Positions 1 to 64,000 are shown, numbered from the stretch's first letter. The stretch: 64,000 nucleotides of DNA from Candidatus Anaerostipes excrementavium (GCA_019114985.1 DXEM01000007.1:21077-85076); one strand, 5' to 3'. Notes: a model not told the origin generated them from the sequence alone. Numbers and translations are program-made.

Positions 1-401
1 ATTGCTTTTGTTTCTTCTATTGTATCTGAACATACAACTGATAATATCCCTGTCTCTTTTGTTCTATGAATTGCCTGTACTAATTCTGCAAGTGTCATCG
101 GATGTTCCGCGTGATTCATATAAGCCGCAGTCACCCCAACATCACGCAAAAATTCAGGTACAGTGTCCCCCATTCCTCTTCCTAAATAATTCCCATCCAC
201 ATGTTGCGCCGTAATAATCAAATTATTTGTTACTTTCTGAATGATACCCAAATATACATGCGGTGCAATCATAAAGACAGTAATATCATATTTTTCAGCC
301 AGTCTGTCCGCTTCTTTTGCAATTTCTAATACTTTTTCTTTACACAAATATGACTTTGTATTTACCATGAAAAAAGGGGTTTTTATTTCCGTTCGATCCA
401 T
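1..401 (-). CDS. Triosephosphate-isomerase-family (TIM barrel) protein, 3' end runs off the window; not in the ORF track
   Basis: Manual translation from ATG at 401 (SD GGAGG upstream): MDRTEIKTPFFMVNTKSY...TAQHVDG...GRGMG...AAYMNHAEHPMT. NxKxY and NHAE correspond to the TIM catalytic Lys and His motifs. Confidence 0.8.
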   Translation of the reverse strand, partial: MDRTEIKTPFFMVNTKSYLCKEKVLEIAKEADRLAEKYDITVFMIAPHVYLGIIQKVTNNLIITAQHVDGNYLGRGMGDTVPEFLRDVGVTAAYMNHAEHPMTLAELVQAIHRTKETGILSVVCSDTIEETKA

Positions 402-469
402 AAATTTTCCTCCATTTTTTATTTTGATATTGATTGAAATACTATCTCTTCACAAAAGCTCAGATAATA

Positions 470-2155
470 TTACTCATGACATTTATCCTCCTTTCCATAT
501 TTTATATATAAGACACGCTCTGCTTGTTTGCTCCATTCCCCTTGAACTAAAGCTTTATACAGAGCCTTATCGAATTCCCGTATTTCCTCGATCTCAACTA
601 TCGGCAAATCATCTATTTGTGGATAAATAATAACTTTACCCGGATATCTTCCTTTCTTTACTTCTAAAATAGCTTTTTTTATACTATTAAATCCTGCAAT
701 TGCCATAACATTCATATTTAAATCACATTGATTATTCTCAATCTTGTTTAAAACTGCTTTTTCGTTCTCCACACTTGATCCACTGCTAGCGTTTATTCTG
801 GCTCCAAAACTAGCTACATAGCCTAAAGGTAAATTGGCGTAACTTCCATATTTTGTTCCTGAAAATAAAACAATCATTCCATCTTTTCTCAAAAATGGTA
901 CTGCATTATTTACGACTTCTGTTCCTGGCGCACTAATTACTACATCGTCAAATCCCTCCCTATTACATAGATGCCACATCTCTTCTTTCCAATTATGTTC
1001 ATTTGTAGAAATAATTTGTAGTTTTTTCCCTTTTTGTATCGCCATTTTGTGAAAGTTATCCATCAACGTTTCTAATCTTCGCATACTCCTGGCGGCAACT
1101 ACAATTTGTCTGGGACCTTTTTCATTCATTATAGCTCGTGCCGTATGAATTCTCCCCATGGCACCTGCCCCTCCCATAATCAGCATACGACCATTTTCCT
1201 TCAAATCATGCCGTTGTCTTTCCTTTTTAAATGCATCTGATAATCTTTTTGTATCAGATCCAAGCCAATTGACTTTGCCATAGTGTACTTTTGCAATATC
1301 TACCTCCACTATTTGATCGCTTCTCGAGCTCGGTAACCAACAAAATACACAATCATTATTCATGTTACCTACAATTTCTTTTAATTGCTCACTTTCTATA
1401 TTTCCCAGTACAAGTATGTCATTGTACCCATCGGGAGCCACCCTATGAATATCTTTCATTTCTATTTTTATAGTGTTTTCAGGATATTTTTTTGTTATTT
1501 CTCCCTCACTTATCATAAAAATTTTTTTATGCTCTAAATTTTTATCTAAGATGAACGCATCATCGCCATCTTTTCCGACATATATCAATAATGATCCATT
1601 CCACGAAAAATCCTCTCTCCCCCATTTACCATATGCAGCCTCCACACATGCATTAGGTTCCAGCTGTGCCACTGTTGCATAACTCAAATTCTTATCAATT
1701 TCGAAGATTGACTCACCCTGATCAGAATAAAAAATAGGCTTTTCCAACATTATGTATTTCTGCATTCCGCCCGGTACGTTAACACCAATACAATATCGAT
1801 CTCCATTCATATACACATCTGGCTGAATACCAACTCGCATTCCTTTTTTCCATCTTCCCTTCAAATTTTTTCCGACTTTTTCAATTGTTAACGATAATTC
1901 ATGTCCTAAAACGGCCGGATCCTCTTTAAAATTTCTATTTTTAAATAAAGGATACTCATTCCCCATTTGAATCATTTTTATATCAGACGCACATATCGCG
2001 ACAGCATCTACTCTTGCTAGTACTTCATCATCCTTTGGATCAGGTAACTCTTTTTCTACAGCTTTATCATGAACGCCAAAGCTCTCCATTCCCCCGCCAA
2101 AATAATACCAAACACTATTTTTTTCTCTCATTTTCCCTCCTATAATTTTATTCAT
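470..2155 (-). CDS. Zn-dependent medium-chain dehydrogenase, SorE (L-sorbose-1-phosphate reductase)-like; likely start ~2131 (MREKN)
   Basis: AICASD and LGHE catalytic-Zn motifs, IQP motif, Rossmann GGAGAMG; about 550 aa. Confidence 0.7.
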   Translation of the reverse strand: MNKIIGGKMREKNSVWYYFGGGMESFGVHDKAVEKELPDPKDDEVLARVDAVAICASDIKMIQMGNEYPLFKNRNFKEDPAVLGHELSLTIEKVGKNLKGRWKKGMRVGIQPDVYMNGDRYCIGVNVPGGMQKYIMLEKPIFYSDQGESIFEIDKNLSYATVAQLEPNACVEAAYGKWGREDFSWNGSLLIYVGKDGDDAFILDKNLEHKKIFMISEGEITKKYPENTIKIEMKDIHRVAPDGYNDILVLGNIESEQLKEIVGNMNNDCVFCWLPSSRSDQIVEVDIAKVHYGKVNWLGSDTKRLSDAFKKERQRHDLKENGRMLIMGGAGAMGRIHTARAIMNEKGPRQIVVAARSMRRLETLMDNFHKMAIQKGKKLQIISTNEHNWKEEMWHLCNREGFDDVVISAPGTEVVNNAVPFLRKDGMIVLFSGTKYGSYANLPLGYVASFGARINASSGSSVENEKAVLNKIENNQCDLNMNVMAIAGFNSIKKAILEVKKGRYPGKVIIYPQIDDLPIVEIEEIREFDKALYKALVQGEWSKQAERVLYIKYGKEDKCHE

Positions 2156-2220
2156 ATCATGTTAATAGGAAACCGTTGTTAGCACTATCAGCTGACATTT
2201 CTGCTTCTTTACATTTATTA

Positions 2221-2269
2221 ATTATAATGTTATAACTTTATTTACATTTTCATTATAACATTATAATCA
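2221..2269. promoter_or_regulatory. Two inverted copies of TTATAA-N3-TTATAA upstream of the dehydrogenase; candidate GntR operator overlapping -10-like boxes
   Basis: ATTATAATGTTATAAC at 2221-2236 and TTTCATTATAACATTATAATCA at 2248-2269; the latter is identical to 3123-3144. Confidence 0.5.
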
Positions 2270-2283
2270 AAAAAGTCAATACA

Positions 2284-2317
2284 AAAAATAAGACCCATAA
2301 AATATGGATCTTATTTT
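2284..2317. terminator. Intrinsic terminator at the end of the gntR gene
   Basis: AAAATAAGACCCATA-AAA-TATGGATCTTATTTT inverted repeat with 1 mismatch. Confidence 0.6.
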
Positions 2318-3042
2318 GTTAAAACCAAAGAATACTTATATTTTCCAGGTTTATAATATGATAATGTATATTCTACATGATGATTATCTTGATCAAATGA
2401 TTTTCTTGTTCTAAATAGGACTGCATCTTCTATATTTATTTTTAATTCTTTACTTACTAGGTCATCCGCAAATCCTACTTCTATATCTTCGTATGATTTT
2501 GTTACAATAACACCCTTTTCTCTTTCTAGATAATCATATAAAGATTTTTTATAAACTGATTCGTCAACACTTAAATTTAATTCCGAAGGCAAATAACTAA
2601 TAATTAAGCAAAATGGTTCTCCTTCTGTATAATATACTCTAGTTAATGAATACACATTTGTATTTTCTTCTATCTCTAAAGCTTCTGCTATTGTTGAATC
2701 AGCTTTGATAATCGTCATCTCTATTTTATGTATTTCATACTCTATATTTTTACTCTTCATTTCACTTGAAAAGTTCCGTAAAGAATTGATATTTTCCGAT
2801 ATTTTTCTATTAAGAATTCTTGTACCTTTTGCTCGTTCTCTTAACAAATACCCCTCTTTGACTAATTCATCCACTGCCAAACGAATTGTCATCCTACTTA
2901 CCCCAAAAAGCTCCTCCAACTCCCTTTCCGTTGGAATCTTTTCAATATAAATGCCATCTTTTATATTTTTTAGTATTATTTCTTTTACTTGCGCATAAAG
3001 AGGATTCTGTCCCTTTCCATATTTCAGTGAATACTTTCCCAT
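2311..3042 (-). CDS. GntR-family (HutC/UTRA) transcriptional regulator
   Basis: wHTH motif IPTERELEELFGVSRMTIRLA, C-terminal UTRA-like domain; SD AGGAG before MGKYS at 3042. Confidence 0.9.
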   Translation of the reverse strand: MGKYSLKYGKGQNPLYAQVKEIILKNIKDGIYIEKIPTERELEELFGVSRMTIRLAVDELVKEGYLLRERAKGTRILNRKISENINSLRNFSSEMKSKNIEYEIHKIEMTIIKADSTIAEALEIEENTNVYSLTRVYYTEGEPFCLIISYLPSELNLSVDESVYKKSLYDYLEREKGVIVTKSYEDIEVGFADDLVSKELKINIEDAVLFRTRKSFDQDNHHVEYTLSYYKPGKYKYSLVLTK

Positions 3043-3122
3043 ACCAATATCTCCTTTTCTCATAGTCTTTGCTACACTTTCACCCTAATAATATAAAAAG
3101 ACTATACTGCAATTTCTTTTTA

Positions 3123-3144
3123 TTTCATTATAACATTATAATCA
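3123..3144. promoter_or_regulatory. Second copy of the 22-bp motif, upstream of gntR (autoregulation candidate)
   Basis: Exact 22-nt match to 2248-2269. Confidence 0.5.
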
Positions 3145-3229
3145 TAACTTGTTGCAGCTAAAAAATCAACTCTAATAATGATAGAAATTGCCAAAAAAGT
3201 TCTTGAACAGCATAAAACAAGGTTCAAAT

Positions 3230-4168
3230 TCAAAGACTGCCACCTGATACATATTTCTCCAAAATTCCTATGACGCTTCTTAGATAGGATCTTCCAAATA
3301 GATTTAAATGGTTCAGCAAATGATACAGTTGGTATAAATCCCTCCTCTCATCATATTCCTTCGGAATCGGATTAATCTCGTGATAGGCGCCGTAAAATCT
3401 GGCCGGAAAACTTCCAAACAGCTGAGTCATCGCCAAATCTGTCTCAAAATCTCCTACGTAAACCGCCGGATCGATCAGCCACGCTCTTCCATCGTTTCCG
3501 CATATCACATTTCCGCCCCACAGATCGCCATGTAAAAGGGATGGAAATTCCGGTTCCCGCAAATAATCTTCCAGATGCTCCAACAGCTGCTCAAATTGCC
3601 CCAGAGTGTCCAATGTAAAATAATGCTTTGCCATCTGAATCTGCGGCAATAACCTGCACTCCCGGTAAAAATCAATCCAGTTTCCTTTGGGCGTATTTTT
3701 CTGCGGCGCTGCCCCGATAAAGTTATCCTCCAAAAAGCCATAACAACCTTCTTTTGAGTTTACAAAATATCTGCACTCTGCTTGATGAACCATCGCCAGC
3801 TGATGTCCAAAGGTTTCCCAATAATCTTCCCGCTTCGACACACTCTCCAGGTATTCCATCATAAGAAAAGAGATTCCTTTTGCCACGTCCACGCCGCCTG
3901 CCAAAATTTCCGGCACTCCAATCTCTCCCGTCTCCTTCAGCGCATATAATCCCAGCGCCTCTGTGGTAAAAAATTTATGATTTACAGCAGAATTCCGTTT
4001 TACAAACACCTTCTGCCCTGTTGAAAGTGTGATCTTGCAGGCATCATTGATATCTCCTCCGTAGACAGGTTCTTCCTTAAGGATTGACACCTTGCTTCCG
4101 TATAATTCCCAAATCGCCTCTTCCATGGAACCATAATCTTGCTTCAAAATTCCCATCTCCTTTTCCAC
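3230..4168 (-). CDS. Fructosamine-kinase-family protein
   Basis: GGDIN, VFVK, LLHGDLWGGN, LIDPA and ETDLAM motifs. Confidence 0.88.
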   Translation of the reverse strand: MEKEMGILKQDYGSMEEAIWELYGSKVSILKEEPVYGGDINDACKITLSTGQKVFVKRNSAVNHKFFTTEALGLYALKETGEIGVPEILAGGVDVAKGISFLMMEYLESVSKREDYWETFGHQLAMVHQAECRYFVNSKEGCYGFLEDNFIGAAPQKNTPKGNWIDFYRECRLLPQIQMAKHYFTLDTLGQFEQLLEHLEDYLREPEFPSLLHGDLWGGNVICGNDGRAWLIDPAVYVGDFETDLAMTQLFGSFPARFYGAYHEINPIPKEYDERRDLYQLYHLLNHLNLFGRSYLRSVIGILEKYVSGGSL

Positions 4169-4171
4169 TGC

Positions 4172-5224
4172 CTAACCTTCCTTCTCTTCATGAATTTCAT
4201 CCAGGATTTTTAACAGCTCCCGGACTTCGGATTCTGTGGTCGCCCAGCTGGCGGCAAATCGGACTGCCGTGTGAGCATCATCGATTTTCTCCCAAAAACT
4301 GAATCCAATCTTTTCTTTCAGCCGTTCCATCTCGGTATTTTCCAGAATCACAAACTGCTGATTGGTCGGAGAATCAATCAAGAGCTGATACCCTCTCTCC
4401 AAAAAGCCTTGTTTCATCTGCTCTGCTGTCCGTATGGCCTGTCGGCTGATCTCATAATATAAGTCATCGGTAAACAACACATCAAACTGTACACCCAACA
4501 GCCAGCCCTTTGCCAAAAGGCCGCCCTGTCTCTTGATCCGTGTGATAAAGTGTTTCGGCGTATTATGCCGGGTAAATACGACAGCTTCTCCAAAGAGCGC
4601 GCCTACTTTTGTTCCTCCGATATAAAAAACATCGCAAAGCCGGGCGATATCTTGGAGTGTCAGATCACTTTCTTTGCTCATAAGTCCGTACCCTAACCGA
4701 GCTCCATCCATGTACAAAGGAATCTGATACTCCTGACAAATGTCTGCAAGGTCTTCCAACTCTTTCCGGCAATATAAGGTTCCATACTCTGTAGGATGAG
4801 AAATATAGACCATTCCCGGAAATACCATGTGATCATGATTCCCATCGTTCCAGAAATTTTCCAAATATCCTCGAAGGACTTTCGGCTGTATTTTGCCATC
4901 AGCGCCGGGAACTGTCAAAACTTTATGACCTGTAAACTCAATGGCTCCTGCTTCATGTACGCTCACATGGCCGGAATCTGCGGCGATGACTCCCTCAAAA
5001 GGCCGCAGCATCCCATCGATGACAATCGCGTTGGTCTGCGTTCCCCCGGTCAGGAAAAAGATATCGGCATCCGGACATCCGCAAGCTTTTCTTATCTTTT
5101 CTTTCGCTCTTTCACAACAAGCGTCGCTTCCATAACCAGGCTGGGGATCCTGGTTCATTTCACAGAGACGTTCCAATATTTTTTCATGGGCTCCTTTGAT
5201 ATAATCACTCTCAAATGATAACAT
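4172..5224 (-). CDS. ltaE: Low-specificity L-threonine aldolase (PLP-dependent)
   Basis: FESDY, GGTQTNA, HEAGA, MDGARL, YIGGTKVGA motifs. Confidence 0.85.
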   Translation of the reverse strand: MLSFESDYIKGAHEKILERLCEMNQDPQPGYGSDACCERAKEKIRKACGCPDADIFFLTGGTQTNAIVIDGMLRPFEGVIAADSGHVSVHEAGAIEFTGHKVLTVPGADGKIQPKVLRGYLENFWNDGNHDHMVFPGMVYISHPTEYGTLYCRKELEDLADICQEYQIPLYMDGARLGYGLMSKESDLTLQDIARLCDVFYIGGTKVGALFGEAVVFTRHNTPKHFITRIKRQGGLLAKGWLLGVQFDVLFTDDLYYEISRQAIRTAEQMKQGFLERGYQLLIDSPTNQQFVILENTEMERLKEKIGFSFWEKIDDAHTAVRFAASWATTESEVRELLKILDEIHEEKEG

Positions 5225-5342
5225 TTGGCTCCTCCTACTTCCTATTTTTTTCTATTATACTATATTTCTCCCAAATTCCTCATCATTTCCGAAAAAACAT
5301 GTTATGATAAGAGCAATCAAAGAATTGGAAAGGAGCCGCTCT

Positions 5343-6299
5343 ATGAATTTTGGAATCATTGGTTTTGGAAATATTGCACGAAGATTTGCCGAAGGGATAG
5401 AAGCAGACGACGAGGGACGGATTGCTGCCATCGCTTCCAGATCTTTGTCAACGGATGATCCTTATCTCGCCGCACACCCGCAGATCAAATATTACAAACA
5501 CTATGAGGATTTGCTGCAAGATCCGAAGATCGATGCAGTTTATATCGCTCTGACCCATAAGTTTCATAAACAATGGATTCTTCAGGCGATGGAACACCAT
5601 ATTCCGGTCTTATGCGAAAAACCCCTTGTGCTCTCTTCTGCGGAAGTGGACGAAATACAAGCAAAGAGAAATGAAACCGGTACCTATTGTCTGGAAGCAT
5701 TCAAAACCAAATTCAATAACGGTTTTTCCCATTTAAAAAAGGATCTTTCCTTGATTGGAAAAATCCTTGATATTCAGACATCTTTTTGTTCTGATGCCTC
5801 CGGTATGCCTTCTGACTGTTTCCTTTTTGATCCGGAACAAGGCGGAGCGCTGAACGATATCGGCAGTTATGTTCTTGGGTTTATCCTTGCCATCTGCCCG
5901 GAATCCATAGAAAAGGTTTCCTCCACCCTAAAAGTTGAAAACGGAATCGAAACTTATTTCTCCGCGGATCTTTCTTTTTCCGGCGGCTGCACGGGACATG
6001 CCGAAGGCGCAATCGACCGCAGGAAAGACCGCACTGCTTTCATAAACGGCAGTTTCGGCACCATTGAGATTCCTTTTTACAACCGAATCACCAACTATAC
6101 CATTCGTCTGAAAAATGGTTCTGTCATCGAGAGAAATTTCCCGATTCACGGAAATGACATGACTATGGAGATCAAAACAATGATTCAGGATGTAAAAGTC
6201 GGAAAAATCGAAAACAGCCTTCACACCCTGAACGATACAAAAAATATTTTAGTTCTGTCTGAGAAAATCCGTGCTATGGCAAGACCTACAGTCTCTTGA
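5343..6299 (+). CDS. Gfo/Idh/MocA oxidoreductase
   Basis: GIIGFGNIA Rossmann motif, VLCEKP, GGALNDIGSY; SD AAGGAG before ATG 5343. Confidence 0.88.
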   Translation: MNFGIIGFGNIARRFAEGIEADDEGRIAAIASRSLSTDDPYLAAHPQIKYYKHYEDLLQDPKIDAVYIALTHKFHKQWILQAMEHHIPVLCEKPLVLSSAEVDEIQAKRNETGTYCLEAFKTKFNNGFSHLKKDLSLIGKILDIQTSFCSDASGMPSDCFLFDPEQGGALNDIGSYVLGFILAICPESIEKVSSTLKVENGIETYFSADLSFSGGCTGHAEGAIDRRKDRTAFINGSFGTIEIPFYNRITNYTIRLKNGSVIERNFPIHGNDMTMEIKTMIQDVKVGKIENSLHTLNDTKNILVLSEKIRAMARPTVS

Positions 6300-6924
6300 T
6301 TTCGTCCGCCTGTGCGGATACCTCCTCCGAATGAGTCACAATGATGATGCATTTGTCTTCTTCTCGTACCAGCTGATGAAAGATTTTCATAATCTCATCT
6401 TCTGTTTCTTTATCCAGATTCCCGGTTGGCTCATCTGCCAGGATGACCTCCGGGTCATAGGACAGAGCTCTTGCGATGGCAACTCTCTGCTGCTGCCCGC
6501 CGGATAATTTGAGAACACGCCGTTTCGCTTCTCCTTCCTCTAATCCGACCTTTTTCAGCAGTTCCATTGCCTTTTTCTTTTTGTCAGAATACTTGATTCC
6601 TGACACATCCATGGACAAAATCACATTTTCCATGGCAGTCAGATGGGGCAGAAGATTAAAACTCTGAAAGATAATTCCCACATACCGACTTCTGTATTTG
6701 TACCGGTCAATCTTTCGAATATCCTGATCTTTAAAACAAACGGCTCCTTCTGTCGGTGTTTCCAGACCGGACAACAAAGAGAGCAATGTCGTTTTACCGG
6801 CCCCGGAACGTCCAACAACCGCATAGATCTTTCCACTCTCAAATGTATAAGATAGATTTTCAAACACTTTTTTGCTGCTTTCTTCATAGGAATAGGCAAC
6901 ATCTTTTAACGTTAATATATCCAT
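6286..6924 (-). CDS. ABC transporter ATP-binding protein (LolD/MacB-like)
   Basis: Walker A GRSGAGKTT, LSGGQQQRVAIARAL, ILADEPTGNLD. Confidence 0.92.
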   Translation of the reverse strand: MDILTLKDVAYSYEESSKKVFENLSYTFESGKIYAVVGRSGAGKTTLLSLLSGLETPTEGAVCFKDQDIRKIDRYKYRSRYVGIIFQSFNLLPHLTAMENVILSMDVSGIKYSDKKKKAMELLKKVGLEEGEAKRRVLKLSGGQQQRVAIARALSYDPEVILADEPTGNLDKETEDEIMKIFHQLVREEDKCIIIVTHSEEVSAQADEIKRL

Positions 6925-6934
6925 AATATCTCCT

Positions 6935-8425
6935 TTAGCTCCGATTGGTCAGTATTTTCAGCGGCTCATACCGAACGACAAAAATGACGGCTGTCAAACT
7001 TGACAATATGGTTAATATGATGCCGATTCCAAAGAGCTGTAAAATAACTGTCATGTTCACACTGGCTGAGATATCAGACAAATACTGGGCCGCCTGCTGC
7101 GGCATGCTTCTGCCGGGAGCAGCGGTTCCTGGTTCCTGACCTTCTCCGCTTCCTTTTCCGCCCCGTCCGAAATTAGATTCTACCGATTCTGCCTGCTCCT
7201 GCTGGCTTTCGACCTGAGATTCCAACAGCTGATTGGACACCGGTACAGAAGCAGCACTTCCCGCACCAAGCCCGATGACCATGGCAAAAAGAGTGACGAA
7301 AAACAGTTCCAATACAAATTGGATGCAGACTTTTGACTTTTTCATTCCAATCGCCGTCAATACTCCGATTTCATATTTTCTTTCTCTAATATTAAAAATA
7401 TGAATGACCATCAGTACAATGGCTCCGATCACAAAGACGACCACCAGAAAATAGCCAGCGAAGGTACTCAGATTTTCCAGAGGAATCAAACTCTGCTCGT
7501 AACGTTCCACATCTTGTGACGTTACCGTGTAATTTTCATCCAATCCCATTTCTTCCACATCTTTTGTAAATGTCTCATATGCATCATAATCGTCAAATAC
7601 ATAGGTTCCATTGGTCTGTTTTAAAATGGAATCCGAATCTTTGACCAGCCCATTTAAAGCAGCATAACTGGTATAAATCTGGTTTGCCGGATCAGATCCC
7701 GGATTTCTTTGGTTCATCGCTCCATTTTCCTCAGATGTAGAAGCGCTGTTGCTGTAGATTCCCGTAATCGTAAGTTTTATGGTCTGTGAACTGTCGTTTG
7801 GATCTTCCAGTTCGATGGTATCCCCTGCTTTCAATGAATTATAGGAAGCCAGCTCATCGCTGATGATGCATTGTTGTTTCGATGCATCATTTTCAAACAT
7901 AGAGCCCTCTGTAATCTTGCAGGTTCCGCTGATAAAATCTGTCATGGCATCCTCACTGCTGTATCCAATCACCGAAAAAGTCCCTTGGCCATTTCCTCCG
8001 GACATTCCATTTTTTCCATTCATCAGTACATTGGAATCTGATGTTGTATCTGTACTGATTTCTTCTATATCGGTACCGTCAAAAGAGCATACCATCGAAT
8101 AATAGAAATTGCTGACCGCATCGGATTTGGCATATTTTTGTAATTGACTCAAAGAAAGCCCTTCCACCTGCGCCATTTTCTCTTTCATATCGGACCGATC
8201 TGCTCCTGCTTCTCCCATCGATTTCATCATAGACTGCCGATCAAAGGTAATCTGCGCTGTGATTTCCGTATCTTCTAATCCATCGGTCTTAGCAGTTTCC
8301 GCAGCCTGACGGATGGCCAAAGAAATCGTAGCCGCAAGTGTAATCGCAAATACGATCAAAAAGATCAAAATATTTCTTCCCTTGGAACGGATTACATTTT
8401 TCCAAGCATTTTTTATTAAGTACAT
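6935..8425 (-). CDS. FtsX/MacB-type ABC permease
   Basis: N-terminal TM helix, large extracellular domain, RERKYEIGVLTAIGM, three C-terminal TM helices; SD before MYLIKN. Confidence 0.85.
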   Translation of the reverse strand: MYLIKNAWKNVIRSKGRNILIFLIVFAITLAATISLAIRQAAETAKTDGLEDTEITAQITFDRQSMMKSMGEAGADRSDMKEKMAQVEGLSLSQLQKYAKSDAVSNFYYSMVCSFDGTDIEEISTDTTSDSNVLMNGKNGMSGGNGQGTFSVIGYSSEDAMTDFISGTCKITEGSMFENDASKQQCIISDELASYNSLKAGDTIELEDPNDSSQTIKLTITGIYSNSASTSEENGAMNQRNPGSDPANQIYTSYAALNGLVKDSDSILKQTNGTYVFDDYDAYETFTKDVEEMGLDENYTVTSQDVERYEQSLIPLENLSTFAGYFLVVVFVIGAIVLMVIHIFNIRERKYEIGVLTAIGMKKSKVCIQFVLELFFVTLFAMVIGLGAGSAASVPVSNQLLESQVESQQEQAESVESNFGRGGKGSGEGQEPGTAAPGRSMPQQAAQYLSDISASVNMTVILQLFGIGIILTILSSLTAVIFVVRYEPLKILTNRS

Positions 8426-8453
8426 AAACTCTCCTTCCTGATATTTTTGTTCT

Positions 8454-8485
8454 ATCATAAATTTTTTCTGTGAAGTCTATGTGAA
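8454..8485 (-). promoter_or_regulatory. -10 TATGAT plus TTCACA-N5-TTCACA direct repeat (OmpR/PhoP-type box)
   Basis: Plus strand TGTGAA at 8469-8474 and 8480-8485; ATCATA at 8454-8459. Confidence 0.45.
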
Positions 8486-8596
8486 AAAAAATTGAGAAAA
8501 GTTTGTTCAAAGAAAAAGAATCCCGCAATGCAGGATCCTTTCGTACGGCCGGAAGGAAGCTCGGCCGCTTTTGCTTTATTTATGTTTGTTTATGTT

Positions 8597-9331
8597 TTAG
8601 CGAAATATTTTTTCTGCCTCTTCGATCTCTTCTTCCGTCGGAGGCAAGATTCCATCCAGAGGATATTCGATTCCAAGTTCTGCCCACTTTAATACTCCCA
8701 AAGTATGATAGGGGAGCAGCTCGAATTTTTCTACATTCCCCAGATGATCCATGAATCGTTTTAGTTCCAAGAGCTCTTCTTTGTCGTCTGTCAATCCCGG
8801 AACCAATACATGCCGAATCCATACCGGGATTTTCATTCCGGCGAGTTCTTCTGCCATTTCCAAAATATTCTTGTTACCCCTCCCGGTCAGCGTTCGATGC
8901 CGTGCCGGATTCATTTCTTTTAGATCCAGCATGACCAGATCTGTATACTTCATAAGCTCTTTCCACTTTCCATAGAACGGCTCATCTTTTGTAAAGGGCT
9001 GGCCGCAAGTGTCCAATGCCGTATGAATCTTCTTTTGTTTTGCCAGACGGAAAAACTCGATTAAAAAATCAATCTGGAGCAGCGGTTCCCCACCGCTGAC
9101 CGTGATTCCTCCGTCCGGTCCCCAATATCTATGGTACCGCCAGGCCCTCTCTAAGAGAGCCTGGGGCGTCCATATATTTTGACTGTCTTCTTTCCAGGTT
9201 TCCGGATTGTGGCAGTATTGGCAGCGCATGCGGCATCCCTGAAGAAAAACAACATACCGCACGCCCGGCCCATCCACCAGTCCAAAAGTTTCCAGAGAAT
9301 GAACTCTGCCGGTTGGTTTTGTATCTTTCAT
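8597..9331 (-). CDS. pflA: Pyruvate formate-lyase activating enzyme
   Basis: GLVDGPGVR, CRMRCQYCHNPETW radical-SAM motif, adjacent to pflB. Confidence 0.95.
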   Translation of the reverse strand: MKDTKPTGRVHSLETFGLVDGPGVRYVVFLQGCRMRCQYCHNPETWKEDSQNIWTPQALLERAWRYHRYWGPDGGITVSGGEPLLQIDFLIEFFRLAKQKKIHTALDTCGQPFTKDEPFYGKWKELMKYTDLVMLDLKEMNPARHRTLTGRGNKNILEMAEELAGMKIPVWIRHVLVPGLTDDKEELLELKRFMDHLGNVEKFELLPYHTLGVLKWAELGIEYPLDGILPPTEEEIEEAEKIFR

Positions 9332-9342
9332 TTCTGAGAGTC

Positions 9343-11595
9343 CTACATGGCCTTATGGCAGGTTCTGGAAATCACATCCAGCTGCTGTTCTCTGGTAAGG
9401 TCAATGAATTTTACCGCATATCCGGAAACACGAATCGTAAAGTTTGCGTATTCCTCTTTCTCCGGATGTTCCATTGCGTCAATTAATTTTTCTTTTCCAA
9501 ACACGTTGACGTTTAAGTGATGTGCTCCCTGATCAAAGTATCCATCCATCACACGAACCAGGTTCTGAATTCTTTCCTGTTCCTCATGTCCTAAGGCATC
9601 CGGATTGATGGTCTGAGTATTGGAAATTCCATCCAGTGCCCATTCATATGGAAGTTTCGCCACAGAGTTTAAGGATGCCAAGAGACCATTTTGCTCCGCC
9701 CCGTAACTTGGGTTGGCCCCAGGCGCTAAAGGCTCTCCGGCCTTTCTTCCATCCGGCATGGACCCTGTTGCCTTGCCGTATACCACATTGGATGTAATGG
9801 TAAGAATGGATGTAGTAGGCTCAGAATCCCGATAGGTATGATGTTTCTCGATCTTCTCTAAGAAGGTGCGCAGCAGCCATACCGCAATCTCATCAGCTCG
9901 GTCATCGTCGTTTCCATATTTCGGGAAATCACCCTCTGTCTCATAGTCGCACGCAATTCCATTTTCATCACGAATAATTTTTACTTTGGCATATTTTGCG
10001 GCGCTTAGGGAATCGACCGCATGAGAAAATCCTGCAATTCCCGTGGCAAAAGTTCTTCGTACGTTCGTATCAATCAATGCCATCAAAGCTGATTCGTAGT
10101 AATATTTATCGTGCATATACTGGATCAGGTTCAGTGTATTGACATAGAGCCCTGCCAGCCAGTCCATCATTTGATCATATTTTGCCATCAGCTCATCATA
10201 ATCCAAATACTCGGATGTGATCGGCATGTATGCTGGTCCTACCTGTTCTTTCGTCTTCTCGTCCACTCCGCCGTTGACCGCATACAGCAGGCATTTTGCC
10301 AGATTGGCTCTTGCTCCAAAGAACTGCATTTCTTTTCCTGTCTGAGTTGCAGACACACAGCAGCAGATCGCATAGTCATCTCCCCAGATCGGTTTCATGA
10401 CATCATCGTTTTCATACTGTACGGAACTGGTTCGGATGGAAATATCTGCCGCATATTTTTTGAAGTTTTCCGGCAGATCAGAAGAATACAGAACCGTCAG
10501 GTTTGGTTCCGGTGACGGTCCCATGTTTTCCAAGGTATGAAGGAAACGGAAATCCGTCTTTGTCACCATGGAACGTCCGTCGACGCCGATTCCTGCCAAA
10601 TCCAGTGTTGCCCATACCGGATCTCCGGAGAACAGCTGATTATAAGAAGGAATTCTTGCGAATTTCACCATACGGAATTTCATCGTTAGATGATCGATCA
10701 GTTCCTGCGCTTCTTTTTCCGTTAAAATTCCTTTTTCCAAGTCTCTCTGAATATAAATATCCAGGAACGTTGCCACTCTTCCGATACTCATTGCCGCCCC
10801 GTTTTGTGTCTTAATTGCCGCAAGATAGGCAAAGTACATCCACTGAATTGCTTCTTTTGCATTCTCTGCCGGTCGGGAGATATCATATCCATAAATCTCT
10901 GCCATGGCTTTCATGCCCTTTAAGGCTTTTTTCTGCAAAGCAATTTCTTCCCGCAGACGAATCACGTCATCGGTCATCGTTCCGCATCCACAGTTGTCAA
11001 AATCTCTTTCTTTTTCTTCTAACAATAGATCGACACCATACAGCGCTACTCTTCGATAATCACCCACAATTCTTCCTCGTCCATAAGTATCCGGAAGCCC
11101 TGTGATGATCTTATTATGACGCGCTTTCTTCATTTCCGGTGTGTAGGCATCAAAAACCGCCTCATTATGAGTCCTTGCGTACTCTGTAAAAATCTTATGC
11201 AGCTCTTTCGCCGGTTCGTATCCATAATTTCGGCAGGACTCCTCTGCCATTTTGATTCCTCCAAACGGCATAAATGCTCGTTTCAGCGGTTTATCTGTCT
11301 GAAGACCTACAATCTTTTCCAGATCTTTTGTTTCTTCACTTATATATCCAGGGCCGTGAGACGTCAAACCAGATACCACATCCGTATCCATGTCCAAAAC
11401 GCCGCCTTTTGCCCTCTCTTCTTTCTGCAGCTGCTGCAGGATTCCCCACAGCTTATCTGTTGCTTCTGTCGGGTTTTCAAGAAAGCTCTCATCTCCGTCA
11501 TATGGCTGATAGTTTTCCTGAATGAAATCTCTTGTATTGATTTCTTCTTTCCAGAGCCTTCCCTGAAAACCTTCCCATTCTTTCATCTGCTTCAT
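9343..11595 (-). CDS. pflB: Formate C-acetyltransferase (pyruvate formate-lyase)
   Basis: AICCCVS active-site cysteines, C-terminal IRVSGYAV glycyl-radical motif, 750 aa. Confidence 0.97.
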
Positions 11596-11632
11596 GCGTT
11601 ACCTCCATTTCTCCAGATTTCTCTGTTTTATT

Positions 11633-11686
11633 TAGTTAGTTTTCGCTAACTACGTATAATTATATCACAGATAAAAATGAATACAA
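11633..11686 (-). promoter_or_regulatory. pflB promoter (TTGTAT-16-TATAAT) with a downstream palindrome TAGTTAG-N6-CTAACTA
   Basis: -10 at 11659-11664, -35 at 11681-11686, palindrome at 11633-11652. Confidence 0.5.
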
Positions 11687-11807
11687 TATACGTTTTTGAT
11701 GAATTTTATCAGTTTCTATTTTATTGATAGTTTTCCATTTTTTTCACTGTAAAAATTTTCTTTTTCTTGAAACTCTTGTAGTTTTCCTTTCATTATGATA
11801 TTCTAGG

Positions 11808-11819
11808 TTGTATAAACAA
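11808..11819. promoter_or_regulatory. TreR-type operator upstream of treR
   Basis: TTGTATAAACAA, matching the two sites upstream of treP. Confidence 0.55.
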
Positions 11820-11838
11820 GTGAAAAGAGGTGAAAGAA

Positions 11839-12579
11839 ATGGCCGCAGCAAAATATCATCATATCTACGAGATTTTGCGGGAGCGAATCGAATCAGAAGA
11901 ATATCCACGTTCCAGCACCCTTCCCTCTGAGCACACCCTGATTGAAGAATTTGACTGTTCCCGGAATACAATTCGCCGGGCGATCGGACTGCTTGCAGAG
12001 AATGGATATGTCCAGAGCCTCCAGGGAAAAGGCGTTAATATCATCTACCAGCCAAAGGATCAGTCCGAATTTTTGTTTGATGAGATTGAAAGTCTCAAAG
12101 AAGCCGCAACAAGAAATAAGAAAGATTATGAAACCAAAATTATCTGTTTTGCAGAGCTTACGGTAGATGAACGTATCAACCAGCGTACAGCTTTTCCTGT
12201 GGGGAAAGAGATCTATTACATCCAGCGAGTTCGCTATTTTAACGGAACTGCGCTGATTATCGACCACAATTATTTTCTAAAAGATATCGTCGGTGAATTA
12301 ACACCGGAGATTGCCCAGTATTCCATTTATGAATATATCGAAAAAACTCTGGGGGAGAAGATCGTCACCACCAAGCGGAAGATGACCGTGGAACGTATGA
12401 CCCAGATTGATGAGAAATATATGGATATGAAAGATTATAACTGTCTTGCTGTTGTCAGCAGCTGGACCTATAACGGAGACGGTATCATATTTGAATTTAC
12501 ACAGTCTCGGCATCGCCCTGATAAATTTGCTTTTTATGATCAGGCACAGCGCATGAAGCATCCGCATTATTCGACTTGA
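11839..12579 (+). CDS. treR: Trehalose operon repressor (GntR/UTRA)
   Basis: LPSEHTLIEEFDCSRNTIRRA, C-terminal FTQSRHRPDKF, adjacent to the trehalose PTS. Confidence 0.85.
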   Translation: MAAAKYHHIYEILRERIESEEYPRSSTLPSEHTLIEEFDCSRNTIRRAIGLLAENGYVQSLQGKGVNIIYQPKDQSEFLFDEIESLKEAATRNKKDYETKIICFAELTVDERINQRTAFPVGKEIYYIQRVRYFNGTALIIDHNYFLKDIVGELTPEIAQYSIYEYIEKTLGEKIVTTKRKMTVERMTQIDEKYMDMKDYNCLAVVSSWTYNGDGIIFEFTQSRHRPDKFAFYDQAQRMKHPHYST

Positions 12580-12609
12580 TTATACAAGTTAATTCTTTTA
12601 CTATGCTGT

Positions 12610-12647
12610 CAGGCAGCGGGTTTTTGGCCCATTGCCTGATTTTTTTT
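12610..12647 (+). terminator. Intrinsic terminator after treR
   Basis: CAGGCA...TGCCTG stem followed by a T-tract. Confidence 0.55.
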
Positions 12648-12665
12648 ATTTTTTGAAATCAGGCA

Positions 12666-12727
12666 TTGACAAACATGTTTAAACAAGCTATAATAACATC
12701 ATCAAGTAAAACTTGTTTAAACAAGGT
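12666..12727 (+). promoter_or_regulatory. Consensus sigma-A promoter of treP with two TreR operators
   Basis: TTGACA (12666)-17 bp-TATAAT (12689); ATGTTTAAACAA in the spacer and TTGTTTAAACAA at ~12713-12724. Confidence 0.8.
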
Positions 12728-12757
12728 GAAGTTTTTAAGAAAAACGGAGGTAAAAAT

Positions 12758-14689
12758 ATGGGAAAATTTACAGATGAATGCCGCCAATTGCTTGATCTCG
12801 TCGGCGGTAAAGAAAACATCGCAGCAGTTACTCACTGTGTCACAAGAATGCGTTTTGTTCTTGCGGATCCGAAACTTGCCGATATCGAGGCAATCGAAGC
12901 TCTTCCAACCACAAAGGGTACATTCACACAGGCTGGACAGTTCCAGGTTATCATTGGAAACGAAGTCAGTACATACTACAATGACTTCGTAGCTGTTGCA
13001 GGTATCGAAGGAGTTTCTAAAGAAGCTGCAAAAGACGCTGCAAAATCCAATCAGACAACATTGCAGAGATTAATGGCAAACCTTGCTGAAATCTTTTCAC
13101 CATTGATTCCGGCCATTATCACAGGTGGTTTGATCTTAGGCTTCCGAAACATCATCGGTGAAGTTTACATGTTTGGTGATGGAACTCAGTCTCTGATCCA
13201 GACATCCGTCCTTTGGAATGGAATTTACAACTTCTTATGGCTGATCGGTGAAGCGATTTTCCACTTCCTGCCAGTATCTATCGTTTGGTCTATTACGAAG
13301 AAGATGGGTACCAGCCAGGCACTCGGTATCGTACTTGGTATCACATTGGTATCTCCACAGCTGTTAAACGCTTACAGTGTTGCTTCTACCGCTGCAGCGG
13401 ATATTCCAAAATGGGATTTCGGTTTTGCACAGGTTGATATGATCGGTTATCAGGCTCAGGTACTTCCTGCGATCCTTGCCGGATTTGTTCTGGTATATTT
13501 GGAGCGTTTCTTCCGCAAAATATGTCCGGCTGTCGTCTCTATGATTGTTGTACCGTTCTGCTCTCTTCTGCTCGCAGTTATGGTTGCACATTTCATCGTA
13601 GGACCAATCGGATGGGCAATCGGTACAGCAGTTTCTGATGTTGTAAATGCCGGTCTTACATCCAATGTGAAGAGTCTGTTCGGTGCAGTCTTCGGATTTG
13701 TTTACGCACCATTGGTTATCACCGGACTCCATCATATGAGTAACGCCATTGACCTTCAGCTGATTGCTGACTTCGGCGGAACAACACTTTGGCCAATGAT
13801 CGCTCTTTCCAACATTGCACAGGGTTCTGCAGTACTTGGAATGATCTTTTTGCAGAAACATGATGAACAGGCAAAAGAAGTATCCATCCCAGCTTGCATC
13901 TCCTGCTACCTTGGTGTAACAGAGCCGGCTCTCTTCGGTGTAAACCTTAAATATGGATTCCCATTCTTATGTGGTATGATCGGTTCTGCCATTGCCGGAT
14001 GCATCGCAGTAACAACAGGCGTCACAGCAAACGCCATCGGTGTCGGCGGTCTCCCTGGAATCCTTTCCATTCAGCCGAAATTTATGGTACTGTTTGCCAT
14101 TTGTGCTGCCATCGCAATCGCTGTACCTTTGATTTTAACGCTTACTGTTGGTAAGAAAAAAGGAGTTTCCAGCGATGCGGCTCCTGCAGAAGACAGCGCA
14201 GCTCCTGCAGAACAGGCAGAGATTCCATCAGGTGAAGTTCACGAATTAAAAGCATACCTGACAGGAAAAACTGTAGCAATCGAAGATGTACCGGATGCCG
14301 TGTTCTCAAGCAAAACATTAGGTGACGGTATGGCAATCGATCCGGAAAATGAAGTATTAACCGCTCCTGCAGACGGTACCGTAACAATCGTCATGGAAGG
14401 AAGCAATCATGCCTGCGGACTTCGCTTCGCAAACGGTATGGAAATCCTGCTCCACATCGGTTTGGACACCGTAGCAATGAACGGTGACGGATTTGAGCCT
14501 CTTGTAAAAGTCGGCGATATTGTAAAAGCCGGAGATCCATTGATCCGCTTTAGCCAAGAGAAAATCAAGGCAGCCGGACATCCGGCAATGACCATTATGG
14601 TAGTAACGGAAATGGGCGAAGCAAAAGATATCAGCTTCCTTACAGGAAACCAGGTTGATGCAAACGCATCCGTTATTGCAAATCTCTAA
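12758..14689 (+). CDS. treP: PTS trehalose-type EIIBCA
   Basis: HCVTRMRF EIIB Cys, ITGLHHM EIIC motif, C-terminal EIIA LLHIGLDTV; next to treR. Confidence 0.85.
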   Translation: MGKFTDECRQLLDLVGGKENIAAVTHCVTRMRFVLADPKLADIEAIEALPTTKGTFTQAGQFQVIIGNEVSTYYNDFVAVAGIEGVSKEAAKDAAKSNQTTLQRLMANLAEIFSPLIPAIITGGLILGFRNIIGEVYMFGDGTQSLIQTSVLWNGIYNFLWLIGEAIFHFLPVSIVWSITKKMGTSQALGIVLGITLVSPQLLNAYSVASTAAADIPKWDFGFAQVDMIGYQAQVLPAILAGFVLVYLERFFRKICPAVVSMIVVPFCSLLLAVMVAHFIVGPIGWAIGTAVSDVVNAGLTSNVKSLFGAVFGFVYAPLVITGLHHMSNAIDLQLIADFGGTTLWPMIALSNIAQGSAVLGMIFLQKHDEQAKEVSIPACISCYLGVTEPALFGVNLKYGFPFLCGMIGSAIAGCIAVTTGVTANAIGVGGLPGILSIQPKFMVLFAICAAIAIAVPLILTLTVGKKKGVSSDAAPAEDSAAPAEQAEIPSGEVHELKAYLTGKTVAIEDVPDAVFSSKTLGDGMAIDPENEVLTAPADGTVTIVMEGSNHACGLRFANGMEILLHIGLDTVAMNGDGFEPLVKVGDIVKAGDPLIRFSQEKIKAAGHPAMTIMVVTEMGEAKDISFLTGNQVDANASVIANL

Positions 14690-14860
14690 TCTATGTGCAG
14701 TACATGGTGATTTGGGACAGCTTTTTCCTGCCGCAGATTTACAGAAGCCGAAGAACCTATCGTTTTCACAAATCTCTCCGGAATCTCTGTGTCAACGGCT
14801 CAGGAATTTCCTTCCATATCATTGGTTAGGTCCCAGATCATAAACGAAAATTTCCCTTTC

Positions 14861-14903
14861 AAAAAAATCAGGACTCATCTTTTCAAGATGATCCTGATTT
14901 TTT
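14861..14903. terminator. Bidirectional terminator between treP and citrate synthase
   Basis: A7-TCAGGA...TCCTGA-T6. Confidence 0.7.
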
Positions 14904-14921
14904 ATATTTCTATTCTATTTT

Positions 14922-16277
14922 CTATCGATCTTCCAAATCTATATATGTTTTCTCCTCTCCAACGCTCATATAAGCCGGACGAATAATCTTATCGACGTTG
15001 GTCAGTTCTTCCAGACGGTGTGCGCTCCATCCCACGATTCTGGCCATTGCGAAGATCGGTGTGAACAATTCCAATGGAATATCCAGCATACTATACACAA
15101 ATCCGCTGTAGAAGTCCACATTTGCGCTGACGCCTTTATAAATTTGACGCTCTCTTCCGATTACTTCCGGAGCCAGTGTTTCGACCATAGAATATAATTT
15201 GAAATCTTCTTCTCTTCCTTTATCCACTGCCAGCTTCTGAACAAATTCCTTAAAAATCTGCGCCCTCGGATCAGAGATGCTGTAAACTGCATGTCCCATA
15301 CCGTAAATTAATCCTTTTTGATCAAATGCTTCCTTATGCAGCAGCTTCTTTAAATATGCTTCTACTTGTTCCTGATCTTCCATGTCTTCCACATGTTCTC
15401 TCAAATCCCGCATCATTTCCACGACTTTAATATTAGCTCCTCCATGCTTTGGTCCTTTTAAGGAAGATAATGCCGCAGAAATAACAGAGTAAGTATCGGA
15501 TCCGGCAGAAGTTACGACATGAGTCGTAAATGTGGAATTATTTCCTCCGCCATGTTCCATATGAAGCACCAGCGCAAGATCCAGCACCTTTGCCTCCAAT
15601 GGCGTGAAGGACTTGTCCGGACGCAGCAGTCTTAATATATTCTCTGCCATAGATGCGTTAGGATCCGGGCGGTGAATATATAAACTGTCGTCGTTATTAT
15701 AATGATTATGAGCATGATACCCGTAGACAGCCAACATCGGAAAGACACTGATCAGCATCAGACATTGACGCAGAACATTTTCCATCGTTATATCCGATGC
15801 ATCGTCGTCATAGGACGCTAAAGTAAGAACTCCTTTCGTCAGCGAATTCATAATATCACTGCTTGGCGCTTTTAAAATAACATCTCTTGTAAAATTCTTC
15901 GGCAGAGTCATCCCTGATGACAAAATATGACGGAATTCATCCAGTTCTTTTTTATCTGCTAATTTCCCAAATAGCAAAAGATAAGCAATTTCTTCAAATC
16001 CATATCGGTTCCCGGAAAGAAATCCTCCTACCAAATCTTTTATATCATATCCACGGTAAAACAACCTTCCTTCACATGGCACCTTTTTCCCGTCTGCCAT
16101 CTTACTGGACTGGATATTCGAAATATTGGTAAGCCCTGCCAGGACGCCGACACCATCCATATCGCGCAGGCCTCTTTTCACTCCTAATTCTTCATATAAT
16201 TCTTTCTCAATCTCACAATTATCACGGCAAACAGCTGCCTGACGTTTCAGATAATTTCCATATGCTTCGATACTCAT
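14922..16277 (-). CDS. gltA: Citrate synthase
   Basis: HGGGNNSTFT, GPKHGGAN, GMGHAVY, ANVDFYSG motifs; SD before MSIEAY. Confidence 0.9.
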   Translation of the reverse strand: MSIEAYGNYLKRQAAVCRDNCEIEKELYEELGVKRGLRDMDGVGVLAGLTNISNIQSSKMADGKKVPCEGRLFYRGYDIKDLVGGFLSGNRYGFEEIAYLLLFGKLADKKELDEFRHILSSGMTLPKNFTRDVILKAPSSDIMNSLTKGVLTLASYDDDASDITMENVLRQCLMLISVFPMLAVYGYHAHNHYNNDDSLYIHRPDPNASMAENILRLLRPDKSFTPLEAKVLDLALVLHMEHGGGNNSTFTTHVVTSAGSDTYSVISAALSSLKGPKHGGANIKVVEMMRDLREHVEDMEDQEQVEAYLKKLLHKEAFDQKGLIYGMGHAVYSISDPRAQIFKEFVQKLAVDKGREEDFKLYSMVETLAPEVIGRERQIYKGVSANVDFYSGFVYSMLDIPLELFTPIFAMARIVGWSAHRLEELTNVDKIIRPAYMSVGEEKTYIDLEDR

Positions 16278-16326
16278 CGTTGTTTGTCTCCTCCTTACGT
16301 CCAAATTGTTGATATTTATCAAAATA

Positions 16327-16386
16327 ATTCTACGTTATTAATTGACATTTGTCAACCATTGACCTTCGTGAACAGCGTGTTATAAT
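16327..16386. promoter_or_regulatory. Divergent gltA/marR promoters with a TTGACA-TT-TGTCAA palindrome
   Basis: Minus strand TTGACA-17-TAGAAT; plus strand TTGACC-16-TATAAT; palindrome at 16342-16355. Confidence 0.6.
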
Positions 16387-16417
16387 AAAAACATCAGATA
16401 AGGAGGATCTATCATTT

Positions 16418-16858
16418 ATGAAAAATATCTCTGCGCTTATGGAAATATTTCCGGCTGTGCAAAAACTACTGTTTAACACCATTGATCTGCATTCGATTGC
16501 TTTGACCAGGACTCAAATGTTCATCTTATTCGCTCTCTCCAGCCACAAAAGTTTAAACATGTCCCAGATTTCTTCCTACATTGCCTCCTCCAAAGAACAG
16601 GCGACCCGCGCAGTCGCGCCTTTGGTAAAATACGGATACGTGCAGAAGTTCCATATGGGGGACAATCGCCGAAAAGTCTACGTTTGTCTGACTCCTCAGG
16701 GAAAAGAGTTTATTGAACAAGAACAACGTCTCGTGAAGGATCGTCTCGCAGGCAAATTCGATCTTCTCTCAGAGGATGACAAGACTGCTTTTTATCATGC
16801 GGTTGACGATATTTTACATATTCTTCGGAAATTAGAAAACGACACAAACTTATCTTGA
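16418..16858 (+). CDS. MarR-family regulator
   Basis: SD AGGAGG before ATG 16418; wHTH pattern and DNRRKVYVCLTPQG wing motif. Confidence 0.85.
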   Translation: MKNISALMEIFPAVQKLLFNTIDLHSIALTRTQMFILFALSSHKSLNMSQISSYIASSKEQATRAVAPLVKYGYVQKFHMGDNRRKVYVCLTPQGKEFIEQEQRLVKDRLAGKFDLLSEDDKTAFYHAVDDILHILRKLENDTNLS

Positions 16859-16880
16859 AAAACAAAGGAGGAACTTTCCT

Positions 16881-17762
16881 ATGAAAGCTGATTTACACTG
16901 CCACACCGTTTTGTCTGACGGAGCAATGGATCTTGACCAGCTCTTTTGCTATGCCAAAAGAATTGATTTGGACTATATCGCCGTCACAGATCATGAATCT
17001 GCACATTCCATTCCCGCTGCTTTGGAACTTGGGCGCCAGCTGGATTTAAATGTTATCCCCGGAGCCGAGATTACTGCCCGGCACAAAGAGACCGGCATTA
17101 ATGTCCATCTTCTGTGCTACTATCCGGCAGATACCAAACGGCTTCAAAAAAAATTGGACAAAGATCTCAAGCTTTTTTCGGAATCTGTGGTTCATTCTTA
17201 TCAAACACTGATGGATGAATATCCAGTCACCATGGAACAATTATATGATGCGGCACGCCAAAGTACCGGCATCTATTATACCCATATTATGCAGGTCTTA
17301 TCCCTTATGGGCTATACCGGACATCCAATCGGTGAACTTCATCAGAAACTGTTTTCTCCAGGCAGTCCCCACAAGTTCCCTACTGACTACATGTATGCTG
17401 ACGAAGCCATTGATCTGATCCGTTCCTGCGGCGGAGTTCCGGTTCTCGCTCATCCGGGACAATATAAGAATCCGGAACTGATGGAAATGATGGCCCAGGA
17501 GCACATGATCGACGGCATCGAACTATATCATCCCCGGAATGATCAAACAACCATGGATCAGATTCAGTCGATCTGCAAAGAACATGATCTGTTCATGACC
17601 GGAGGGACCGATTTTCATGGATTATATACAAAAACCCCTTACCCGCTGGGCAGTTTCTTATGTCCGCAGGAAGGTCTGGAACGCCTGATCCTCGCCGGAA
17701 AGCAGGCAAATGAAGCCTTTCATAAGAAAAAAGGAAAGGATATCCGCCCTGATGAAGCATAG
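16881..17762 (+). CDS. PHP-domain phosphoesterase (YciV/TrpH-like)
   Basis: DLHCHTVLSDG, AVTDHE, PVLAHP, TGGTDFHG. Confidence 0.88.
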   Translation: MKADLHCHTVLSDGAMDLDQLFCYAKRIDLDYIAVTDHESAHSIPAALELGRQLDLNVIPGAEITARHKETGINVHLLCYYPADTKRLQKKLDKDLKLFSESVVHSYQTLMDEYPVTMEQLYDAARQSTGIYYTHIMQVLSLMGYTGHPIGELHQKLFSPGSPHKFPTDYMYADEAIDLIRSCGGVPVLAHPGQYKNPELMEMMAQEHMIDGIELYHPRNDQTTMDQIQSICKEHDLFMTGGTDFHGLYTKTPYPLGSFLCPQEGLERLILAGKQANEAFHKKKGKDIRPDEA

Positions 17763-17789
17763 CATCAGGGCATTTTCCCTTCCTTTTTT

Positions 17790-19199
17790 CTATTCTTGTT
17801 CTTCCCACTGTTTCAGAATGCTCTTTGCAGCGCTCAGCCCATTGGCCGATGCCTGCTGAAGCCCTCTGGTAACCGAAGCGCCGTCTCCGACTGCACGGAG
17901 ACCTTTCACATTGGTCTCAAAATCCTCATTCACCAAAATCTTATTGGAATAAAATTTCACTTCTACCCCGTAAAGGAGGGTTTCATCGCTTGCCATTCCA
18001 GGCGTCACCTCATCGAGAGCATATATCATTTCCTCTATATCTTTCATGATTCTATAGGGAAACACTAAAGATAGATCCCCCGGAACTGCGTCTTTTAGCG
18101 TTGGTGTAATATTATTTCTGATCAGACGCTCTTCTGTCGTCCTTCTTCCGCGGATAAAATCTCCGAAACGCTGCACCAGGATCTTTCCATCACAAAGCAT
18201 ATTGCTAAGCTGGGCAATGTGTTTTCCATATTGGATCGGCTCTTTGAACGGTTTCGTAAAATTCTTCGATACCAGCAGAGCAAAATTCGTATTGCTGGTC
18301 TTGTGATCTTTCGCCTTATAGGCATGACCGTTGACGACTGCCAGGCCGTTTTCGTAATATTCTGTCGCAACCTCTCCGGACGGATTGCTGCAAAAGACTC
18401 TTACTTTATCATCAAACGTCGGTGTATAGTAGACCAGCTTCGCCTCATAAAGACTCTGATTCAGCTCTTCCATAATCTCGTCCCGAACCTCGACCCTGAC
18501 GCCTACATCTACCGTTCCGACCTGGGTCTCAATCCCATATTTCCGACAAAGATCACTCAGCCATTCCGAACCTTCTCTTCCGACGGCAGCTACAATCTCA
18601 TCGGCCGTAAATGTCTCATTTTTGTCCGTAACAACTCCTTTTGCACGGCCATCTTCGATGATAATATCTTCCACCATAGTCTGGAATCTCATTTCCACAC
18701 CGCGATCCAACAGATATTCCTGAAGTCTGGAATAAATTTTATATCCTTCTTCCGTACCTAAATGGCGAATGGGACATTCAATCAATTTCAAATTCGCCTG
18801 GATCGCCTTTTTTCGGATTCCGGCAATCTCAGCTTCCCGATGAATACCGTAAACTTTTGTATCTGCGCCGAATTTTAAATAAATCTGATCGGATTCTTTT
18901 AAAAGCTCTGTGGTACGGTCATATCCCAGGATCTCCGGCAGATTCCCTCCTACATCCGGAGACAAAGATAATTTTCCATCGGAAAATGCCCCGGCCCCGG
19001 CAAATCCTGTTGTAATGGAACATGGCTGGCATCCTACGCAAACATTGGTATCTCGTTTCGGACATCTCCGATCCTCAATGCGCCTGCCTTTCTCAATCAT
19101 TAAGACCTTCGTTTTCGGACGTTTGCCGATCAATTCATAAGCGCAAAAGATTGCCGATGGTCCGGCACCAATCATGATGACATCGTAATGATGTTTCAT
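17790..19199 (-). CDS. FAD-dependent oxidoreductase (uncharacterised, COG2509-like)
   Basis: IGAGPSA, GFAGAGAFSDGK, GVEVKFYS, VGDGASVTRGL. Confidence 0.85.
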   Translation of the reverse strand: MKHHYDVIMIGAGPSAIFCAYELIGKRPKTKVLMIEKGRRIEDRRCPKRDTNVCVGCQPCSITTGFAGAGAFSDGKLSLSPDVGGNLPEILGYDRTTELLKESDQIYLKFGADTKVYGIHREAEIAGIRKKAIQANLKLIECPIRHLGTEEGYKIYSRLQEYLLDRGVEMRFQTMVEDIIIEDGRAKGVVTDKNETFTADEIVAAVGREGSEWLSDLCRKYGIETQVGTVDVGVRVEVRDEIMEELNQSLYEAKLVYYTPTFDDKVRVFCSNPSGEVATEYYENGLAVVNGHAYKAKDHKTSNTNFALLVSKNFTKPFKEPIQYGKHIAQLSNMLCDGKILVQRFGDFIRGRRTTEERLIRNNITPTLKDAVPGDLSLVFPYRIMKDIEEMIYALDEVTPGMASDETLLYGVEVKFYSNKILVNEDFETNVKGLRAVGDGASVTRGLQQASANGLSAAKSILKQWEEQE

Positions 19200-19204
19200 T
19201 GCAA

Positions 19205-20137
19205 TCACCTCTCATTTTTCTGGATAAAATGTTTGATCCTTCGTCTTCCTTCTTCTCTGTCATAGGAGAACGCCAGCGCATGAGCCGCCCCCGGAACAAT
19301 ATAAAGTTCCTTTGGCGCTGCACAGGCCTGATAATTCCGATAAGTCATCCACATTGGAACATATCGGTCTTTATCTCCATGGATAAATAAAACCGGGATC
19401 TTATTTTTCTTCATTGCTTCTTCTGCGGATGCTTCTTTCAGGCTGAATCCCGCTGCAATACGGCAGATTGCATTCACAAAAAACATCAGCGGATACGGCG
19501 GAAGATGATATTTCTTCCTTACGACATGACAGACAATCTCCCAGGGAGATGTAAATCCGCAGTCCGCAATGATTCCTCTGACATTTTTCGGAAGTTTCAA
19601 TCCTGCTGTCATAAGCACCGTAGCACATCCCATAGAAATTCCGCAGAGGAAAATATCCTTTTCTTTCGCTCCAAGCTGACTATTCGCATATTGTATCCAT
19701 TTTCTGCAGTCATACCGTTCTTTTACACCGTAAGTGATATAGCGGCCTTCACTTTGACCATGGCTTCGCTGCCACGGAAGCAGGATCTCATACCCCAGAT
19801 TCCAAAGGAATCGGATTTCCGGAACAAATTCAATATCTACCTCTGAATGATATCCATGCATGCATATAATAATACCTTTTGCATTTTTCCTTGGAATATA
19901 CATCGCACGAAGTTTTAATCCGTCTGCTGATAAAATCTCCTGCCTTCTTCCTCTGTGGCGTTTCAGCCAATTTTGTTCCTTTAATACAAACTCCAGATAT
20001 GGCTTCCACTTTTTCTTCCGTCTGACATCCGGCCGTTTCTTCTTTCTGCAGATTGCGTATTCAAACGTTGACACAGAAAGCACGCTAAAAGAGGCAATGA
20101 TTCCAGCCAATGTATTTCTAACAGTCTTTCGTTTCAT
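19205..20137 (-). CDS. Alpha/beta hydrolase with an N-terminal membrane anchor
   Basis: HGY, GISMG nucleophile elbow, FIHGDKD, GAAH. Confidence 0.85.
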   Translation of the reverse strand: MKRKTVRNTLAGIIASFSVLSVSTFEYAICRKKKRPDVRRKKKWKPYLEFVLKEQNWLKRHRGRRQEILSADGLKLRAMYIPRKNAKGIIICMHGYHSEVDIEFVPEIRFLWNLGYEILLPWQRSHGQSEGRYITYGVKERYDCRKWIQYANSQLGAKEKDIFLCGISMGCATVLMTAGLKLPKNVRGIIADCGFTSPWEIVCHVVRKKYHLPPYPLMFFVNAICRIAAGFSLKEASAEEAMKKNKIPVLFIHGDKDRYVPMWMTYRNYQACAAPKELYIVPGAAHALAFSYDREEGRRRIKHFIQKNER

Positions 20138-20585
20138 TTTCGTTTCCTTTCTCCAGCAAAGATTCCAAAGATGGATCCTTTTCCCCCAATACGCAGATTC
20201 CATGTTCTTTTAGAAACTTTGCCGTCACTCCATCCTCGTGAGTCAATGTTTTTGTAAATGTTCCGTCATATATTTGCCCGTTCCCACAGGAGGGGCTTTT
20301 TTCTTTTAAAATCGCATAGCGGCAGTCAAACATCTCTGCCAGCTTCCATGCTTCTTTCGCTCCATTTTCAAATTGGCAGGTCACATCCGTACCATCTTTC
20401 ATAACCACTCTCTTCCCACAGACTTCCGCCGGAATCCGCGGTGTCGAAAGACCTCCCATGATTTCGGGACAAACCGGAATCAGATGGTACTTTTCTTTTA
20501 ATCTCGCCACCCGCTCCTGAAAATTATTCCCCTGATCATATTTGCAGTTCACACCAAGCAGACATGCACTTACCAGTATATTCAT
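20118..20585 (-). CDS. DUF523 / 2-thiouracil desulfurase (TudS)-family Fe-S protein
   Basis: MNILVSACLLG, PVCPEIMGGL, LKEKSPSCG. Confidence 0.85.
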   Translation of the reverse strand: MNILVSACLLGVNCKYDQGNNFQERVARLKEKYHLIPVCPEIMGGLSTPRIPAEVCGKRVVMKDGTDVTCQFENGAKEAWKLAEMFDCRYAILKEKSPSCGNGQIYDGTFTKTLTHEDGVTAKFLKEHGICVLGEKDPSLESLLEKGNENETKDC

Positions 20586-20619
20586 TTTTGTCCCTCCTTT
20601 TGCCTTCTTAAGCATGATA

Positions 20620-21462
20620 TCAGCAATTTCCGGTATATACATATTTTAAATGTTTGCCTGCGATTCGGGCAAGATGATATACCATATCCACCTCTGTCGG
20701 CGGACGATCCTGCATTTGCCAATTCGGGAAGAATCTTGTAACATGCAGCGGGATGTTGGGATCTATATCTGCGATCCATTTTGCCATCTCTTCCATCTCC
20801 TCTTCCTGATCGTTTTCCTCTGGTACAATCAGCGTTGTTAACTCTACATGCCCATATTTTGCAGCTTCTTTGATAAAAGACTGAACCACTGAAAGATTTC
20901 CTCCCAGCTTTTCATAATACTTTTTTGTAAATCCTTTTAGGTCAATATTCCAGGCATCGACCAGCGGCATAACTTCCCCGACGGCCTCCAAAGAAACCGA
21001 TCCGTTGGTCACTGCTACCGTTTTTAGATGCTCTTTCTTTAAAAATACCGCCGTATCTCTGATATATTCATATCCAATCATCGGCTCATTATAAGTAAAT
21101 GCCACCCCAATATTCCCCAAAGGGACTGTTTCTAATGCTTTCTCGCACAGCTCCCGGGGTGAGAGGAACACTGTTTGGATCTCATCCTCGCCGGCCATAG
21201 AGATCTGATGATTCTGACAAAAAGGGCAGGACAGATTACAGCCATAGCTTCCCACCGATAAGATTCGGCTGCCAGGGTGAAATCTTTTCAAAGGTTTCTT
21301 CTCGATTGGATCCAAAGCCATGGATGTCAGCCTGCCGTAATTGGCACAAACGACCTTTCCTTCTATATTCTTCCTTGCTCTGCATCTTCCGGTTTGCCCT
21401 TCCTTCAGGCGGCAATGATGCATGCATGTCCGGCAAATCACTTCTGTTCGCATTTTCATCAC
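20620..21462 (-). CDS. amrS: AmmeMemoRadiSam system radical SAM enzyme
   Basis: N-terminal CRTCMHHC...CRAR, DPIEKKPL, CNLSCPFCQN, FTYNEP. Confidence 0.9.
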   Translation of the reverse strand: MMKMRTEVICRTCMHHCRLKEGQTGRCRARKNIEGKVVCANYGRLTSMALDPIEKKPLKRFHPGSRILSVGSYGCNLSCPFCQNHQISMAGEDEIQTVFLSPRELCEKALETVPLGNIGVAFTYNEPMIGYEYIRDTAVFLKKEHLKTVAVTNGSVSLEAVGEVMPLVDAWNIDLKGFTKKYYEKLGGNLSVVQSFIKEAAKYGHVELTTLIVPEENDQEEEMEEMAKWIADIDPNIPLHVTRFFPNWQMQDRPPTEVDMVYHLARIAGKHLKYVYTGNC

Positions 21463-22847
21463 CTATACCTTATTACCTGGAACCGCTCCATCTTGACATC
21501 CTCATCATCAGGATTGATCCCTGCTTTTTGCTTCGTTATCATGATTTGATCCTCGATCGTATCGACACCTTCCAAATCCGGCAGAAGCAAACCTCTTTTT
21601 CTTCCCTTCGTCACAATCAAGCCATATTTTTTCACATCCAGTTGATCCGGAGAATCGATCTCTTCCGGCTCTCCAAGAACATCGACACTATATTCCAAAT
21701 AAGGCAGTTCCTCATAAGCTACCTGTGGAAATCGATAATCTTTGGTGCCTGCGCTTACTGCATTTTGTATGATTTCCTCCGCCACTGATCCAGTCGTCGG
21801 AGCGATTGTTCCGATACAGCCTCTCAATCTCCCGTCTTTTTTCAAAGAGACAAACACGCCCGCTTTTCGGCTAAGAAATTCTTCCGGCAAATCTTTCGGC
21901 ACAGAAATCGGCGTATGTTTCAGCATATATCCTTCCAGCGATTTTCGTGCTAATCTGACGTATGCATCTTCCTGCTCTTTCTTTTCCTGAGCCTTTCGAA
22001 GTTCCCGTTTGAAATGGCGATCTTTAAAATTCCTGCTGTCGTCGATGCCTTCTGTCCGATAAGTACAAACACCATAACCAACTCCAAATGGCCCTTCATA
22101 GGAAAGCTTCTGAGCACTTACCTTCATTCGATCCAAGGCGCCTGCCATAATCAGAAACGAGCGATGCCCGCATTCTCCGGCTTTCTGGCAAAACTCTTCG
22201 GAAAAATCAAACAATCGTCCAAAGTCTGCTTCTCCCATGAGTTCCATGGTCTCTCTGTCATATTCCGGCCCTTCCTCCCGATAACCGTATGGTCCGTCTT
22301 CCTTTAAACGGTGAGACAGATCTCCGCTGGCAACAATTATAGTTCTTCTCCCCAAACGATTTGCCGTCTCCTGTATATATTGTCCCAAAGTATAATGATC
22401 GGCAAAAGATAATCCTGACAATCCAATCCGTACAGCTTGATAATCGGTATAGGCCTGGTTGATAAAATACAAAGGAATCATCGTCCCATGATCCAAACGA
22501 GGATCCCGTTCTCCAAGGGTACCCGCCATAAATCCATGTTCGTCTGCTTCCAGACTTAATTCTTCCGCAAATATCGTATCATACTTTACCTGTATCTTTA
22601 CTTCAGGACTCCGAAACTGCCCAAAATCCCCTTTTGCACCGACGCCAGGCGAAATATGAAAATAATCCCCATACATGATGGAATGGGGTGTTGTAACAAT
22701 AATCGTCTCCGGCTGAAGCGCCGCGACCTCCTGTGCCGCCTGACGGTAGGCATCTATGGTCTTTTGAATCTCCTTTTCCTCTCCACGTCCCACTTCCGGT
22801 ATGATCAGCGGCGGATGAGGAACCATAACCGCACCAATAACTGCCAT
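21459..22847 (-). CDS. amrA: Fused Memo/LigB-like (AmrB) + AMMECR1 (AmrA) protein
   Basis: PHPP, DHG, ASGDLSH, GECG, EGPFGVGY N-terminal domain; GVFVSL...LRGCIGT, GLLLPDL AMMECR1 domain; 4-nt overlap with amrS. Confidence 0.88.
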   Translation of the reverse strand: MAVIGAVMVPHPPLIIPEVGRGEEKEIQKTIDAYRQAAQEVAALQPETIIVTTPHSIMYGDYFHISPGVGAKGDFGQFRSPEVKIQVKYDTIFAEELSLEADEHGFMAGTLGERDPRLDHGTMIPLYFINQAYTDYQAVRIGLSGLSFADHYTLGQYIQETANRLGRRTIIVASGDLSHRLKEDGPYGYREEGPEYDRETMELMGEADFGRLFDFSEEFCQKAGECGHRSFLIMAGALDRMKVSAQKLSYEGPFGVGYGVCTYRTEGIDDSRNFKDRHFKRELRKAQEKKEQEDAYVRLARKSLEGYMLKHTPISVPKDLPEEFLSRKAGVFVSLKKDGRLRGCIGTIAPTTGSVAEEIIQNAVSAGTKDYRFPQVAYEELPYLEYSVDVLGEPEEIDSPDQLDVKKYGLIVTKGRKRGLLLPDLEGVDTIEDQIMITKQKAGINPDDEDVKMERFQVIRYR

Positions 22848-22985
22848 ATGCCCATCTCCTTTCTCTCCCTTTCTTTTATCTTAACATGTTTTTCTCCTGA
22901 TTGAAAATTCCAAGTGAAATAAAAAGCCCAGGATTCCTGCCTCTCTGCAAAAATCCTGAACTTCTTCTTTGCTATATTGTTCTTC

Positions 22986-23450
22986 TTACCTTCGAATCAG
23001 CGGCGTAATCGAAACGGCGCCCTGGACACCGGCATCTACGGTACCGGCATCGCTTCCTGCTGTAACACGAAAGCGCAGCTCTGCCGCATCATCCCATGCC
23101 GCATTGGTCGTAAAGGATCCGGCACCTGTGGCAGTATCCTCGTTTCCTGATATGGAAAAAACAGAATACAGCAGACCCGGCTGCTGGTTAATATACGGAA
23201 TGACCTGAAAGCGGTTCCCCGGTCCGATCGTCGCCAAAAAGATATAATCAATCAAGTACAAAAAACCAGGCTGGAGAATGATCGTCTGCTCTTCTTCCAA
23301 AGAGATATCCGTTCCCTCCCGAAAAACTTCATAAAAAGAAAGATAACTTCCGGAAGGGACTCTTCCAACCGTTCCATACTGGGCAAAAGAATCCGGACAG
23401 CAAATATCCTGGGGATCTTTATGGTGCTTTTCACACCAACATTTCTTCAT
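22986..23450 (-). CDS. Hypothetical protein with a Cys/His-rich N-terminus and a beta-rich body
   Basis: 154-aa ORF with plausible composition; no family recognised with confidence. Confidence 0.5.
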   Translation of the reverse strand: MKKCWCEKHHKDPQDICCPDSFAQYGTVGRVPSGSYLSFYEVFREGTDISLEEEQTIILQPGFLYLIDYIFLATIGPGNRFQVIPYINQQPGLLYSVFSISGNEDTATGAGSFTTNAAWDDAAELRFRVTAGSDAGTVDAGVQGAVSITPLIRR

Positions 23451-23518
23451 AGAACATTTCTCCTTTTTTCTTAGTCTATGAAAAAATCCCTCTTCGTGTC
23501 CGCCGTTTCTTACGATCT

Positions 23519-25264
23519 TTAGTCTCTTACTTTGATATGCACTTCACGCAGCTGCTGCTCTGTAATCTCGCTTGGAGCTCCGCATAACAGATCCTGAGCG
23601 GTTCCGCTCATCGGGAATGGGATAACCTCTCTGATATTTTCCTCTTCCCTAAGAAGCATGATCATACGATCAAGTCCCGGCGCCATTCCGGCATGAGGCG
23701 GTGCTCCGAACTGGAATGCATTATAGAGAGCGCCGAACTTATCTTTCAATGTCTCTTTATCATATCCTGCAATCTCGAAAGCTTTTTCCATGATTTCCAT
23801 GTCATGATTTCTTACCGCTCCGGAAGATAATTCCACTCCGTTGCAGACAATATCATACTGATAAGCCAGCAATTCCAGAGGGTCTTTTTCTTCCAGTGCC
23901 TTCAGACCGCCCTGCGGCATAGAGAATGGATTGTGAGTAAATCCAAGTTTTCCTGTCTCTTCATCGATCTCATACATTGGGAAATCATTGATATAGCAGA
24001 AACGATACGCGTTCTTTTCCAAAAGATCTAATCTGCTTCCCAATTCGTCGCGAAGCTGTCCGGCAAAGATGCAGGCCGCTTTTTCCGGGGCAGCAATAAA
24101 GAAGATCGTATCTCCTACAGATAATCCTGCCATTTCGGCAAGTTCCATCTTCATATCATCCGGAATAAATTTATCGATCGGTCCTTTATATTTCATCTCT
24201 TCTTTTACTTCCAGATATCCAAGACCTCCCATACCGATGGACTGAGCGAATTTTAACAGTTTCGCATGCTGTCCTTTTGACAATTTCGCATGCACATTGA
24301 TTGCGCGTACAGTCTGTCCGTGGAAAGGTTTGAAAGTACATCTCTGGAAAAATTCTGTCACATCAATGATTCTTAATGGATTTCGAAGATCCGGTTTGTC
24401 TGTTCCAAACTGAAGCATCGCTTCTGCGTAGCTATAGATTGGATACGGTGCCTTTGTCACAACAGAACCTTCCGGAGCAAACTCCTCGAATGCAGCTGTC
24501 AGGACTTCTTCTCCTACTTTAAATACATCTTCCTGTGCTGCAAAAGCCATCTCAAAATCTAACTGATAGAACTCTCCCGGAGATCTGTCTGCACGGGCAT
24601 CTTCATCTCGGAAACATGGTGCAATCTGATAATATTTATCGATTCCGCCAACCATGAGCAGCTGTTTATGCTGCTGCGGCGCCTGCGGAAGCGCATAAAA
24701 TTTTCCTTTATATTTTCTGGACGGAACCACATAATCCCTTGCACCCTCAGGAGAAGATGCACAAAGAATCGGTGTCTGGATCTCAATAAATCCTAACTCT
24801 TCCATCTTATCTCTTAAAAAGCGAATTACTTTGGAACGGAATAAAATATTGTCCTTCACTTTTCGGTTTCTCATATCCAGATAACGATATTTTAAACGGA
24901 CATCCTCTCTGATTTCCTTTGATGTTGCAATCTCAAACGGAAGATCCCGATAAATCTTTCCTAAAATATCAATCTTGTGAGCTTCCAACTCGATGGTTCC
25001 GGTCGGAATCTTCGGGTTGAACGTCTCTTCATCTCTGTGTTCCACCAAACCTTCGATGGAAAGACATTCTTCTTTCCTTACATGATTTAAAAGAGTAGTA
25101 TCTCTCAATACGACCTGCATGACTCCATACATATCTCTCAAGTCAATAAATGACACACCGCCGTGGTCACGAATATTCTCGACCCACCCGGCGATTTTTA
25201 ATTCTTTTCCGATATCATCCTCGGATATCTGATCCATCGTTCTGGTACGGTATAAATCTGACAT
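23519..25264 (-). CDS. aspS: Aspartate-tRNA ligase, probably non-discriminating (Asp/Asn)
   Basis: RDHGG, GARDY, LPQAPQ, CFRDED, GAPPHAGMAPGLDR; SD before MSDLY. Confidence 0.95.
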   Translation of the reverse strand: MSDLYRTRTMDQISEDDIGKELKIAGWVENIRDHGGVSFIDLRDMYGVMQVVLRDTTLLNHVRKEECLSIEGLVEHRDEETFNPKIPTGTIELEAHKIDILGKIYRDLPFEIATSKEIREDVRLKYRYLDMRNRKVKDNILFRSKVIRFLRDKMEELGFIEIQTPILCASSPEGARDYVVPSRKYKGKFYALPQAPQQHKQLLMVGGIDKYYQIAPCFRDEDARADRSPGEFYQLDFEMAFAAQEDVFKVGEEVLTAAFEEFAPEGSVVTKAPYPIYSYAEAMLQFGTDKPDLRNPLRIIDVTEFFQRCTFKPFHGQTVRAINVHAKLSKGQHAKLLKFAQSIGMGGLGYLEVKEEMKYKGPIDKFIPDDMKMELAEMAGLSVGDTIFFIAAPEKAACIFAGQLRDELGSRLDLLEKNAYRFCYINDFPMYEIDEETGKLGFTHNPFSMPQGGLKALEEKDPLELLAYQYDIVCNGVELSSGAVRNHDMEIMEKAFEIAGYDKETLKDKFGALYNAFQFGAPPHAGMAPGLDRMIMLLREEENIREVIPFPMSGTAQDLLCGAPSEITEQQLREVHIKVRD

Positions 25265-25320
25265 CTTCTTTCTCCTTTTCCTTATTTCATGTATTCTTTT
25301 GGCGGACCACATCCTTTTTT

Positions 25321-25530
25321 ATTTCATAGGGACGAAGTTTCGTATGAAATATGAAAGGACAAAGCGGACAAGTCCGCATCAAACTCCCTCTATCCCTCAA
25401 TCTTTGAGGGACTTACTCCGCTTTGCGCGCCAGATGCAGACTGCGAAAGCAGTCATATTTCTTATTGCATCTGGTCGCATCCTACGCGGAGCGTTTTTTA
25501 TTGCATAGGAGCGAAGCTTCCTATGCAATA
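25321..25530. repeat. Structured ~210-bp element bounded by two related palindromes (REP/MITE-like)
   Basis: ATTTCATAGGGACGAAGTTTCGTATGAAATA (25321) and ATTGCATAGGAGCGAAGCTTCCTATGCAATA (25500) are 25/31 identical; nested internal hairpins. Confidence 0.55.
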
Positions 25531-25781
25531 AAAAAGAGCCCAGTCCTGAAATCTTTTCAGGACGAACTCTTGTATCTTCCAGTCCGCGGTACCACCTGAT
25601 TTACTGTTTTCTCACAGTCTCTCTTACCTGCCTGTTAACGCCAGGACTACGTCTCACCTACTGACCAATCCAGGATCGGTGTTCAGATTGATGCTCCGGA
25701 GTGTTCTTCCCATAGATTCACTTTGCAGGGTTCTCACTATCTCCTGCTCACTGGGAACGATAATCTATGCTACTTTTCTCC
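25530..25781 (-). ncRNA. T-box riboswitch, specifier AAC (Asn)
   Basis: Stem I GGAG/CTCC and CATAGATT/AATCTATG, AGUA motif, specifier loop GGAAGAACA, T-box AATCAGGTGGTACCGCG (25585-25601), terminator at 25530-25571. Confidence 0.92.
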
Positions 25782-25799
25782 ATCATCGCCTATTGAACC

Positions 25800-25829
25800 A
25801 TTATAAGCGAGAGAAAGTTCCTTTGTCAA
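25800..25829 (-). promoter_or_regulatory. Sigma-A promoter of the T-box/aspS transcript
   Basis: TTGACA-18-TATAAT on the minus strand. Confidence 0.7.
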
Positions 25830-25956
25830 TTCCTTTTTCCCTGAGTTTTCGCAAAATTACGCTTAGCTTTTTATGAATCCCCTACTGTCAAAATCTCCCG
25901 CATCTTTACAATGAAAACCCCAGTTCATTTATTATCCTGATATATCCGACACAGCT

Positions 25957-26343
25957 CTACTTTGCCAAGCTCCTGTTCCCGGACAACCATTCCTGCACCA
26001 ATTTTACATTGACTTTAACGATATCCGCAATATCAGATACGGACATCCCCCTGTCTGCGAGTGCTATTGCGGTTTCCTTCGCCTTTTCCATTGCTCCTTT
26101 GGAAAGTCCTTCCGCAAGTCCCTGAGCTCTGCCACGTTCTTCACCGTATTTTGCCCCTGCGTTGTATATCTCGTCCATCTCACGACTCATAAAATTCCCT
26201 CCTTCCTGATTCTCTTTCAGTTCGTAGACACGTTTTGCCAAAATTCCACTTTGAATGTCTCTAGGATCCTTACAGTGAAAATCCTGCATCAGCCGTCCAA
26301 GTTTTGCTTCCATATTATCATGCAGAGATGGAACTTTCAACAA
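25957..26343 (-). pseudogene. C-terminal remnant of an Rpn/PD-(D/E)XK 'transposase' gene with an intact small ORF (RpnS-like, 25957-26190)
   Basis: LGRLMQDF...ELKENQEGGNFMSREMDEIY...GLAEG...C-terminal HTH-like tail; SD GAAGGAGG before ATG 26190. Confidence 0.7.
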
Positions 26344-26476
26344 TTTATATTCATTAATTGAAAATATTATTTTTACCCACTTCTTTTTTTCCTCAAATCC
26401 TGAAATTTATCTGTCTTTGATTACGATACTCTTTTTCTGTCAATACTCTTAACAAATCATGAAGGAGGGTTTGTTT

Positions 26477-27814
26477 ATGTCACAAAAAATTATCGTCGTC
26501 GGAGCCAATCACGCTGGTACCGCCGCATTAAATACATTATTAGATTCTGGTCAGGATGTGGATGTCACCGCATTTGACGCAAATTCCAATATTAGTTTCC
26601 TGGGATGCGGCATGGCTTTATGGATTGGCGGACAAATTTCCGGACCGGAAGGGCTTTTCTATTCCAGCAAAGAGATTCTGGAACAAAAAGGCGCATCCAT
26701 CCATATGAATTCCAAAGTAAGCTCTATCGATTTTGAGCGAAAAACGCTGAAAGCCAAATGTCTGTCTGGTGATTATTATGAGCAATCTTACGATAAACTA
26801 ATTCTGGCTACCGGATCTGTGCCGGTCGCTCTTCCAATAGAAGGAATGGATCTTAAGAATGTTCAATATGTAAAGCTATACCAAAATGCAGAAGATGTCA
26901 TAAAAAAGCTGAAACAAAAAGAGATAAAGAAAATCACAGTTATCGGAGCCGGATATATCGGAGTAGAATTAGCAGAAGCCTTTTGCAGGAGCGGAAAAGA
27001 AGTAACTTTAATTGACAGCGCAGCGACCTGTCTGTCTTCTTATTATGATGAGCCTTTTTCCCGGCGCATGGAAGAAAATCTGGAGCGTCACGGTATTCAG
27101 CTTGCTTTTGGCGAAACCGTGCAGAAATTAGAAGGGAAAGACAAGGTTCAGAAGGTCATAACCGAGACCTCTTCTTACGATGCCGATATGGTCGTATTCT
27201 GCGCTGGATTTCAGCCAAATACGAAACTTGGAAAAGATAAGATTTCTCTGTTTGAAAACGGCGCTTACCTGGTAAATCGCCGTCAGGAGACCAATCTGCC
27301 CGATGTATATGCCATTGGAGACTGTGCATCGGTCTACAATAATGCATCCCAAAGAACCGATTATATCGCTCTGGCAACCAATGCCGTTCGTTCCGGCATC
27401 ATTGCCGCAAGAAATATTCTCGGAGATCCTATCGAATCGCCAGGAGTTCAAGGTTCCAACGGCATCAGCATCTGGAATTTAAAAATGGTCAGCACCGGCC
27501 TGTCTTTCAAAAAGGCTCTGCGCCTTGGCTATGATGCTGCCGTTGTCGATTACGAAGACTATCAAAAGGCCGGATTCATGGAAACAGAAAACAGCAAAGT
27601 CGTTATCCATATCGTTTATGATAAAACGACCCGCAGAATCTTAGGAGCACAGCTTTGTTCTGAATATGATATCTCCATGACGATTCATATGTTTTCTCTT
27701 GCAATCCAAGAGCAGGTTACCATCGATACTTTGAAACTATTTGATCTGTTCTTTCTGCCTCATTTTAACCAGCCATATAATTACATTACAATGGCAGCTC
27801 TCAGAGCTGAATAA
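26477..27814 (+). CDS. nox: H2O-forming NADH oxidase
   Basis: GANHAG, SFLGCG redox Cys, [27 protein letters not shown]. Confidence 0.9.
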
Positions 27815-27836
27815 TTCTTTTATCAGATTTAAGAAG

Positions 27837-27973
27837 GAATCCTGCTTTGCTGGATTCTCCGCCTGCGGCGGGTCGCTTTGGCGACATTTTTCACACCGCC
27901 GCAGTGCGTCTTCGTTCCACTCCGGTCGGCGCAGAGCAAATGTCCACCGGACATTTTGCGCCCTCGCAGAGGG
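27837..27973. repeat. Cluster of five GC-rich hairpins (REP/MITE-like) between convergent nox and dus
   Basis: GAATCC..GGATTC, CCGCC-TGC-GGCGG, GTCGC-TTTG-GCGAC, GGCGCA..AAATGTCC-ACC-GGACATTT..TGCGCC, CCCTC-GCA-GAGGG. Confidence 0.55.
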
Positions 27974-27985
27974 ATTTTTATGATT

Positions 27986-28933
27986 TCAACACAAATTTCT
28001 ATCAACATCCTGTTCTTCATAGAGCAAACGGATGATTTTTTCATAGTCAGACAGTCTCTCTGCTTTCCGGATCTTCTTCGCATATTTTTTATGATTGGTC
28101 AGCATCTGAATCGGATTGCTCCAAAAATCTTTCATTTTGAATAAAACATTTTTCTCCCCGGATATGTATTGCTGATATCCTTCATATACCATATCATGCA
28201 GCGCAAAGAGTTTCTCCTTCGTGAGTTTTTCACCGCCGCGAATCTGACAAACCAGCGCCGGATTTCTTAAAATTCCTCTGCCTATCATGACGGCTTCCAG
28301 ATTCGGAATGCGTTCCGATAAATTTCGAACATCGTCCGGCAGCAAAATATCTCCATTATAACAGACCGGATTCACACTTTTTTGAAACGCATCCTCAAAT
28401 ACATCCATATGCACATGTCCATTGTAAAATTGTTCCTGGACTCTTGGATGGATGATCAATTCATGGAGAGGATAGCGATTATAAACTTCCAGAATCTCTT
28501 CAAATTCTTCAGGATTGAACATTCCGATTCTTGTTTTGACTGATATTTTCAGATCGACCCGTTCAAAAATTTGATCCAAAAACTCATCCAGCTCATCTAA
28601 ATCCTTCAAAAAACCGGATCCTTTTCCCTTGGAGACTACGGTTTTCGATGGACATCCAAGATTCAGATTCACTTCCTGATACCCCATTTCTTTCAGTTTC
28701 TCTGCCGTCTTTTGGAATTCTTCCGCTTTTCTTGTGAGAATCTGCGGTACCACATACAAGCCTTCGTTGTGCTCCGGGAGGACATCCCGAAGCTCTCTCG
28801 TTCGAAAAATCCTTTTCTGATTCGGCATGATAAACGGGGTAAAATATTTATCCATTTCTCCAAACAGCGAAGCATAGGCATTCCGATAAACAAAAACGGT
28901 AATACCTTCCATCGGCGCTAAATAAAATTTCAT
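27986..28933 (-). CDS. tRNA-dihydrouridine synthase family protein
   Basis: LAPMEG, NLNLGCP, SVKTRIG, IIHPR, YNGD, MIGRG. Confidence 0.88.
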   Translation of the reverse strand: MKFYLAPMEGITVFVYRNAYASLFGEMDKYFTPFIMPNQKRIFRTRELRDVLPEHNEGLYVVPQILTRKAEEFQKTAEKLKEMGYQEVNLNLGCPSKTVVSKGKGSGFLKDLDELDEFLDQIFERVDLKISVKTRIGMFNPEEFEEILEVYNRYPLHELIIHPRVQEQFYNGHVHMDVFEDAFQKSVNPVCYNGDILLPDDVRNLSERIPNLEAVMIGRGILRNPALVCQIRGGEKLTKEKLFALHDMVYEGYQQYISGEKNVLFKMKDFWSNPIQMLTNHKKYAKKIRKAERLSDYEKIIRLLYEEQDVDRNLC

Positions 28934-29037
28934 AAGTCCTCCTTGCCGGTAAAAATCCGCAAAATATTTCAGCACATAGAAGAAGGCAGACTGCCATATT
29001 CAAAGCAGCTGCCTTCCTTTTCCGCACTGACAGGTGG

Positions 29038-29310
29038 TCAATCCCCTCCAAAGATTTCCAGGATATCACCTAGGAATGCACCTTTTTTCTTCCTCTTATG
29101 ATCATGTTTTGCGTCCTGTTTCGTCTTTTCCCTTGATCCATCACTACCGTAAGATACCTCTTCATATTGAGAGGCTCTCTCTATGATCTTATCAAGTTCT
29201 CCACGATCCAGCCAGATTCCCCGGCATTCCGGACAATAATCGATTTCCACTCCATGTTTCTCCGACATCAGCAGCGTGACATCTTTGCATACTGGACATT
29301 TCATAGGCAA
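29038..29310 (-). CDS. zf-TFIIB zinc-ribbon protein
   Basis: CPVC...EIDYCPECRGIWLDRGELDKI. Confidence 0.85.
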   Translation of the reverse strand: MPMKCPVCKDVTLLMSEKHGVEIDYCPECRGIWLDRGELDKIIERASQYEEVSYGSDGSREKTKQDAKHDHKRKKKGAFLGDILEIFGGD

Positions 29311-29356
29311 ACTCCTTTCCTGGTACGCTTATGTTACCAATTCCCATGGTTGACTT

Positions 29357-31492
29357 CTATCTCTGTAAACGGCCGGTAAAAACTGCTACGCTTCTTGGCC
29401 GCATCATATATTTTCCGTCGATCCTTGGCTCTTTTCCTTCCTGGAAACAATAGACGCCGTCCTCTTTTCCAAATGTATCGACCGTCAAATGCCAGATCAT
29501 CTTATCACCGACAGCCGGCAGCTTAATCTCCATCTCATCCCAATAAGCATTGATGCTGATATAGACCAGATCATCTTCCCCGGTCTCATCATTGTGTCCT
29601 GCAAAAATAGTTCCAAACATCTTATCATCTTTGGAAACTGTGGTATCTTCTGCCTGCGCGTTGTAAGTCTGAGGTCCTATGACGCCACAGGAAGCATTAG
29701 GAAGCTTCTTACAGATTGCCGGGTGTTTTTTTCTATAGGCGATCATGAATTGAAAGAACTCGAACAGATCTCGATTCTTATCCAACAGCCCCCAATCCAG
29801 CCAAGAGATCTCGTTATCCTGGCAATAAGCATTATTATTTCCAAACTGGGTATTCCCGAATTCATCTCCGGCAAAGAACATCGGGGTTCCTCTGCTGCAC
29901 ATCAGCACTGCACAGGCATTTCGAATCATTCGGAAACGAAGCTTCAGCACTTCCGGATCATCTGTCTCACCCTCTGTCCCGCAATTCCAGCTGCGGTTGT
30001 TATCAGATCCATCGGTGTTGTTCCATCCATTGGCCTCATTGTGCTTCTCATTATAAGAATACAAATCGTACAGTGTGAAACCGTCGTGGCAAGTCAGGAA
30101 ATTCACACTGGAATTATATCCTGCATAGTGACCATTGTACTCATTATAATAATCCCCATAGAGATCTCCGGATCCTGCGATACTCCATGCGGCATTCCAG
30201 GACTCCCAGAAATCTCCTTTCAAAAATCCACGCACCGCATCCCGGTATCTTCCGTTCCACTCTGCCCATCTGCGGTTGGCAGGAAAGCTTCCCACCTGAT
30301 AGAGGCCATCGGCATCCCAGGCTTCTGCGATTAGCTTGACATTCTTAAGAATCGGATCATAGGCCAGATTCTTAAGCAGCGGCGGATTATTCATCGGTGT
30401 TCCGTCCTCATTCCTTCCAAGGATACTTGCCAGATCAAATCGGAACCCATCGATCCGATAATTGATCGTCCAATACCTCAGACATTCCAAGATCATCTGC
30501 TGAACGATCGGATGATTGCAGTTCAATGTATTTCCGCATCCGCTAAAGTTATAATACTTTCCTTCCGGCGTCAAAATATAATAAATATTATTATCAAAAC
30601 CTTTAAAGCTGAAACAAGGACCGTCTTCATTTCCTTCCGCTGTATGATTAAAAACAACATCCAAAATCACTTCGATTCCATTCTCGTGAAGATCACGGAT
30701 CAGCTCTTTCAGTTCCCATCCTTCTTTCTCATAATCATCCAATGCCGCATAATTACTGTTCGGCGAAAAATAACTTACTGTATTATAGCCCCAATACTCC
30801 AAAAGCTCTTTGCCGTCCACTTCACGTGCATTGATTGTCTCATCAAACTCAAAAATCGGCATCAGTTCTACGGCGTTGATTCCCAATTCCTTTAAATACG
30901 GAATCTTCTCCCGCAGTCCTTCAAAAGTTCCTCTGTTCTTCACTTTGGAAGAGGCGTGCTGGGTAAATCCTCTCACATGAAGTTCATAGATGATCAGATC
31001 GCTCATCTCCCTCTTTGACTGCGGTCGGTCGCCCCAGTCGAACACATCCTTGACAACTCGTGCATGATAAGTTGCCCGGCGCTTCTTCCCCCAGGTTCTG
31101 CGTCCTGCTACTGCTCTCGCATAAGGATCCAATAAAATATGTTCCTTGTCAAACAGCCGTCCTTTCTCCGGCTCATAAGGTCCGTCAATCCGATAAGCAT
31201 ATTCAAACTCATCTGTGTCCAATTCATATACGATCATAGAATACACATCCCCAATCCGGTAAGAATCCGGAAATGGCAGCACCGCATATGGTTCTTCTTC
31301 CCCCACATGGAATAAAAGCAGCTCACAACTGGTCCCTCCGCTGGTATGGATTGTAAAATTCACCCCGATTGGGAGTTCTGTCGCTCCATTCATATCAAAC
31401 ATGCCCGGACGGACAAGAAATCCTTCAATCTCCATCATCGGCTGAACCGATACCGGCTGCTTAATCCAATAATTATCAAAATATCTCTTCAT
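29357..31492 (-). CDS. glgX: Glycogen debranching enzyme / isoamylase (GH13)
   Basis: YWGY, DVVFNHT, DGFRFDLA, IAEAWD, NFLTCHDGFTL; start uncertain (31492-31543). Confidence 0.9.
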   Translation of the reverse strand: MKRYFDNYWIKQPVSVQPMMEIEGFLVRPGMFDMNGATELPIGVNFTIHTSGGTSCELLLFHVGEEEPYAVLPFPDSYRIGDVYSMIVYELDTDEFEYAYRIDGPYEPEKGRLFDKEHILLDPYARAVAGRRTWGKKRRATYHARVVKDVFDWGDRPQSKREMSDLIIYELHVRGFTQHASSKVKNRGTFEGLREKIPYLKELGINAVELMPIFEFDETINAREVDGKELLEYWGYNTVSYFSPNSNYAALDDYEKEGWELKELIRDLHENGIEVILDVVFNHTAEGNEDGPCFSFKGFDNNIYYILTPEGKYYNFSGCGNTLNCNHPIVQQMILECLRYWTINYRIDGFRFDLASILGRNEDGTPMNNPPLLKNLAYDPILKNVKLIAEAWDADGLYQVGSFPANRRWAEWNGRYRDAVRGFLKGDFWESWNAAWSIAGSGDLYGDYYNEYNGHYAGYNSSVNFLTCHDGFTLYDLYSYNEKHNEANGWNNTDGSDNNRSWNCGTEGETDDPEVLKLRFRMIRNACAVLMCSRGTPMFFAGDEFGNTQFGNNNAYCQDNEISWLDWGLLDKNRDLFEFFQFMIAYRKKHPAICKKLPNASCGVIGPQTYNAQAEDTTVSKDDKMFGTIFAGHNDETGEDDLVYISINAYWDEMEIKLPAVGDKMIWHLTVDTFGKEDGVYCFQEGKEPRIDGKYMMRPRSVAVFTGRLQR

Positions 31493-31649
31493 AATCTTCA
31501 TCCATTCTCTTAGATGCAAAGATACAATCTCAAACATCTTCATTCTATATAAAAGCCATTCCTAAAAAGGCATCCTCTATCTCTTATTTGTTATTTTACC
31601 ATATCTATCTTCTTGTTCCAATACAATTTTGTATAGGTGCCATACTTCT

Positions 31650-32594
31650 TTATATAAGTGCCATGCTCTTTAAAAGATACAGCCACCCGGTTACACTGAA
31701 TGCACTAAACAGTGTTGTCAGCATAACTGTGCTGGACGTGAGTACTCCTTCATGCCCCATGTTTCTTGCCATTACATAACAACTCACGGTTGTGGCAGAA
31801 CCAAGCATTATGAGAATTGCCACCAGCTGCTCTCTTCGGAATCCGAGCATGACTGCAATCGGCAGAAAAACAGCTGCAAAACCTACTAATTTCATAAGTG
31901 CGGCTGTTACGGCAGGCTTTGCGCTCTCAAACGCCTTTCGAAGATCGAAGGTAGCTCCCATCGCCATCAAGCCAAGCGGCGTTGCGCACCCTCCAATATT
32001 GGATACTGTCTTTTCTAAAATCGCAGGCATTGGAATTCGAAGCGCCGACCAGATAAGACCCGCCGCAATTCCAATGATGATTGGATTGGTGATAATTCCC
32101 CAAAATGTCCTTTTCCAAACATCCCGATCCATTTTCTGAGGTTGGGGCTGAAAAAAGGACAAAACGACCACCGCCATAATATTATAAAGAGGCACGCTCC
32201 CGATGATCATAAGCGGGGCCATGCCTGCGTTGCCATATATATTCTGAATAAAAGCGATTCCAAGCAGCGCCGCACTGCTGCGGTAAGACGCCTGGATAAA
32301 TTCTCCCTGCACCGCCTTATCCTTCCAGAGAAAAGATATCCCCGCAGATATTCCGATACTGATCAAGGTCGCCGCAAAACAAAACAATACGAACCGAACG
32401 TCCCATACTTTAGAAAAATCAACCGCTGCCAGATCTTCAAATACCAGAACCGGCAATGGTACAAGAAATACAAATTTATTCATCTTTGACGCAAAATCGT
32501 CATCAATCCACCCGATCTTTCGAAAAAATAATCCCAAAAGCATCAGCAAAAAGATCGGAACCGTTGCATTCAAGCTGAAAATTAAATTCTCCAT
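31650..32594 (-). CDS. AEC-family (auxin efflux carrier/malate permease-like) transporter
   Basis: About 10 TM segments, duplicated halves, NPIIIG motif. Confidence 0.85.
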   Translation of the reverse strand: MENLIFSLNATVPIFLLMLLGLFFRKIGWIDDDFASKMNKFVFLVPLPVLVFEDLAAVDFSKVWDVRFVLFCFAATLISIGISAGISFLWKDKAVQGEFIQASYRSSAALLGIAFIQNIYGNAGMAPLMIIGSVPLYNIMAVVVLSFFQPQPQKMDRDVWKRTFWGIITNPIIIGIAAGLIWSALRIPMPAILEKTVSNIGGCATPLGLMAMGATFDLRKAFESAKPAVTAALMKLVGFAAVFLPIAVMLGFRREQLVAILIMLGSATTVSCYVMARNMGHEGVLTSSTVMLTTLFSAFSVTGWLYLLKSMALI

Positions 32595-32736
32595 GATGTC
32601 CTCCTCTTCTTATGTCTATTTTGTTCTATTTCTCATTTCATGTCAACCCGTCAATTTTTTGTTGCAAAAACAACAGACTTTTGCTCCCATCGTGGTTATA
32701 ATCCATTACAGATCATAAATTTAGGAGGATAATCAA

Positions 32737-33428
32737 ATGATTCGAAAAATAATTCATATTGATGAAGAAAAATGTAACGGATGCGGTGCCTGCGCCCAGG
32801 CTTGCCACGAAGGAGCCATTGGCATGGTCGATGGAAAGGCAAAGCTGCTCCGTGATGATTATTGTGACGGGCTGGGAGACTGCCTTCCTGCCTGCCCCGT
32901 AAATGCGATTACGTTCGTAGAACGAGAAGCTGCGGCTTACGATGAAGCTGCTGTCAAAGCTGCACAGGCAAAAAAACAGGCTGTCCGGGGACCAATGCCA
33001 AACAAATTTCCCATAAGCAAGAAAATACGGCTTCTTTTCCATATACCGCTGTCCCGAGCCAGCTCTCTCAATGGCCGGTACAGATCAAGCTTGTTCCGGT
33101 CAAAGCTCCCTATTTCCAGGGCGCTCATTTACTGATTGCAGCTGACTGCACCGCTTATGCATACGGAAACTTTCACGATCAATTTATTAAGAACAAGATT
33201 ACTTTGATCGGCTGCCCGAAACTAGATGAAGGCGACTACACGGAAAAATTGACGGCAATCATTCAGGAAAATGAAATTAAGAGTGTTACCATCGTCCGCA
33301 TGGAAGTTCCTTGCTGCGGCGGACTGGAACGCGCTGCCAAAAAAGCCTTGCAGGCAAGCGGGAAATTCCTTCCATGGCAGGTCATCGTTATATCTACAGA
33401 CGGGCGAATCGTAAGCGACGTATCATGA
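32737..33428 (+). pseudogene. 2x[4Fe-4S] ferredoxin-domain protein split by a frameshift at A7 (32970-32976)
   Basis: [11 protein letters not shown] and [11 protein letters not shown] in frame 1; the -1 frame continues GCPGTN...[11 protein letters not shown]...IAADC...IGCPKLD...VPCCGG. Confidence 0.8.
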
Positions 33429-33434
33429 AAACCA

Positions 33435-33480
33435 AAAAGGGCATATCTTACACAGAACCTTCTGCGTGATATGCCCTTTT
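33435..33480. terminator. Bidirectional terminator
   Basis: AAAAGGGCATATC...GATATGCCCTTTT perfect 13-bp inverted repeat. Confidence 0.75.
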
Positions 33481-33503
33481 CTCTTATGACCAAATGGCCT
33501 CTT

Positions 33504-34511
33504 TTATTTTTCATCCACGAATGGCTTTACGCCTTTTACCGCATCTTTCACACTGATGCGCGCATCCTCATGATCGATATCCACAAGAATGTACTTATCA
33601 TTTCCCATTTTCAGCTCTTTCATATAGCTTAACTGGCGCAGTCCGTGGCGGCTCTCGATTCGTTCTACCAGATCTTTATGATCTTTCTCTTCCAAAGCAT
33701 ATACCAAATCTACAGACGCCTGATCAACGGCGAGAATATCCGTGGAAGCTGTAATACCGATATTTGGTGTTACCACCGGCATTGCCGCACATCCCTCGCA
33801 GTCGCAGGACACCGACATATTGCGCAGCACATTGACATATGTCACTTGTTTACCAAAATAATCAATCGCCGCTTTGGTGGATTCTGTCATTCTCTCCATA
33901 AATTCTTCCGTAGCGATATCCCACATGTCATCAGAACCCGGCGTCGTATGGATCATCTGCTTTCCGATTCGTCCATCTGCACATCCGATTCCGATATTTT
34001 TATTGGAGCCGCCAAATCCGCCTTGGGCATGTCCTTTAAAATGGGTCAGCGCCAGCATAGAATCATATTCCAGCAGATTTTTTCCCATAGACATTTCGGA
34101 AAACCATTTTCCGTCTTTTACCGGAAGCATTGTCGTTCCATCCTCATCTATGATATCTACCGGACAGAAGGTCCATCCATTGACTTTCAGCGTCTCTCTG
34201 TGCTGTTCGGTCGTATAACGATCTCCTTCATAATAAGTATTCGTCTCAATGATTGCAGCATCTGGAAGTTCTTTCTCGATCAAGTTTTTTACCCATTCTC
34301 TTGGGATGATATTCGGACCGTTCTTTTCCCCTGTGTGAAGTTTGATCCCAATCTTGCCTGAGAGATCAGCGCTGACTCTTTGATAGATCTTCTGCAGTCC
34401 TTCCGCAGATAAATCTCTCGTAAAATACACAATCGATTCATTTCCTGTTCTCTCCTCGTAAGGAACATATCGATCTCCGCCTGTTCCCGGAACGATTTTT
34501 TTCTCACTCAT
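33504..34511 (-). CDS. DUF362-domain (Fe-S) protein
   Basis: IKLHTGE, THFKGHAQGGFGGSNKNIGIGCA, SVSCDC, DILAVDQAS. Confidence 0.82.
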   Translation of the reverse strand: MSEKKIVPGTGGDRYVPYEERTGNESIVYFTRDLSAEGLQKIYQRVSADLSGKIGIKLHTGEKNGPNIIPREWVKNLIEKELPDAAIIETNTYYEGDRYTTEQHRETLKVNGWTFCPVDIIDEDGTTMLPVKDGKWFSEMSMGKNLLEYDSMLALTHFKGHAQGGFGGSNKNIGIGCADGRIGKQMIHTTPGSDDMWDIATEEFMERMTESTKAAIDYFGKQVTYVNVLRNMSVSCDCEGCAAMPVVTPNIGITASTDILAVDQASVDLVYALEEKDHKDLVERIESRHGLRQLSYMKELKMGNDKYILVDIDHEDARISVKDAVKGVKPFVDEK

Positions 34512-34584
34512 GCCAATTCCTCCTATCATTGATCTATGATAGTTCTATCTTAACACTTAAACTTCACTTTAGGTCAAGGTTTTT

Positions 34585-35061
34585 TTACTTCGTTGTAAAT
34601 CTCATAACAACAGATTCTCCTGCTGTTACATCTCCGGTCTCACACTCGATCTCATCCAGAATATCATGTCCGGTTACAATGACAGGAGTGCACAAATCAA
34701 CTCCTGCCGCTTTTAAGCAGTCGATATCCACGTCTGCCAGCATATCTCCGGCCTGCACTTTTTGTCCTTCTGACACCATCGGAACAAACCCTTCTCCATT
34801 TTGCCGTACAGAGCCAATCCCAATATGTACGACAACATTCACGCCTTCTTTTGTTTGAATACAGTATAAATGTTTTTCCGGTGAGATTTTGCTGACTGTG
34901 CCTGAAATCGGTGCTGTAATTTTCCCATCTGCAGGCAGAAATGCAACTCCGTCTCCTAATACCTTTTTGGAAAAAACTTCATCTTTTGTCTCTTCGACCG
35001 GGATACATTTCCCGTTAACTACTGCTTTCAATTCCAATATTTTTTTCTTTTTATTTAACAT
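34585..35061 (-). CDS. Stand-alone PTS EIIA (glucose family)
   Basis: DEVFSKKVLGDGVA, EKH, VHIGIG, GEGF. Confidence 0.85.
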   Translation of the reverse strand: MLNKKKKILELKAVVNGKCIPVEETKDEVFSKKVLGDGVAFLPADGKITAPISGTVSKISPEKHLYCIQTKEGVNVVVHIGIGSVRQNGEGFVPMVSEGQKVQAGDMLADVDIDCLKAAGVDLCTPVIVTGHDILDEIECETGDVTAGESVVMRFTTK

Positions 35062-35729
35062 TTCTTTTCATCCTTTCTTTCCCCATTCAGCAATGGCTGG
35101 GCGACATGTTTCCGAAAAAACTGAATCAGCGGACCATTGAAAAATGCATTGCATAAAGTTCCGATTCCAACAATCATCCATAGATCATCTTTGGCCGCCA
35201 AACAGAATATGATTCCGATGATCACGCAGGTCACATCTGTCATCACCCTCGCATATTGAAAAGCTATCCTTTTTTTGGTTGCTTTTTCCAATATCAAAGC
35301 AACGCTATCGTACGGCGCAATTCCCAGTTCAGCCACCATATAAAAGGCTACGCCCAATCCTGCAAAGGTACAGCCGATCAGCAGCGCAAGGATCCTGAGC
35401 GGCAGCGTCATTTCAACCGCAAATACATCGTTCGCCAGCCAGCAGATAAAATCTGCACCGTATCCTACAAATACCATATTAACGATCGTTCCCGCTCCAA
35501 TGCATTTTCTTACCGTAAAGAATACGAGAATCAAAATAAACACATTCATGATCAGCTGCCAGGTTCCAAAGGTCATGTCCAGAAAACCGCTGATTCCAAG
35601 ATTCATGCAGGTAAATGCATCGACACCAAAACCACTGAGCCGATAGCAGCCTACACAAATGCTGATGAAAAGGATTCCTACAACCATCATGATGTATCTT
35701 TTGACCGTATATCGATGGGCCGCAGTCAT
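35055..35729 (-). CDS. YczE/YyaS/YitT-family membrane protein
   Basis: Hydrophobic duplicated halves, LGIAPYD, GIGTL; 4-nt overlap with the alpha-galactosidase stop. Confidence 0.8.
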   Translation of the reverse strand: MTAAHRYTVKRYIMMVVGILFISICVGCYRLSGFGVDAFTCMNLGISGFLDMTFGTWQLIMNVFILILVFFTVRKCIGAGTIVNMVFVGYGADFICWLANDVFAVEMTLPLRILALLIGCTFAGLGVAFYMVAELGIAPYDSVALILEKATKKRIAFQYARVMTDVTCVIIGIIFCLAAKDDLWMIVGIGTLCNAFFNGPLIQFFRKHVAQPLLNGERKDEKKC

Positions 35730-37960
35730 GACAAGTTTCCTCCTTCCACGGCTTTTAAAATATAAAGTCTGGAATCATAATCCTGCCGCATATTTGCTTC
35801 ATCCTGTCCGGAAGACGCATCTGTTGTTATCATACCCAGATGCATCAGTTCATCTCCATAATGTGCGGCGTCATCTTCACTGACACTATACAGCATATCC
35901 TCATCAAGCCCTTGCAGGTGCAGTCTTGTATATGGCAGGTTGATGCCGTTTAATACCCGGTGCCATCCTACAATTGCGGTCTTTTTATCTTCACTTACCA
36001 CCATCCAGGCAGAAATATTATGCTCGAACGGACTCTGCAGCCTGTAAAATGTACCAAACTGGAATAATCTGCGGTACTGTTTCATAAATTTGATCTGCTC
36101 TTTTACTTCTTCCTGCTCTTCTTCCGTCAGCGCACTTAGATCAAGCTCATACCCAAAAGTACCAAAGTACGCCACATTTGCTCTTGTATAAAGCGGTGTA
36201 TTTCGATTAATCTGATGGTTCGGTGTCACAGAGACATGGCTTCCCATACTGCTGATTGGATAGCAGTAAGAAGTTCCATACTGTATCTTAATTCGTTCTA
36301 CCGCATCAGAATCATCGCTCGTCCATCCCTGCGGCGCATAATAAAGCATTCCCGGATCAAAACGGCCGCCGCCGCTGGAGCATGATTCAAACAGAACCTC
36401 AGGGAAACGGCTGGTCAGTCTCTCATAAAGATCATACACTCCCAAAATATAGCGGTGATAAACTTCTCCCTGCCTGTCAGCCGGAAGTGTCGCAGAATAA
36501 CACTCGGTGATGCTTCGATTCATATCCCATTTAATATAAGATACTTTCGCCTCAGATAAAATCTTTGCCATCATTTCATAAATACGATCCACGACTTCTT
36601 TTCTTGAAAAGTCCAGCACATATTGGAATCTTCCATGGGATGTTCTGCGGTTTGGAGTCTGAATGATCCAATCCGGATATTCGCGGTATAAGTCGGAATC
36701 TTTGTTTACCATTTCCGGCTCGAACCATAGTCCGAATTTCATTCCCAGATCTTCAATCCGCTGTGCAAGACCTGTGATTCCGTTTTTCAAACGTTCCGGA
36801 TTGGCAACCCAGTCGCCAAGTCCTGCCTTCTCGTTCGTTCTTTTTCCGAACCATCCGTCATCCAAAACGAAAAGTTCAATTCCGCTTTCTTTTGCCTGTT
36901 TGGCGATTTTCACCAAACGTTCTTCTGTAAAATCAAAATATGTAGCTTCCCAGTTATTGATCAGAATCGGGCGTTCTCTATCTCTCCAATACCCCCTGGC
37001 AAGACGTTTCTGATATAATTTGTGATACGTCTGGCTTAGGTGATTCAGTCCACGGTCTGTATACACCATAACAGCTTCAGGGGTCTGGAATTCTTCGCCG
37101 GATTCCAATTTCCAATCAAAACCAGACGGATGGATTCCCATCAATACTCTTGCTGCATCATAGGTATCTACCTCTGCCTGTGCCAGGAAATTTCCGCTGT
37201 AGATTAAACTAAATCCAATTGCCTCTCCCTGGAATTCATCTGCCGTTGGGCGTTTCAGAATAATAAAAGGATTGTGATTATGAGAAGAGTTACCCCTCAT
37301 ACTTCCCACGGACTGTATCCCCTGCTGCAGGCGTCTTGTTTTTAAATACCTCTCGCGTGCCCAGGCTCCTGAGAACTGCAGCCAGTCATATTCACTGTCC
37401 GGCAAATCCATACATAAGCTCATAGCAGATGTAAGATGAAGATCCTGCTCTCCTTCATTCAGGAAACGAGCACTCCTTGCAATGATTCCGCCTTCTGCAA
37501 ATATGGTATAAAATAACTCCAAGGACATTTTGCTTACCGGATCTTTAAGCTCTACTACCAAGGTTTCCGCCTCTGATGCATCCTCTGTATAAGTGGCCGG
37601 AAGTCCTGAAAGTTTCGGTTTTCCACTTTCGATCCGATATCCGCAGTAACGAAAATCAGAAATACGGCTTCCATTTTCCTGCAGAACCTCAACCGCCGGC
37701 ATCCTGTAATCAGACGTTCCAAACACTCCATATTCCTGACGAATATACTCCATAGAAAAATTTTTATCGGTATCAAATACACAGGAAGACATTGGACGCA
37801 TATGCGTTTCTACCAGATAAGAATAATCCTCTTTCGGACGAATCTTTTTTCCAAAATACAACTGCCCCATCTGTTCGTTGGGAAGGACTTTCATAATATA
37901 ACTGATTTCATCATTATATAAATGAAAGGTATCTCCCGCTTTATTGACAACAATACTCAT
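35726..37960 (-). CDS. Alpha-galactosidase (GH36)
   Basis: INNWEATYFDF, FVLDDGWFG, FGLWFEPEM, YIKWDMNR, SCSSGGGRFD, WTSDDSD. Confidence 0.93.
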   Translation of the reverse strand: MSIVVNKAGDTFHLYNDEISYIMKVLPNEQMGQLYFGKKIRPKEDYSYLVETHMRPMSSCVFDTDKNFSMEYIRQEYGVFGTSDYRMPAVEVLQENGSRISDFRYCGYRIESGKPKLSGLPATYTEDASEAETLVVELKDPVSKMSLELFYTIFAEGGIIARSARFLNEGEQDLHLTSAMSLCMDLPDSEYDWLQFSGAWARERYLKTRRLQQGIQSVGSMRGNSSHNHNPFIILKRPTADEFQGEAIGFSLIYSGNFLAQAEVDTYDAARVLMGIHPSGFDWKLESGEEFQTPEAVMVYTDRGLNHLSQTYHKLYQKRLARGYWRDRERPILINNWEATYFDFTEERLVKIAKQAKESGIELFVLDDGWFGKRTNEKAGLGDWVANPERLKNGITGLAQRIEDLGMKFGLWFEPEMVNKDSDLYREYPDWIIQTPNRRTSHGRFQYVLDFSRKEVVDRIYEMMAKILSEAKVSYIKWDMNRSITECYSATLPADRQGEVYHRYILGVYDLYERLTSRFPEVLFESCSSGGGRFDPGMLYYAPQGWTSDDSDAVERIKIQYGTSYCYPISSMGSHVSVTPNHQINRNTPLYTRANVAYFGTFGYELDLSALTEEEQEEVKEQIKFMKQYRRLFQFGTFYRLQSPFEHNISAWMVVSEDKKTAIVGWHRVLNGINLPYTRLHLQGLDEDMLYSVSEDDAAHYGDELMHLGMITTDASSGQDEANMRQDYDSRLYILKAVEGGNLS

Positions 37961-37980
37961 AATAAACCTCCTGACGAATC

Positions 37981-39414
37981 TTAGTCATTCATATCAAATC
38001 CAATTTTTTCTTTTGCGGCATGCATCTCGTTGACCTTACGTGTTACTTCTTCCATACGTTCTCCTTTTAATGTATAGAATTTTTTATAGATCATAAAGCT
38101 GATTGCCGCAATGATAATCGGGATAACAATCATAAGAATTCGGATACCTGCAACAGTCGCTGCACTCTGAACCTCTAATTTTGCATTATAGCCAACAATC
38201 TGAAGTCCGACACCTGTCAGTCCTCCGGCAGCAGCCATTGCGGCTTTCATCAAAAATGTCTGTGCAGAACAAGTTACACTTTCATTTCTCACCCCGAATT
38301 TTACCTCGCCATAATCAATAACATCCGCCATACAGCATGTCGTAACGCCTAAAGAAAGACCTGATCCAAGGAACATGATTCCGCAGCAAAGGATCGTACC
38401 CGGAACACTGGTCGGAATGACAAATCCCATAATTCCCAGCAAACCTAATCCTAAAATAACGCATCCGCATGCCAGCGCATAGACTTTTTCTCGGCTGATC
38501 TTAGATGCAACTTTCGGGAAGATAACCAATCCAAACATTTCTGCTATGATTGCAAATCCAAAAATGGCATACAGATCTTCATTTCCGCATACATTCTTAA
38601 AATAGTAAACGGCGAATCCTTTTGCGATCTGTGTACATAAGTTAAATGTTAATAAAAGACCGATAAAAGCAAGAAGCTGATCATTCTTTACAATAATATT
38701 TAACGCTTGTTTTAAGCCTGTTCTCTTTACTTTAGAATTCAGTGTAGATTCTTCCTTTACATTTGTAATCGTAATACCGATTGTTACAATAAAGATCACT
38801 GCAATTACGATTGCAAAACGGGTAAATCCTGTCTCAGCCAAAAGATTGCTGCTTCCTGCACTTTTATTAAATCCTTTGATAATGGAAAGACCAAAAGTTG
38901 CAACACAAAATCCTGCTAAACTTGCAAAAAATCTTGGAATAACAGATACCTTCTCACGTTCATGCGGATCGTTGGTCAGATTCGGAAGCCATGACCAGTA
39001 AGGAACGTCCATGACCGTATAAGTCATTCCATATAATATGTACATAACTGCAACATACACATAAAGCGATGTACCTTTCAGTCCAAAGCTTGTAAAAAGC
39101 AGTACGAATACGACTGAATTCAGCAGCGTTCCTATTGCAAGCCAAATTCGGAACTTCCCATATTTTGTTCTCGTATTATCAACAATCATTCCCATGACCG
39201 GATCATTGATTGCGTCCCATATTCTTGCCACCAAGAATAAAACTCCAACGAATGCCGGCGCCAAATAAAGGGTATCCGTCAAATACAACATCAGAAATGA
39301 CCCTACCAGATTAACGATCGCATCCTTTCCGATTGCGCCGATTCCAAAACAATATTTTTCCCGAGCAGTAGCATGTTTGTACTGTACATTTGTGTTTTCT
39401 TTCTTTTCGCCCAT
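37981..39414 (-). CDS. melB: Melibiose/GPH-family cation symporter
   Basis: FGIGAIGKD, ARIWDAINDP, RTKYGKFR, DVPYWS, ADVIDYGE. Confidence 0.85.
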   Translation of the reverse strand: MGEKKENTNVQYKHATAREKYCFGIGAIGKDAIVNLVGSFLMLYLTDTLYLAPAFVGVLFLVARIWDAINDPVMGMIVDNTRTKYGKFRIWLAIGTLLNSVVFVLLFTSFGLKGTSLYVYVAVMYILYGMTYTVMDVPYWSWLPNLTNDPHEREKVSVIPRFFASLAGFCVATFGLSIIKGFNKSAGSSNLLAETGFTRFAIVIAVIFIVTIGITITNVKEESTLNSKVKRTGLKQALNIIVKNDQLLAFIGLLLTFNLCTQIAKGFAVYYFKNVCGNEDLYAIFGFAIIAEMFGLVIFPKVASKISREKVYALACGCVILGLGLLGIMGFVIPTSVPGTILCCGIMFLGSGLSLGVTTCCMADVIDYGEVKFGVRNESVTCSAQTFLMKAAMAAAGGLTGVGLQIVGYNAKLEVQSAATVAGIRILMIVIPIIIAAISFMIYKKFYTLKGERMEEVTRKVNEMHAAKEKIGFDMND

Positions 39415-39554
39415 GATAATCCTCCTTTAATCATATCAACGTAAATCCAAGAAATTGCGCAATCTCGTTATACTTTTATTATAGTGTTTCCTTGTATCTT
39501 TCATAGGCAAATACGTATCAAAAAACAGTCAAAATGTACTCTATCCTTTTTATA

Positions 39555-40430
39555 CTAAATATAATCCAGATTCTCTTTCCTTTTCCTCAAATCTTCTTTT
39601 TTTGTCTGCCAATTTTCTTTTCGATATTGAGACGGAGTGTCCCCCACCTTCTTTTTAAATAATTTTGAAAATACAAGCGGATCTTCATACCCGCAGGATC
39701 TGCTGATATCTTCAATGGATAATTCGCTGACTGACAGCAGCTCCATCCCTCTGGAGATTCTGTAGCGGATTAAATATTCCTGAGGCGATGTTGCCAAATG
39801 TTTTACAAAAAGATGATATAGATATCCTCTTGTCACTCCTACATAATCTGCAATATCTGTTACATGAATTTGATAGAAATAATGGTTTTGTATATATTCC
39901 ACCGCCCTTTGTACATAAAGATTCTGCGACTCACTTTTCGATTTGCTTTCTACTTTTATGCTGCGGGACAGTACGGCAAAAAAGTGATACAAAAAACTTT
40001 CTCTCAAAAATTCATTTTCCACAGAGTAATTATCCCTTTTCATAATATCAAACTGCATTTTTTTCAATTCTTCCATATTGCGGAATCGAAATGTTTTCTG
40101 TTCTCCTCCCAGTCCGATATCCCGCAGATATTCTTTTGCCTTCGTTCCGCTAAAACCAACCCACATATAAGACCATGGCTGTTCGGCATCTGCCTGATAA
40201 AAAGTACTCACCTCTGGCTCAATCAAAAATCCTTCCCCAGCCTCAAGATTATACGATTCCTCTCCAATCATGTATTTTCCTTTTCCTTGAAGAATTAAAT
40301 GAATTAAATAATTAGGTCTAACCGCAGGCCCGAAACTATGCAGGGGACTGCAGTCTGCATATCCGCAAAAACATAAATAAAACTCTGAAAACTTTCGATT
40401 CTTTAACTGCAGTACATAAGCATCTTCCAT
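39555..40430 (-). CDS. AraC-family regulator (MsmR/MelR-like)
   Basis: HSFGPAVRPNYLIH cupin domain; C-terminal GYEDPLVFSKLFKK. Confidence 0.9.
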   Translation of the reverse strand: MEDAYVLQLKNRKFSEFYLCFCGYADCSPLHSFGPAVRPNYLIHLILQGKGKYMIGEESYNLEAGEGFLIEPEVSTFYQADAEQPWSYMWVGFSGTKAKEYLRDIGLGGEQKTFRFRNMEELKKMQFDIMKRDNYSVENEFLRESFLYHFFAVLSRSIKVESKSKSESQNLYVQRAVEYIQNHYFYQIHVTDIADYVGVTRGYLYHLFVKHLATSPQEYLIRYRISRGMELLSVSELSIEDISRSCGYEDPLVFSKLFKKKVGDTPSQYRKENWQTKKEDLRKRKENLDYI

Positions 40431-40489
40431 CTTTTCTCCTTTCCGGACACTTGTTATATTCCTGAACTGTATTCTTAATCTAAATCATT

Positions 40490-41005
40490 TTATGCTATCG
40501 TCATAATCCATTTTTCCACCGCCTCAGCCAAGGCAATCTGCTGTTCTAAAACGGCCCATCCTACCTCCGGAATCTTATCTGCATCTTTTTTTTCTGCTGC
40601 GTTTTCTTCCAGATATGCTTTTAATATCTGAATCTGCTTTCGAATATTTTCCAGACATTTTTTTCGTTCCTCAACAGACAAATGATCTAGATTTACGATC
40701 ACTGCGTTAAAATCCAGGAAAAAGCGGATGGGTCCATTGGAAATCTCCAGCATAAGCTCTCGAAATCTCTCTGCTCCGGCATCCGTAAGCGAATAAATCG
40801 CCTTTTCTGGCATTTTCCCTTCCCGAACGATCTTACCGGTAATCAGCCCTTTTTTCTCCAGCTGAATCACTTTTTTATAAATCGATGGAGTACTGATCTT
40901 TACCCATTTTGAAATATTTCGATATTCTACTAATTTCTGAATATCATAAGCACTCAATGGTTCTTTCTTTAACATTCCTAACACGATCAAATCAATGGCT
41001 GCCAT
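40490..41005 (-). CDS. PadR-family regulator
   Basis: LIVLGML, AYDI, SIYKKVIQLEKKGLI, YSLTDAG. Confidence 0.88.
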   Translation of the reverse strand: MAAIDLIVLGMLKKEPLSAYDIQKLVEYRNISKWVKISTPSIYKKVIQLEKKGLITGKIVREGKMPEKAIYSLTDAGAERFRELMLEISNGPIRFFLDFNAVIVNLDHLSVEERKKCLENIRKQIQILKAYLEENAAEKKDADKIPEVGWAVLEQQIALAEAVEKWIMTIA

Positions 41006-41024
41006 ACGAATCCTCCTTCTTCTA

Positions 41025-41084
41025 TTGACATCTACTATAAATTATAGTAGTATGTGTTTCGCAACTTACTATAATTTATAGTAA
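41025..41084. promoter_or_regulatory. MATE promoter with two palindromic PadR-candidate operators
   Basis: TTGACA at 41025; CTACTATAAATTATAGTAG (41032-41050) and TTACTATAATTTATAGTAA (41066-41084). Confidence 0.65.
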
Positions 41085-41125
41085 AACGTCATATATGACT
41101 TGTCAAGAATGAAAGGAGAAAACCA

Positions 41126-42502
41126 ATGAACAAACAAAATCAAAGAATTGAACTTCTAGGAGAAACACCTATTCCCAGAGCTTTGCTGTCTATGGGATTG
41201 CCGACGATGGCAGGAATGCTGATCAATGCCCTTTACAATCTAGCCGATACTTACTTTGTCGGAGGGTTAGGAACAGACTCCATGGCTGCTGTAACGGTCG
41301 CATTCCCCTTAGGTCAGATCATTGTAGGACTGGGATTGTTATTCGGCAATGGCGCAGCCGCTTACCTATCGAGACTTCTAGGGCGCAATGAAAGGCAAAC
41401 AGCAAATCACGCAGCAAGCACTGCTTTATACAGCAGCATATTGGTTGGCGGACTTGCGATCTTTTTCTGTGTTATTTTCCTGGAATCGATCCTGAGACAA
41501 TTCGGAGCGCCGGATCACATTATGCCGATGGCTATGTCTTATACACAGATTTATATTATCTTTTCAATCTTTAATATTTTTAATGTCACTATGAACAATA
41601 TTGTCTCCAGTGAAGGAGCGGCCAAGACCGCGATGTGCACACTTATGATCGGCGCAGTGATCAACGTTTTACTTGATCCTTTCTTTATTTATACTCTTAA
41701 GCTAGGTGTATGCGGTGCTGCAATCGCTACCGCAATTTCACAGATTATTTCCTCCATCATCTATATCTTCTACATCCTCCGAAAGAAAAGTATCTTTTGC
41801 TTTCGCATCAGAGAATGTCGTTTTTCCAAAAAAATCCTCTCAGAAATTTTGAAAATCGGCATTCCTACTTTCATGTTTCAGATCCTTACCAGCGCTTCTA
41901 TTGCAATGATCAACGACGCCGCAAAAGTATACGGCAGTTCCGCTCTTGCTTCCATGGGGCCGGTGACAAAAATCACATCTATGGGAACGTTAGTCGTATA
42001 TGGTTTCTTGAAAGGCTTCCAGCCAATCGCCGGTTTCAGCTACGGTGCAAAAAAATATGACCGCCTGCAGGAAGCAATCCAAACGGCGATCTTATGGTCT
42101 ACGGCATTTTGTATTATTTTTGGTCTTTTGTCTATGGTTTTTCCTGCTCAGATCATGTCCATGTTTTCCACCTATGATAAAGAAATGATACGGATTGGAC
42201 AACAGGCTCTGCGGGCAAACGGACTATCGTTTATTCTTTTTGGTTTTTACACCACTTATTCTTTTTTATTTCTCGTCATGGGAAAGGCAAAAGAAGGTTG
42301 TTTCCTTGGAGCCTGCCGTCAGGGAATCTGCTTTTTCCCTGTCATTTTGTTTCTCCCACGAATCTGGGGACTGAATGGCGTCATTCTTGCCCAGCCGCTG
42401 GCTGATATTTTATCTGCTGTCATAACAGGATATATGGCAATCCGCCTCCGCCGCGAATTAGCTATGGACAGACAACAAGACAACCCGCAGACGAATAGAT
42501 AA
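41126..42502 (+). CDS. MATE efflux transporter
   Basis: LYNLADTYFVG, NVLLDPFFIY, GAAIAT, QPIAGFSYGA. Confidence 0.92.
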   Translation: MNKQNQRIELLGETPIPRALLSMGLPTMAGMLINALYNLADTYFVGGLGTDSMAAVTVAFPLGQIIVGLGLLFGNGAAAYLSRLLGRNERQTANHAASTALYSSILVGGLAIFFCVIFLESILRQFGAPDHIMPMAMSYTQIYIIFSIFNIFNVTMNNIVSSEGAAKTAMCTLMIGAVINVLLDPFFIYTLKLGVCGAAIATAISQIISSIIYIFYILRKKSIFCFRIRECRFSKKILSEILKIGIPTFMFQILTSASIAMINDAAKVYGSSALASMGPVTKITSMGTLVVYGFLKGFQPIAGFSYGAKKYDRLQEAIQTAILWSTAFCIIFGLLSMVFPAQIMSMFSTYDKEMIRIGQQALRANGLSFILFGFYTTYSFLFLVMGKAKEGCFLGACRQGICFFPVILFLPRIWGLNGVILAQPLADILSAVITGYMAIRLRRELAMDRQQDNPQTNR

Positions 42503-42560
42503 TCTGTGCCTTTAGATTCCGCTGCGGCCCGGTCTCTGCCGGTGCCGCTGCGGTTAAAAT

Positions 42561-43469
42561 CTATTTTTTCTCATCGTACTCAATAGCTGCTTTGCCTGTT
42601 TTTTCATACAACAATCTTTTGTTTTTATAAGTCAGGATATACTCTGCCCCGCCGGCAACGGTCTCTTGTACCTGTCTTGTCATTTTCCCATTCTCCGGCG
42701 CTTTCAGCAGATTCCTGCCGTTTTTTGAAAAACGAGCCCGCAGTCGATACTGTCCCTGGCGAATCCATAATTCTCTGCTGTTGATTTTTTGAACCGACCC
42801 GCCAAGGTAAGCAGCGAATCGATATTCTCTATTTCCCAACAGTACAAAGCCAAGACAGCCTGTAAAATGGATCCCGGCAAGAGGAATCGATGCCGCAGCA
42901 AGCATGATCGACCCCTGCGGCAAAAAATGCTGGGTCCAAATATATTGATCCGGAAACGATGTTCCGCTGTCCCCTTCCATATATCCCATTGCATTTTGAA
43001 AACATATTTTCTCATGACCAATCGTTAACTCACCGTTTACCAAATGCCTCATGCTGTAGACTGCATGCTGACACTGCATTCCCGGAATATGCGCGAACGG
43101 CCCCATGATGTGATATTTTGGTTCCTTCCATTTCCGAAACCGAAGGATTCCCTGTACGGATGCTATCTTTTGTATTTCTGTTCTGCTGCTTTTCTGTCCG
43201 TTCTGAAAGCTTCCTGTCGCCGCTGCCTCAAATGACAGACGGATTCCTTTCTTGGAAAATAGATTTTCTCCAATCTGCATGATTCCTTTGTTTCGATCGA
43301 TTCGAAGCTGAGAAATCGGAAATTCTTTGGACCAGCTTCCTTTCTGGGTGATAATCTGAATCGAACAAGAACGTTCTTTTTCCGATAAATGAACTGCCGG
43401 AATCACCGCAATGCTTCCGCTGCTGCTCTGACATCGAAAATACCAGCCATAGAAATAATTACACATCAT
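42561..43469 (-). CDS. Tocopherol-cyclase-like protein
   Basis: YFYGWYF, IMGPF, GYMEGDSGTSFP, YIWTQ aromatic beta-rich pattern. Confidence 0.7.
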   Translation of the reverse strand: MMCNYFYGWYFRCQSSSGSIAVIPAVHLSEKERSCSIQIITQKGSWSKEFPISQLRIDRNKGIMQIGENLFSKKGIRLSFEAAATGSFQNGQKSSRTEIQKIASVQGILRFRKWKEPKYHIMGPFAHIPGMQCQHAVYSMRHLVNGELTIGHEKICFQNAMGYMEGDSGTSFPDQYIWTQHFLPQGSIMLAAASIPLAGIHFTGCLGFVLLGNREYRFAAYLGGSVQKINSRELWIRQGQYRLRARFSKNGRNLLKAPENGKMTRQVQETVAGGAEYILTYKNKRLLYEKTGKAAIEYDEKK

Positions 43470-44892
43470 GAATTCCCTCCTGCGCCGGTCCGTCCATCAA
43501 ATTTCCCTTATAATCAAACCGAGAACCGTGGCAAGGGCAATCCCAGGATCGTTCATCCGGATTCCATGTTAATTCACAGCCTAAATGCGGGCAGACAATA
43601 TCTACCTGGTGGATTTCTCCTTCTTCTGTTTTATACACCCCGGCTTTGCCTTCCAACGTTTCAACGACCGCTCCATGCCCCGGTTTCAGCCCGCTTACTG
43701 TCTCATCTGGAAGTTTGAAAAATCGTTTTGTCAATCCTTTGACTGCCTGTCCGCTGTCCGTTACAAGCTGCGGAATCTCTTCCAAAGAAAATCTGGACGG
43801 TGTAAATACTTCTGCATATGGGTTTTCCAATCCGCAGATCCTGTCTGTCAGCAGCATCGCAGATACCATCGCAGAACTCATCCCCCATTTTTGGAATCCG
43901 GTCGCTGCAAACCAGTTTGGACGATCGTCCGCATACTGCCCAATAAACGGAATTTTATCCGTCGTAATACAATCCTGTGCCGACCAAAATGCCATGACAC
44001 AACTGGAAGGATAACATTTTCTGGCCGCTTTTTTCAGCCTCTCATAGCGTCCGCCTTCCTGATTCTCTCCGACTCGGTGTGCCTGTCCTCCAAGCAGAAT
44101 ATAAGGACCATACTGCCGAAAAGAAAGTGTATCGTCCCCATCTCCGATATACATGCCATGGAGCGTTCCCGCATCTTCCAAGGCAAGGGCATAAGACCGC
44201 TCCTGGTGCATCCTGGCAAAATACATCCCCGGAAAATTCACAAAAGGAAAATGGGTGGCAAAAACAATGTAATCGGCTTTCACGCTGCCTCCATCTGTTT
44301 TTACCAGATGTTCTTCCACTTCTTTCACCAAAGTATCTTCATAGATGTTAAGCGATCCGGCCAACGCATCGATAAATTTTAACGGATGAAACTGTGCCTG
44401 TCCCGGAAACCGCACCGCTCCAGCACAGGAAACCGGAATTTCAATCTGCTTTTCAAAAACAGCATCCACCCCTAATTTCTTTGCCGCTTCTGTCTCCTGT
44501 TCCAATTTTTCTACATCTTTTGAATACACATAAGAATCACAAACGTTGAAATCACAATCTATGTCTTCTTCTTGAACGATCCTTTTGTACTCTTCTACTG
44601 CTGCCTGATTTGCCTGTACATATTTCCCGGCAATTTCCTCTCCTTTTTTCTCGAGAAATGCATGGCAGAACATTCCATGCTGTGAAGTAATCTTCGCCGT
44701 GGTATTCTCTGTCTGACCGCTGCCGACCCGATTTGCCTCCAAAACAACAACATCCACTCCGGCCTGCATCAGGCGCCAGGCTGTCAAGATCCCTGCCATG
44801 CCGCCTCCGATCACTACAACATCTGTCTTCTGCTCTCCGGTTAATGCAGCTCTTTTCTTTCTATTCCATGTTTTGCTCCAAATTGATTCCAT
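43459..44892 (-). CDS. FAD-dependent oxidoreductase with a C-terminal Rieske domain (YhfW-like)
   Basis: VIGGGMAG, TTAKIT, CPHLGC...WDCPCHGSRF; start MESIW at 44892. Confidence 0.9.
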   Translation of the reverse strand: MESIWSKTWNRKKRAALTGEQKTDVVVIGGGMAGILTAWRLMQAGVDVVVLEANRVGSGQTENTTAKITSQHGMFCHAFLEKKGEEIAGKYVQANQAAVEEYKRIVQEEDIDCDFNVCDSYVYSKDVEKLEQETEAAKKLGVDAVFEKQIEIPVSCAGAVRFPGQAQFHPLKFIDALAGSLNIYEDTLVKEVEEHLVKTDGGSVKADYIVFATHFPFVNFPGMYFARMHQERSYALALEDAGTLHGMYIGDGDDTLSFRQYGPYILLGGQAHRVGENQEGGRYERLKKAARKCYPSSCVMAFWSAQDCITTDKIPFIGQYADDRPNWFAATGFQKWGMSSAMVSAMLLTDRICGLENPYAEVFTPSRFSLEEIPQLVTDSGQAVKGLTKRFFKLPDETVSGLKPGHGAVVETLEGKAGVYKTEEGEIHQVDIVCPHLGCELTWNPDERSWDCPCHGSRFDYKGNLMDGPAQEGIHDV

Positions 44893-45050
44893 TTCCTGCC
44901 TCCAAATTCTTTTACCTATAATATCTCCCACCAAGACCGGTTTATACCTATTCCTAACTTTCCTATGAAATAAAAAATAAAAGAAAAGATGGCATCCTGA
45001 AAATGAAAATGATATCCTAAAATCAAGATCAAAAATAAAGGAGGATTGAC

Positions 45051-46052
45051 ATGCCATTTACTATCGTCCGTCAGGACATTACGAAAATGAACGTTGACGC
45101 CATCGTAAATGCAGCCAACACAGAACTGCGCATGGGCGGCGGAGTCTGCGGCGCGATCTTTCACGCTGCCGGCGCCGAAGAACTTCAGGAAGCCTGCAGT
45201 CAAGCCGCTCCTATTAAAACAGGCGGCGCGGCAATTACTCTCGGATTCGCGCTGCCCGCAGATTACATTATCCATGCAGCCGGTCCGGTCTACCATCGCC
45301 TGGACAAAAGAAGAGCAAAACGTCTCCTTCGCTCTGCCTACACGGAATCTCTAAAATTAGCAGAAGCATACCATTGTGAAAGCATTGCTTTTCCGCTGAT
45401 TTCCAGCGGCATTTACGGATACCCAAAAGCCGAAGCGCTGCAAGTGGCTTCGGAAGCAATCGAGGATTTCCTTTCTGAGCACGATATGGATGTATATCTG
45501 GCCGTTTTCGATAAATCTGCTTTTGTTGTCAGTAAAAAACTGATGAAAAACGTAGAGAGCTATATCGACCAGCACTATGTAGATACCCACAGCGTTCAAC
45601 GGAGACCGTTATTAGATGTAGAACAAAACGTATTGGAATCAACCTATGCGCCCGATTTCCAACCTGAACCAATGATGTCCGGAGCGCCTTTGGATGACCT
45701 GATAAACCATCTGGATGAACCATTTTCCGACACGCTCCTTCGGCTGATCGACGAAAAAGGCAAAACCGATGCAGAAGTTTATAAAAAGGCAAACATCAGC
45801 CGGAAGCTATTTTCCAAGATCCGCTCCATCAAAGGATATACCCCAAAGAAAGCGACGATCCTTGCTTTGGCAATTGCATTGGAACTCTCTCTATCGGAAA
45901 CAGACGAGCTGTTGGAACGGGCCGGATACGCCCTCTCTCACGCCAGTAAATTTGACGTAATTATAGAATATTTCATCATAAACGGAAAATACAATATTTT
46001 TGAAATTAATGAAGTATTGTTTCAATACGACCAGCCGCTGCTTGGCTCATAA
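45051..46052 (+). CDS. Macrodomain (ADP-ribose hydrolase/binding) fused to a C-terminal XRE-like HTH domain
   Basis: DIT, AIVNAAN, GGGVCGAIF, IHAAGP, AFPLISSGIYG; C-terminal VYKKANISRKLFSKIR...ILALAIAL. Confidence 0.88.
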   Translation: MPFTIVRQDITKMNVDAIVNAANTELRMGGGVCGAIFHAAGAEELQEACSQAAPIKTGGAAITLGFALPADYIIHAAGPVYHRLDKRRAKRLLRSAYTESLKLAEAYHCESIAFPLISSGIYGYPKAEALQVASEAIEDFLSEHDMDVYLAVFDKSAFVVSKKLMKNVESYIDQHYVDTHSVQRRPLLDVEQNVLESTYAPDFQPEPMMSGAPLDDLINHLDEPFSDTLLRLIDEKGKTDAEVYKKANISRKLFSKIRSIKGYTPKKATILALAIALELSLSETDELLERAGYALSHASKFDVIIEYFIINGKYNIFEINEVLFQYDQPLLGS

Positions 46053-46057
46053 TCAAT

Positions 46058-46101
46058 GTCGCTTTGCAGGCGACCAAACGCTCTCCTGATTTCTGTATGA
46101 T
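46058..46101 (+). promoter_or_regulatory. GTCGC-N7-GCGAC palindrome plus a TATGAT -10 box upstream of vWA-ARH
   Basis: Palindrome at 46058-46074, -10 at 46096-46101, no consensus -35. Confidence 0.45.
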
Positions 46102-46133
46102 AGACTCATCAAAGAGAACAGGAGGAAATCATA

Positions 46134-46787
46134 ATGAAAAAGAATTTAACAGAACTCGTATTTATCTTAGATCGAAGCGGCTCCATGTATGGATTGGAGC
46201 AAGATACTATTGGCGGTTTCAATTCCATGCTGACAAAACAAAAATCCCTGGATGGTGAATGCCGAATTACTACTGTCTTATTCGATCATCAGTACACTTT
46301 GTTCCACGACCGAATCGATATCCAGGCCGTTTCTCCAATGTCAGAGAAAGACTATTTTGTCGGCGGGTCTACTGCCCTTCTGGACGCCATTGGCACCACA
46401 ATCGATAAACTGATTCGAGTACAGCGGCACACAGCCGAAAGCTACCGTGCTCAAAAAGTCATTTTCGTCATTATCACAGATGGAGAAGAAAATTCCAGCC
46501 GGAAATATTCTTATGATCAGGTCAAGGCCAAAATTGAGCACGAAAAAGAAGCTTATGGATGGGAATTTATATTTCTCGGCGCCAACATGGATGCTGTGAA
46601 GACGGCCAGCCAGTTCGGCATCCACGCAGACCGGGCGGCAGAATATGTACCGGATGCTGTTGGAACGACCCTAAACTTTGAAATGATGTCAAATGCTGTG
46701 TCAGAATTTCGCCAATGCAGCACGATTTCCGATCAGCATTTTGAAACAATTCGTAAAGATCGAAAGAAACGAGGTGATAAAAGATGA
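46134..46787 (+). CDS. Stand-alone vWA-domain protein
   Basis: MIDAS DRSGS, TALLDAIG, ITDGEEN. Confidence 0.9.
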   Translation: MKKNLTELVFILDRSGSMYGLEQDTIGGFNSMLTKQKSLDGECRITTVLFDHQYTLFHDRIDIQAVSPMSEKDYFVGGSTALLDAIGTTIDKLIRVQRHTAESYRAQKVIFVIITDGEENSSRKYSYDQVKAKIEHEKEAYGWEFIFLGANMDAVKTASQFGIHADRAAEYVPDAVGTTLNFEMMSNAVSEFRQCSTISDQHFETIRKDRKKRGDKR

Positions 46788-47650
46788 TGGGAGCTATCAT
46801 TGGAGATATTGTCGGCTCCGTCTATGAGTGGCACAATATCAAGAAGAAAAGATTTTCACTTTTCCGCAAAACCTGCTTTTTTACTGACGACACGGTCATG
46901 ACAGCGGCCGTAGCCGAAGCCTTAATGAACGGCGGCAGCGAAGATGATTTTATCGATGCTATGAAAAAATATGGCAAACTGTATCCAGATGCCGGATATG
47001 GCATACGTTTTGATTCCTGGATTCACTCAGATAGCCGCGAGCCTTATCAATCCTATGGCAACGGCTCTGCCATGCGGGTATCCCCAGTGGGCTGGATCAT
47101 GGACTGTGACTCTTTCGCCAAGTCCAGAGTCTGGCCAACCCAAGGGCAGGATCTGGCAAAACGATCTGCCGCTGTCACACACAATCATCCGGAAGGCATC
47201 AAAGGCGCTATGGCTGTGGCGGATGCCATCTTCATCTGCCGTCTCTACCGCGGGAAATACAGCGCAGATTCCAGCAGCGAACCAATTCTTTCTACCTTGG
47301 AAGACTGTAAACGAATGGTAAAAGAACATACCCAGCAGGAATATGGCTATGATCTAAGCCGCACCCTTGATCAAATCCGTCCATCCTATCGTTTCAATGA
47401 AAGCTGCCAGGAAACTGTTCCACAGGCAATTACAGCCTTTCTGGAAAGCACTGATTTTGAAGATGCCATCCGAAATGCCATCTCTTTGGGCGGCGACAGC
47501 GATACTCTTGCCGCTATCACCGGCAGCATTGCAGAAGCAGCTTATGACATCCCGCAATGGATTAAAGAAAGAGCCTGGAAATACCTTGACAAACCACTTC
47601 AAGATGTCTATAAGCGATGGGAAATATTTCTTAAAGAAGGGTTTTCATAA
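46784..47650 (+). CDS. ADP-ribosylglycohydrolase (ARH/DraG family)
   Basis: GAIIGD, FTDDT, GNGSAMR, THNH, GGDSDT; ATGA overlap with vWA. Confidence 0.92.
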   Translation: MMGAIIGDIVGSVYEWHNIKKKRFSLFRKTCFFTDDTVMTAAVAEALMNGGSEDDFIDAMKKYGKLYPDAGYGIRFDSWIHSDSREPYQSYGNGSAMRVSPVGWIMDCDSFAKSRVWPTQGQDLAKRSAAVTHNHPEGIKGAMAVADAIFICRLYRGKYSADSSSEPILSTLEDCKRMVKEHTQQEYGYDLSRTLDQIRPSYRFNESCQETVPQAITAFLESTDFEDAIRNAISLGGDSDTLAAITGSIAEAAYDIPQWIKERAWKYLDKPLQDVYKRWEIFLKEGFS

Positions 47651-47654
47651 AAAT

Positions 47655-47704
47655 GAGGGTATCTACAAGTCATCAAATACGATGACAGAGATACCCTCTC
47701 TTTT
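47655..47704. terminator. Bidirectional terminator
   Basis: GAGGGTATCT...AGATACCCTC with an internal GTCATC/GATGAC stem. Confidence 0.7.
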
Positions 47705-47720
47705 GCAGGCTTTAAAAGAC

Positions 47721-47861
47721 TTATTTTATCGTTTTTTCATAAACATTACTGGCATAATTCCAATACATGGATCTGTTAAACGTCCAATCTGCTTCTCTTG
47801 CCATATAAATCAGATTGGATAAGAGCAATTCGTTCATAATTTTTTTAATACGTTTCATCAT
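47721..47861 (-). CDS. Small 46-aa protein (below the ORF-track cutoff)
   Basis: SD AAGGAG, then MMKRIKKIMNELLLSNLIYMAREADWTFNRSMYWNYASNVYEKTIK, followed by a terminator. Confidence 0.45.
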   Translation of the reverse strand: MMKRIKKIMNELLLSNLIYMAREADWTFNRSMYWNYASNVYEKTIK

Positions 47862-48006
47862 AGCTTACTCAACTCCTTTTCTTAAATTTCTTTCCGTTGC
47901 TTTCTAATATTATTATAACGAATAAAATTCATTGTTTCTCCATTAAAAACGGTATATAATATAACAAAAACGACAATTTGATTATTTTACACGAAAAGGA
48001 GAATTT

Positions 48007-48927
48007 ATGCCTGAAATCATCTATACCGTTCCAAAAGATGAAAAAGGAAAAGAGCTAGTAACACATGGAACATCTCTTTTCCCATGTGAAATCTATGACA
48101 GAGATGTCCATCAATATATTACAAATGAAATACCGCCGCATTGGCATCATGATATGGAATTATTTTTATTAATAGAAGGAAGCGCCCATCTCTCCTTTGC
48201 AGACGCTGAATACGATCTGAAACCAGGAGAAGGTTTTTTTGCAAATTCCGGCGTGCTCCACGGCATTTCCTGTCTTTCGGGGGATGTCTGCCATTATCAC
48301 TCTATGGTTTTTGACCCGATCATCTTATCGGGAGCTTCCGGAAGCGCCTATGATCTTCTTTATCTGCGTCCGTTTATGGAACACGGCTCTCCTGTTCGAA
48401 TCTTTCGCCCGCATGACAACATGAAAGGAGATGTACTCGCTGATTTGTTTTCCTCCGCTTTTGATGCCTGCGCATCCGGTGCGGACGGGTATGAATTTGT
48501 TGTCCGCAATCTTTTATCCCAAATTTTTCTTATTCTAAAAGAATTTTCAGATTATAAAAATGACCGAAAAAACAGCCAGCAAGAACTCCGCATGAAGCAG
48601 ATGCTCTCCTGGCTGGATGAACATTATATGGAAGAAATCTCCGTTTCTCAGCTCGCAGACGCTGCCGGAATCTGTGTCCGGGAATGCCAGCGTTCTTTTG
48701 CCAACATCCTGCACACTACGCCGATCCGGTACCTAAATCGCCGCCGAATCACCATTGCCGCCGGATTCTTAGTATCAACTGATATGTCTATCAGCGAAAT
48801 CGGACTCTGCTGCGGATTTGATAACCCCAGTTATTTCACGAAACAGTTTAAAGAAATCATTGGTATGACGCCAAAAGTCTATCGAAAAAAATATAACTCT
48901 GAACCTGATGATGATTCTCCTAATTAA
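48007..48927 (+). CDS. AraC-family regulator with a cupin domain
   Basis: PHWHHDME; C-terminal GFDNPSYFTKQFK. Confidence 0.92.
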   Translation: MPEIIYTVPKDEKGKELVTHGTSLFPCEIYDRDVHQYITNEIPPHWHHDMELFLLIEGSAHLSFADAEYDLKPGEGFFANSGVLHGISCLSGDVCHYHSMVFDPIILSGASGSAYDLLYLRPFMEHGSPVRIFRPHDNMKGDVLADLFSSAFDACASGADGYEFVVRNLLSQIFLILKEFSDYKNDRKNSQQELRMKQMLSWLDEHYMEEISVSQLADAAGICVRECQRSFANILHTTPIRYLNRRRITIAAGFLVSTDMSISEIGLCCGFDNPSYFTKQFKEIIGMTPKVYRKKYNSEPDDDSPN

Positions 48928-48978
48928 TCGAAAAGATCCCATGCTTCCTTACGATCAAGAAAGCACAGGATCTCTTCT

Positions 48979-49452
48979 CTAAAATTTATCTGCCCATTTT
49001 TTCAGCTCTGCGGCGCTTGCATTGCTGGCAAAGCGTTTTCCTTCGCAAAGGTCAGCGCCTTTGCAGGAATCTTCTAATTCCCGGTTGGTATTTCCCATAC
49101 CGCTTGACCCTGACGTAGCAAAAGGAATGACCTTTTTCCCGCTCAGATCATATTGTTCTAAAAACGTATTGATGATCGTAGGAGCTACATACCACCAGAT
49201 TGGAAAACCTACAAAGATTTTGTCATATGCTTCCATATCTTCTACCTGGTTCGCAATCCCAGGGCGGAATGTTTTATCCTTCATCTCCACGCTGCTGCGG
49301 CTTGTTGGATCGTTCCAATTAAGATCCGCATTGGAGTATGGTGTTTCCGGCTTAATTTCGTGCAGATCGGCACCGATTGCCTCTGCTAGTGTTTTCGCTA
49401 CTCCCTCGGTTACACCGCTGGCTGAAAAATATGCAACTAATGTCTGACTCAT
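48979..49452 (-). CDS. Flavodoxin-like protein
   Basis: LVAYFSASGVT, VGFPIWW, PFATSGSSG. Confidence 0.9.
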   Translation of the reverse strand: MSQTLVAYFSASGVTEGVAKTLAEAIGADLHEIKPETPYSNADLNWNDPTSRSSVEMKDKTFRPGIANQVEDMEAYDKIFVGFPIWWYVAPTIINTFLEQYDLSGKKVIPFATSGSSGMGNTNRELEDSCKGADLCEGKRFASNASAAELKKWADKF

Positions 49453-49478
49453 ATTCTTTTCCTCCATTTCTGCTTACA

Positions 49479-49991
49479 TTATAAATAACTGACTGTCTCT
49501 GACAGTTCTTTTCTCTGGCTGTGAGTAGGAAGCGGTTCTGTTCCTTCTGCCGCATAGCCAAGATCCAACAACATCAGAACTTCTTCTTTCTCCGGCAGTC
49601 CCAATTTCTCTGCCATCACATCCGGATCAAAGAAATTGATCCAGCAGCTGTCCACGCCAACATCCTTTGCCGCCAGCATCAGATGAGTCGCAACGATCGT
49701 CGCGTCTTCTACACCAGAATCTCTCTGATCTCCCGGATAAGTGAACACATTTTCTTTATCAAAAGCTACAACCATAACCGTCGATGCTCCGTAACGGCAC
49801 GGAGTTGCTTCGTCGATTTTTCCCAGTCCTTCCTCTGACTGTACAACATAAATCCGCTGTTCCTGCAGGTTCTTCGCCGTAGGCGCTAAACGTCCTGCTT
49901 CTAAAATGGCATTCAGCTGTTCTGTCTCTACCGGACGTCCGTCGAACTTCTTACATGCGTAACGCTGTTTGATTACTTCTGAAAATTCCAT
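49479..49991 (-). CDS. Nitroreductase-family protein
   Basis: RYACKKF, LAPTAKNLQ, GVDSCWI, HSQRK. Confidence 0.9.
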   Translation of the reverse strand: MEFSEVIKQRYACKKFDGRPVETEQLNAILEAGRLAPTAKNLQEQRIYVVQSEEGLGKIDEATPCRYGASTVMVVAFDKENVFTYPGDQRDSGVEDATIVATHLMLAAKDVGVDSCWINFFDPDVMAEKLGLPEKEEVLMLLDLGYAAEGTEPLPTHSQRKELSETVSYL

Positions 49992-50098
49992 CTCGCAAAC
50001 CTCCTTCTGAATCTATTTCTATTATAAAACTGATGTAATAGAATGTAAAATGCTTAAATTGAGTAATAATCCATCCATTTTATGTATACCTACTCGTT

Positions 50099-50419
50099 TT
50101 AAAAAATCCCTCGATTATATTTTATTTGAGCGAATATCATCATACATAGTCCAATCAGAAATGTAATGCCAAATGGAATTGCGCTTTTTAACGAATCAAT
50201 AAAGATTCCAATGACTCCGGAAATTGCCATTCCAATTCCAATCACAATCATTGCTTTTCCCATAATACTTGTATATGCTTTTTTATCCTTTTCTTTTACT
50301 TTCGTGTAATGATAATCGTGTATCAAATTGATTCTTTCTTTTTTCCATATCAGAAATCCCAAATAAAAGAATAATACACTGCAGCCTTCCATAACGAAGA
50401 AAAAAATGATATATTCCAT
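50099..50419 (-). CDS. Small membrane protein (DUF3784-like)
   Basis: Three TM segments, LIHDYH motif, terminal KYNRGIF. Confidence 0.65.
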   Translation of the reverse strand: MEYIIFFFVMEGCSVLFFYLGFLIWKKERINLIHDYHYTKVKEKDKKAYTSIMGKAMIVIGIGMAISGVIGIFIDSLKSAIPFGITFLIGLCMMIFAQIKYNRGIF

Positions 50420-50491
50420 AAACCCTCCGAACTCATCAATAAAATATTTCTGCCGTTTATCTTTGTTCCTTACTTATCAATGCGAGTTTTA

Positions 50492-51295
50492 TCATTTTGA
50501 AGCAAATCTTGGATTTGCTTCTCTGATGCTTTCAGGAAATCGTCTCTTTAATTCTTCAAAAGCATATTTTACATCTTGCGGAATATCAACATGACTAATA
50601 AAATTCTTTCCTCGAGGTCCGTAACCATTTTCATCGTCATTTAATCTCGGTATTTCCCCCATAAGGAGTGTTATATACCTGTCAATGTCCCACATTCCCA
50701 GAGGTTGTTCTTGATAGATCAAGTCATCGTCTTTTTGAATGACAGTGACTTGATATGTGGCATAATTTATGATAAGGACTTCATCGGAAACATATTTCTT
50801 CAAGGTAGCTGCCATTCTGCACTGCATCGATGCATCCTGTGCTAAAATTATGCTGTCACATTTTATATGGTTCATTTTCATCAATTCCAAGAGGAATGTA
50901 ATGTTATTTCCGCAGTTTGTAGAATTGCATTCCAGATAGTCTGCTTGAAGTCCATACATTTCCTTTATGTATCTATTAAATATTTCTGCTTCTGTTAAAT
51001 CCTTTGTTTCAATTCCGTCATAAATTTTGCCGACCATTTCCCGTAATGTTTCTGTGGTATGTCCTGCACCGCCGACAATGATATATGTTTCCGCAATCTG
51101 AGCTTTTATGGCTTCAGCCAGTACATTGCCGCCTTCAAGTATACTTCCGCCAAATAATACAAATGCGTCTGCTTTTTTCATGCCATATACATCCTGCAGA
51201 CTTTTCTGAGTTAAGTTTGGAATATCTCTTCTGCCGCAAAATTTCCCCAAAACATTTATTAGTTCCGCTTTATTCATATCATACATCCTTTTCAT
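50492..51295 (-). CDS. YdcF/DUF218 (ElyC/SanA-like) protein
   Basis: GGAGHTT, TEAE, STNCGNN, QDASMQCR, GEIPRL...GYGP. Confidence 0.85.
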   Translation of the reverse strand: MKRMYDMNKAELINVLGKFCGRRDIPNLTQKSLQDVYGMKKADAFVLFGGSILEGGNVLAEAIKAQIAETYIIVGGAGHTTETLREMVGKIYDGIETKDLTEAEIFNRYIKEMYGLQADYLECNSTNCGNNITFLLELMKMNHIKCDSIILAQDASMQCRMAATLKKYVSDEVLIINYATYQVTVIQKDDDLIYQEQPLGMWDIDRYITLLMGEIPRLNDDENGYGPRGKNFISHVDIPQDVKYAFEELKRRFPESIREANPRFASK

Positions 51296-51365
51296 CCAAT
51301 GTTCCTTTTGTAATTTCGATTGATTCCTACACGAATCAAGATGCTTTTATCTTTCACAATGATTG

Positions 51366-51995
51366 TCACTTCAATTTCAAATTGTTTATTTCTGACTGCA
51401 GGAGAGACAAAAATTTTCCGGCGTGTGCGCCGTCCATCTGTGTATGATGGAATTGAAACGAAATTGACAGATAATAACGAAAGAATTTCTTTTTGTATCT
51501 GCCCCAAATGATAAATGGGTTGTTAAAAATACCGCTGTTCATGCCCACTGCGCCATCAATTTCAGTATCTATAACTGCAGATGTGCCGATTACCATACAG
51601 TTTTCTGAGAGATCCCTATCCCTACAAGTTTCTGCAGCTTGCTTCGTATATTTCAGATAATCATCGTTGAATTTTTCCAGTTCGCTCGTAAACAGAATAT
51701 CGCAGGAACTTACTTCTCCCTCTTTGTTTTTTACAATGGTATTCACAGCAATCGTATCATACTGAATCAATTTATCTCCAACCGGAAGTAAATAAAACTC
51801 ATCTACTGCCTTTGCCGCTTTGCCAATGCAATAGTCCATCAGCATATTAAACTTTAAATGCTTCTTACTGCTTACCTTAACAAGATTTGTGACATCCATT
51901 GTCTTAAAAAAAGTTACCATTGGATTGGGCGCTTTCATCCAAAGTTCAAATGCCGCAGCTCGTTTCGACTTTTGTGGGTCAATCTCTTTTGCCAT
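51366..51995 (-). CDS. Chloramphenicol-acetyltransferase (CatA)-like O-acetyltransferase
   Basis: C-terminal IWGRY...SFQFHHTQMDGAH carries the CAT HxxxDG motif; ~209 aa. Confidence 0.75.
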   Translation of the reverse strand: MAKEIDPQKSKRAAAFELWMKAPNPMVTFFKTMDVTNLVKVSSKKHLKFNMLMDYCIGKAAKAVDEFYLLPVGDKLIQYDTIAVNTIVKNKEGEVSSCDILFTSELEKFNDDYLKYTKQAAETCRDRDLSENCMVIGTSAVIDTEIDGAVGMNSGIFNNPFIIWGRYKKKFFRYYLSISFQFHHTQMDGAHAGKFLSLLQSEINNLKLK

Positions 51996-52104
51996 ATTCA
52001 CCTCCGTCAATTCCATTTTCCTCCATTATAGAGAATTAAATATCCCTTCTATGTCTTCATCATAACAAATCCACGTCTTTGGCTCAACAAAATCAGAACA
52101 TGAT

Positions 52105-53637
52105 CTATTTTTTCACGATATTCATAACTCGCTGCACCCAATCACGATAAAATGCTTCCTCATGAGATACCAGAAGCACGGTTCCTGAAAATTGGGAAAG
52201 CGCTGTTTTTAAGGCCTCTTTTGCCTGAATGTCCAAGTGATTGGTCGGTTCGTCCATTATTAGAAAATTACATGGTATCAGAGTTAACAGGCACATTTTT
52301 ACTTTTGCCTGTTCTCCCCCGCTCAGCGTTTTGATTGGCTGCAATGCATGTTTTTGGGAAATTCCACACTGCGCTAAATGCTTACGGATATCTTTGATTA
52401 CCATCTCAGGATGAGCATCCGAAACGATTTGGATCGGTGTCCATTCAGGCTCTTCCCATACTAGATCCTGCTCAAAATATCCCACCGTGACTTGATCTGA
52501 AAACTTGTAATACCCTTGCATTTCTGAAATTTGTCCCGTGAGCGTCTTCAACAGCGTCGATTTTCCAATTCCATTGAAACCGGTGACAGCCACTTTCTGA
52601 CCGCCTTGAATATGAAATTCAATATCTGATAACACAGGATATTGATATCCAACCGCCAATTGTTTCACTAATAAATGATCCGTATTCGTAAAAGGCAATT
52701 CTGCAAATCGAAAAACAGGGATCACTTCTTTTTGATCCAACGCCTCCAATTTCTCCATCCGATCCAGCTGCTTTTGCCGCCCTCTCGCCATTTTCGCCTT
52801 CCGTCCGGCAAAATTTTTCCGTATAAATTCTTCTGTCTTTTGAATTTTCTTTTGCTGAGCGGCATATTGTCGGATATAATCTTCCCGCAGCAATGTTTTC
52901 TTACGCAAAAAATCAGAATAAGTCCCATAATATTTGGTCATCGTACCATGATCAATATCACAGATACGATTTGCGATTTGTTCCAAAAAATGATGATCAT
53001 GAGAAACAACCAGATAGGCATTTTCCAATGAGGACAAATATTCCGCTAACCATTTCACATGATCTTCATCCAGAAAATTGGTCGGTTCATCCAACAAAAG
53101 TACCTCCGGCTTTTCGAGAAGCAGCTTTGCTAAAATAACCTTCGCCCGCTGCCCGCCGCTCATCTGAGAAATCGGGCGTTCCAATCCAATGGCGCTTAAT
53201 CCTAATCCATTTGCGACACGCTCAATTTCCGTGTCAATCGAATAAAAATCATGAACTTCCAACTGCTCTTGATATTGGGCCGCTGTTTCAAGGCTTTTCT
53301 CGTCTCCCTGCGCGGCTTTCTCATATAATTTGATCACTTGCGCTTCCAATTCAAACAACTTGGTAAAAGCCGATTCTAAAAACTCTTTCATCGTAAATGC
53401 AGGATCAATCTGCGCATATTGATCCAAATAGCCAATCGTAATGTTCGGAAGCCAAATCACACGACCGCTATCCGGAAGCATCTGCCCTGTACAAATTTTA
53501 ATCAAAGTACTCTTCCCTGCTCCGTTCTGCCCAACAATCCCGACATGTTCTCCTTTATTCAATGTAAATTCCGCATTTCTATAAAGCACATTCTCACCAA
53601 AAGAATGTGATAATCCTTCGATTCTTAATAAACTCAT
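52105..53637 (-). CDS. ABC-F ribosome-associated ATPase (YfmM-like)
   Basis: Two ABC cassettes (GQNGAGKST/MSGGQ/LDEPTN; GFNGIGKST/LSGGE/MDEPTN), no TM segment. Confidence 0.93.
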   Translation of the reverse strand: MSLLRIEGLSHSFGENVLYRNAEFTLNKGEHVGIVGQNGAGKSTLIKICTGQMLPDSGRVIWLPNITIGYLDQYAQIDPAFTMKEFLESAFTKLFELEAQVIKLYEKAAQGDEKSLETAAQYQEQLEVHDFYSIDTEIERVANGLGLSAIGLERPISQMSGGQRAKVILAKLLLEKPEVLLLDEPTNFLDEDHVKWLAEYLSSLENAYLVVSHDHHFLEQIANRICDIDHGTMTKYYGTYSDFLRKKTLLREDYIRQYAAQQKKIQKTEEFIRKNFAGRKAKMARGRQKQLDRMEKLEALDQKEVIPVFRFAELPFTNTDHLLVKQLAVGYQYPVLSDIEFHIQGGQKVAVTGFNGIGKSTLLKTLTGQISEMQGYYKFSDQVTVGYFEQDLVWEEPEWTPIQIVSDAHPEMVIKDIRKHLAQCGISQKHALQPIKTLSGGEQAKVKMCLLTLIPCNFLIMDEPTNHLDIQAKEALKTALSQFSGTVLLVSHEEAFYRDWVQRVMNIVKK

Positions 53638-53660
53638 TTCCGTATAATCCTTTCATGCAT

Positions 53661-53700
53661 AAAAACAGAAGGCAAAGATACACAAAGTATCCGCCTTCTG
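53661..53700 (-). terminator. Premature (attenuator) terminator just upstream of the ABC-F start
   Basis: CAGAAGGC...GCCTTCTG followed by T5 on the minus strand, 24 nt before the ATG. Confidence 0.7.
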
Positions 53701-53838
53701 CCGTTGATAAAATAACTTAAAACAAAAGGCCATAGACAAAACATTGTCCACAGCCTTATCTGCATGATGACAATACGGAAAGCCAGCTCCAAAAATAGGC
53801 AGAATATCCCCTGGGCTTCCCGATGAAATCTGCGTGAT

Positions 53839-53928
53839 CTATACACCGTACTCTGCACAATGTTTCATCGGTATGGATTGTACAGAGTTGATTCGCTTTT
53901 TACGTTTATCTGTCAAATGAAAATTCAT
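53839..53928 (-). CDS. Candidate leader peptide (29 aa)
   Basis: SD AGGAG, then MNFHLTDKRKKRINSVQSIPMKHCAEYGV. Confidence 0.5.
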   Translation of the reverse strand: MNFHLTDKRKKRINSVQSIPMKHCAEYGV

Positions 53929-54000
53929 AAATATACTCCTAAAAATGATATCCTGCTTCATCATGATACAAAAAAAGAAAAAAGTCAAGGAGGATTCGTT

Positions 54001-54196
54001 ATGAACATCAATACCCAAAACCTGGTGTAATGCCAATTTCCAAACGTCTCATTAAAAAAAATAGGCAAGCTTATGAGGAACTTGCCAAATGATCAGACTT
54101 TCCAAATCCCAGATACTTCTGCTGTATGAACAGCTCCTGGAAGCGACTGGAACCATTTCATCCTCTGAGTTATTGAAATGGATACTCAATCATTAA
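54001..54196 (+). pseudogene. Internally deleted Phd/YefM-Doc toxin-antitoxin module
   Basis: SD AAGGAGG; MNINTQNLV* ... ISKRLIKKNRQAYEELAK*, overlapping (ATGA) MIRLSKSQILLLYEQLLEATG/TISSSELLKWILNH*. Confidence 0.7.
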
Positions 54197-54298
54197 ATCT
54201 AAAACAAAGTCATCTCAGTTTAGGGGATGACTTCTGTTATGTCTGGCAAACAGAAAATTTATCTGATCATAGAAATTTCTCTTTTCCTATGGAAAACC

Positions 54299-54694
54299 TT
54301 AGATTTGCGTCTCTGTCATATTCTGTAAATCTCGACTAAAAGTTTCATAATCAAATTTCCCCTTGCTCTTTGTCTTTTTTACAGCCCTTAATATGGTATC
54401 TTTTATAATCGTTATTTTTTCCTCACTTGTCGCATTATAATATTGTTCAAAATTGATTCGAATCCAAATACTGGCACAACTAGCGTAATTAATAAAGCGA
54501 GTGCTCTCTTTCCATTTGCCCTGTTGATATAATTCGTCTGGTGCTGCTACTGGACATATACCTATTGTTTTTAACATTTCACTGTATTCTTTATCTTTGA
54601 AATATTCATAACATTTTTGACAATATCGATATACATCGTCATCTACTCCGTATTGCTGAGTAAAATAAGCCGGAGAGTTAATGTTTAAATTCAT
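54299..54694 (-). CDS. Hypothetical protein, polymorphic-toxin immunity-like (Imm44-like by recall)
   Basis: 131 aa; DKEYSEMLKTIGICP...KE...IRINFEQY pattern. Confidence 0.5.
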   Translation of the reverse strand: MNLNINSPAYFTQQYGVDDDVYRYCQKCYEYFKDKEYSEMLKTIGICPVAAPDELYQQGKWKESTRFINYASCASIWIRINFEQYYNATSEEKITIIKDTILRAVKKTKSKGKFDYETFSRDLQNMTETQI

Positions 54695-54729
54695 ACATCA
54701 TCACCTCGAAGCTGGAATTTATACAATAA

Positions 54730-55197
54730 TTAACAATCAAATAAATTAAATTCTCGTTGTAAGAAACATTCTATAAATAATGCCATCTCATTATCACTTT
54801 CTTTATTATTGGTTGGAATGTGTTCAATAATAATAATGGTATCATCCCAATTTAAATCTTTATCACTTAAAAACTTTCTTGCAAATGACGTCAGTGAATT
54901 TCCATAGTCCTTACTGAAATCTAAATCTGGAGAGGTGTAATTTGTTTTACCCCCAACAAGCCCATATTTATCACCATTAACATTTAAAAATTTAATATAT
55001 GCAAAAAAACGAGCATTATCCTGATAACCATTTTCTCTAATTTTTTTCTTTGTTTCTTTATCTAATTCATAAAAATTACTAATAGGATTATCTTCTTTTT
55101 TTAATTCTTCCAATCTACTCTTGATTACATCAATACTAAATAGTTCAAAAGGGAGTTTCAATTTATCATTAATATTGTTTATTTTATAATTGTTCAC
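54730..55197 (-). CDS. Hypothetical protein, very AT-rich
   Basis: 155-aa ORF with SD GAGG; no family recognised. Confidence 0.6.
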   Translation of the reverse strand: MNNYKINNINDKLKLPFELFSIDVIKSRLEELKKEDNPISNFYELDKETKKKIRENGYQDNARFFAYIKFLNVNGDKYGLVGGKTNYTSPDLDFSKDYGNSLTSFARKFLSDKDLNWDDTIIIIEHIPTNNKESDNEMALFIECFLQREFNLFDC

Positions 55198-55260
55198 TTA
55201 ATCAACCTCACAAAAAACATAATTTAGTCTATCAAATTCTTCTAATATGAAAGAGGTCAT

Positions 55261-55682
55261 TTACAATTCTGAAATCCTTTGTTGCATATCAATTAAATGA
55301 ACCTCATTTTCTTTAATCATCAATCCATAAGAAAAATTAATCACATTTCCCCCTACTGGTTCAAATTTAACATATTGTCCATATATATTTCTATTTCGTT
55401 CACCAAATATTTTCTTTTTTTTTCTGGTAACACATTATATATTGAACATGATACACCTATTGTATAAAATCCATTTTTTATAGGATTGCCCTTATCACTA
55501 AACCATTCACTTGTCGAAATACCATTACCTGCCACAGATTTACATTGAACTGTATACTTCTTGCCACGCAATGTGAACATTAATGGTGTTCCCTCTGGAA
55601 TATTTGAAGATACTTGGAATCTTATCTTTCCATCATTTTCACCTCTGAAATTCAATGATATTAATATTCCTACAAATTCCAA
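55261..55682 (-). pseudogene. Hypothetical gene frameshifted at an A9 run (plus-strand T9 at 55415-55423)
   Basis: Adding one A extends the frame ...LPEKKKKIFGERNRNIYGQYVKFEPVGGNVI... to the TAA at 55261. Confidence 0.5.
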
Positions 55683-55690
55683 TTTATTAA

Positions 55691-56134
55691 TTAGATTGCA
55701 TCCGTGTTAAATCCATCAAAGCTAAATGTTTTTTTAATCGGTTCGTAAATAAACCATGCTTCCATTCCTAAATAGTCATCAATTTTCTTTCGTGCACATC
55801 CTTCCGGATAATAGCCTAAAAAGTGAAGATATAATTGAACGATGATTTCCTCATCTTGATTTCGCACAGTGACAGAGGCTAAATACCATTCACCTGTTAA
55901 ATCCTTTATGCGAGGAAATGTTTCTTCTTCCATCCAATCATCTGCGTCCAGGTATTCTTCACATTCTTTGATAGCTGTTTCAATTAATTCTTTTCTGTGG
56001 TTAAGGTATAGTTTCTTTAAATCTTCCGATTCAAAGTTCATTTTGGGCTGCAGCTTTCGGTCATAATCTGTGTATGTATTTTCCAAATTAGGATATGGCA
56101 TAACAATTTCTTTGAATTTTAACGGCTTTTCCAT
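55691..56134 (-). CDS. Acidic hypothetical protein (immunity-like size and composition)
   Basis: SD before MEKPLK; 147 aa, acidic and aromatic-rich. Confidence 0.6.
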   Translation of the reverse strand: MEKPLKFKEIVMPYPNLENTYTDYDRKLQPKMNFESEDLKKLYLNHRKELIETAIKECEEYLDADDWMEEETFPRIKDLTGEWYLASVTVRNQDEEIIVQLYLHFLGYYPEGCARKKIDDYLGMEAWFIYEPIKKTFSFDGFNTDAI

Positions 56135-56166
56135 TTCCCTTGCTCTCCTATACAAATATTGAATTC

Positions 56167-58557
56167 CTATTTTGCCTTCAATCCTTCATCAAAGGAGCTA
56201 TTATACTTGAGCATGCTTTTCCTTGCAATCTTCATCGCTTCTACGGATTTTTCAGCTTCTTTTATTGCAGCGGAAATTGCTTTTTTCTCTTTGCCCTTGG
56301 CAACATCTTTTTTCAAACGAAGCTCCACGAGCCCCTTTTCAATTTCCGTAATATTCTGAAGATATTGCTCATACACACTGTTAGAAAACGCAACATCGTG
56401 TTCGTCATTTAAGAAAATTTCCCGAACAGAGGTCAGCAGTTTCGCAGACTGCATGATTGTATTTTTCTTACCTGTAAGTCCTGCCACACCAACGGCTCCG
56501 CCAACTCCGGCGCCAACACCGATTCCAAGTGCGGCTCCGCCGCCCACAATCGCAATGGTTCCTCCAAGCATACCTGCTCCGCCTGCTGCAATTGCACCGC
56601 CGCCGAGATATGCAAGACAAGCACTTGTTAAAGCCGCACCGCTGAGTCCTGCGAAGTTTGATCCTACCAATGCCACAGCGATTGGTCCTGCAAAAGCACC
56701 TGCGGTCGCAACAGTAACAAGAGCGATCACTGCTGTGATCGATAATGACGTTATCACTGTCTTAAGCACTTCGTTGAGCTCCTTAATCCATTTATTGTAA
56801 GATTTGCGTAACCGCTTCACATAGCCTTGCTCACAATATTTCCCCGTAAACTGCTTGTCCAAAAAACTATCTCCATCCCCTTTTTTAAAATCGTTCATTG
56901 GGTTGTTCAGATACTTATACTTTCTGCTTGGCACATCCTTGCCTTTCTTATCTTTCTCCACTCCAAGCGGATAGTACGGCTCGAACAACATAGCCTCAAG
57001 AAGAATCAACCGATACCACGGCTTTCGAGGATCATTTTCTGCAATCCGCTGATACAGCTCATTTTTACTGTACCAATGCATTTTCGCCCCCGGAACCTGC
57101 GTGAAACTTTCAAACCCATCGGAAATGAACATGGACCATTCCCTGAGCCATGCAGATTTCAGCTCCTTAACGGCTTCCCCAGTTATCGGAATATTGGTAT
57201 TCTCAATATCATTCAGTGTTTTGTAATACTCGAGATTATAAAGTATCTCTGTCTGTTCCAAAGAAAGACCCAGTTTATCCATCTGCAAATCCATGTCATC
57301 TCCTATTCTCTTATAAATATTCGCATCCGTTTTCTGGAAAGTCTGACGCTTTATATTTTCGTACATATCCCGGATTTTTTTGACATTACGCGCCTTAAGC
57401 CCCCAACTGACATCATAACCAATCGCAACCACAAATCTTCCCACACCGACATAATTGATAGACACCCAATATTTCTGGGTCGCTATTGCCTCTCCGATAT
57501 CGAGTGCAGTAAACACGCCCGTCGAAATCGTCAGCATTCGTGCAATCGTTGGATTATTTCCCGGCTTCACCAAACTCCAATCGATCTTTTTCATATCCGC
57601 AAAACAGCGTACTTCATTTTCTTTCATTTCCATTGCAAAACGTCTTATGAAATAAAAGCTGCGCACAATGCACTCGTTTGCAATCACAGGAACAGCCTGT
57701 CTGCTCAGTTCCACAGCAACACCAAGTTCACCTCGCAAATCAAACTTGATAACAGAGTCCTTCATGATCTGTCCTTTTTCATCACGCTGCATCATAAAGG
57801 TACCATTAAACAGCTTTGAGAGGAAAAGGGACAGCGACATGTCGCCATCAACTTTTAAATTCTTAAAAATCGGTATGGAAGAAATTTCTTTTGCCAATGC
57901 AAGAATCGGTCCGGGGATCCCTGTTCCGCCGGTAATTCCCGCAGTGCTGCTTGATCCTGCCATATCACTCACAAGATGAAAAAACCAGGTGATTGTCCCT
58001 TTCAAGATTTTCTCAGGAACATCTTTTCCGATAAAAGGTCTGCTTTTGTCCGGCACATCCACTACAAGGAAAACACCATTCTCGTCTGTTCCATAGGATT
58101 TCTCCGTGAACTGCGTCAGTAAAGAAAAAGCCAATCCAACGATTGTTGGATGGTGAGCAAAATCCCGCAAATGGTGCTGCTTCCCTCCTCCAAAATCGGG
58201 AGTATTTCCATCACTCGGAATCGGGAATCGCTTCTCCAATGCTTTCACCGCAGATGGCATATCATCAAACTTCTTCCCTTCCACCAACTCCGCCGTCTTT
58301 TTAACAAACGAATCTATCTTATCACTTGCAATTTTGCGCCCATGTTCCAGATCAAACTCACCAACCCAGAGGATATCCAGCACGCTGCAGGCAATACCGC
58401 TTGCAATCGCAACGATATAATCCAGCTTATCCGCTTTGCTTGATAATAATTCGATTTGACTGTTCAGATCATAAATGGTTTTATCAAAATCAAACTCCTC
58501 GGAACCTACAAAGTCATCGTAGGGTATTAGTTCATATTTTATATTGTCCTCAAACAT
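56167..58557 (-). CDS. Large hypothetical protein with a C-terminal glycine-zipper hydrophobic segment and a terminal coiled coil
   Basis: ~796-aa open frame; HHLRDFAHHP motif; GLSGAALTSACLAYLGGGAIAAGGAGMLGG...; start uncertain (58557-58587). Confidence 0.8.
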   Translation of the reverse strand: MFEDNIKYELIPYDDFVGSEEFDFDKTIYDLNSQIELLSSKADKLDYIVAIASGIACSVLDILWVGEFDLEHGRKIASDKIDSFVKKTAELVEGKKFDDMPSAVKALEKRFPIPSDGNTPDFGGGKQHHLRDFAHHPTIVGLAFSLLTQFTEKSYGTDENGVFLVVDVPDKSRPFIGKDVPEKILKGTITWFFHLVSDMAGSSSTAGITGGTGIPGPILALAKEISSIPIFKNLKVDGDMSLSLFLSKLFNGTFMMQRDEKGQIMKDSVIKFDLRGELGVAVELSRQAVPVIANECIVRSFYFIRRFAMEMKENEVRCFADMKKIDWSLVKPGNNPTIARMLTISTGVFTALDIGEAIATQKYWVSINYVGVGRFVVAIGYDVSWGLKARNVKKIRDMYENIKRQTFQKTDANIYKRIGDDMDLQMDKLGLSLEQTEILYNLEYYKTLNDIENTNIPITGEAVKELKSAWLREWSMFISDGFESFTQVPGAKMHWYSKNELYQRIAENDPRKPWYRLILLEAMLFEPYYPLGVEKDKKGKDVPSRKYKYLNNPMNDFKKGDGDSFLDKQFTGKYCEQGYVKRLRKSYNKWIKELNEVLKTVITSLSITAVIALVTVATAGAFAGPIAVALVGSNFAGLSGAALTSACLAYLGGGAIAAGGAGMLGGTIAIVGGGAALGIGVGAGVGGAVGVAGLTGKKNTIMQSAKLLTSVREIFLNDEHDVAFSNSVYEQYLQNITEIEKGLVELRLKKDVAKGKEKKAISAAIKEAEKSVEAMKIARKSMLKYNSSFDEGLKAK

Positions 58558-58587
58558 AATTATCACCAAGCCTTTCTGTTCTATCAT

Positions 58588-58656
58588 AGATGATACTTAT
58601 TCATCAGTTCTTTACAATAACTTTAATCTCTCAACATCCCCAATTCTCCGGTTTTT
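58588..58656 (-). repeat. Degenerate copy of the Rpn gene 3' end
   Basis: 60/69 identical to 59080-59148 by manual alignment; contains an in-frame stop. Confidence 0.8.
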
Positions 58657-59020
58657 ATCCTTTCATTTCTTGTTCGATCCAGCGCATGATTACATTGACC
58701 AGATATTCTTTCTGTCGGAAAGTCAGTTCTCTTCCCGGGCTTATTTTATGCCACTTTTTGATACATCCTCTGCAGCAAGTGGCCGTGGCATGCTGAGCAA
58801 TGAATACCGGGTGCCCTCGCATCGGCGTCTGCTTTCCATCGTTCGGAATCTTCTCGGGCGCAATCCGACGTTCTATGAATTCCGAAGCATGTGCTCGGAT
58901 CTCTTCCATTCCCTTCTCCCGGACATATTCTTTCTCTTTGTCTTTCAAATGAAATCGACTGCGGAATTTGGATCTTAAGAGCCGCTCAAACAATTGCCGC
59001 ATCCATTCTTCCTCTGTCAT
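58655..59020 (-). CDS. DUF4186-family protein
   Basis: SKFRSRFHL, NDGKQTPMRGHPVFIAQHATATCCRGCIKKWH. Confidence 0.85.
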   Translation of the reverse strand: MTEEEWMRQLFERLLRSKFRSRFHLKDKEKEYVREKGMEEIRAHASEFIERRIAPEKIPNDGKQTPMRGHPVFIAQHATATCCRGCIKKWHKISPGRELTFRQKEYLVNVIMRWIEQEMKG

Positions 59021-59072
59021 TTCCTCATCTCCTGTCTTCCTCTAACGATCATCAATATCTATGAAATGCAGC

Positions 59073-59936
59073 TTATAAAAGATGATATTTATTCAGCAGC
59101 TCTTCACAATAATTTTGATCTCTCAGCATCTCTAATTCTCCGGTTTTTCCTTGCTGTATCAGAATTCCAATTAATTTTGAAACTGATTGAATTCCATGAT
59201 TTTTTCCAGTTTTTATTCCTTTTTCTATTCCCTTATTTTCAATCTGATCTAATATTGCGCACATATTAGCTTCCTCCTTATCTTTTTCATCGAGTTTCAC
59301 TTCCAAAAAGCGATGATCTTCTGTAAATACTGCCATAAACTTTAACATCTCATCCACATGCTTAATTTTCCTGGTGGTTCCTCTGTATTGTTCGCCTTTT
59401 CTCTGTGCAGCAAAGAATTCCGCAATGATTCGAAAGTCACTTTGGAACATCTGGATTTGTTCATCTGTGAGCCAGGAGATCTCGAATACATGAATCTTAT
59501 AATCCATTCCATGCAGTTTCGTTATCTCAGGCATTGCTTCTGTCAAAGCCTTTGGTTTTGTCCATCTCTCTTCTCCAAAATATAATACTAAAGTGATAAC
59601 CGGACATTGTTTCCCTTTCCATGATGTTAGAATCTGGCTGCGATAAGAGCTGCCATCATAGCTGAGCACTCTTAATGGCATACTGTAATCTTTTGCGATT
59701 TGATTTTCAATTCCAAGCAGCGCCTTATGCTTTCCATTGGACCAAAGTTTCAACAAGTCTCTTCTTTCCTCATGTATTCTGCCGGTATCTGCTTTGTATT
59801 GTGATTCATTTTCCGTATTTGACAGATCGTCCTCTCTTATAATCTGTTTGCCTTGGAAAAGCAGTACATTATAAATATCCGCAAATACATCCGGACAGTC
59901 TTCCAGCAGCTTTTGTACAAGATCTTTTTCTCCCAT
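59073..59936 (-). CDS. Rpn-family PD-(D/E)XK nuclease ('putative transposase') with an internal RpnS start at 59264
   Basis: DVFADIYN, RD...GIENQ, MPLRVLSYD, PVITLVLYFG; internal TAAGGAGG-9 nt-ATG. Confidence 0.85.
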   Translation of the reverse strand: MGEKDLVQKLLEDCPDVFADIYNVLLFQGKQIIREDDLSNTENESQYKADTGRIHEERRDLLKLWSNGKHKALLGIENQIAKDYSMPLRVLSYDGSSYRSQILTSWKGKQCPVITLVLYFGEERWTKPKALTEAMPEITKLHGMDYKIHVFEISWLTDEQIQMFQSDFRIIAEFFAAQRKGEQYRGTTRKIKHVDEMLKFMAVFTEDHRFLEVKLDEKDKEEANMCAILDQIENKGIEKGIKTGKNHGIQSVSKLIGILIQQGKTGELEMLRDQNYCEELLNKYHLL

Positions 59937-60189
59937 ATAATGCCTCCTTTTGTGATTTTGGGATACAAAATCACCCGAAGTGCCGGCAGATTCTGTATCT
60001 ATCTTTGTGTTCAGCTTGAGAAAATCGGCAGATCTGCCGTATAAATGCATATAGATATGCGTATCAGAACATTCGATAAATACAGTCTAACACAGCTGGA
60101 GTCTCAGTACAATATAAAATTTACTTTTATTTCCATATATTTATTATACATTCTATCATAAAAATATTTATATGTAAAGAATCTTAATA

Positions 60190-60357
60190 TTACTGGCCTA
60201 ATTCTCTTAACAATCTCCCATTCTTTGTTTTCCATGTATGAGGACCACTAGCACCATAACCAAGAATAAAATCTGCTGCCGCTGATGAACTCGAAAATAA
60301 GGTAAATTCAATTAGTTTACCATAAGCCAATTTATCGTCACCACCGTTCAATTTCAT
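60190..60357 (-). pseudogene. DUF4357/RAMA-domain remnant (55 aa)
   Basis: Manual translation: LFSSSSAAADFILGYGASGPHTWKTKNGRLLREL. Confidence 0.6.
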
Positions 60358-60541
60358 TCATAAAAACCTTATAAATATCATACACAATTCACACTCAAAT
60401 TTCGATCATTTTTGATAGTTATTTTTAAATTGAATTTCATTAAAATTTACACATACAACATCGTAAAAAGATCCAATATATTGTCAAAATTTTATCTATA
60501 TTATAAAAGCACCTATCTCTTGATAGATGCTCTAAGCTCTA

Positions 60542-61261
60542 CTATTCAAAAATAACAGATATAAGTACTATCCTTACTCTCTCACTATCATCTACTACTC
60601 CATTTGTTGATAACATACAACCCGTATTTGAGATACTATCAGCTTCCAGATTATCATAATAAACTTTGATATAACCAAATTCTACACCTAAATTTTTATA
60701 ATATGGATCAGTTTCAAAATATATTGGCTCTGTTCCTCGATCAACAATTTGTATAGGAACGTTACTTTCAGCTGCTAATCTACAAGTTTCCCAAACAATC
60801 AACTCTGCATATGATGATTCTGGATTCTCTTCTATTTTTTGAACTGTAAGGCCATACTCAATCATATATGGCAAGTAGAATTCCAGCATTTCTTTTGTCC
60901 AATATGTCCCAACATTCCAACAAATAACCATATCATATGAATAGTTTTCTTTTAAATAGTTTCTAAACGCACTTTCAGCGATATCTCCCTCAATAAATTG
61001 GACCTGACTTTCAATACCTTCGCTTTCGACTAATTCCTTTGCTTTACTAATACAAAATGAGTTCTTATCCACAGAAATAACTGTGTGTCCCGCCTCAACT
61101 AATGCTAACGTACTGTATCCCGTACCGCAACCAATTTCTAATATAGTTTTATATTCAGTAAGTTTTTCTGCCATCCAGTCATATCTCTTGGTCTCATAAA
61201 AATATTTTGCACTTTTATCCCACTTCTTGGCATATAAAATTTCTTGCTCCATATAAATCAC
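60542..61261 (-). CDS. Class I SAM-dependent methyltransferase
   Basis: ILEIGCGTG, ISVD, FIEGD. Confidence 0.85.
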   Translation of the reverse strand: MIYMEQEILYAKKWDKSAKYFYETKRYDWMAEKLTEYKTILEIGCGTGYSTLALVEAGHTVISVDKNSFCISKAKELVESEGIESQVQFIEGDIAESAFRNYLKENYSYDMVICWNVGTYWTKEMLEFYLPYMIEYGLTVQKIEENPESSYAELIVWETCRLAAESNVPIQIVDRGTEPIYFETDPYYKNLGVEFGYIKVYYDNLEADSISNTGCMLSTNGVVDDSERVRIVLISVIFE

Positions 61262-61334
61262 ATCCTTTTTATTTGATGTATTAATAATATCATGTCAATA
61301 AGACTTTTAAAACTCTTTTAGTGTAAAACTAAAC

Positions 61335-61800
61335 TCATCGGCCACAGTCCTCTGTAAGAAGTATCCTTCTCCATTTTGCTTTGAGCCCTCCCACATACGT
61401 TTCTGCATTTTTAAGTTCCGCTGTCTCAATATCAAAATAATCCACCGAAAGTTTATCCCGTTTGGAATAGACTGTCAATTTCTTAAACCATGTGGCAATC
61501 ACAGAAAACGCAACAAAACTATTCACAGTCTTAAAGCATCCTTCTCTATATTCGTAAACATTCTGAAATATCTGCGGACACCAGATTACGTCTGACTAGT
61601 ACTACTTTGGTAATGACATCTCATCTGGAAATAAATGTGCCCGGAAATAACATAATGTTATCAGCCGACCAATATTTCTAAATAATATTATCTTTTATAA
61701 TATCATTAACAAAATCACATTGTGTGCAGATCCATGTATCACCATAAGAATTGAATCCTGGCTGTTCATTTAAATGAACAGCACACTCATCACTAAATCT
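61335..61800 (-). pseudogene. Decayed ORF fragments, including a zinc-ribbon remnant
   Basis: DEC..HLNEQPGF...WICTQCDFVNDI fragment; a second frame carries two in-frame stops before the 63-aa ORF. Confidence 0.4.
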
Positions 61801-61865
61801 TCAAATGATAACCATTTATAATTCCTCTAAAATGTCTCCAAACAAGTCCTTACAGCAACCTCTTC

Positions 61866-62150
61866 TTAGTTTAACATCATTCTCAACTTCTTATATGTTT
61901 CTTTCACAATTCTGCGAAAATCTCGTTCTTTCTCCACCTCATCACCAGGCTCTTCCACATTAACAATGCAACAGTCCGGAATAGCCTTCGAAAAAATTTC
62001 ATAAAATCGTGTATCCACAATCAAATAAGCATATCTGGAATAAAATGATTCTGTCGCTATAGTATATTCTTCTTTTGTTATTTTCCCATCCAGATACTGT
62101 TCCATTTGATGCAGCAATGCACTCTGCACTTTTTTTGCATTCACACACAT
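61866..62150 (-). CDS. Small helical protein, CdiI/colicin-D-immunity-like (tentative)
   Basis: SD AAAGGA; LLHQMEQYLDGKITKEEY pattern; 94 aa. Confidence 0.45.
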   Translation of the reverse strand: MCVNAKKVQSALLHQMEQYLDGKITKEEYTIATESFYSRYAYLIVDTRFYEIFSKAIPDCCIVNVEEPGDEVEKERDFRRIVKETYKKLRMMLN

Positions 62151-62240
62151 ATCCTTTCTGCCTAAAAAAAGTTCCAAAGATGTTCTCGTATATCACCTAT
62201 TTTTATTACCGGTTCTATATTCTGGCTCCCCTTTTCTTCT

Positions 62241-62549
62241 TTACCTCCCCTTCATATTCCTCCTCTCATTCATCACTCGTACTATATTTACCGTTCTTTT
62301 TTCTCTTTTTACTTGATAGAATACCAGCTGTTTTCCTTCTGGATAGTATCTTACCCCTTGGCTTTTCCATGGTTCTTCTCTATAGATTGGATGCCTCATT
62401 GGCATTTCGTCCAGCAACCGGATGCTTTTCATGATTTTTTTTACTTGCTTTACTGCTATTTCTGGTTCGTGCACCTCATATGCCATATATTCATATATGT
62501 CTCTTATATCTCGTCTTGCCTGATCAGAGTATTTTATCTTCCATTTCAT
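62241..62549 (-). CDS. ParE/RelE-family toxin
   Basis: IKYSDQARRDIRDIYEY, PEIA, LDEMPMRH, LVFY, VNIVRV. Confidence 0.85.
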   Translation of the reverse strand: MKWKIKYSDQARRDIRDIYEYMAYEVHEPEIAVKQVKKIMKSIRLLDEMPMRHPIYREEPWKSQGVRYYPEGKQLVFYQVKREKRTVNIVRVMNERRNMKGR

Positions 62550-64000
62550 ATTCCGTAATCTTTCTTCATCTCGGCTTCTACTTGTTCTGCCGTGTAGACT
62601 CTGCCTTCCTGTATATCGTCCATTCCTTTCTTCAATTCTTCGTCTATCTGTTCTTTGGTAAATGGGAAATCTTCTTTGCTTTCTTCCGTTTTTCTGCTTA
62701 AGAGAGCGACCGTTTCCACATGCACTGTCCCTGGGAACATATCAACGCATCCTGCTTTTTCTACCTGATATCCTGCTTCTTTTAGGATTTCCAAATCTCT
62801 TGCCAGGCTGGTTGGTTTACAGCTGATGTAGACCATTTTTTCTACGCCGTATCCGATGATTTTTGGCAGTGCTTTTGGATGGATTCCGTCTCTTGGCGGG
62901 TCCAGAACGATAAAGTCTGGCTTTTCCTCCAGATCATCCAATACCTTTAACACATCTCCGGCGATGAATTCGCAGTTAGTAAGACCATTGAGTTCTGCGT
63001 TTTCTTTTGCCGCTTCTACGGCTTCCTCTACGATTTCTACTCCGACGACTTTCTTTGCCACGGAAGCCAGCATCTGGGCGATGGTTCCGGTTCCGCTGTA
63101 CAGATCAAAAATCACCTGATCTTTTGTTTCTCCGATATAGTCTCTGGCGGTTTCATACAGAACTTCTGCGCCCAGAGAGTTGGTCTGGAAGAAAGAAAAT
63201 GGTGAGATTTTAAATTTTAGCCCTAGAATTTCCTCATAAAAATAATCTTGTCCATATAATGTTTCCATAGAATCTGCTTGTACCACGTCTGCCAGGCTGT
63301 CATTAATTGTATGCAGAATACCTACAATCTGACCTTGCAATTGCAGATCTAACAATGCCTCTCTTACCTTGCCAAGATCGGCTTGGGCCTGGGAGGTGGT
63401 GACCAGATTGATCAAAATGTCCCCGGAACATTCTGCTCTTCGCACAACCAGATGTCTCCAAAATCCTTCGTGGCGCATTTTGTGATAAAATGGAAGCCCC
63501 ATGTCTTTGACGACATTTAATACACATTGAACGATCAAATTGTAATCGTTATCCACAATCTTGCATCCTGTAATGTTTACAATATCATGAAATGTATTTT
63601 TCTTGTGCATTCCCAGTGCCAGCGGTCCGTCTTTGATTTCATCTCCGAAAGAGAATTCCATCTTGTTTCGATATGCCCATGGTTTGGGGCTTCCTTTGAT
63701 TCCATCCCAGTTTTCATCGGATACATAGTCCTTTAACAGCTCTCTGACCTGCATTTCTTTGATCTTTAACTGATTTTCATAAGAAACCGTCTGGTAAAAG
63801 CAGCCGCCGCAAGCGCCGAAGTGTTCGCAGGACGGTGCTACGTCTTCTAATTCTGACGGCTCGAGGACCTCCATCAGTCGGATCTGACCGCCGTTTTTTC
63901 TTTTTTTCGTTACCTGTCCCCGGACTTTCTGTCCGCGGATGACACCTTTTACTGTGATTTTTCGATCTTCATATAAAAAAGATCCTTTGTTGGGAAATTC
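62546..64000 (-). CDS. rlmD: 23S rRNA (uracil-5)-methyltransferase with a 48-aa antitoxin-like C-terminal extension; 5' end beyond the window
   Basis: Frame open to 64000 (TRAM-like); C..F..CGGC, YRNK, SFFQTN, DLYSGTG, LDPPR, YISC, DMFP..HVETV. Confidence 0.93.
   Translation of the reverse strand, partial: EFPNKGSFLYEDRKITVKGVIRGQKVRGQVTKKRKNGGQIRLMEVLEPSELEDVAPSCEHFGACGGCFYQTVSYENQLKIKEMQVRELLKDYVSDENWDGIKGSPKPWAYRNKMEFSFGDEIKDGPLALGMHKKNTFHDIVNITGCKIVDNDYNLIVQCVLNVVKDMGLPFYHKMRHEGFWRHLVVRRAECSGDILINLVTTSQAQADLGKVREALLDLQLQGQIVGILHTINDSLADVVQADSMETLYGQDYFYEEILGLKFKISPFSFFQTNSLGAEVLYETARDYIGETKDQVIFDLYSGTGTIAQMLASVAKKVVGVEIVEEAVEAAKENAELNGLTNCEFIAGDVLKVLDDLEEKPDFIVLDPPRDGIHPKALPKIIGYGVEKMVYISCKPTSLARDLEILKEAGYQVEKAGCVDMFPGTVHVETVALLSRKTEESKEDFPFTKEQIDEELKKGMDDIQEGRVYTAEQVEAEMKKDYGI

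Follow-up and report, generated by a model that had tools for sequence, protein, structure and literature searches.

The window analysed here is the whole stretch of 64,000 nucleotides from Candidatus Anaerostipes excrementavium (GCA_019114985.1 DXEM01000007.1:21077-85076), in which positions are counted from the first letter. At 45,051 to 47,650 it carries three genes on the plus strand, which encode a Macro domain protein with a C-terminal HTH module (macro-HTH), a small vWA protein and an ADP-ribosylglycohydrolase (ARH). The genes and the features around them are as follows.

45039..45045, plus strand: RBS of the macro-HTH gene, AAGGAGG, read from the sequence
45051-46052, plus strand: macro-HTH gene, 333 aa, ORF read from the sequence
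45051..45545, plus strand: Macro domain of MacroD/YmdB type, residues 1-165 (Pfam Macro, E=1.8e-37)
45546..45689, plus strand: linker from macro to HTH, hypervariable in length and composition (alignment A1, AF2)
45690..46052, plus strand: XRE/Cro-like HTH module with two extra helices, residues ~214-333 (AF2, weak profiles)
46058..46074, strand-neutral: palindrome GTCGC-N7-GCGAC, predicted operator, centred near -42 of the vWA promoter
46096..46101, plus strand: -10 box TATGAT, 21 nt downstream of the palindrome
46106..46114, plus strand: conserved TCATCAAAG, predicted transcript start or 5' UTR, from conservation across clades
46134..46787, plus strand: vWA gene, 217 aa, ORF read from the sequence
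46784..47650, plus strand: ARH gene, 288 aa, ORF read from the sequence
47655..47705, plus strand: intrinsic terminator, operon end 3' of ARH (-26.1 kcal/mol, z=-7.4)

A preliminary description of this DNA had reported three co-oriented genes with intact motifs, and this was borne out: the ORFs fall exactly where it had placed them, and the motifs and Pfam domains are present. The vWA gene, like the macro-HTH gene, has a good RBS ahead of it. The vWA stop overlaps the ARH start in an ATGA, an arrangement that reads as translational coupling of ARH to vWA, as had also been described. The terminator hairpin is strong and is followed by UCUUUUG.

The preliminary description had further noted that no writer of ADP-ribosylation is nearby. 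When all larger ORFs between 35.7 and 53.6 kb were searched with Pfam, none within about 10 kb encoded an ART, sirtuin, NADAR or DarT, and a search of the whole genome, whose controls worked, gave no SIR2, so that the statement stands. Since the genome is without SIR2, the idea of sirtuin-made O-acetyl-ADP-ribose was discarded. The genes found between 35.7 and 53.6 kb encode flavodoxin, nitroreductase, FAD-Rieske oxidoreductase, MatE, CAT and ABC-F proteins; in this window the operon thus has redox, efflux and antibiotic-resistance genes, and not defence genes, as its neighbours. None of the PADLOC 2.0 models matched macro-HTH, vWA or ARH at E<=0.01.

The Macro domain of macro-HTH finds its best matches in E. 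coli YmdB and human MacroD2 (PDB profile search and Foldseek; TM about 0.88 on the target), and the ADP-ribose-binding loops NAAN and GIYGYP are present (alignment A1). Its active-site loop is GGGVCGAIF (Cys33/Phe37), while the canonical loop is GGGVDGAIH, and the catalytic Asp/His pair of MacroD/YmdB hydrolases is missing. Both C33 and F37 are invariant among 27 close homologues, and across 77 species loci the catalytic loop has Asp/His in 39 and Cys/Phe in 32. Some active viral macrodomains likewise have no Asp, so that the domain in the window, with Cys/Phe in place of Asp/His, may still be active; its chemistry is uncertain.

The linker region shows large indels and zero conservation among the homologues in alignment A1, and pLDDT is below 50 across residues 154-221 in the AF2 model. 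The HTH module that follows is nearly invariant among homologues, with five helices modelled at residues 225-290 (pLDDT 76-89). The match of Pfam HTH_26 to this module is marginal and under the cut-off (E=0.0076), its only PDB profile matches are the XRE proteins 3op9 and 3b7h, aligned in register with weak scores (E=0.36 and 1.8), and hhalign gave an in-register alignment with SinR at 31% probability. When the full macro-HTH model was searched with Foldseek, the Macro domain dominated the matches and nothing was returned on the HTH. In some loci the HTH module is also found without a macro domain, adjoining vWA. The model, the weak profile scores and the conserved palindrome together support a putative C-terminal module of XRE type. 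We read macro-HTH as a putative one-component regulator with a macrodomain sensor and a vWA(-ARH) regulon. The preliminary description had proposed an inducible system in which macro-HTH senses ADP-ribose, and the conserved operator in front of vWA-ARH agrees with a regulator.

For the vWA protein, the Pfam match is weak and under the cut-off (E=1.4e-4), and a sequence search of PDB gave no match. The vWA fold was obtained by AF2 with a pLDDT of 84.5, and its Foldseek matches include integrin I-domains, TRAP, CMG2, BatB, Rpn10 and p44. The MIDAS is intact (DRSGS, T80, D116), and D13, S15, S17, T80 and D116 are invariant among vWA homologues (alignment A2). The protein is small and cytoplasmic, with a basic C-terminal tail. 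ARH is matched by Pfam ADP_ribosyl_GH at E=2.4e-34 and contains the metal motifs TDDT and DSDT. Its nearest PDB relatives are ARH3, and against the NCBIfam equivalogs it scores 33.3 bits for Tri1 (cut-off 490) and 42.2 bits for DraG (cut-off 337). Judged from these matches and from the promoter described below, it is an ARH3-like protein and a predicted accessory member of the regulon. Transcripts of vWA-ARH occur in chicken-gut metatranscriptomes, where contig depth reflects expression poorly and carried-over DNA may contribute. These transcripts come without any known inducing condition.

Among the first loci, 18 have one copy each of the palindrome between macro-HTH and vWA, versus about 0.3 expected, and it is also present in most of 67 further species loci. 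Of 20 loci, 18 have 21 nt between it and the -10 box and two have 20 nt; in an 80-locus set the distance is 21 nt with a single exception. Across loci the -10 box has the form TAnnnT, and in no locus could a -35 hexamer be recognised at 17±1 nt from it. Diverged clades have covarying operator variants (GTCAAC..GTTAC and GTCTC-N7-GAGAC), and TCATCAAAG is kept across clades, the variant-operator clade included. Inserted genes separate macro-HTH from vWA in L013 and L019, and there the palindrome remains beside vWA. It also precedes stand-alone vWA genes (L033, L034), stand-alone ARH genes (L039, L045), a DraG-like ARH (L027), an ARH-SseB fusion (L020) and a small ORF plus ARH (L037). The vWA gene is the predicted main regulated gene of the palindrome promoter. 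In the genome of the window, the single palindrome with a correctly spaced -10 box is that of the vWA promoter, and no further regulon member was found by a scan for this combination.

Two other roles of the palindrome were rejected. As a terminator of macro-HTH it would form a weak and insignificant hairpin of -8 kcal/mol (z=-1.2) without a U-run; moreover, the sequence itself is conserved beyond pairing and moves with vWA past inserts. As for autoregulation via the same site, the regions upstream of macro-HTH have no palindrome and no motif in common.

In 201 genomes of the order, HTH and vWA co-occur strongly (28/5/4/164; OR 230, p=5e-25), while OR is 6.6 for HTH-ARH and 10.6 for vWA-ARH; these p-values ignore phylogenetic non-independence. 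vWA lies downstream in 67 of 80 independent species loci, and ARH is next to vWA in 7 of about 27 loci of the order sample and in 5-7 of 67 loci of the species sample. Over 22 loci with unrelated flanks, the only recurrent families are macro-HTH, vWA and ARH; past ARH there is no conserved fourth gene, and what is inserted or follows downstream occurs singly or in small clusters. On these comparisons, the conserved unit is macro-HTH with a fixed operator-promoter and vWA, and ARH is an optional extra. The preliminary description had treated the triad as the unit, which has to be revised, since the core is macro-HTH plus vWA and ARH stands beside vWA in a minority of loci. The functional link that it drew among the three genes is supported.

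The module is patchy and widely spread. A contig scan with a tight HTH alignment found at least 574 species loci, mostly in Clostridia, and copies of 65-75% identity occur in Bifidobacterium, Eggerthellaceae, Synergistales, Anaerolineaceae, Spirochaetia and Muribaculaceae. About 15% of the order's genomes carry it, and some genomes have two copies. A complete human-gut phage genome (Heliusvirales) carries the cassette with its operator, and in this phage vWA is followed by an annotated metal-dependent phosphohydrolase (HD hydrolase). In Christensenellaceae-type contigs from hundreds of samples, the cassette is found at a prophage/resolvase junction. Members of the small vWA family occur in 217 phage records; vWA homologues of lytic phages have neither macro-HTH nor the operator, and phage homologues are found among SSB, recombinase and exonuclease genes. 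Most loci, including that of the window, are chromosomal with no phage or integrase genes adjoining, and the plasmid collection gave 25 records (identity <=60%), mainly megaplasmids or chromids. We read it as a self-contained regulatory module that moves horizontally.

Defence genes, including restriction, Zac, Gabija and Wadjet, adjoin module loci. With PADLOC 2.0, 235 families were matched among 117 flank ORFs versus 15 among 112 control ORFs, and at E<1e-70 the matches were at least 12 versus 1 (p=0.002), figures that come from a crude ORF caller applied to about 20 loci. The preliminary description had suggested defence-island enrichment as a check, and the flanks of these loci are enriched for defence genes. 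The patchy spread, horizontal transfer, phage carriage and defence-gene neighbours are hallmarks of a conflict system.

Foreign ADP-ribosylation can come from phage Alt/Mod-type enzymes and interbacterial ART toxins, and there are also NADase-derived signals. The explanation that we favour, with moderate confidence, is a writer-less module in which macro-HTH acts as an activator at a fixed operator and drives vWA (plus ARH) against foreign ADP-ribosylation; that the module responds to foreign ADP-ribosylation is probable. In this process, the MacroD-type macrodomain, the flexible linker and the XRE-type HTH would form a one-component transcription factor, which as a dimer would bind GTCGC-N7-GCGAC through its HTH. 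The macrodomain would serve as the sensor and bind ADP-ribose or an ADP-ribosyl adduct, produced when a foreign ADP-ribosyltransferase or NADase acts inside the cell, and the Asp/His variants might also cleave the ligand. In this genome, the internal promoter would then drive vWA and the coupled ARH. The induced vWA could capture a protein partner via its MIDAS, be it a target that carries ADP-ribose or the enzyme of the attacker, and ARH, where present, would strip the ADP-ribosyl modification.

Activation is suggested by promoter geometry, which is that of a class II promoter: the site is near -42 (model -41.5), there is no -35 element, and the phase to the -10 box is fixed in about 85 loci. 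A site so centred without a -35 element makes macro-HTH most likely a class-II-type activator, with a repressor somewhat less likely. Such a repressor would occlude the -35 region and be released by an ADP-ribose-type ligand, in the way suggested for the Nudix-HTH and WYL-HTH regulators of ARG-centric systems; this reading is possible but doubtful. It is established that XRE-family and NrtR-type factors are commonly repressors (see also PMC9503650), the operator and the expected binding position of sigma region 4 overlap, and vWA-ARH transcripts are seen in vivo without a known stimulus. However, no locus offers a -35 hexamer at the proper distance, and a spacing exact to the nucleotide over so many loci is the signature of an activator that contacts RNA polymerase, whereas repression of a self-sufficient promoter would allow the overlap to vary. 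With the same regulation as in the favoured explanation, the module might also be counter-defence cargo of phages or mobile elements, which erases ADP-ribosylation made by host immunity or ADP-ribose-derived signals and so protects its carrier instead of defending the host against invaders; the targets could be DarT-type DNA ARTs, CmdT-type mRNA ARTs or TIR/Thoeris signalling. The Heliusvirales cassette with its operator, the prophage/resolvase junction, the phage records of the vWA family, and the cross-phylum spread with several copies per genome speak for this, and phage orphan DarG-like antitoxins are a precedent (PMC11825919). We regard it as unlikely, however, because the majority of loci are chromosomal without adjoining phage genes, the vWA homologues of lytic phages come without macro-HTH and operator, and adjacency to restriction, Zac, Gabija and Wadjet is the usual pattern of host defence genes.

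Two further explanations were considered. In a response to nucleic-acid damage, the macrodomain would read or remove ADP-ribose attached to the ends or bases of DNA or RNA, and vWA would work in a repair complex, as the vWA domains of Ku or TFIIH p44 do. A Y-family polymerase and YolD-like pair lies between regulator and operator in three loci (L013, L134, L144) and adjoins the module in R. hominis, AlkD-like ORFs (called by eye) are inserted in two loci, phage vWA homologues lie beside SSB, recombinase and exonuclease genes, the fold matches of vWA include p44, and MacroD-type enzymes cleave phosphate-linked ADP-ribose from RNA and DNA (PMC11833690). But the three polymerase inserts are 82-93% identical to one another and represent one mobile unit, not independent associations; the inserted genes are upstream of the operator and so not in the regulon; downstream of it no repair gene recurs, and p44 ranks low among generic vWA matches. 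This explanation is improbable. Slightly more improbable still is a housekeeping role, in which the module senses and clears endogenous free ADP-ribose, O-acetyl-ADP-ribose or ADP-ribose-1''-phosphate under redox or xenobiotic stress and takes no part in conflict. YmdB/MacroD-type domains do deacetylate O-acetyl-ADP-ribose (according to NCBIfam names), and the redox, efflux and resistance genes around the window's operon would suit it. However, this genome has no SIR2 to make O-acetyl-ADP-ribose, the neighbourhoods of other loci are otherwise unrelated, presence in about 15% of the order's genomes with scatter over phyla is unlike housekeeping, and a protein-binding vWA as constant output has no obvious metabolic role.

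To our knowledge, experiments have hardly touched on how bacteria respond to foreign ADP-ribosylation. If the activator module against foreign ADP-ribosylation is real, the bacterial one-component regulators would gain a new sensor class, the very common small vWA proteins of gut Clostridia and many phages would have a function, and a first experimental way would open into the writer-less "eraser" systems predicted in 2022. The module is a compact and testable handle, with a defined operator, a predicted start site, an assayable sensor domain and a single constant output gene, and two natural active-site variants (Asp/His and Cys/Phe) are available for comparison.

The preliminary description did not recognise a named system here, but the concept had already been predicted. 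Iyer, Burroughs, Anantharaman and Aravind (2022, Viruses 14:1977; PMC9503650, section 3.8) had proposed writer-less "ARG-centric" systems that combine a sensor-HTH regulator with vWA or SseB as chaperone. As presented there, they are themselves predictions, with a proposed role against viral ADP-ribosylation, their regulators are Nudix-HTH and WYL-HTH proteins assumed to be negative, and about 55% of them have a coupled phosphatase (rhodanese-phosphatase, calcineurin-like, HD or HAD). That an orphan hydrolase can give immunity has been shown experimentally for PARG (PMC11833690). The window resembles these systems in its ADP-ribosylglycohydrolase without coupled ART or sirtuin, its one-component sensor-HTH regulator and its "chaperone" (here vWA, with an ARH-SseB fusion under the operator in one locus). 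Further parallels are additional ADP-ribose-processing domains that may or may not be present, parts gained and lost as modules, and the setting of a conflict system. It differs in that the sensor is a macrodomain with no match to Nudix or WYL, vWA is the constant partner and the ARG, present in a minority of loci, is not the conserved centre, the window operon has no rhodanese-type phosphatase, ARPP or other coupled phosphatase, and promoter geometry suggests activation versus the published repression. The hosts differ as well, being Clostridia and their phages here versus actinobacteria, planctomycetes and proteobacteria in that paper, and the main text of PMC9503650 mentions neither a macro-HTH regulator nor the palindrome operator.

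Other known systems are more distant. NrtR is also a presumed one-component reader of ADP-ribose in which a domain of an ADP-ribose-processing family is fused to a DNA-binding domain, but it combines Nudix with a winged helix and represses NAD-metabolism or sugar genes, whereas a macro plus XRE-type HTH protein with a predicted ligand is expected to control vWA and ARH here. DarTG shares a macrodomain that counters ADP-ribosylation and a defence or mobile context; however, no DarT is in the operon or within 10 kb, and the macro is of MacroD/YmdB type, fused to HTH and paired with vWA, while DarG is of DarG/TARG1 type. Tri1 (versus Tre1) and DraG (with DraT) share the ADP-ribosylglycohydrolase fold, intact metal motifs and the logic of reversal, but the window's ARH is far under both equivalog cut-offs, is nearest to ARH3, and has no cognate effector or DraT. 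TerY-P and small YegL/TerY-like vWA modules likewise have a small cytoplasmic MIDAS vWA in a conflict context, yet the window has no kinase or PP2C partner and no PADLOC match. We tentatively propose a macrodomain-gated activator with vWA as the real effector. It would form an ADP-ribosylation alarm circuit of at least 574 species and of phages, separate from both NrtR and the ARG-centric systems. Overall, vWA and not the hydrolase appears to be the constant output of what is probably a Clostridial macro-sensor variant of the systems of Iyer et al. 2022.

The conserved unit at this locus is the pair formed by macro-HTH and vWA, and the ADP-ribosylglycohydrolase (ARH) that follows them is accessory. 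ORFs were found exactly where the preliminary description had placed its three genes, and a palindrome could be read from the sequence between the first two:

45051-46052, + strand: macro-HTH, 333 aa, with an N-terminal Macro domain (Pfam E=1.8e-37)
46058-46074, macro-HTH/vWA gap: palindrome GTCGC-N7-GCGAC, putative operator
46134-46787, + strand: vWA, 217 aa, with a weak Pfam vWA match under the cut-off (E=1.4e-4)
46784-47650, + strand: ARH, 288 aa (Pfam E=2.4e-34)

The macro-HTH and vWA genes each have a good ribosome-binding site, and a strong terminator (-26.1 kcal/mol, z=-7.4) lies 3' of ARH. The vWA stop overlaps the ARH start in an ATGA, which bears out the translational coupling proposed for these two genes. 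The vWA fold of the small protein is confirmed by its structural model (pLDDT 84.5), with matches to integrin I-domains, TRAP, CMG2, BatB, Rpn10 and TFIIH p44, and none of the MIDAS residues (DxSxS, Thr and Asp) varies in the alignment of homologues. The macro domain is grouped by NCBIfam with O-acetyl-ADP-ribose deacetylase/YmdB-type proteins, ARH scores far under the NCBIfam cut-offs of both the DraG and the Tri1 equivalogs, and PADLOC recognised none of the three proteins (0 of 3).

Full-length relatives of macro-HTH and of vWA number in the thousands at about 70-75% identity, in Roseburia, Blautia, Christensenellaceae and others. Of 201 genomes of the same order, 32 carry the vWA family, 33 the HTH module and 28 ARH. 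HTH and vWA are found together in 28 genomes, HTH alone in 5, vWA alone in 4 and neither in 164 (odds ratio 230, p=5e-25, a p-value that ignores phylogeny), while the linkage of ARH is weaker (odds ratio 6.6 with HTH and 10.6 with vWA, phylogeny again ignored). When all ORFs of 22 non-redundant loci were clustered, only macro-HTH, vWA and ARH recurred, the flanks were unrelated, and ARH stood 3' of vWA only in G000, G184, G084, G152 (twice), G096 and G163 (genomes of the order sample). A second independent sample consists of 80 species-representative loci, taken from a scan that found at least 574. The macro and HTH domains are fused in about 75 of these loci and vWA lies downstream in 67, with about half of the rest ending at contig ends; ARH is adjacent in only 5-7, and no other third gene recurs in the 80 loci. 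Thus, neighbourhood conservation holds for the pairing of macro-HTH with vWA, and the triad put forward as the unit does not stand, with ARH as third member in a minority of loci. HTH-only proteins that lack the macro domain likewise pair with the palindrome and vWA (loci L022, L023 and L108).

The alignment of 27 macro-HTH homologues shows a conserved macro domain, a Pro/Ala-rich linker of hypervariable length and a C-terminal module that hardly varies over its roughly 115 aa. AF2 models this module as five short helices (residues 225-290, pLDDT 76-89) followed by two further helices, Pfam gives a marginal HTH_26 match (E=0.0076), and a divergent module profile retrieved only two PDB entries, both XRE/Cro-type and in register, at weak scores (E=0.36 and 1.8). 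The HTH was also in register in hhalign against SinR. Each of these lines is weak alone; taken jointly, and with the palindrome, they allow the module to be reasonably read as an XRE-type DNA-binding domain. The macro domain is structurally YmdB/MacroD2-like. Its loop GGGVDGAIH is GGGVCGAIF in the window and its clade; across the species loci, Asp/His is kept in 39 and Cys/Phe is present in 32. From this split, the sensor may have hydrolase activity in some lineages, and elsewhere it may be a pure binder or a protein of different chemistry. Proteins of about 157-164 aa consisting of the HTH module only (35-38% identity) were also seen (L030:5820-6293, L031:5424-5897 and similar ones in G184, G152, G136 and G051), with neither an adjacent vWA nor the strict palindrome at their loci.

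One copy of the strict palindrome per locus was found in 18 of the first loci, where about 0.3 copies would be expected in 355 kb. Its distance to a downstream -10 box (TAnnnT) is 21 nt in 18 of 20 loci and 20 nt in 2, and all vWA-associated palindromes of the 80-locus set except one keep 21 nt, which puts the palindrome centre near -42; no usable -35 was seen in any locus inspected. In the own genome, the vWA-promoter palindrome is the only one with a correctly spaced -10 box, and the transcript start predicted for this promoter is near 46107-46109. Where macro-HTH is followed by unrelated inserts (L013, L019 and several of the 80), the palindrome remains directly 5' of vWA, a placement that assigns it to the downstream gene. 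It is also found 5' of stand-alone vWA (L033, L034), stand-alone ARH (L039, L045), a small ORF with ARH (L037) and a DraG-like ARH from another subfamily (L027); in L020, a copy with one mismatch precedes an ARH-SseB fusion that takes the place of vWA. The palindrome thus appears to mark a dispersed regulon. Diverged clades carry the covarying operator variants GTCAAC..GTTAC and, at the same spacing, GTCTC-N7-GAGAC. For example, L028:5642-7502 (G139) contains a 36%-identical macro-HTH and then GTCTC-N7-GAGAC at the same 21-nt spacing, and the gene under it, Sel1/TPR-repeat-like by eye, replaces vWA, suggesting co-evolution of operator and recognition helix and a swapped protein-binding output.

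As a terminator the palindrome was rejected, for its RNA hairpin is insignificant (z=-1.2) and has no U-run. Textbook class II activators have a site centre near -42, a missing -35 and nucleotide-exact spacing. These three features favour activation, and we consider it somewhat more probable that macro-HTH activates the vWA promoter than that it represses it. Four chicken-gut metatranscriptomes yielded contigs that span vWA-ARH (46021-47624) at 100% identity and macro-HTH in patches only, which fits an internal promoter and in vivo expression, with contig depth being non-quantitative and DNA carry-over possible. One metatranscriptome contig covers 47688-47863, over a 46-aa minus-strand ORF (MMKRIKKIMNELLLSNLIYMAREADW..., about 47722-47861) that has its own RBS and lies between the ARH terminator and the AraC gene. 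At the other end, the long minus-strand ORF of an FAD-dependent oxidoreductase-Rieske protein (43459-45057) extends over the macro-HTH start. The initial ~55 codons of this ORF do not look like part of a gene, and the Pfam match sets in at residue 79. Translation probably starts further downstream, and a divergent promoter region would then lie near 44890-45050.

The claimed lack of a nearby writer was upheld, with no ART, sirtuin, NADAR or DarT domain among the larger ORFs of 35.7-53.6 kb, and a SIR2 search of the 97.7%-complete own genome, in which the controls worked, found none. These ORFs encode a melibiase, MFS transporter, AraC, PadR, MatE, tocopherol-cyclase-like protein, FAD-Rieske oxidoreductase, second AraC, flavodoxin, nitroreductase, DUF218, CAT and ABC-F. 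The neighbours of the module in this window are not defence genes, but defence-island enrichment, which had been named as a check, is present across the sampled flanks. PADLOC matched 235 families for 117 flank ORFs and 15 for 112 ORFs of arbitrarily chosen regions in these genomes, and at E<1e-70 at least 12 versus 1 (p=0.002). Among the direct flanks are genes for a type IV restriction enzyme (L008) and for a type I R subunit (L017), ZacABC with a JetC-like gene (L011) and a Schlafen-like/AbiO-like helicase (L010). The module is patchy (about 15% of genomes of the order, with two copies in some, such as G152 and G113) and mainly found in Clostridia, with copies at 65-75% identity in Bifidobacterium, Eggerthellaceae, Synergistales, Anaerolineaceae, Spirochaetia and Muribaculaceae. 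In a contig type from hundreds of samples, the module sits at a prophage/resolvase junction, and a complete human-gut Heliusvirales phage carries the module with the operator, followed by an annotated metal-dependent phosphohydrolase.

Several other loci were observed. The own genome contains a second ADP-ribose-related locus (contig C24, about 131.3-138.9 kb; L025:5091-12852), with an HsdR-like type I restriction R subunit, a 952-aa DUF6650 protein, a vWA paralogue and a 325-aa DraG-like ARH (Pfam E=2.7e-66). The paralogue (52% identity) is N-terminally truncated and lacks the DxSxS start because it begins at query residue 17; a 72-aa fragment carries a GAFGCGAF motif, as in PARG-like macro proteins, and an upstream operator was not found. 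Between macro-HTH and the operator, a Y-family DNA polymerase (82-93% identity) is present in L013:6532-8459, L134:4507-6473 and L144:5729-7237, accompanied by a YolD-like gene in L013 and L134, and appears to be one mobile insert landing repeatedly at the same spot. In Roseburia hominis (L004), a more distant Y-family polymerase lies upstream of the pair in divergent orientation. Other genes in this gap are, by eye, ArsC/Spx-type redoxin-like (L108:3878-4273, L109:3867-4220, L114:3868-4224) or AlkD-type DNA-alkylation-repair-like (L079:3867-4511, L085:3866-4510), and in Angelakisella massiliensis (L144:3884-5704) macro-HTH is followed by a 606-aa protein, DUF262/GmrSD-type restriction-enzyme-like by eye, that replaces vWA. 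The small vWA family also occurs in 217 phage records at 35-45% identity (Streptomyces, Microbacterium, Pseudomonas and jumbo phages), where copies such as those of Microbacterium phage Crisis (L151) and Pseudomonas phage Pyxpy02 (L152) stand without macro-HTH beside SSB, recombinase and exonuclease genes; in Crisis, an ADP-ribosyltransferase is annotated 3.6 kb upstream.

From the above, comparison of the loci shows a unit of regulator, putative operator, predicted promoter and vWA, of whose operon or regulon ARH is an optional part. In the proposed mechanism, the macrodomain would sense ADP-ribose or an ADP-ribosyl adduct, the HTH dimer would bind the palindrome, vWA would capture a protein via its MIDAS site and ARH would remove the modification. 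The defence-island and phage associations, the lack of a writer and the swapping of modular outputs (vWA, ARH, ARH-SseB, Sel1-like protein) point to a role in conflict. The host could be protected by the module against foreign ARTs, or a mobile element could be shielded by it from ART or NADase immunity of the host. The preliminary observation is thus confirmed and its interpretation partly supported.

The preliminary description had recognised no named system; its model is essentially the prediction in section 3.8 of Iyer et al. 2022 (PMC9503650). For actinobacteria, planctomycetes and proteobacteria, that section predicts ADP-ribosylglycohydrolase (ARG) genes without writers, which come with Nudix-HTH or WYL-HTH repressors, phosphatases and vWA/SseB/TY chaperones, and optionally with Macro or NADAR domains. 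The main text of that paper names no macro-HTH regulator and no Firmicutes version, and our literature search found no description of a macro-HTH/vWA cassette. Orphan PARG hydrolases that serve as immunity against an RNA-ADP-ribosylating toxin provide an experimental precedent for the general logic (PMC11833690). Compared with the systems as laid out in section 3.8, the module described here has a macrodomain in place of the Nudix/WYL sensor, vWA rather than ARG as its constant element, no phosphatase, and an activator-like promoter geometry instead of repressors, and its hosts are Clostridia and phages. In summary, the module is a variant of a predicted, so far purely predicted, type of system, to which a well-defined putative operator and promoter are added here and in which ARH is demoted from core to accessory.
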